Below are positions 1 through 26,467 of a stretch of DNA of 26,467 nt, one piece after another; position 1 is the first letter of the stretch; every line of letters starts with the position of its first letter. Made by a program: the position numbers and the translations under genes. The notes below the pieces were generated by a model. It was not told where the DNA came from and ran no database searches. It saw only the letters and a program-made list of their open reading frames with translations. Location of the stretch: the NCBI GenBank assembly GCA_035296645.1, contig DATHAN010000340.1, positions 1 to 26,467 of the forward strand, in the 5' to 3' direction. This stretch comes from Thermoleophilaceae bacterium (GTDB lineage Bacteria > Actinomycetota > Thermoleophilia > Solirubrobacterales > Thermoleophilaceae).

Positions 1-264
1 CATCGCGGCGAGGGCGCCGTCCTCGCCCTCGACCACCGTTTTGATTGCATCCGCATCGGCGAGCAGGGTCACCACGAAATCGGCCGCCTGAGCCGCCTCG
101 AGGGGCGATGCCGCGACGGCGGCGACGTCATCGAGCGCCTCAGCCTTCGCGCGGCTGCGGTTCCAAACGCGCACCTCGAAACCGGCGGACGCGAGATTGC
201 GGGCGATCGGAGCGCCCATGATTCCGGTGCCGACGACGGCGACGGTCCCGAGGCGCGCATCCAT
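1..264 (-). CDS. NAD(P)-dependent oxidoreductase, 3-hydroxyisobutyrate/6-phosphogluconate dehydrogenase family (N-terminal part, runs off window start)
   Basis: Hand translation from ATG at 264: MDARLGTVAVVGTGIMGAPIARNLASAGFEVRVWNRSRAKAEAL...ADFVVTLLAD. It shows the Rossmann GxGxMG motif and the WNRS motif. Not in the ORF track because no stop lies inside the window. Confidence 0.88.
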   Translation of the reverse strand, partial: MDARLGTVAVVGTGIMGAPIARNLASAGFEVRVWNRSRAKAEALDDVAAVAASPLEAAQAADFVVTLLADADAIKTVVEGEDGALAAM

Positions 265-439
265 GAGCCGCTGCGTCGTACCCGCTCGGACGTCGAATCA
301 GTCCGTCCTCGTAGGCTCTCCGCGACCGGCCAAGGACTTCGTCTTCGAGCGCCAGCCGGGGCGGAAGGTGGTTAGGCTCGGTCAGTGACCACAGAGCCAC
401 CGCCGCGCAAGCCGGGCGTTGGGCTCACCCTCTAGCCGC

Positions 440-739
440 CTAAGTGGCGGGAGGCGCTCGTCCGTCGTCCATCTCGACCAGCAGCCCCCGAGAGGCGAGG
501 TGCGAGAAGTACCCCGGCGGATCGATGACCTGTTCGGGCATCCAAGCGCCAGGTTGGGCCACCTCGCCTTCGACTAGCGCCCGAACCACGCCGGTCGCGC
601 CCGCGGCAGCCGCGTCGGCTTGAGTGTGGCCCACAAGCGTTGCCCCGCCCTCCGCCCCGTCAGGGCCGGCTTCGACCCGCAGCGCGAACACTGCCTCGTC
701 GCTTGGCTCGCGTCGGCGTTGGGCCGCCCTGATGAGGCG
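440..739 (-). pseudogene. C-terminal fragment resembling saccharopine dehydrogenase-like oxidoreductases
   Basis: ORF 440..691 reads ...VVRALVEGEVAQPGAWMPEQVIDPPGYFSHLASRGL, the typical 'G..V..PG.W.PEQ..DP..F...L...G' end of this family. The N-terminal Rossmann domain is missing. The upstream boundary (~739) is approximate. Confidence 0.5.
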
Positions 740-1675
740 CCATCCGCCCTCTCGGTCACTAAGGCGGACGGCTCGGCGGTGGCCGGGAGCGCCGCGTGGA
801 ACGCGGAGGGCACGGAGCTCACCTTCACGCCCACCGACCCGCTCGCCTCGGGCGACTACGACGTCAAGGTCTCGACCGCGGCCCAGGACCAGGTCGGGAA
901 CGCACTCGAGGAGGAGAAGGCGTGGAGCTTCACGGCCGACGCGAGTGCCCCCACGATCACCGCGGTCTCCCCCGCCGACGGGGCGACGGGGGCCCCCGCT
1001 CCGAGAAGGCCGTGATTCGCTTCTCAGAGCAGGTCGATAAGTCCTCGGCCGAGGGAGCCTTCTCGCTAACCGATGAGGGAGGGAATCCTGTCCCCGGGAG
1101 CTTCTCCTGGAACGTGGAGGGCACGGAGATGACCTACACGCCCACCAGCTCCCTTGCGATCGGCACCTACACCGCCCGACTCACTACGGCGACCAAGGAT
1201 CCCGCCGGGAACTCCCTGGGCCAGGAGAAGAGCTGGAACTTCACGGTCGGTACGACGGCGTCCCCAACAGCGACCAAAGTCCTCACCGGCAAGCCCGCCG
1301 GAGGGACGCTCGCGAGCCTCCGGAGCGACGACAACGACTACTTCAAGGTCTCCGGGGCAGGGCCGAGCTGGTACGGCTCCTTTGCCTCGGTACCACAGAA
1401 CCTCGGGGCGCTGAGCGTCCACCGTCAGGGCGAAGAGCTCGGTCACCTGCACCCACACGCTGGCGATCTGGAACTTCCGGACCGCAAGGTGGGTGACACT
1501 CGATTCGTGGACTCTCCGTTCGAGTGAGGTTCCGATCCAGAAGTCGCTTTCCGCGCCGATCTCCGACTACGTGAGCGCAAAGGGCGAGGTGCGCGCCCAG
1601 ACCGGCTGCAAGGCCGGGACGAGCTCGCTGACGACGAGCACCGACGTGCTCGCGATCGCATACGCGACCCCGTAA
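740..1675 (+). pseudogene. 5'-truncated, doubly frameshifted surface protein: two bacterial Ig-like (Big_5/SbsA-type) repeats plus a C-terminal beta-rich domain
   Basis: Three ORF pieces join into one protein. (1) SVTKADGSAVAGSAAWNAEGTELTFTPTDPLASGDYDVKVSTAAQDQVGNALEEEKAWSFT...APTITAVSPADGATG (620..1015 frame). (2) AVIRFSEQVDKSSAEGAFSLTDEGGNPVPGSFSWNVEGTEMTYTP...KDPAGNSLGQEKSWNFT (796..1527 frame). (3) VTVRAKSSVTCTHTLAIWNFRTARWVTLDSW...AYATP* (1493..1675 frame). Shifts fall at about 988-997 and 1419-1420. Confidence 0.75.
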
Positions 1676-2090
1676 GGTCGCTCCCCACCGCGACGCGTCC
1701 GGGCGACCCACTCTGGGGGCTGCCCTCCGAGCTAATCGGGTCGAAGAGCAGATCCAAGGGCGGGCGCGCCACGTCGGCGTATCGCGATCCCTGCGCCAGC
1801 CTAGAAAAGGCGCGCGCGGACGCGGCGAGAGGATGTGCGGGTTCAGACGTGCAGCTGGCCGGATGGCGCCGATCCGCTTGCCGCTGATCGAGAACACGAT
1901 TTTGCCCCAGGGCACCGTCCCGGCGCCGAGCTGGGGCGGACGCGACAGCAACGCCACGCACCGACGGGGGTCTCCGGGCTACTAGATCTCCGCCTCAGTG
2001 AGAAAGAACCGCAAAGACCGGGATTGATCACCTCGGTCTCGCAGAGCTTTGGAGATTGTCGACCAGGGTCTGGTATAGGTGATGGCGTCA

Positions 2091-2234
2091 GCGCGGCGGC
2101 GCGAGGAAGCCGGTGGGAATCCGGCACGGTCGCGCCACTGTGACGGGGGAGTGAGCCCCACGACGCCACGGCCCTGCAGGGCTGGAAGGCGGGGTGAGCC
2201 GCGAGCCCGGGAGTCAGGACACTCGTCCGCCGCG
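2091..2234 (+). ncRNA. Cobalamin (AdoCbl) riboswitch, actinobacterial type
   Basis: Conserved core GAGGAAGCCGGTGGGAATCCGGCACGGTCGCGCCACTGTGA (2103-2143), then GCCACGG...GGAAGGC and the B12-box GAGTCAGGACAC. The 5' end GCGGCGG..CGAG can pair with the 3' end CTCG..CCGCCGC. It lies directly upstream of cbtB. Confidence 0.95.
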
Positions 2235-2238
2235 GCAC

Positions 2239-2275
2239 GTTCGAAGACGGGACGCTTGATCCCGAGGAGGCGAAC
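2239..2275 (+). promoter_or_regulatory. Riboswitch expression platform containing the cbtB Shine-Dalgarno sequence
   Basis: AGGAGG at 2265-2270, ATG at 2276. Stems GTTCG(2239-43)/CGAAC(2271-75) and CGGGA(2248-52)/TCCCG(2260-64) flank the SD. GGCG (2269-72) is complementary to loop CGCGCC (2131-36). Folding done by eye. Confidence 0.6.
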
Positions 2276-2461
2276 ATGGACCACACCGGCGCGCAGCCGA
2301 TTCCGCTCGCGGAGAGTTGGCCGGCCCTGCTGCTCGCGACGCTCCTGCTGCTTGCGATCTACCTCGTCCAGTTCGATCAGGGGGCGCTCTCGCTGACCGG
2401 AGGTTTCCTGCACGAGCTGATGCACGACGGGCGCCACCTGCTCGGCGTGCCCTGCCACTAG
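2276..2461 (+). CDS. cbtB: Cobalt transporter subunit CbtB
   Basis: 61 aa, one TM helix, C-terminal HELMHDGRHLLGVPCH signature, strong SD. Confidence 0.93.
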   Translation: MDHTGAQPIPLAESWPALLLATLLLLAIYLVQFDQGALSLTGGFLHELMHDGRHLLGVPCH

Positions 2462-2479
2462 TCCCGGCGGAGGCCAGCG

Positions 2480-3217
2480 ATGGTCTGGACCCTGGTTCGC
2501 AGGGGCCTAGCCGCCGGTCTTGTCGCCGGCCTGCTCGCGGGCGCGTTCGCGTTCCTAGTCGGCGAGCCCAGAATCGAGGATGCGATCGAGATGGAGGAGG
2601 CTTCATCACCCCGCGCGAGCGTCTCGCTCACGCCCACGGTCGCCGCTGTCAACGACTGGGTAGTGAGTCGCGACGAGCAGCGCGGCGGGCTCTTCCTCGC
2701 CACGACGCTCTACGGCACCGCGGTTGGCGGGCTCTTCGGCGTCGGCTTCGCCCTCCTCCGCGGCCGTGGTGCGAGCCGCACCGACTGGCAGCTCTCGATC
2801 CGGCTTGCGGCTGCGCTCTTCCTCGCCGTGGTCCTAGTCCCTTTCCTCAAGTACCCGCCGAACCCGCCCGCAGTCGGAAGCTCGGAGACGATCGCCGACC
2901 GGACCGAGTATTACCTCATCGTGTTGGCCGGCTCGCTGCTGGCGCTGCTCGCCGCGGCGCGCGTCGCATGGTCGGTCCGCGAGAACGCACAGCCCTGGGT
3001 GCGGCCGCTGCTCGCCGCGGGGACCTTCATCGCCGTCGCCGGTGGGCTAGCGCTGGCGCTACCCGGAATCGACGAGGTTCGGCCCGACTTCCCCGCTTCG
3101 CTCCTGTGGGAGTTCCGAATCAGCTCGCTCGGGACCCAAGCGGTGCTCTGGGCGGCGCTCGGCGTCGGCTTCGGGATCGCCTCACACCGGACCGTGACCC
3201 GTCCCTTCCCCGCCTGA
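2480..3217 (+). CDS. cbtA: Cobalt transporter subunit CbtA
   Basis: 245 aa multi-TM protein. N-terminal RGLAAGLVAGLLA..GEP.I..AI and LKYPPNPPAVG...TI..RT motifs. Follows cbtB; GGAGG at 2469-2473. Confidence 0.92.
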   Translation: MVWTLVRRGLAAGLVAGLLAGAFAFLVGEPRIEDAIEMEEASSPRASVSLTPTVAAVNDWVVSRDEQRGGLFLATTLYGTAVGGLFGVGFALLRGRGASRTDWQLSIRLAAALFLAVVLVPFLKYPPNPPAVGSSETIADRTEYYLIVLAGSLLALLAAARVAWSVRENAQPWVRPLLAAGTFIAVAGGLALALPGIDEVRPDFPASLLWEFRISSLGTQAVLWAALGVGFGIASHRTVTRPFPA

Positions 3218-3828
3218 ACATTCGCCGCCTGCTCCTCATCCGCCACGGGAGCACCGACGCTGTGCGCCGGGCCGCATTCCCGCTCGACGAGCCGCTCGAC
3301 GAGCTCGCCCGCGTCGCGCTCGCTTCGCTTGACCGCCGGCTCGGCGGCGAGGCGCTGACGAGCCCGGCGCTTCGCGCCCGTGAGACCGCGGCCGCGCTTG
3401 GCCTCGAGGCGAGCCCGGAGCAGATGCTGCGCGAGTGCGACTTCGGCGCCTGGGCCGGACGCACACTGGCCGGGATCGCGGACGAGTCCCCGGGCGAAGC
3501 CCACGAGTGGATGCTCGATCCGCGTGCGCGCCCGCACGGCGGCGAGACCCTCACCGAACTCCTCAGTCGGGTGGGGTCGTGGCTCGAGCGGCAGCGGCGC
3601 CTCGACGGACGCGCGATCGCGGTCACTCACGGGGGTGTCATCAAGGCGGCGGTCGTGCACGTGCTCCGTGCGCCGCCTGCGGCGTTTTGGCGCATCGACG
3701 TGAAGCCCCTTTCGGTCACCGAGCTGCATGCGAGCGAAGCGGCCTGGACCCTGACGCGGTCGAACGCAACCCTCGCCGAGGCGACACCGGCCCCAGTCGC
3801 CGATCGAGGCGAGGTGGGCGTCCGATGA
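3214..3828 (+). CDS. Histidine phosphatase family protein (probable CobC-like alpha-ribazole/adenosylcobalamin phosphatase); start codon uncertain, CTG proposed
   Basis: LLLIRHG, SPALRARETA, LRECDFGAWAG, GGET and VTHGGVI motifs in the 3' part of ORF 2317..3828. No nearby ATG/GTG/TTG precedes the RHG motif. Confidence 0.82.
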   Translation: MNIRRLLLIRHGSTDAVRRAAFPLDEPLDELARVALASLDRRLGGEALTSPALRARETAAALGLEASPEQMLRECDFGAWAGRTLAGIADESPGEAHEWMLDPRARPHGGETLTELLSRVGSWLERQRRLDGRAIAVTHGGVIKAAVVHVLRAPPAAFWRIDVKPLSVTELHASEAAWTLTRSNATLAEATPAPVADRGEVGVR

Positions 3829-4748
3829 GCGCGGTCGCGCTCGGAGCCGGCTACGTGGCCGACCGGCTCGTCGGCGATCCGGGGCGCGCCCACCCCGTCG
3901 CCGGCTTCGGCCGCCTCGCAAGCGCGGCCAACGGCGTGTTCTATTCGCCCAGCCGCGCGCGCGGCGCCGCCTTCGTCGCCTCCCTCGTTGGACTCGCCGC
4001 GCTCGCCGGTGAGCTCGCCTCCCGCTCGAGCCGGGCAGCCGGGCTCACCGAAGGAGCCGCCCTCGCCGTCTTCGCCTGGGCCGCCCTCGGCGGTCGCTCG
4101 CTCTGCCGGGAGGCGGACGCGATCGCGGCGAGGCTGCGGTCAGGCGAGATTGAGGCTGCCCGCGCGGCGCTGCCCGCCCTCGCCGGGCGGGATCCTGAGA
4201 CGCTCGACGCCGTCGGGATCACTCGCGCCGTGGTCGAGTCGGTCGCCGAGAACACGAGCGACGCCGTCGTCGGCGCCCTCTTCTGGGGAGCCCTGGGCGG
4301 CGCTCCCGCGGTAGCGGCGTTCCGGGCTGCGAACACACTCGACGCGATGATCGGCCACCGCTCGCCACGCTACTCGGAGTTCGGCTGGGCGGCGGCGCGC
4401 CTCGACGACGCGATGGGCTGGCCCGCGGCGCGGATCGGCGCAGGTCTCGCGGTTCTCTGCGCGCCCCTCGCTGGCGGCTCGCCGCGCCGGGCCTGGCGCA
4501 TGCTGCGACGCGACGGCGCCGCGCACCCGAGCCCGAACGCCGGCCGAATGGAGGCCGCCTTCGCCGGCGCGCTCGGCGTGCAGCTCGGCGGCGATCTCAG
4601 CTACCGCCGACGGATCGAGCCGCGGCCGCGGCTCGGCGATGGAGAGCCCCCCGTTGTCGCGGACATCACTCGAGCGACCGGGCTCTCGAGCGCCGTTGGT
4701 GCCGCCGCGCTCTTGCTCTGCACCGCTCTTAGCTGGAGGCTCGGATGA
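3825..4748 (+). CDS. cobD: Adenosylcobinamide-phosphate synthase CobD/CbiB
   Basis: GDP...HPVAGFG, ESVAENTSDAVV, RAANTLDAMIGHR, HPSPNAG..EAAFAGALGV.LGG. ATG overlaps the upstream TGA (ATGA). Confidence 0.95.
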   Translation: MSAVALGAGYVADRLVGDPGRAHPVAGFGRLASAANGVFYSPSRARGAAFVASLVGLAALAGELASRSSRAAGLTEGAALAVFAWAALGGRSLCREADAIAARLRSGEIEAARAALPALAGRDPETLDAVGITRAVVESVAENTSDAVVGALFWGALGGAPAVAAFRAANTLDAMIGHRSPRYSEFGWAAARLDDAMGWPAARIGAGLAVLCAPLAGGSPRRAWRMLRRDGAAHPSPNAGRMEAAFAGALGVQLGGDLSYRRRIEPRPRLGDGEPPVVADITRATGLSSAVGAAALLLCTALSWRLG

Positions 4749-6286
4749 GCGGCGCGCTGATGATCTGCGGGACGAACTCGGACGCCGGCAAGTCGGTGGT
4801 CACGGCCGGGCTCTGCCGGGTGCTCCGGCGCCGCGGTTTCAGCGTCGCCCCGTTCAAGGCCCAGAACATGTCGCTGAACTCGGTCGTCACGCCCGACGGC
4901 GCCGAGATCGCCCGGGCACAAGCAATGCAAGCGGCCGCCGCCGGCGTCGAGCCGAAGGCCGCGATGAATCCAGTGCTGCTAAAGCCCTCGGGCGAGCGCC
5001 GCAGCCAGGTGATCGTCATGGGCCGTGCGCGTTTCGAGGCCGACGCGGGTGGCTACCAGGCGCTGAAGGCGTCCCTGCGCCAGCCGGTGCTCGAGGCGCT
5101 CGCCTCGCTGCGTGCCCGCCACGACGCGGTCATCTGCGAGGGAGCGGGGAGCCCGGCGGAGATCAATCTGCGCGCGGACGACATCGCCAACCTCGGGCTC
5201 GCCCGCAGCGCCGGGATCCCCGCGATCGTCGTGGGCGACATCGACCGCGGCGGCACGCTCGCAGCGCTCTACGGCACCCTCGCGCTGCTCGAACCCGAGG
5301 ACCAGCGGCTCTTCGCCGGCTTCCTCGTCAACAAGTTCCGTGGCGATGCGGAGATCCTGCGCCCAGGCCTCGAGCGCTTGCGCGAGCTCACCGGCCGGCC
5401 GACGCTCGGCGTCCTCCCCTGGCGGGACGGGCTCCGGCTCGATGCCGAGGACGGCGTCGCGCTCGAGGGCTCCGAGGCGGAGGGCCCACCGGCGCTCGGC
5501 GCCGACAGGATCGAGGTCGCAGTCGTCCGGCTGCGGCGGATCAGCAACTTCACCGATCTCGACGCGCTCGCGCAAGAGCCCGGGGTGAGTGTTCGCTTCA
5601 CCCGCTCGGCGGGGGAAATCAGGCGCGCCGACCTCGTCGTCGTCCCCGGGACGAAGGCGACCGTCCTCGACCTAGCGCTGTTACGCGAGCTCGGGCTCGA
5701 TCGGGCGCTCGCCGAGCGCGCCGACGCGGGCGCGCCGATCCTCGGCATCTGCGGCGGCTACCAGATGCTCGGTGCGGCTATCGAGGACGAGGTCGAGAGT
5801 GGTAGCGGGCGCGTCCGGGGCCTCGGCCTCCTCCCGGTGGATACGCGGTTCGAGCGTGAGAAGGAGCTTGGCTGGCACGGCGGCCGCGTGCCCGTGCTCG
5901 GCGGCGTGCCAGTTCGCGGCTACGAGATCCACCACGGCCGCCTGAGCCGCCTCGGCGGCGCGACGCTGATCGAGTCCGAGGCAGGCGAGGAGGGTTGCAC
6001 GGAGGGCGCCGTGCTCGGCACTTCGCTCCACGGCGTCGCAGAGTGCGACGATTTTCGCCGCGCCCTCCTCGCCTGGGTCGCGCAGCGCCGCGGCCTTACG
6101 TTCGTGCCCGGTGAGGCGAACTTCGCCGCCGTACGCGAGGCGCGCCTCGACGCGGTCGGCGACCTAATCGAGAAGCACGCCGACCTCGAGGCGCTGATGG
6201 CGCTGATCGAGCAGGGACCGCCAGCGCAGGCGCCGGCGATCGATGCCGGGGCGGCAGTCGCGCCGCTGGTCGGAGGCGCGACGTGA
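4745..6286 (+). CDS. cobQ: Cobyric acid synthase CobQ
   Basis: GTNSDAGKS, PFKAQNMSLNS, CEGAGSPAEINLR, glutaminase GICGGYQMLG; 513 aa. Confidence 0.97.
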   Translation: MSGALMICGTNSDAGKSVVTAGLCRVLRRRGFSVAPFKAQNMSLNSVVTPDGAEIARAQAMQAAAAGVEPKAAMNPVLLKPSGERRSQVIVMGRARFEADAGGYQALKASLRQPVLEALASLRARHDAVICEGAGSPAEINLRADDIANLGLARSAGIPAIVVGDIDRGGTLAALYGTLALLEPEDQRLFAGFLVNKFRGDAEILRPGLERLRELTGRPTLGVLPWRDGLRLDAEDGVALEGSEAEGPPALGADRIEVAVVRLRRISNFTDLDALAQEPGVSVRFTRSAGEIRRADLVVVPGTKATVLDLALLRELGLDRALAERADAGAPILGICGGYQMLGAAIEDEVESGSGRVRGLGLLPVDTRFEREKELGWHGGRVPVLGGVPVRGYEIHHGRLSRLGGATLIESEAGEEGCTEGAVLGTSLHGVAECDDFRRALLAWVAQRRGLTFVPGEANFAAVREARLDAVGDLIEKHADLEALMALIEQGPPAQAPAIDAGAAVAPLVGGAT

Positions 6287-8277
6287 GCGCGGTGGGCGCG
6301 CCCGCTTATCCGTTCTCGGCGCTCGTCGGCCTCGACGAGCTGCGCACGGCGCTGCTCGCAAACGCCGTCGACCCGGCGATCGGCGGCGTCCTCGTTCGCG
6401 GCGAGAAGGGGACGGCGAAGTCGACCGCGGTGCGCTCGCTTGTGCGCCTGTTGCCCGAGGTTGAGGTCGCGGACGGCTGCGCCTTCTCCTGCGACCCGCG
6501 TGAGCACGCCGCAACGCCATGTCCAGCCGGCCCCCACGAAGACGACGCCATACAGGGACGGCCGGTGCGCCTGGTCGAGCTCCCGGTCGGCGCCTCGCTC
6601 GACCGCGTCACCGGTTCGCTTGACGTCGCCCGCGCGCTGACCGAGGGCGAGAGCGCGTTCGAGCCCGGCCTCCTCGCCGACGCCCACCGCGGCGTCCTCT
6701 ACGTCGACGAGGTAAACCTGCTCGCCGACTACCTCGTCGACGTCCTCCTCGACGCGGCGGCGCTCGGAGTCAACTACGTCGAGCGCGATGGCGTCAGCGT
6801 CCGCCACCCTGCCCGCTTCCTACTCGTCGGCACGATGAACCCCGAGGAGGGCGAGCTCCGCCCGCAGTTGCTCGACCGCTTCGGGCTCAGCGTCGAGGTG
6901 TGCGGGTCGCGCAACCCCGGCGAGCGCGCAGAGGTCGTCCGCCGCCGGCTCGCCTTCGACGCCGACTCCGCCGGGTTTGCCAGCGCCTACGAGGCGGAGG
7001 AGGCGGAGCTGCGCGATCGGATCGGAGCCGCGCGCGAGTCGCTCGGCCGCCTCGCCCTGCCAGACCGGATCGTGACCCTGATCGCTCGCGTCTGCGCGCA
7101 GCTCGATGTCGACGGGCTGCGCGCCGACATTGTTTGCGCGAGGACGGCGTCGGCGCTGGCGGCGCTCGACGGCGCCGCCGAGGTCCAGGAGGAGCACGTC
7201 CGCCGCGCGGCGATCCTCGCGCTCGCTCACCGGCGCCGGCGCGGGCCGCTCGAGCAGCCACGCCTCGACCCCGACGAGCTCGAGCGGGCGCTCGCCGGCG
7301 ATCCGCCCGAGGAAGATCCACCTGACCGCCCGAACGGGCGCGGCAACAGCCGCCCTCGCAAGCAGGCGGAGCGAGACGATGCCCCAGCGCCGGCCGAAGG
7401 CGATCGCGCCCGCGGGCCCGCGAGCGGAGGCGCGGCCCGCTTCGAGCGTGACGCTCCCGCCCCGCAGGAACGCAGCGACGACCCCCTGAGCGGCTTTCGG
7501 GCGGCGAGATTTGAGCTCGACGGGGGCGGGCGCGGCGCGCCCGGCCGAAGGCTCTCCGGAAGCGCCCAGAGTGGCCGGGCCGTCGACGAGAAACGGCACG
7601 CACCCGGGGAGCCGCTCGCGCTGCTGCCGACGCTCCGCGCGGCCGCCCCGCGCCAGCGGGCCCGCGGGCGGACGGCCGCCGGGCTCGAGCTCGAGCGCTC
7701 CGACCTGCGCTCGGCGGTGCTCGAGGGGCGAAGCGGCGCCCTGCTCGTCTTCGTCGTCGACGCAAGCGGCTCGATGGCCGCCCGCCGGCGGATGGCTGCG
7801 GTCAAGGGCGCGGCGCTCGCCCTGCTCGCCGACGCCTACCGCCGGCGCGACCTGGTCGCCATGATCGTCGCGCGCGGGACTGGGGCCGAGCTGGTGCTGG
7901 CGCCGACCGCGAGCGTCGAGATGGCGGCCGAGCGGCTGGCACGGATGCGCGCCGGCGGCCGGACCCCGCTCGGCGCCGGGCTCGAGCGCGCGCACGAGCT
8001 CGTCCGGGCGCAGCGCCTGCGTGGGGACGAGCGCACGCCGGTGGTCCTGCTCGTCACCGACGGCCGCGCCAACGCAGGCGGTTCCGATCCGATGCGGGCG
8101 GCGCTTTGCGCCGCGGCGGCGCTTCGCCGCCAGGGAGCGTCGCTCGCCGTGATCGACTCCGAGCAGGGGCCGGCGAGGCTGCGCATGGCGAGGGCGCTAG
8201 CCCAGGCCGTCGGTGCCCCAGTCGTCTCGCTCGACTCGCTCGCTCCAGAGAGCGGGCCCGCGACGAGGGCGGCATGA
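6283..8277 (+). CDS. ChlI/ChlD-like AAA+ ATPase fused to a VWA domain (probable cobaltochelatase partner of CobN)
   Basis: YPFSALVG, Walker A GEKGTAKS, Walker B LYVDEVNLL, GTMNPEEGELRPQLLDRFG, a Pro/acidic linker, then MIDAS motif DASGSM and LVTDGRAN; 664 aa. Confidence 0.92.
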   Translation: MSAVGAPAYPFSALVGLDELRTALLANAVDPAIGGVLVRGEKGTAKSTAVRSLVRLLPEVEVADGCAFSCDPREHAATPCPAGPHEDDAIQGRPVRLVELPVGASLDRVTGSLDVARALTEGESAFEPGLLADAHRGVLYVDEVNLLADYLVDVLLDAAALGVNYVERDGVSVRHPARFLLVGTMNPEEGELRPQLLDRFGLSVEVCGSRNPGERAEVVRRRLAFDADSAGFASAYEAEEAELRDRIGAARESLGRLALPDRIVTLIARVCAQLDVDGLRADIVCARTASALAALDGAAEVQEEHVRRAAILALAHRRRRGPLEQPRLDPDELERALAGDPPEEDPPDRPNGRGNSRPRKQAERDDAPAPAEGDRARGPASGGAARFERDAPAPQERSDDPLSGFRAARFELDGGGRGAPGRRLSGSAQSGRAVDEKRHAPGEPLALLPTLRAAAPRQRARGRTAAGLELERSDLRSAVLEGRSGALLVFVVDASGSMAARRRMAAVKGAALALLADAYRRRDLVAMIVARGTGAELVLAPTASVEMAAERLARMRAGGRTPLGAGLERAHELVRAQRLRGDERTPVVLLVTDGRANAGGSDPMRAALCAAAALRRQGASLAVIDSEQGPARLRMARALAQAVGAPVVSLDSLAPESGPATRAA

Positions 8278-8834
8278 GCGCGCCCGAGCGGGTCGCCCCG
8301 GGCGAGAAGCGGCGCGACCGCGCCCTTCTGGTCGTGATCACCGGCAACGGCAAGGGCAAGTCGACCTCCGCCTTCGGGACGATGCTCCGCGGCTGGGCGC
8401 GCGGCTACCGGATCGGCGTCTTCCAATTCGTCAAGTCGGGCAAGTGGAAGGTCGGCGAGCACCGCGCCGCGCGCGAGCTAGGCGGGATCGAGTGGGAGAA
8501 GATGGGCGACGGCTGGACCTGGACCTCGCGCGATCTCGAGCAGAGCGCCGACCTCGCCCGCGAGGGGTGGGAAGAGGTGAAGCGCCGGATCGCCGCCGAG
8601 ACCTACGACCTGCTCGTCCTCGACGAGTTCACCTACCCACTCACCTTCGGCTGGCTCGACACCACCGACGTCGTCGACACCCTCCGCGACCGGCCCGGCT
8701 TCCAGCACGTGATCGTCACCGGCCGCGACGCCGCGCGGGAGCTGATCGAAATCGCCGACCTGGTCAGCGAGGTGAGCAAGGTCAAGCATCCCTTCGACGA
8801 GGGGATCCGCGGCCAGCAGGGGATCGAGTGGTAG
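8274..8834 (+). CDS. cobO: Cob(I)yrinic acid a,c-diamide adenosyltransferase CobO/BtuR
   Basis: TGNGKGKSTSAFG, QFVKSG, LVLDE, VIVTGR, KHPFDEGIRGQQGIEW. ATG at 8274 overlaps the upstream stop. Confidence 0.96.
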   Translation: MSAPERVAPGEKRRDRALLVVITGNGKGKSTSAFGTMLRGWARGYRIGVFQFVKSGKWKVGEHRAARELGGIEWEKMGDGWTWTSRDLEQSADLAREGWEEVKRRIAAETYDLLVLDEFTYPLTFGWLDTTDVVDTLRDRPGFQHVIVTGRDAARELIEIADLVSEVSKVKHPFDEGIRGQQGIEW

Positions 8835-9763
8835 AGGCGCTCCTCATCCTCGACGGCGCCGCCGAGCGTCCCGTCGTAGAGCCGACGAGCCTCGAGCGCG
8901 CGCACACCCCGGCGCTCGACGCGCTCTGCGCCCAAGGCAGCGTGCGCTCGCTAACCACGATCCCGCCGGGGCTCGAGCCCGGCAGCGAAACGGGTATCCC
9001 GACCCTGCTCGGCTTTCCCCTGGACGGGCAGCCCTCCCGAGGGTTGATCGAGGCGGCGGCGGCCGCGATCAATGTGCCGCCGGGCATGAGCGCGTGGCGC
9101 TGCGACCTCTATCTCGGCGGCGCCCGCCACCGTCCCCGCCAGCCCGCCTATACCGGGTGTGCGCTCGAGGCCTCGGCGCCGGGGTTCCGGGCCTTCCACC
9201 TCCGCGGCCACCGCTTCCTCCTCGTCGGCTCGGGACGCCCGCGGCCGCACTTGCCGGGCCTCGAGCTGTGCGTGTGGGGCGACGGCGCGCCGCTTGGGCC
9301 GACGCTCGATCGGAGCACGGTGGTGATCTGCGGCCCCGGCGCCGCCGCCGGTATCGCCCGCCTGCTCGGCGCCCGGGCGCGGATCCCCGCCGGCGCCACC
9401 GGGGAGCGGCGAACCGACCTCGCGGCCAAGTGCCGCGCCGCGCTCGAGGAGCTCTGGCGCAGCGAGCGCGTAGTCGTCCATGTCGCCGCGCCCGACGAGG
9501 CCGCTCACGAGCACGATCCGGAGGGCAAGGTGCGGGCGCTCGAGGCGATTGACGCCGAGCTCGTCGGGCCGCTCGCCGCCGCGGCGCTTCGCTGCGGGGG
9601 GCGGATCACAGTCGCCCCCGACCACGCCACTGACTCGCACACCGGCGAGCACCTCAGCCAACCCGTCCCCGCGGTCGTCGCCGGAGCGGGCGTGCGCGCC
9701 TCGGGCCCGGAGCGCCTGGCCGAGCGCCTCCTCGATGCCGAACTGCCGGCGGTGGGTACGTGA
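8828..9763 (+). CDS. ApgM-like (cofactor-independent phosphoglycerate mutase / proposed homoserine kinase family) alkaline-phosphatase-superfamily metalloenzyme
   Basis: 311 aa from GTG 8828. Motifs: ILDG(D9), TSLERAHTPALDAL, PPGLEPGS(S53), RGLIEAA, AWRCDL, VWGDG, GATG...TD...K, APDEAAH(D223,H227), GKVRALEAID, APDH(D265,H266), GEH..PVP(H275). Confidence 0.85.
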   Translation: MVEALLILDGAAERPVVEPTSLERAHTPALDALCAQGSVRSLTTIPPGLEPGSETGIPTLLGFPLDGQPSRGLIEAAAAAINVPPGMSAWRCDLYLGGARHRPRQPAYTGCALEASAPGFRAFHLRGHRFLLVGSGRPRPHLPGLELCVWGDGAPLGPTLDRSTVVICGPGAAAGIARLLGARARIPAGATGERRTDLAAKCRAALEELWRSERVVVHVAAPDEAAHEHDPEGKVRALEAIDAELVGPLAAAALRCGGRITVAPDHATDSHTGEHLSQPVPAVVAGAGVRASGPERLAERLLDAELPAVGT

Positions 9764-11148
9764 TCCCCCGGCTTGTGATTGCGGCCCCGGGCTCGGGCGC
9801 GGGCAAGACGACGGTCGCGACCGGGTTGCTCGCGGCGCTCGCCAGGCGCGGGCTGCGGCCGGCCGCGTTCAAGGTCGGCCCCGACTTCATCGATCCCTCC
9901 TACCACCGGCTCGCGAGCGGCCGCCCCGGCCGGAACCTCGACGCCTTCCTCTCCGGCGAGGACCTGATAGCGCCGCTTTTCTGCCACGGCGCCGAGGGCG
10001 CCGGGATTGCGGTGATCGAGGGGGTGATGGGCCTCTTCGACGGCCGCCGCGGCAGCGACGACCTCGCGTCGACCGCCCATGTCGCGCGCCTGCTCCGAGC
10101 GCCGGTGGTACTTGTCGTCGACGCCCGCGCCATGGCGGGTTCGGTCGCCGCCCTTGTCGCCGGCTTCGCCTCCTTCGACCCGAACGTGCGCGTCGCCGGC
10201 GTCGTCCTCAACCGGGTCGGCTCGTCGGTGCACGAGGAGATGCTCCGCGACGCGCTCGCACGGGTCGAGATGCCCGTGATCGGAGCGCTGGGACGCGACG
10301 AGGTGCTCGCCGTTCCCGAGCGCCACCTGGGCCTCGTCCCGACCGCGGAGCGCGACGAAGCCGCCCGCCGCACCGTCGCGGAGCTGGGCGAGCGGGTCGC
10401 CGGCGCCTGCGATCTCGATGCGGTCGTCCGCCTCGCCCACGAAGCAGGCCCGCTCGCCGTGGGCCGCTGGCGGCCGGACGAGGCGGTCGCGGCGGCGAGG
10501 GCGGAGCCGGGCGGTGATCCGATCCGGATCGCAGTTGCGAGCGGACCCGCGTTCAGCTTCCGCTACGAGGAGAACCTCGAGCTGCTGCGTGCAGCCGGGG
10601 CGGAGTTGTTCGAGTTCAACCCGCTCGCTGGCGAGCTGCCCGCGGGCGCCGACGGCCTGCTCCTCGGCGGCGGCTTCCCGGAGGCGTTCGCGGCCGAGCT
10701 GAGCGAGGCGCGCGCGCTGCGCGAAACGATGCGCGAGCTCGCCGCTGCCGGGCGGCCGGTGATCGCGGAATGCGGCGGCCTCCTCTTCCTCTGCCGCGAG
10801 CTCGACGGGCGGCCAATGTGCGGAGTGATCGAGGCGAGCGCGCGGATGGGCGACCGGCTCACACTCGGCTACCGCGAAGCCGAGGCCGCGAGCGACTCCG
10901 CGATCGCCCCCGCGGGCGAGCGCTTGCGTGGGCACGAGTTCCACTACTCGACCGTCGAGCCCGAGTCCGGCACTTCGCCGGCGTGGCGCGTCTACAGGCG
11001 CGGACGATTTACCGAGGAAGGCTTCGTCCGCGCCGGCGTCCATGCCAGCTATCTGCACACCCACTGGGCAGCGACCCCCGCGGTCGCGGCACGGCTCGTC
11101 AGCTCCGCGCGTGCGGCGCGGCCGGGGCTTGTCGGAGGACCTGCGTGA
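9760..11148 (+). CDS. cobB: Hydrogenobyrinate/cobyrinate a,c-diamide synthase CobB
   Basis: IPRLVIAAPGSGAGKTT, FKVGPDFIDP, IEGVMGLFDG, PERHLGLVP, AECGG, RGHEFHYS. Confidence 0.97.
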   Translation: MIPRLVIAAPGSGAGKTTVATGLLAALARRGLRPAAFKVGPDFIDPSYHRLASGRPGRNLDAFLSGEDLIAPLFCHGAEGAGIAVIEGVMGLFDGRRGSDDLASTAHVARLLRAPVVLVVDARAMAGSVAALVAGFASFDPNVRVAGVVLNRVGSSVHEEMLRDALARVEMPVIGALGRDEVLAVPERHLGLVPTAERDEAARRTVAELGERVAGACDLDAVVRLAHEAGPLAVGRWRPDEAVAAARAEPGGDPIRIAVASGPAFSFRYEENLELLRAAGAELFEFNPLAGELPAGADGLLLGGGFPEAFAAELSEARALRETMRELAAAGRPVIAECGGLLFLCRELDGRPMCGVIEASARMGDRLTLGYREAEAASDSAIAPAGERLRGHEFHYSTVEPESGTSPAWRVYRRGRFTEEGFVRAGVHASYLHTHWAATPAVAARLVSSARAARPGLVGGPA

Positions 11149-11921
11149 GTGGCCCGGGAGGACGGGTCGTCTTCGTCGGCGCTGGCCCTGGCGCGGCCGA
11201 CCTGATCACCCTGCGCGGGGCGCGGGCGATCGCCGCCGCCGACATTGTGCTGTGGGCGCGGAGCCTGGTGATGGAGGAGCTCGTCCTCGAGCACGCGCAC
11301 GACGGCGCGGAGCTGGTCGACTCGGCGCCGCTGACGCTCGAGGACCAGCGCGATATCTACGAGCGCGCCGCACGCGACGGGCTGGTCGTTGGCCGGATTC
11401 ACTCCGGCGATCCCTCGGTCTACAGCGCCGTCGCCGAGCAGATCTGGGTCCTCGAGGAGATCGGGCTTCCGTACGAGATCGTCCCCGGCGTCGGCTCACT
11501 CTCCGCCGCCGCCGCCGCGCTCGGCCAGGAGCTGACCGTGCCCGAGCGGGCGCAGTCGCTGATCCTCACCCGGCGCCAGGGCCGGTCGCCGATGCCGGCG
11601 GGAGAGCGCCTCGAGAGCTTCGCCAGGCACGGGACGACCATCGCCCTCTTCCTCTCGATCGCCCGGCCCGCCGAGCTGCGCGACGAGCTCCTCGCGGGCG
11701 GGTATGCGCCCGAGACCTCGTGTGCCGTCGTCCATCGCGCCTCGTGGCCGGACGAGCGGGTCGTCCGCTGCCAGCTCGGCGAGCTCGCCGAGCGACTGTG
11801 CGAGGCCCGGATCGAGCGCCAGGCGCTGGTGATCGTCGGGCCCGGCCTGCGCCCGGCCTCGACGCGATCGCATCTGTACGATCCCAAGCACGGCCACCGA
11901 TTCCGCGAGGCGGTCGTCTGA
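11145..11921 (+). CDS. cobM: Precorrin-4 C11-methyltransferase CobM
   Basis: FVGAGPGAADLITLRG, RIHSGDPSVYSA, QELTVPE..QSLILTR, HRASWPDE, SHLYDP. GTG at 11145 overlaps the cobB stop. Confidence 0.95.
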   Translation: MSGPGGRVVFVGAGPGAADLITLRGARAIAAADIVLWARSLVMEELVLEHAHDGAELVDSAPLTLEDQRDIYERAARDGLVVGRIHSGDPSVYSAVAEQIWVLEEIGLPYEIVPGVGSLSAAAAALGQELTVPERAQSLILTRRQGRSPMPAGERLESFARHGTTIALFLSIARPAELRDELLAGGYAPETSCAVVHRASWPDERVVRCQLGELAERLCEARIERQALVIVGPGLRPASTRSHLYDPKHGHRFREAVV

Positions 11922-13507
11922 TGGCGCTCGTCCTCGTCACCGGTGGGACCCGCTCGGGCAAGAGCGAGCTTGCCGAGCGGCTCGTCGCCGAGGCGGGGAT
12001 CCCGGTGAGCTACGTCGCCAACGGCACCGCCGCGGACGCCGAGATCGAGGAGCGGATCGCCGCCCATCGCGCGCGCCGCCCGCCGGAGTGGAAGACCGTC
12101 GAGACCTCCGACCCAGTTGCGGCACTCGAGAGCGCCGACGGCCGCGCGCTCCTGCTCGACTCGCTCGGCGGCTGGGTCGCGGCGCTGCTTTCCGAGGGCA
12201 CGACGGTGCCGGAGGGGCCGGTGGCGCCGCTCGGCGATGACGGCCGCCGCGAGCGGGCGGGGCGGCTGGCACGGATCGAGCGCTTCGCTGTCCGCGCTGC
12301 GGCGCGGCCTGAGCCGACCGTCGTTGTCGCGGAGGAGGCCGGGCTCGGCCTCGTCCCGCCGAACGCCGCCGGACGCCGCTTCCTCGACGTCCTCGGCGAG
12401 GCGGCGCAGGTGATCTCCGCCGCGGCCGCGCGGGTCGTCCTCGTGGTCGCCGGGCGGCCGCTCGAGCTCGTCCCTGAGCGACGGCACGAGCTCGTGCCCG
12501 AGCTTCGCTTCCATGGCGACGAGCTCAGTCGCGGGGCCCACGAGGACCACGCCGTTAGCGTCGTCGCCGAGGAGCGCCCGCCGTGGCTCGAGCAGGCGCT
12601 CGCGGCCGGGATCCGCGCCGGCGACCGCTATCCGGACGAGCGCCGTGCGCGCGCGGCGATCGCCCGCCGCCATGGCCGCGCGCCGGAGGAGATCGTGCTC
12701 ACGAACGGCGCCAACGAGGCGTTTTGGCTGCTCGCTGCGGCGCTGCGGCCCCACCATGCGGTCTGTGTCCATCCCGCCTACACCGAGCCGGAGGCCGCCC
12801 TGCGCGCGCACGGAGTCACCGTCGAACGTGCCTGCCGTGGGCCTGGCTTCAGGCTCGACCCGGACACGATCCCGGCCGGCGCCGACCTCGTCATTTGCGA
12901 CAACCCGAACAATCCCTCCGGCCGGCTTGAGCCGGCGGCGCGTATCGAGGCGCTCGCCCGCCCCGGGCGGACCCTGGTAGTCGACGAGGCGTTCATCGAG
13001 CTCGTCCCCGGCGAGCTCGAGAGCGTCGCCGGGCGGACCGGGGTCCCGGGGCTTGTCGTGATTCGCAGTCTGACCAAGCTTTGGTCGCTTCCCGGGATCC
13101 GCGCCGGGTACCTGCTCGCGCCGCTGCCGGTGGCGCGGGCGGTCGAGCGGATTAGACCCTCGTGGAACGTGAACGCGGTCGCGCTCGGCGCGATCGAGGC
13201 GTGCGCGCCCCGGGTAGCCGAGGGCCGCGAGCGGGCCGAGCGGGTGGCGCGGGAGCGGCGGCGGCTCGAGGCGGGGCTGGCCCAGATCGCCGCGCTCAAG
13301 AGCTGGCCCTCGGTCGCGAACTTCGTCCTTGCCCGGGCGCACGGCGGCGAGCGGCTTGCTGCGCGCCTGCTCGAGCGCGGGACCGCTGTGCGCCCATGCG
13401 GCAGCTTCCCGGGCCTCGACGGCGATCACCTGCGGATCTCCGTCCGCGCCCCGGACTCGAACCAGCGCCTGCTCGCAGGGCTGACGGAGGTGCTCGCAAC
13501 CGCATGA
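11921..13507 (+). CDS. cobU: Fusion: adenosylcobinamide kinase/guanylyltransferase (CobU/CobP) + PLP-dependent L-threonine-O-3-phosphate decarboxylase (Salmonella CobD / Pseudomonas CobC type)
   Basis: 528 aa single frame. N-part: LVTGGTRSGKSELAE, RIAAHRARRP, LLDSLGGW, EEAGLGLVP, VVLVVAG. C-part: FHGD, LTNGANEAF, NPNNPSG, VVDEAF, RSLTKLWSLPGIRAGY (PLP Lys), RISVR. Confidence 0.9.
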   Translation: MALVLVTGGTRSGKSELAERLVAEAGIPVSYVANGTAADAEIEERIAAHRARRPPEWKTVETSDPVAALESADGRALLLDSLGGWVAALLSEGTTVPEGPVAPLGDDGRRERAGRLARIERFAVRAAARPEPTVVVAEEAGLGLVPPNAAGRRFLDVLGEAAQVISAAAARVVLVVAGRPLELVPERRHELVPELRFHGDELSRGAHEDHAVSVVAEERPPWLEQALAAGIRAGDRYPDERRARAAIARRHGRAPEEIVLTNGANEAFWLLAAALRPHHAVCVHPAYTEPEAALRAHGVTVERACRGPGFRLDPDTIPAGADLVICDNPNNPSGRLEPAARIEALARPGRTLVVDEAFIELVPGELESVAGRTGVPGLVVIRSLTKLWSLPGIRAGYLLAPLPVARAVERIRPSWNVNAVALGAIEACAPRVAEGRERAERVARERRRLEAGLAQIAALKSWPSVANFVLARAHGGERLAARLLERGTAVRPCGSFPGLDGDHLRISVRAPDSNQRLLAGLTEVLATA

Positions 13508-14577
13508 GGCATCGAATGAGCGTTGAAGATGCCCTGGCGTGTATCTGTGCCGAGATCAAGCCCGTCGACGAAGACGCGGCGGCCACCGCCCGCGCCCGTC
13601 ACGACCAGCTCCTCAAGCCGCCCGGCAGCCTCGGCCGGCTCGAGGAGCTCGGAGCATGGCTCGCGGCCGTCGCCGGCAAGTGCCCGCCGCCACTTCCGGA
13701 GCGCCCGGCGGTGCTCGTCTGCGCCGGCGACCACGGCGTCGTGTCCCGTGGCATCTCGGCCTGGCCCTCGGAGGTGACCGCGGTCATGGTCGGGGAGTTC
13801 TGCGCCGACCGCGCCGCCGTCAACGCGCTTGCGCGCACAGCCGGCGCCAGCGTCAGCGTGCTCGACGTCGGCGTCGGCGTCGAGCTCCCCGCGCACCCGC
13901 TGCTGAAGCGGAGCAAGGTCCGCGCCGGCGCCGCCGACCTCGCTGCCGGCCCGGCGATGAGTCGCGAGGAGGCTGCGCGCGCGGTCGTCTGTGGCGTCGA
14001 CCTCGCCGAGCAGCTCGTCGCGAACGGGGCGGACATGCTGATCGGCGGCGATATGGGGATCGGCAACACGACGCCGGCGGCCTGCCTGATCGCCGCCTTC
14101 ACCGGACACCCCGCGGAGGAGGTCACTGGCCCTGGAGCCGGAGGAGATGCGGCCGCCGTCGCGCACAAGGCAGAGGTCGTACGCGCCGCGCTGGCGCTGC
14201 ACGCGCCGGATTCCGCCGACGGCCTCGGCACGCTGGCCGCCGTCGGCGGACTTGAGCACGCCGCGATCGCCGGCTTCATCCTCGGCGCCGCACGCGAGCA
14301 AGTGCCGCTGATCCTCGACGGCGTCTCCACCGTCGCTGCGGCGCTCGTCGCCCGCGCGCTCTCTCCTGCGGCGCTCGGCTACGCCGTCGCCGGCCACCGT
14401 TCGACCGAGCCCGGCGCGAGCGCCGCGCTCGAGGCGCTCGGGCTGGACCCGCTGCTCGAGCTCGGGATGCGCCTCGGCGAGGCGACGGGGGGCGTCCTGG
14501 CGGCACCGATCGTGCGCGCGGCGGCGGCGGCGCTCACGGAGATGGCGACCTTCGAGGAGGCTGGGATCACGGCATGA
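13504..14577 (+). CDS. cobT: Nicotinate-nucleotide--dimethylbenzimidazole phosphoribosyltransferase CobT
   Basis: LLKPPGSLGRLEELG, AGDHGV, GDMGIGNTT, GMRLGEATG, MATFEEAGI. Start could alternatively be ATG 13516. Confidence 0.95.
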   Translation: MRHRMSVEDALACICAEIKPVDEDAAATARARHDQLLKPPGSLGRLEELGAWLAAVAGKCPPPLPERPAVLVCAGDHGVVSRGISAWPSEVTAVMVGEFCADRAAVNALARTAGASVSVLDVGVGVELPAHPLLKRSKVRAGAADLAAGPAMSREEAARAVVCGVDLAEQLVANGADMLIGGDMGIGNTTPAACLIAAFTGHPAEEVTGPGAGGDAAAVAHKAEVVRAALALHAPDSADGLGTLAAVGGLEHAAIAGFILGAAREQVPLILDGVSTVAAALVARALSPAALGYAVAGHRSTEPGASAALEALGLDPLLELGMRLGEATGGVLAAPIVRAAAAALTEMATFEEAGITA

Positions 14578-15335
14578 GGGCGATCGGTTCCGCGCTCGCC
14601 TTCCTGACGGTGATCCCGGTCGGCGCCCGCGCCGGTGCCGTCGACCGCGCGACCCTGCTCGCCTTTCCGCTCGCCGGACTCGCGATCGGCTCGGTTGCGG
14701 GGGTTGCCGCCTGGGGCGCAAGCTCGGCGTGGAGCCCGTTCGTCGCGGCGGCGCTCGTCGTCGCCCTCGAGCTCCTCCTCACCGGCGCACTGCACGCGGA
14801 CGCGGTCGCCGACGTCGCCGACGGGCTCGCGAGCCGGCGCGAGTCCGAAGACGCGCTGGCGATCATGCGCGAGCCCCAGATCGGCGCCGTCGGCGCCGCC
14901 GCCGTCGCCGCAGCCCTGCTCCTGCGCTTCGCGTGGCTCGCGGTTCTCGCCGGGGCGGAGCTGTGGGCGCTGATTGCGCTCGCTCCTGTATGCGGCCGGA
15001 CCGCGATGGTCGTCGCGCTCTCGGTCTCGGCCGACGGCGGCGGTCCCTCGCTCGCGCGCGGCTTTGCCGCCGCGGCGACACCGGCGGTGAGCGCGGGCGC
15101 GATCACCCTCGCGGCGCTCGCCTGTCTCGGCGGCGGCATGCTCGCGGCCGCCGGCACCGGCGAAGGCGTGGCGCTGGCGGCGCTCGCCGCGGCGGTCGTC
15201 ATCGCCCTTGCCTGCGAGCGCGGCTGGCGGCGGCACTTCGGCCCGCTCAGCGGCGACGCCGCCGGCGCCACCGGAGTCGCCGCCGAGCTGGCGGCCCTCG
15301 CCATATTCGCACTGGTCCCAGCGGTGTCGGCGTGA
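14574..15335 (+). CDS. cobS: Adenosylcobinamide-GDP ribazoletransferase (cobalamin synthase) CobS
   Basis: ALAFLTVIP, LTGALHADAVADVADG, IMREPQIGAVG, FGPLSGDAAGA; hydrophobic multi-TM protein. Confidence 0.93.
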   Translation: MRAIGSALAFLTVIPVGARAGAVDRATLLAFPLAGLAIGSVAGVAAWGASSAWSPFVAAALVVALELLLTGALHADAVADVADGLASRRESEDALAIMREPQIGAVGAAAVAAALLLRFAWLAVLAGAELWALIALAPVCGRTAMVVALSVSADGGGPSLARGFAAAATPAVSAGAITLAALACLGGGMLAAAGTGEGVALAALAAAVVIALACERGWRRHFGPLSGDAAGATGVAAELAALAIFALVPAVSA

Positions 15336-16603
15336 GCGGCGCGCCTGCACGGGCGCCGCGGCTCTGCGCCCGCACTGAGGCCGACCGCTGCCCGGGCGTC
15401 GCGCTCCTCCACGAGGCCCTCGACGGCCGCCTGGCGCGGGTCCGGCTGCCCGGTGGCCGCGCCAGCGGCACTCAGCTCAGCGCCCTCGCCGTCGCCGCCC
15501 GGCTTGGCAGCGGCATCGCCGAGATCACGTCGCGCGCGAACATCCAGCTCCGCGGCCTGCCCGAGGGCGCCAGCGAGGCGCTCGCATCGATCCTCGGCGA
15601 CGCCGGGCTCCTCCCCTCCCTCGAGCACGAGCGCGCCCGCAACGTCCTCGCGAGCCCGCTCGTCGGCCGCCATCCCGGCGCCGCCGGCGAGCCCGGGATT
15701 GCGGTCGAGCTCGACCGTCTCGTCACCGCGCTCGACCAGGGACTCTGCTCCGACCCGGAGCTGGCGGCCCTCCCGGGCCGGTTCTCGTTCCTGGTCGAAG
15801 ACGGAAGCGGGCTCCTCCGCGGCCTCGACCACGACGTCGCCCTGCTCGTCGTCGCCGACGGCTCGGCAGCGACACTAACCCTCGACGGGCGCGAGACCGA
15901 TCGGCGGGTACCGCTCACCGAGGCGGCCGGGCTCGCCCTCGCGTCGGCGCGCGCCTTCCTCGCCGAGCGCGGCCGCGCACAGGCGTGGCGGATCCGCGAG
16001 CTCCCCGGCGGCGCGGAGGCGGTCGCGTCGCGGCTTGCCGCCCGGCTTGCGGACGAGCCGGGCCCGCGCCGGCGATCGGAGCCGTCGCCGGTGCCGGGCC
16101 GGGTGCGCCAGCGCGACGGGCGCTTTGCGATCACCGCGCTCCCGCCGCTCGCCCGGCTCAACCCGGAAGCACTCGAGCGGCTCGCCGCGCTCGCCCCCGG
16201 CGTTCGCCTTTCTCCGTGGCGGACGCTCACCCTCCCCGACGTCGCCGAGGCCGACGCCGCCGCGGTCGAGCGCGAGCTCGGCGAGCTCGGCCTCGTCCTC
16301 GACCCGGACTCGGGTTGGCGCGGCCTCTCCGCCTGCGCCGGGCTCGGCGCCTGCGCACGGGCGCGAGCAGACGTGCGCGCCGCAGCCGCCGCGCGCGCGG
16401 CCCGGCGCGGGCCGGGTGCGCCAGCCGAGCACTGGACCGCGTGCGAGCATCGTTGTGGCGAGCGGAGCGGCGTTCCGTTCGCCGTTTCGTTCAGGGCCGA
16501 CGCGGTGGAGGTACGGACGGGCACCGCCCGCGGGCTGGTCACCGGCACGGACGAGGCGCTCGCAGTGCTCGCCGCCGAGACGCGGGAGGAGGGGAAGGCG
16601 TGA
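15332..16603 (+). CDS. cobG: Precorrin-3B synthase CobG (nitrite/sulfite-reductase-like)
   Basis: DRCPG...ALDGRLARVRLPGG, EITSRANIQLRG, SLEHERARNVLASP, LPGRFSF, and Cys motifs SACAGLGAC and HWTACEHRCG; 423 aa from GTG 15332. Confidence 0.92.
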   Translation: MSGAPARAPRLCARTEADRCPGVALLHEALDGRLARVRLPGGRASGTQLSALAVAARLGSGIAEITSRANIQLRGLPEGASEALASILGDAGLLPSLEHERARNVLASPLVGRHPGAAGEPGIAVELDRLVTALDQGLCSDPELAALPGRFSFLVEDGSGLLRGLDHDVALLVVADGSAATLTLDGRETDRRVPLTEAAGLALASARAFLAERGRAQAWRIRELPGGAEAVASRLAARLADEPGPRRRSEPSPVPGRVRQRDGRFAITALPPLARLNPEALERLAALAPGVRLSPWRTLTLPDVAEADAAAVERELGELGLVLDPDSGWRGLSACAGLGACARARADVRAAAAARAARRGPGAPAEHWTACEHRCGERSGVPFAVSFRADAVEVRTGTARGLVTGTDEALAVLAAETREEGKA

Positions 16604-17226
16604 ATACCTACGTCCGCGACGGGGCGGCGATCTACCGCGAGTCGTTCTCGATCATCCGCGCCGAGGCCGAGCTGGATCGCTTCGACGAGGTGCTCGAGCG
16701 GGCCGCGGTGCGGATGATCCATGCCTGCGGCATGGTCGATCTCGCCGACGACGTCGAGGCCTCGCCGGGATTCGGCGCAGCTGCCGTCGCCGCGCTCCGC
16801 GCCGGCGCCCCGATCCTCTGCGACACCTCGATGGTCGCGGCGGGCGTTACCCGCGCGCGGCTTCCCGCCGACAACGAGGTGATCTGCACTCTCGCCGATC
16901 CGCGGGTGGCGGCGCTCGCGAGGGAGCTCGGCAACACGAGGACCGCGGCGGCGCTCGAGCTCTGTCGCGATCGCCTCGCAGGTGCGCTCGTCGTAGTCGG
17001 CAACGCACCGACGGCGTTGTTCCGGCTACTCGAGCTCGTCGCCGTGAGCGCCGAGCGCCCCGCGGCCGTGATCGGCGTGCCGGTCGGCTTCGTCGGTGCC
17101 GCCGAGTCGAAGCGGGCGCTTGCCGAGACCAGCGCCGGCCTCGAGTACCTCGTCGTCCACGGGCGCCGCGGCGGCAGCGCGATCGCGGCCGCGGCGGTGA
17201 ACGCGCTCGCGAGCGAGGAGGAGTGA
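16600..17226 (+). CDS. cobH: Precorrin-8X methylmutase CobH
   Basis: YVRDGAAIYRESFSIIRAEA, RMIHACG, VGNAPTALF, GVPVGFVGAAESK, GRRGGS. Confidence 0.97.
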   Translation: MNTYVRDGAAIYRESFSIIRAEAELDRFDEVLERAAVRMIHACGMVDLADDVEASPGFGAAAVAALRAGAPILCDTSMVAAGVTRARLPADNEVICTLADPRVAALARELGNTRTAAALELCRDRLAGALVVVGNAPTALFRLLELVAVSAERPAAVIGVPVGFVGAAESKRALAETSAGLEYLVVHGRRGGSAIAAAAVNALASEEE

Positions 17227-18725
17227 GGGCGCTGGCTGGGGCAGCGGGAAAGCTGTTCGGGGTCGGGGTCGGGCCCGGCGATCCGGAGCTGGTCACGGAA
17301 AAGGCGCGGCGGATAATCGAGGCCGCCGACGTGGTCGCCTACCCGGGCGCTAGGCATGGTCGCAGCGTGGCCAGGTCGGTCGCCGCGCCCTACCTGCGGC
17401 CGGAGCAGATCGAGCTGCCCCTGACCTTCCCGGTGACGACGCAGGAGAGCTCGCACCAAGATGGCTATGAGGCCGAGCTCGCCGAGTTCTACGACCGCAG
17501 CGCCGAGGAGCTCGCCGCCCACCTCGACGCCGGGCGCGACGTCGCAATCCTCTGCGTCGGCGATCCCTTCTTCTATGGCTCCTACATCTACTTCCACGAC
17601 CGCCTCGCGGATCGCTACGAAAACGAGGTGATTCCCGGCGTCACCTCGGTGAGCGCCGCGAGCGCAGTCGCGGGGACGCCGGTCGTCCGCCGCGACGAAG
17701 TGCTCACACTCCTCCCGGGCACGCTTCCGCCCGAGCAGCTCGCCGCCCGCCTGCAGACTGCCGAGGCCTCCGCGGTGCTCAAGCTCGGCCGCACCTTCGC
17801 AGGGGTAAGCGAAGCGCTCGAGCGCGCCGGCCTGAGCGAGCGCGCGATCTACGTCGAGCGGGCAACGCTGCCGAGCGAGCGGGTCGAGCCGCTCGCCCAG
17901 GTCGACGGCAGGGTGCCCTACATGTCGCTCATTCTCGTTCCTGCGCAGAAGCCGGAGGAGCGACCGTGCCGCGGCGCGGGCGAGGTCGCGGTCGTCGGAC
18001 TCGGCCCGGCGGGGCCGCACTGGCTCACGCCGGAGGCGCAGGCGACACTCTCGGCCGCGGACGACCTCGTCGGTTACGGGCCCTACCTCGACCGCGTCCG
18101 AGTGCGGTCCGGCCAGCGACGCCACCCGAGCGACAACCGGGCAGAGGCCGAGCGCGCGCGGCAGGCGCTGGCGCTGGCGGAGGAGGGCTCGCGGGTCGCG
18201 GTCGTCTCCTCGGGCGACCCCGGCATCTTCGCGATGGCGAGTGCGGTGCTCGAGGCGCTCGCCGATCGCGGCGCCTCGGGTTGCGAGCCCGAGGTCCGCG
18301 TCGTCCCGGGGCTGTCGGCGATGCAGGCGGCGGCCGCCCGCGTCGGAGCGCCGCTCGGTCACGACTTCTGCGTGATCTCGCTCTCCGACAACCTGAAGCC
18401 GTGGTCGGCGATCGAGCGCCGGCTCGACGCCGCCGGCGCCGGCGACCTTGCGCTCGCGATCTACAACCCCGCCTCGCGCAGCCGCCGCGAGCAGCTCGAG
18501 CGGGTGCGCGAGGTGATGCTCCGCCACCGCGCGCCCGGGACCCCGGTGATCGTTGCCCGCGAAGTAGGCGGGCCCGAGGAGGAGATCGCGGTCACCTCGC
18601 TCACCGAGCTCGACACGAGCCGGGTCGACATGCGCACGCTCCTGATCGTCGGCTCCTCGACCACCCGAGTAATCCCCAATGGCGCCGTCCCGCACGTCTT
18701 CACGCCGCGGCGCTATCCCGCTTGA
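17223..18725 (+). CDS. cobIJ: Bifunctional precorrin-2 C20-methyltransferase / precorrin-3B C17-methyltransferase CobIJ
   Basis: Two methyltransferase domains: GVGVGPGDPELVT...GDPFFYGSY, and VVGLGPAG...SSGDPGIFAMA...GHDFCVISLSDNLKPW...YNP...DMRT...TPRRYP; 500 aa. Confidence 0.95.
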   Translation: MRALAGAAGKLFGVGVGPGDPELVTEKARRIIEAADVVAYPGARHGRSVARSVAAPYLRPEQIELPLTFPVTTQESSHQDGYEAELAEFYDRSAEELAAHLDAGRDVAILCVGDPFFYGSYIYFHDRLADRYENEVIPGVTSVSAASAVAGTPVVRRDEVLTLLPGTLPPEQLAARLQTAEASAVLKLGRTFAGVSEALERAGLSERAIYVERATLPSERVEPLAQVDGRVPYMSLILVPAQKPEERPCRGAGEVAVVGLGPAGPHWLTPEAQATLSAADDLVGYGPYLDRVRVRSGQRRHPSDNRAEAERARQALALAEEGSRVAVVSSGDPGIFAMASAVLEALADRGASGCEPEVRVVPGLSAMQAAAARVGAPLGHDFCVISLSDNLKPWSAIERRLDAAGAGDLALAIYNPASRSRREQLERVREVMLRHRAPGTPVIVAREVGGPEEEIAVTSLTELDTSRVDMRTLLIVGSSTTRVIPNGAVPHVFTPRRYPA

Positions 18726-18734
18726 GCCCCGCGC

Positions 18735-21700
18735 GTGCTTCGTATCATCACCACCGCCGACACGGAGATCATGGCGACCGCGGTCGCGGTCGCGCTGCTC
18801 CCGCCGGAGTTCCCCGAAGTCCGCTGCGCCAACCCTGGCGGGATCGAGCATGCCGACGCGTTCGTCGACGAAATTCTCGCCGGCGCCCGCGTCGTGCTCT
18901 GCCGGATCCTCGGCGGCCGCCGCGGCTGGCCCGAGGGTTTCGAGCTCCTGCGGGCCCGCTGCCGCGAGCGCGACGTTGCCTTGGTCGCCCTCGGCGGCGA
19001 GGCCGAGCCCGACGCGGAGATGATGGAGCTCTCGCTCGCGCCCGCGGGCGCCGTCGCGCAGGCGGGCGAGTACCTCCGCTACGGCGATACCGCCAACATC
19101 GAGCAGCTCCTGCGCTTCCTCGCCGACACCTTCCTCTTCGAGGGCTTCGGCTTCGAGCCGCCGCGCCCGGTCGCCGACCTCGGCGTCTACCTGCCCGGCG
19201 AGGGCGACGTGCCGCTCGAGCGCGCGCTCGAGCGCCACGACCCGGAGCGCCCGACGATCGCTATTGCCTTCTATCGCTCCCACCGCCTCAGCGGCAACAC
19301 CGAGTTCGTCGACGCGCTCTGCGAGGCGATCGCCGAGGCCGGCGGCAACCCGCTCTGCGTCTGGAGCTACAGCTTGCGCCGCGACGCCGACGGTCGCGTG
19401 CCCGCGCTGGAGCTGATCGCCGACCACGCCGACGCGCTAATTACGACGATGCTCGCCACCGGCGGTTCGGGCGCCGCCGACGCGGCCGCCCCGGGAGGGG
19501 TCGGTGGCGAATGGCAGCAGTGGGACGCCGACGCGCTAGCAGCGCTCGATGTCCCCGTGCTGCAGGCCGTCTGCGCGACGAGCTCGCGCGCCGCCTGGGA
19601 GCACTCGCACGAGGGCCTCGCCCCGCTCGACGCCGCGACCCAGGTTGCAATCCCCGAGTTCGACGGGCGCGTGCTCGCCGGCGTTATCTCGTTCAAGGAG
19701 CGCGAGGCCGAGGGCTCGCCCGTCGGCACCGCCGTCCCCCGCTACGTGCCCGATCGCGAGCGCTGCCGTCGCGTGGCCCGGCTCGTGGTTCGCAGCGCCC
19801 GCTTGCGTCGGCGACCGGCGGCGGAGCGCCGGGTCGCGCTGGTGTTGACGAGCTTCCCCAGCCGCCACGCCCGCGTCGGGATGGCGGTCGGTCTCGACAC
19901 GCCCGCGAGCGCGATCGGCCTCCTGCGCGCGCTCGCCGACGACGGATACGCGGTCGACTCGCCGTTCGAGCACGGCGACGAGCTGATGGCGGCGCTGATC
20001 GCGGCCGGCGGGCACGATCCCGACCTACTTACCGACGAGCAGCTCGCCGACGCTCCCCTACGGCTCGATGTGGCGCAGTACCTAGCTTGGTACGCAGAGC
20101 TGCCCGCCGAGTTGCGTGCCGCGATCGAGGAGCGCTGGGGCCCGCCGCCCGGCGATCAGTATGTCGATGGCGACGAGTTTGTCGTCGCTGGTCTCGAGCT
20201 TGGCAACGTCGTCTGCGCGATCCAGCCGCCGCGCGGCTACGGCGAGGATGCGGCCGCGATCTACCACGACCCGGAGCTGGCGCCGACCCACCACTACCTC
20301 GCCTGCTACTGGTGGCTCGACCGGGTCTGGGGCGCGGACGCGATCGTCCACCTCGGCAAGCACGGGACGCTCGAATGGCTGCCCGGCAAGACCCTGGCGC
20401 TGTCGGCCGCGTGTGCCCCCGACGCGGTCCTCGGCGACGTGCCCCTCGTCTACCCGTTCGTCGTAAACGACCCGGGCGAGGGCGTGCAGGCGAAGCGCCG
20501 CGCCCACGCGGTCATCGTCGACCACCTGGTGCCGCCGATGATGCGGGCCGAGACCTACGACGAGCTCGCCGAGCTCGAGGACATGCTCGACGAGTACGCG
20601 CGCCTCGAGGTGCTTGACCCGGGCAAGCTGCCGGGCCTCGCGGCGCGGATCTGGAGCGCGATCGAGCACGCCAACTTGCAGTCAGACCTCGGGATCGAGT
20701 CGCGACCCGACGATCTCGCCGCCCTCGTCGAGCACATCGACGGCTATCTCTGCGAGATCAAAGACATCCAGGTGAAGGACGGCCTTCACACGCTCGGCCT
20801 CACGCCGGAAGGCGAGCAGCTGCGCGGCCTAGTCGCCGCGATCATGCGGATCGGGCCGGGTGGGGTGAGCGGGCTGCGCCACGCGGTCGCTGCCGCCTTC
20901 GGCCTCGACGAGCCGACGCTCACCGCGGCGCCCACAGCCGCCGTGAGCGAGCCGCCGCCGGCGCTGCTCGAGCGCTTCCCGGGGCCGGCGGCGAAGGCGG
21001 GCGACCTCGTCGATCGGCTCGAGTCGGCGCAGGCGGCGCTGCTCGACGCGCTTGCCGCGCGCCAGTGGAGCGCCGGGGCCGTCGGCGAGGTCTGCGCCGA
21101 GGTCCTGGGCCGTCGCGACGAGGAGGCCGAGCGCTCGCTTCGCTTCGCCGCCGCGGAGGTCGTGCCCCGGGTGCGGCGGACGAACGAGGAGATCGACCAT
21201 GTCCTCGCCGCGCTCCGCGGCCGCTTCGTCCCCTCGGGCCCCTCGGGCAGCCCAACCCGCGGGCGGATCGACGTGCTCCCGACGGGGCGCAACTTCTTCG
21301 CCATCGACCCGCGCTCGCTTCCCTCCGAGCTCGCCTACGAGACCGGCCGCAAGCTCGCCGACGCGCTGCTCGCGCGGCACCTGGAGGAAGCAGGCGCCTA
21401 CCCGCGCATGGTCGGCCTCGTCGCCTGGGGTACCTCGGCGATCCGCACGCAGGGAGACGACGTCGCCGAGGTTCTCGCCCTGCTCGGCGTGCGGCCACGC
21501 TGGAACCGCGAGTCGCGGCGGGTGACCGGGGTCGAGGTGGTGCCGCTGGAGGAGCTCGGGCGGCCGCGGATCGACGTCACCGTGCGTATCTCCGGCTTCT
21601 TCCGCGACGCCTTTCCGGGTCTCGTCCGCCTCATCGACGGCGCCTTCACCACCGTCGCCAGTCTCGACGAGCCGCCGGAGATGAACTTCGTTGCCGCCCA

Positions 21701-22493
21701 CGCCCGCGAAGACGCCGAGCGGCTCGCGGCTGAGCTCGGCGCGGAGGTGGCCTGGCGGCGGGCGACGACGCGCGTCTTCGGTTCCGCCCCGGGAACCTAC
21801 GGCGCCGGCCTGCTCCACTTGGTCGAGGTGCGCGACTGGCGCACGGACGGCGACATCGCCGAGGTCTACGAGACCTGGGCCGGGCATGCCTACGGGCGCG
21901 ATCTCGACGGCGCCGAGGCGCGCGAGGCGATGCGCGACTGCTTCGGACGGATCGAGGTCGCGGTCAAGAACGTCGACTCGCACGAGCACGACATCCTCGA
22001 CTCCGACGACTACTTCCAGTACCACGGCGGGATGGTGGCGACGGTGCGGGCGTTGAGCGGGAGCGAGCCGCGCGCCTACGTCGGCGACAGCTCGGACCCC
22101 TCCCGTATCGCCACCCGAGGGCTCGCGGAAGAGGCTCGCCGCGTCTTCCGCGCCCGCGTCGCCAACCCGCGCTGGATCGCCTCGATGATCCGCCACGGCT
22201 ACAAGGGCGCGGCCGAGCTCTCGGCGACGGTCGACTACCTCTTCGGCTGGGACGCGACTGCGGGGGTCGGGGAGGATTGGATGTACGAGCAGGTAACTCA
22301 CCGCTACCTGCTCGACGACGACGTCGCCGCGTTCATGTCGCGCTCGAACCCGTGGGCCGCGCGGGCGATCGCAGAGCGCCTGCTCGAGGCGGCGGACCGT
22401 GGCCTCTGGGCCGAGCCCGACCCGGAGACGCTCGCCGGGATCCGCGGCCGCTACCTCGAGCTCGAAGGCGAGCTGGAGGAGGCGAGCGCGTGA
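18735..22493 (+). CDS. cobN: Cobaltochelatase subunit CobN
   Basis: 1252 aa. QVAIPEFDG, HLGKHGTLEWLPGK, YPFVVNDPGEG, LPTGRNF, RISGFFRDAF, RVANPRWI, HGYKGA. Confidence 0.97.
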   Translation: MLRIITTADTEIMATAVAVALLPPEFPEVRCANPGGIEHADAFVDEILAGARVVLCRILGGRRGWPEGFELLRARCRERDVALVALGGEAEPDAEMMELSLAPAGAVAQAGEYLRYGDTANIEQLLRFLADTFLFEGFGFEPPRPVADLGVYLPGEGDVPLERALERHDPERPTIAIAFYRSHRLSGNTEFVDALCEAIAEAGGNPLCVWSYSLRRDADGRVPALELIADHADALITTMLATGGSGAADAAAPGGVGGEWQQWDADALAALDVPVLQAVCATSSRAAWEHSHEGLAPLDAATQVAIPEFDGRVLAGVISFKEREAEGSPVGTAVPRYVPDRERCRRVARLVVRSARLRRRPAAERRVALVLTSFPSRHARVGMAVGLDTPASAIGLLRALADDGYAVDSPFEHGDELMAALIAAGGHDPDLLTDEQLADAPLRLDVAQYLAWYAELPAELRAAIEERWGPPPGDQYVDGDEFVVAGLELGNVVCAIQPPRGYGEDAAAIYHDPELAPTHHYLACYWWLDRVWGADAIVHLGKHGTLEWLPGKTLALSAACAPDAVLGDVPLVYPFVVNDPGEGVQAKRRAHAVIVDHLVPPMMRAETYDELAELEDMLDEYARLEVLDPGKLPGLAARIWSAIEHANLQSDLGIESRPDDLAALVEHIDGYLCEIKDIQVKDGLHTLGLTPEGEQLRGLVAAIMRIGPGGVSGLRHAVAAAFGLDEPTLTAAPTAAVSEPPPALLERFPGPAAKAGDLVDRLESAQAALLDALAARQWSAGAVGEVCAEVLGRRDEEAERSLRFAAAEVVPRVRRTNEEIDHVLAALRGRFVPSGPSGSPTRGRIDVLPTGRNFFAIDPRSLPSELAYETGRKLADALLARHLEEAGAYPRMVGLVAWGTSAIRTQGDDVAEVLALLGVRPRWNRESRRVTGVEVVPLEELGRPRIDVTVRISGFFRDAFPGLVRLIDGAFTTVASLDEPPEMNFVAAHAREDAERLAAELGAEVAWRRATTRVFGSAPGTYGAGLLHLVEVRDWRTDGDIAEVYETWAGHAYGRDLDGAEAREAMRDCFGRIEVAVKNVDSHEHDILDSDDYFQYHGGMVATVRALSGSEPRAYVGDSSDPSRIATRGLAEEARRVFRARVANPRWIASMIRHGYKGAAELSATVDYLFGWDATAGVGEDWMYEQVTHRYLLDDDVAAFMSRSNPWAARAIAERLLEAADRGLWAEPDPETLAGIRGRYLELEGELEEASA

Positions 22494-23719
22494 TCGTCGT
22501 GGTCGGCATCGGCAGCGACGGGTGGGCAGGGCTGAGCGAGCCGGGCCGCGAGGCGATCCGAGCGGCCGAGCTTGTTGTGGGCTCCGAACGCCAGCTTGCG
22601 TCGATCCCAGAGACGGGCGCCGAGCGGCGGCGGTGGCCCTCGCCGCTCGCCCCGATGCTCGACGACCTCGAGGCGATCAACGGGCGCGACGTCTGCGTGC
22701 TCGCCAGCGGCGACCCGATGCTGCATGGGATTGGCGCGACGCTCGCTCGGCGGCTCGGCCCCGGGGGCGTAGCGGTCGTCCCTCATCCCTCGGCCTTCGC
22801 GCTCGCCTGCTCGCGGCTGGGCTGGCCCGAGGCTGAGACCGAGATGGTCAGCACCGTCGCGCGGCCCGTGGAGGTGCTCGCCCCGGCCCTCCAGCCGGGG
22901 CGGCGGGTCGTCGTCTACGTCGGCGGACCGCGGGGCGCCGCCGAGGTCGCGCGCGTCGCAGGCGAGCGCGGCTACGGCCCCTCACGGCTGGTCGTGCTCG
23001 AGGAGCTCGGCGGCGAGCGCGAGCGGATAGTCGAGTCGACGCCTGCCGACTGGGGCGAGCAACGCGAGGCAGCGGCGCTTAACTGCGTCGCACTCGAGTG
23101 CCGCGCCGAGCCGGGCGCGCCGCTGTGGCCCCGAACACCCGGCCTTCCAGACGAGGCCTTCGAGTCCGACGGCCAACTGACCAAGCGCGAGGTGCGCGCT
23201 AGCACCCTCGCCGCGCTCGCTCCCGTCCCGGGGCAGCTCCTCTGGGACGTCGGCGCCGGCAGTGGCTCGATCGCGATCGAGTGGATGCGTGTCGAGCCCA
23301 CCTGCCGGGCGATCGCGGTCGAGGCGCGGCCCGACCGGGTCGAGCGCATCCGCCGCAACGCGCGCCGCCTCGGCGTCCCTGGGCTAGAGCTGGTCGAGGG
23401 GCAGGCGCCCGCCGCGCTCGCCGGGCTCGAGGCCCCGGACGCGATCTTCCTCGGCGGCGGCCTGACCGAGCCCCAGCTCCTCGACCGCTGCCTCAAGGCG
23501 CTTCACTCCGGTGGGCGGATCGTCGCCAACGCGGTCACGTTCGAGGGCGAGCGCCTCCTCCAGCTCGCCCACGGCGAGCACGGCGGCCGGCTCGTCCGGC
23601 TCGAAATCGCCGAGGCGGAGCCCCTCGGCGGCCTCAGCGGGTGGCGACCCCGACGGCCGCTTGTGCAGTGGTCGGCGACGCCGGGGCCGGACGCGCCCAC
23701 GGAGGCGCGCCCGCGGTGA
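22490..23719 (+). CDS. cobL: Precorrin-6Y C5,15-methyltransferase (decarboxylating) CobL (CbiET)
   Basis: VVGIGSDG, VLASGDPMLHGIG, PGLPDEAFESDGQLTKREVR, LWDVGAGSGSIAIEW, IFLGGG, NAVT. Confidence 0.96.
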   Translation: MIVVVGIGSDGWAGLSEPGREAIRAAELVVGSERQLASIPETGAERRRWPSPLAPMLDDLEAINGRDVCVLASGDPMLHGIGATLARRLGPGGVAVVPHPSAFALACSRLGWPEAETEMVSTVARPVEVLAPALQPGRRVVVYVGGPRGAAEVARVAGERGYGPSRLVVLEELGGERERIVESTPADWGEQREAAALNCVALECRAEPGAPLWPRTPGLPDEAFESDGQLTKREVRASTLAALAPVPGQLLWDVGAGSGSIAIEWMRVEPTCRAIAVEARPDRVERIRRNARRLGVPGLELVEGQAPAALAGLEAPDAIFLGGGLTEPQLLDRCLKALHSGGRIVANAVTFEGERLLQLAHGEHGGRLVRLEIAEAEPLGGLSGWRPRRPLVQWSATPGPDAPTEARPR

Positions 23720-24480
23720 GAAAGCTGCTGGTGATCGGGATCGGCGCCGGCGACCCCGAGCAAATCACGGTCGAGGCAATTCGGGCACTGAACCGGGTCG
23801 ACGTCTTCTTCGTCGTCGACAAGGGTGCCGAGAAGGAGGACCTCGTCCGCCTTCGCCGCGAGATCTGCGACCGCTACATCGAGCGGGCCGACTACCGGAT
23901 CGTCGCCATCCCCGAGGCGGAGCGCGACCGCGCCCCGGCCGACTACCTCACCGAGGTCGAGGAGTGGCGGAACCGGCGCGCCGAGCTCTGGGAGGATGCG
24001 ATCCGCGACGAGCTCGCCGACGGCGGCTGCGGCGGCTTCCTCGTCTGGGGTGACCCGTCGCTCTACGACGGCACCCTCGACGTGCTCGAGCGGATCCGCT
24101 CCAGCGGCCGGGTCGAGCTCTACTACGAGGTTGTCCCAGGGATCTCGAGCGTGCAGGCGCTCGCGGCTAAGCACCGGATTGCGCTCAGCCGGCCCGCCGG
24201 CGCGGTCGAGATCACGACCGGGAGGCGACTCGCCGAGAACCGGCACGAGGATGCGGAGGACGTGGTCGTCATGCTCGACGGCGGGTGCGCGTTCAGGCGG
24301 GTCGCCGCGGACGGGGTCGAGATCTACTGGGGCGCCAACCTCGGCACCGACAACGAGCGCCTGCTCGCCGGCGAGCTGAGCGAGGTCGCGGACGAGATCG
24401 AGCGCGCCCGCGCCGAGGCGCGCGTCGGCAGCGGCTGGGTCATGGACACCTACCTGCTCCGGCGCAACCGCCCCGGATGA
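23716..24480 (+). CDS. cobF: Precorrin-6A synthase (deacetylating) CobF
   Basis: LLVIGIGAGDPEQIT..A..ALNRVDVFF..DKG, FLVWGDPSLYD, PGISS, VVMLD, IYWGANLG, WVMDTYLLRR. Confidence 0.95.
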   Translation: MRKLLVIGIGAGDPEQITVEAIRALNRVDVFFVVDKGAEKEDLVRLRREICDRYIERADYRIVAIPEAERDRAPADYLTEVEEWRNRRAELWEDAIRDELADGGCGGFLVWGDPSLYDGTLDVLERIRSSGRVELYYEVVPGISSVQALAAKHRIALSRPAGAVEITTGRRLAENRHEDAEDVVVMLDGGCAFRRVAADGVEIYWGANLGTDNERLLAGELSEVADEIERARAEARVGSGWVMDTYLLRRNRPG

Positions 24481-25364
24481 GCGCCGCAACGCGGGTGCTC
24501 GTGCTCGGCGGGACCGCCGAAGCGCGCCGGCTCGCCGCCGATCTCGTTGGCGAGGGCGTTGCGGTCACCTCCTCGCTCGCCGGCCGCGTCTCGAATCCGC
24601 GGCTGCCGGCAGGCGAGACGCATATCGGCGGCTTTGGGGGGCCCGAGGGGCTCGCCGCGTGGATCCGCGAGCACGGGGTAGCCGCCGTCGTCGACGCGAC
24701 CCATCCGTTCGCCGCGCGCATCTCCGCCACCGCGCGCACCGCGTGCGAGCGCACCGGCGTGCCTCTGCTGCGACTGGAGCGGCCCGGGTGGAGCGAGCGC
24801 CCGGAGGACAGGTGGGAGTGGGTCGACGATCTCGGCGAAGCGGCAGCCGCCGTATCGAGGCTCGGGTCGCGGGTCTTCCTCACGATCGGCCGGCAGGGCC
24901 TCGGTGCCTTCGCCGGCGTCGAAAAAGCGTGGTTTCTGATTCGCTGCGTAGATCCGCCGGAGGCGCCGCTGCCACCCAGGCACCACGTCCTACTTGACCG
25001 TGGGCCCTACACGATCGAGGGCGAGCTCGCGCTCATTGACGAGCACGGCATCGACCTCGTGGTGACGAAGGACAGCGGAGGCGCGCACACTCGCGCCAAG
25101 CTCGATGCCGCGCGCGCGCGTGGCGTCCCGGTGATCGTCGTTCGCCGGCCACGCCGCGCGGAAGCTGCGACTGCGCACTTACCGAGTGATGTGCTGGGCT
25201 GGCTCCGCGCCGTGCGGGCGGCTGGTTCGCATGCGGGAATGCTTGCCCCCAGCGACACGCGCTTCGGTGAGGACGACGAGCTTCTAAGCGGGAACCGTCG
25301 CGCTTTCTCGCCCCCGGTCAAGCTGCCAGGCGTGAGCTGCGGTCTGGAGGCGCGCTTAAGATGA
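24477..25364 (+). CDS. cobK: Precorrin-6A reductase CobK with an atypical C-terminal extension
   Basis: VLVLGGTAEAR, SSLAGRV, GGFGGPEGL, VDATHPFA, RLERPGW, TIGRQ, VTKDSGG, KLDAAR. The recognisable fold ends near WLR (W242); about 50 further residues follow. Confidence 0.94.
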   Translation: MSAATRVLVLGGTAEARRLAADLVGEGVAVTSSLAGRVSNPRLPAGETHIGGFGGPEGLAAWIREHGVAAVVDATHPFAARISATARTACERTGVPLLRLERPGWSERPEDRWEWVDDLGEAAAAVSRLGSRVFLTIGRQGLGAFAGVEKAWFLIRCVDPPEAPLPPRHHVLLDRGPYTIEGELALIDEHGIDLVVTKDSGGAHTRAKLDAARARGVPVIVVRRPRRAEAATAHLPSDVLGWLRAVRAAGSHAGMLAPSDTRFGEDDELLSGNRRAFSPPVKLPGVSCGLEARLR

Positions 25365-25437
25365 CCTCATCCGCTTCCGCAGCGAGGCGTGCCAACCCCG
25401 CCTTTCATCGTCTGGTCAAATCGAACACCCTCGGGAG

Positions 25438-25728
25438 ATGCGAGCAATCAGCCTCGGCGAACTAGGGCGAAACACAAGTCGCGTGGTAGCGGAAGTAGAG
25501 CGGACGAACAGGCCGACTCTGGTGACTCGGGAAGGGACCCTTGTCGCAGCGATCGTCCCAATTCGCGAGGGCGACCTCGACGAGCCCGTTCTTGGCAAGC
25601 TTTCCAACCTTCGCGAAGCTGAACCGGGCCCGAACCCATCGAGCGGCCCGAGCCGCCGGGGCGACGTCGAGCGAGACTACGAGGGTCAAGAGCCGCAGGA
25701 ACAGGCCTTTCCCGAGCCCGGGGACTAG
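25438..25728 (+). CDS. Phd/YefM family type II antitoxin
   Basis: MRAISLGELGRNTSRVVAEVERTNRPTLVTREGTLVAAIVPI matches the Phd/YefM N-terminal DNA-binding pattern. Acidic, low-complexity C-terminus. GGGAG directly upstream of the ATG. Confidence 0.78.
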   Translation: MRAISLGELGRNTSRVVAEVERTNRPTLVTREGTLVAAIVPIREGDLDEPVLGKLSNLREAEPGPNPSSGPSRRGDVERDYEGQEPQEQAFPEPGD

Positions 25729-25750
25729 CGCACTAGGTGCGCGGCATTGG

Positions 25751-25960
25751 GTGCCAGCTGACGAGCTTCCCGAGCGATGTCGAGGTCAGGTGTTGCGCCG
25801 AGCGACGCTGTGGGTTTGTCCCAAAGGGTCCGCCGAGGAGCCCCGGTGGGGAGGCTACGTAACAGGTGTGCGAACTCTCTCAGCGGTTCGGTCGAGTTCG
25901 GTCGAGCTGGAGATTCGGCTCAAGGGCGCCTTTGAGCCTCTACCCGCAGACCGGACCTAG
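25751..25960 (+). CDS. Possible small hypothetical protein (69 aa) or gene remnant
   Basis: 3' part of ORF 25541..25960 from GTG 25751: VPADELPERCRGQVLRRATLWVCPKGSAEEPRWGGYVTGVRTLSAVRSSSVELEIRLKGAFEPLPADRT. Looks protein-like, but I recognise no family. Confidence 0.3.
   Translation: MPADELPERCRGQVLRRATLWVCPKGSAEEPRWGGYVTGVRTLSAVRSSSVELEIRLKGAFEPLPADRT
25887..25906 (+). repeat. Perfect 10-bp tandem direct repeat (TTCGGTCGAG x2)
   Basis: Read directly: TTCGGTCGAG TTCGGTCGAG. Confidence 0.85.
25917..25938. repeat. 22-bp imperfect palindrome (possible hairpin, operator or terminator)
   Basis: GGCTCAAGGGCGCCTTTGAGCC: 9-bp stem with one G-T pair, no U-tract. Confidence 0.55.
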
Positions 25961-25980
25961 GACCGCCCAGTGCGGCCGAA

Positions 25981-26000
25981 GTTGCCACCTTGTTGCCACC
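25981..26000 (+). repeat. GTTGCCACC direct repeat with 11-bp period
   Basis: Read directly: GTTGCCACC-TT-GTTGCCACC. Confidence 0.8.
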
Positions 26001-26080
26001 CGCTACCAGCTCGGGCGTGCGCGCGGTCCCGTGCGCGCCGTGGGTCTTCCATGGCGAGGCCGATCGGTTGCTGGCGGAGC

Positions 26081-26467
26081 CTAGTTCTGCACCACGATCG
26101 CCCAGTTGATGCTCGACGCGTAGGCGACCCAGGCTCCATAGGGCACGAGCGTCGCCGCAGCGATCCGCGAGAAGGGACGGACGAGCACAGCCATCGCGAC
26201 GATCGTGGCGAGCAGGAGGAGGATCTCGATGCCTGCGACGACGGGCTGCTTGGCCTGGAAGAAGATGTAGGTCCAGGCGAGGTTGAGGGCGCCATTGACG
26301 GCGTAGAGGGCGAGCAGTGGACGGCGCTGTGGGCCGTGTGCCTCGCGCCAGGCGAGGAACGCCGATACTGCAAGCAGCGCATAGAGGACGGTCCACCCGG
26401 GCCCGAAGACCCAGCCGGGTGGCTGCCAGCTCGGCTTCTCGAGCGAGACGTACCACTCCGATCGCAC
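26081..26467 (-). CDS. tspO: TspO/MBR tryptophan-rich sensory protein (partial, N-terminus outside window)
   Basis: WYVSLEKPSWQPPGWVFGPGWTVLY, LNLAWTYIFF, LVPYGAWVAYASSINW. Stop codon TAG at 26083-26081. Confidence 0.93.
   Translation of the reverse strand: MRSEWYVSLEKPSWQPPGWVFGPGWTVLYALLAVSAFLAWREAHGPQRRPLLALYAVNGALNLAWTYIFFQAKQPVVAGIEILLLLATIVAMAVLVRPFSRIAAATLVPYGAWVAYASSINWAIVVQN

Follow-up and report, generated by a model that had tools for sequence, protein, structure and literature searches.

To our knowledge, only a few groups have a recognised enzyme for the threonine-phosphate step in the synthesis of the B12 linker: enterics use PduX, some Rhodobacterales use BluE, and Methanosarcina has a CobD fusion. 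The pathway is thus left incomplete here in the majority of predicted B12 producers. The Salmonella PduX and Rhodobacter BluE proteins are characterised L-threonine kinases that feed the same decarboxylase (PMC6249242). Among the ApgM-related proteins, HomK of Bacteroides thetaiotaomicron (BT2402; TIGR02535) complements an E. coli thrB mutant and has been read as a homoserine phosphotransferase, with the Glu at its position E299 proposed to hold the homoserine amino group (bioRxiv 10.1101/2024.10.14.618325). The family that the original prediction named only as a proposed homoserine kinase has since gained experimental backing as a homoserine phosphotransferase. An ApgM/TIGR02535-like protein of Dehalobacter restrictus called “CbiU” (Dehre_1608) was proposed to be an L-threonine kinase in 2015 (PMC4285132), and the same function was proposed in 2026 for cobD-adjacent HomK homologues of the archaeal Bathycorpusculaceae (bioRxiv 10.1101/2024.10.14.618325). 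The idea of an ApgM/HomK-like threonine kinase, which the original prediction put forward as new, has therefore been proposed before, and any claim of novelty for the gene described here is limited.

This gene, here called gene X, lies in the B12 operon of a soil actinobacterium and occupies bp 8828–9763 of the window (the whole 26,467-nucleotide stretch of DNA that was analysed; all features given here are on the forward strand). Its frame is stop-free and encodes a 311 amino acid, short-cap ApgM/HomK-like metalloenzyme (P0001), a candidate L-threonine phosphotransferase. The GTG start codon (bp 8828–8830) lies within a 7 nt overlap with cobO, whose TAG stop is at bp 8832–8834, and the TGA stop (bp 9761–9763) combines with the GTG start of cobB (bp 9760–9762) in a GTGA overlap; both junctions are as originally predicted, and the gene X start agrees with the N-termini of its homologs in an 18-sequence alignment. 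The cobO gene (corrinoid adenosyltransferase, bp 8274–8834; NF004637, 246 bits) itself overlaps the stop codon of an upstream chelatase gene in an ATGA sequence (bp 8274–8277), and cobB (bp 9760–11,148) encodes an a,c-diamide synthase (NF002204, 513.9 bits). Farther downstream lies a gene for an L-threonine-O-3-phosphate decarboxylase of the CobC/CobD type (bp 12,488–13,507; NF005915, 348.8 bits; TIGR01140, 243.9 bits; PF00155 match), which shares one frame with cobU (bp 11,924–12,469). Upstream, the cbiB/cobD gene (bp 3828–4748; NF002276, 392.9 bits) encodes the adenosylcobinamide-phosphate synthase, for which aminopropanol phosphate is a substrate, and a gene for a CobC-like histidine phosphatase (bp 3229–3828) has its best match to TIGR03162 at 94.9 bits, below the cut-off of that model, and matches PF00300 at 115 bits; on these matches its product covers the α-ribazole phosphate/adenosylcobalamin phosphate phosphatase step. 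A cobalamin riboswitch stands at the head of the operon (bp 2063–2244; RF00174, 74.1 bits; gathering score 31.5). B12 functions were assigned to every operon gene other than gene X, and the window carries no gene for a kinase of the GHMP or APH type. As originally described, the operon has a threonine-phosphate decarboxylase gene and a single gene of no known B12 role.

The gene X protein matches the alkaline phosphatase superfamily metalloenzyme domain (PF01676) over residues 4–300 with 88.4 bits, well above the cut-off of 24.3. In alignments, its two metal sites, D9/S53/D265/H266 and D223/H227/H275, coincide with the nucleophile and metal ligands found both in HomK-type proteins and in the solved ApgM structure 2zkt. 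All seven residues are invariant in the 18-sequence alignment and present in 79–80 of 80 orthologs; the intact superfamily site read from the sequence in the original prediction is confirmed. The Ser53 codon (bp 8984–8986) lies in a conserved G-S-E motif, aligns with the catalytic Ser of the HomK-type proteins and 2zkt, and specifies Ser in 79 of 80 orthologs, and the metal-binding residues D223, H227, D265, H266, and H275 (bp 9494–9652) are kept in 80 of 81 sequences. The AlphaFold2 model has a pLDDT of 94.9, and its best solved match is 2zkt (TM 0.76–0.82).

The cap domain (residues 88–150, bp 9089–9277, delimited by alignment, by a partial PF10143 match, and by the secondary structure of the model) is reduced. 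About 65 residues are missing, among them the TPPHD motif of HomK and ApgM, and only positions 3–62 of the 170-position PF10143 model are matched; the cap is 59 residues long, within the range of 45–67 in its clade, compared with 115–135 in HomK and full-length relatives. It nonetheless keeps R91, D93, H128, R129, and W150. Cap residues R71, R91, R129, and K201, which are common to HomK and ApgM, are kept in the gene X orthologs, as fits a small anionic substrate, and Asp93 and His128 form a pair specific to the gene X clade. Four longer members of the clade (P0126, P0127, P0131, and P0133) were considered as possible gene fusions, but no second Pfam domain was found in them; insertions or start sites called too far upstream seem to account for their greater length.

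At the specificity site, defined by Lys versus Glu (bioRxiv 10.1101/2024.10.14.618325, Appendix 3), the gene X protein has neither. Its Ala220 codon (bp 9485–9487) falls in a column occupied by Lys in the ApgM mutases and by Glu in HomK, whereas the gene X clade has Gly or Ala there (71 of 81 sequences carry Gly, 7 Ala, 2 Asp, and 1 Pro); the equivalence of this column to BT2402 E299 is drawn from the Glu/Lys contrast with 2zkt. Proteins that pass TIGR02535 read HVEAPDE here, whereas the gene X protein reads HVAAPDE. Profile searches also place the protein outside both families, since it scores 175.4 bits against the ApgM model TIGR00306 (cut-off 320) and 131.6 bits against the HomK model TIGR02535 (cut-off 446.3); true TIGR02535 members from the same class score 449–536 bits. 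Membership in TIGR02535 is thus not borne out, either by score or by the HomK marker Glu. An ApgM would have a complete PF10143 cap and Lys at the specificity site (as in 2zkt), and a HomK would have the marker Glu and either a threonine operon context or a genome lacking ThrB; gene X has none of these. Profile searches found no GHMP or APH domain in the protein, the PF00288 and PF08544 domains of a PduX-type kinase included. It is also matched by NF038358 (PhpG family), and its public annotation is phosphoglycerate mutase. Among 1.84 billion proteins searched, the closest ones outside the gene X clade are nearly all of the HomK-like Glu type and not mutases of the Lys type, and the tree sets the gene X clade (27 representatives, support 99) apart from the Glu-type proteins. 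Judged from its sequence, the gene X protein falls outside both ApgM and HomK proper.

In all 80 Thermoleophilia loci, gene X is clustered with cob genes, and 73 of these loci have the order cobO–X–cobB, although these loci are not independent of one another, since most of the linkage evidence comes from this one class. Its usual neighbors are cobO and cobB and not the decarboxylase gene, but in rearranged loci gene X stays with cobT, cbiZ, cbiB, cobU, cobQ, and the threonine-phosphate decarboxylase gene; for example, the order in loci L009 and L011 is cobQ–cobT–X–cbiZ-like–cbiB–cobU–decarboxylase, and in L006 and L016 gene X is beside the decarboxylase gene, cobT, and cobQ. The repeated cob linkage to which the original prediction looked for support is therefore found, and it persists after rearrangement. 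The CobC-like histidine phosphatase gene is present in the gene X cluster of the window and of L005, L090, L108, L109, and L111. Cultured carriers of gene X include Conexibacter (such as C. stalactiti), Patulibacter (such as P. defluvii), and Svornostia (such as S. abyssi). A separate clade of short proteins is found in Bacteroidales; these keep the Glu, and their genes have the order X–cobU–cobT–cobS–cobC in operons that adjoin cbiB, the decarboxylase gene, and cobQ. One short Glu-type protein (P0239) is not cob-linked. In the Bacteroidales metagenome-assembled genome G201, the short protein and IspE were found and ThrB and full-length HomK were not, and there the short protein could be a homoserine enzyme.

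The genome that carries the window encodes a canonical GpmI (516 bits to 1ejj) and a ThrB (204.6 bits; cut-off 168), and ThrB is also present in four other gene X-carrying genomes. The original prediction allowed for a PduX elsewhere in the genome; neither this genome nor five relatives yielded a PduX-type kinase, and since the genome is a 66.6%-complete bin, its own lack of pduX and bluE is unproven. ThrB and IspE are the only GHMP kinases found in this bin, and a third GHMP kinase, which might be a PduX, was not found in it or in relatives G023 and G071. BluE is, we presume, a member of the APH family; two APH-family genes are present elsewhere in the genome and none in the window.

Gene X was not found in most of the sampled genomes of the class, including three with cob clusters. 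The latter are near-complete relatives (G035, G065, and G198) with the same cluster, in which cobO is directly beside cobB without gene X, and PduX was not found in them either. Their cob clusters contain no recognisable substitute kinase, as the gaps hold an AAA/TPR protein or nothing recognisable. Gene X is thus not universal among near-complete relatives, and it must be dispensable or accessory; with gene X, PduX, and any obvious substitute within the cluster all lacking in these three genomes, another source of threonine phosphate must exist in the group. The anticorrelation with pduX that had been predicted is not seen, given these three genomes without either gene, and the GHMP kinase counts show no contrast (two to three in genomes with and without gene X alike).

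We give about an even chance to the reading that the gene X protein acts as an L-threonine phosphotransferase and so provides the threonine phosphate for the B12 linker. It would be a two-metal phosphotransferase with a phospho-serine relay, derived from the HomK/ApgM lineage. Ser53 would accept its phosphoryl group from a small phosphorylated compound, which by analogy with HomK may be other than ATP, and would then hand this group to the 3-hydroxyl of L-threonine; the L-threonine-O-3-phosphate so made would be the substrate of the decarboxylase whose gene lies three genes downstream, and CbiB would attach the aminopropanol phosphate so formed to adenosylcobyric acid. Threonine as the acceptor, the nature of the donor, and a possible role of Asp93 and His128 in amino acid binding are parts of the scheme that we infer. 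In its support are the HomK precedent, the Glu-type nearest relatives, the prior presence of GpmI, ThrB, and a CobC-like phosphatase, the cob linkage (also in rearranged loci), the riboswitch, the gene overlaps, the kept cap residues, and the failure to find a third GHMP kinase in this bin, G023, and G071, as well as an apparently independent recruitment in Bacteroidales, to which the literature adds the Dehalobacter CbiU and the cobD-adjacent archaeal homologs. On the other hand, the HomK Glu is replaced by Gly or Ala and about 65 cap residues are missing, so a substrate other than an amino acid is conceivable. It also counts against this reading that three near-complete relatives do without gene X and that the usual neighbors of the gene are cobO and cobB and not the decarboxylase gene. 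The original idea of a recruited phospho-Ser-relay threonine phosphotransferase that replaces PduX is supported in part, by the intact enzyme, the cob linkage, and the separate phosphatase, but its novelty and the predicted anticorrelation with pduX are not upheld.

It appears unlikely that the gene X protein is instead a hydrolase of a pathway intermediate or by-product, such as α-ribazole-5′-phosphate, adenosylcobalamin-5′-phosphate, or the inorganic triphosphate released by CobO, with whose gene it is translationally coupled. The alkaline phosphatase superfamily site is intact, and the reduced cap and small specificity site residue would open the pocket, but the cap arginines common to transferases and mutases are strictly kept and would not be needed by a simple hydrolase of a bulky corrinoid. 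CobA/CobO-type enzymes release triphosphate, and in 73 of the 80 loci gene X is directly downstream of cobO with overlapping codons; it is, however, away from cobO in the rearranged loci and in Bacteroidales. It follows cobT in L009 and L011, but a CobC-like histidine phosphatase is already present in the same cluster in both the gene X clade and the Bacteroidales clade.

Somewhat more doubtful is a transfer of phosphate to a non-threonine substrate of the cobamide pathway, for example another linker, a lower-ligand precursor, or a phosphoglycerate-like compound. Other groups can be transferred by this scaffold, as the related PhpG family (NF038358) demonstrates, and the loss of the HomK Glu, the gain of the clade-specific Asp93 and His128, and the fact that relatives manage without gene X all point in this direction; on the other side, all the remaining phosphorylations in the known aerobic pathway have an enzyme in the operon, and several independent lineages place such genes beside cbiB and the decarboxylase gene (PMC4285132; bioRxiv 10.1101/2024.10.14.618325). 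Finally, a housekeeping phosphoglycerate mutase or homoserine phosphotransferase riding in the cob operon is very improbable. The best family matches (TIGR00306, 175 bits; TIGR02535, 132 bits) and the public annotation speak for it, but both scores are far below the curated cut-offs, neither Lys nor Glu is at the specificity site, GpmI and ThrB are present, and gene X was found only inside cob clusters and not in most sampled genomes of the class, the three with cob clusters included.

If the threonine phosphotransferase reading is correct, the gap at the threonine-phosphate step would be closed for the abundant soil Thermoleophilia and probably also for gut Bacteroidales, genome-based prediction of cobamide makers and remodellers would improve, and the HomK chemistry, itself only lately recognised, would gain a second substrate. 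The claim is practical to test, given the cultured carriers and an existing complementation system in Salmonella pduX mutants. More broadly, and tentatively, short-cap HomK derivatives may be a widespread, non-homologous, and probably ATP-independent answer to the missing L-threonine kinase, recruited at least two times (the Gly/Ala type with Asp93 and His128 in Thermoleophilia and the Glu type in Bacteroidales), with parallel shrinkage of the caps and retuning from homoserine to threonine.

Among the known systems, PduX and BluE carry out the reaction proposed for the gene X protein, but they are ATP-dependent kinases unrelated to it, and the gene X protein would be a non-homologous replacement for them, probably with a different phosphate donor. 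CbiU and the Bathycorpusculaceae homologs, themselves proposals and compared with gene X here from their published descriptions, are similarly ApgM/HomK-like, lie among late cobamide genes in pduX-free genomes, and have the same proposed function; gene X agrees with the CbiU type in being an ApgM/HomK-like gene in a cobamide operon with a threonine-phosphate decarboxylase gene, in a genome that is pduX-free as searched, but it has lost the Glu that the Bathycorpusculaceae homologs are reported to keep. The ApgM proteins (TIGR00306; PDB 2zkt and 3kd8) have the same catalytic core, and 2zkt is the best solved structural match, but the Lys of their HFKPTD sequence is Ala in the gene X protein, whose cap is truncated and whose genome has its own GpmI. 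HomK (ThrB2, TIGR02535) differs in having the TPPHD motif and about 65 more cap residues, the marker Glu in place of Gly/Ala, Asn in place of Asp93, and Tyr or Phe in place of His128, and it lies in a threonine operon, whereas gene X lies in a cob operon in a genome that also has ThrB. HomK nevertheless shares with the gene X protein its fold, its nucleophilic Ser, both metal sites, and cap residues R71, R91, R129, W150, and K201, and it belongs to the nearest sequence neighborhood; the two proteins likely also share the same chemistry, in which a phospho-Ser intermediate serves to phosphorylate the hydroxyl group of a small hydroxy-amino acid.

Gene X (8828–9763, + strand) encodes a 311-aa protein, its translation free of stops, and is part of a single long aerobic-type cobalamin operon on the + strand of the window. 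The window is 74% G+C and comes from a metagenome bin (66.6% complete, 1.74 Mb); its named relatives are Thermoleophilia (Solirubrobacterales, Conexibacter, Baekduia, Patulibacter and Thermoleophilaceae). A cobalamin riboswitch (RF00174, 2063–2244, + strand, 74 bits) lies at the operon head upstream of cbtA, and B12 probably represses the entire set of overlapping genes, X included. The gene order is cbtA, a histidine-phosphatase CobC-like gene, cbiB, cobQ, a ChlI/ChlD-type chelatase gene, cobO, X, cobB, cobM, cobU and the L-threonine-O-3-phosphate decarboxylase gene (one frame), cobT, cobS, cobG, cobH, cobI, cobJ, cobN, cobL, cobF and cobK. The GTG start of X falls 7 nt within cobO, whose TAG stop is at 8832–8834; the TGA stop of X and the cobB start overlap in GTGA, and the chelatase stop and cobO start have ATGA in common. 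Translation, junctions and alignment agree with the coordinates, overlaps and active-site residues of the original prediction throughout. The cobU and decarboxylase sequences occupy one unbroken frame (11924–13507, + strand) that resembles a fusion protein, and are separate adjoining matches in other loci.

The X protein matches PF01676 (Metalloenzyme, alkaline-phosphatase superfamily) at 88.4 bits and just the first third of the cap model PF10143. All its best NCBIfam matches are far under their cut-offs: apgM (175 bits, cut-off 320), PRK04200 (133, cut-off 426), TIGR02535 “proposed homoserine kinase” (132, cut-off 446) and PhpG (120, cut-off 545). The nearest solved protein, by sequence and structure, is Pyrococcus horikoshii ApgM (2zkt), to which the AlphaFold2 model (mean pLDDT 94.9) has a TM of 0.76–0.82. 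In an alignment with true TIGR02535 members of the same class (449–536 bits), catalytic Asp9, Ser53, Asp223, His227, Asp265, His266 and His275 are in place, and cap and core residues Arg71, Arg91, Arg129, Trp150 and Lys201, common to HomK and ApgM, are retained. Compared with those members, X lacks ∼12 residues after the RCx motif and ∼65 between the (H/Y)R and WxWG motifs, including the conserved TPPHD stretch; its cap has 59 residues, against ∼120 in TIGR02535-type relatives. Three residues ahead of the metal-binding Asp, X has Ala220 (HVAAPDE), whereas 2zkt has Lys (HFKPTD) and TIGR02535 members have Glu (HVEAPDE). Given this contrast between Lys and Glu, the column would correspond to BT2402 E299, the specificity-determining Glu of HomK that mutases replace with Lys (Price et al., bioRxiv 10.1101/2024.10.14.618325, Appendix 3). 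Among 81 clade sequences, site 220 carries Gly (71), Ala (7), Asp (2) or Pro (1); 80 sequences have Asp93 where HomK and ApgM have Asn, 78 have His128 in place of Tyr or Phe, and the seven catalytic residues are retained in 79–80 of 80 orthologs. X is a real, well-conserved feature and a structurally distinct form of a known kind of enzyme; with its catalytic residues kept, it appears to be an active enzyme of this scaffold, and with scores below the cut-offs and a changed specificity site it belongs to neither named family.

A word-indexed protein search returned more than 260 proteins of 280–340 aa, every named one from Thermoleophilia, and when each species was represented by a single genome, 114 loci encoded an X-like gene. 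Neighborhoods of the best 80 of these 114 were examined by placing the window's own cob proteins on them by tblastn. The repeated linkage to cob genes that had been anticipated is present in 80 of the 80, a count that overstates independence because the loci belong to one class with common ancestry; the order is cobO-X-cobB in 73, and the decarboxylase gene lies inside the fetched flank in 58 (median distance ∼2 kb). Rearranged loci are more telling than the overall count. Loci L009 and L011 have the order cobQ-cobT-X-(CbiZ-like amidohydrolase)-cbiB-cobU-decarboxylase; L006 and L016 carry X in divergent orientation, with the decarboxylase gene or cobT on one side and cobQ on the other; in L075, X comes after cobQ; and in L080 the closest cob gene upstream of X is cbiB, with cobB directly downstream. 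Outside the cobO-cobB slot, then, X remains with genes that make and attach the aminopropanol-phosphate linker and nucleotide loop. The arrangement in L009 and L011 is a salvage-type block; the match of its CbiZ-like gene (6927–7655, + strand, in L011; same position in L009) to CbiS (NF038002, 118 bits) covers the N-terminal half of CbiS. A cobN-chelatase-cobO-X-cobB cluster of Thermoleophilia type (L081, CAMCUD010000003.1) is in a bin titled “Bifidobacterium breve” that is probably mislabeled or contaminated.

Searching 1.84 billion representatives with a profile yielded 4142 matches, and a tree was built from 129 full-length matches with the cap columns taken out. The X clade (27 representatives, support 99) is defined by its shortened cap together with Asp93, His128 and the small size of residue 220. 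It includes P0155 and P0148, the latter from a locus with cobB-X beside cobC-like, cobT, cobS, cobN and BtuCDF-like transporter genes, and a subgroup whose nucleophile is Thr instead of Ser (P0145, P0150, P0161, P0176 and P0177; L116 1156–2214); P0145 is encoded directly after cobO. The remainder of the tree is almost wholly Glu-type, and Glu-type P0154 has the classic HomK context, a hom-thrC-X-lysC operon. Nested in this part is another short-cap clade, independent of the first (P0166, P0170, P0180, P0207, P0228 and P0263; support 99; cap 50–54 residues), whose named members come from Bacteroidales and Muribaculaceae bins (genes at L109 4873–5823, L111 7001–7996 and L110 29–1006). In all three contigs examined (P0166, P0170 and P0228) the short-cap gene is immediately upstream of cobU, and two have a full X-cobU-cobT-cobS-cobC-like array beside cbiB, an aminotransferase-class decarboxylase gene and cobQ. 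Because this clade is separate from that of X, cap shortening combined with cob linkage arose at least twice. Neither ThrB nor full-length HomK was found in one carrier of the Bacteroidales-type gene, MAG G201 (completeness unstated). An “Asn-type” clade contains full-length ApgM-like proteins with Asn at the specificity site; one of them, P0182 (623 aa), also carries an NTP-transferase domain, a fusion that may hint at PhpG-like or nucleotide-linked chemistry.

The most economical reading, about an even call, takes X as a phosphotransferase of HomK descent that would phosphorylate L-threonine and so feed the decarboxylase of the same operon. The substrate is not simply transferable from HomK, because X has lost the Glu and most of the cap. 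The main rival, a fairly unlikely one, makes X a hydrolase of a pathway phosphoester or of the triphosphate from CobO. CobO-type adenosyltransferases release triphosphate. The operon's histidine phosphatase, with alpha-ribazole phosphatase as its top match, is a candidate for the final dephosphorylation step, and a His-phosphatase gene is likewise paired with X in L005, L090, L108, L109 and L111. Some other phosphotransfer within the cobamide pathway is distinctly unlikely. A housekeeping role is highly improbable: the same genome has canonical GpmI (516 bits to 1ejj) and ThrB (204.6 bits, cut-off 168.25), the X-carrying G071, G023, G183 and G003 have ThrB matches (that of G003, at 158.9 bits, slightly under the 168.25-bit cut-off), and X is not needed for the steps covered by GpmI, ThrB and the CobC-like phosphatase. 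Full-length HomK-type genes (412–536 bits to TIGR02535, some above cut-off) occur in other families of the class (f7, f9 and f10; G002–G194), far from cbiB in the four genomes with both on one contig (G002, G008, G014 and G088).

The threonine phosphotransferase reading must also accommodate relatives without X. Among ∼200 sampled genomes of the class (192 of high quality, ≥90% complete and ≤5% contaminated), X is present in 5 and cbiB in 67. The near-complete relatives G035, G065 and G198 lack X and have closely similar clusters in which cobO adjoins cobB, and no substitute was found in the gaps of these clusters; G035 is of the same genus as X-carrying G023. Thus, even close relatives do not all carry X. 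The replacement of PduX by X originally proposed would predict an anticorrelation, which is absent: each of these three genomes encodes two to three GHMP kinases, as do X-carriers. (In the window's own 66.6%-complete bin, no GHMP kinases other than ThrB and IspE were found.) The group must therefore have another source of threonine phosphate.

The characterized L-threonine kinases are PduX and BluE (PMC6249242). The idea that X is a new one has a precedent: Rupakula et al. described an ApgM/TIGR02535-like gene, Dehre_1608, in a nucleotide-loop operon of Dehalobacter restrictus, proposed it as an L-threonine kinase and named it cbiU (PMC4285132). No assay report was found in the literature searched for any cob-linked member of the HomK/ApgM-like family. 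X is neither the first of its kind nor proven as a threonine phosphotransferase; it is a directly testable candidate for an open step of B12 synthesis. For HomK itself, complementation shows that it forms phosphohomoserine; Price et al. argue that ATP is an unlikely donor and phosphoserine a possible one, and speculate that two cobD-adjacent homologs in Bathycorpusculaceae form threonine phosphate (bioRxiv 10.1101/2024.10.14.618325).
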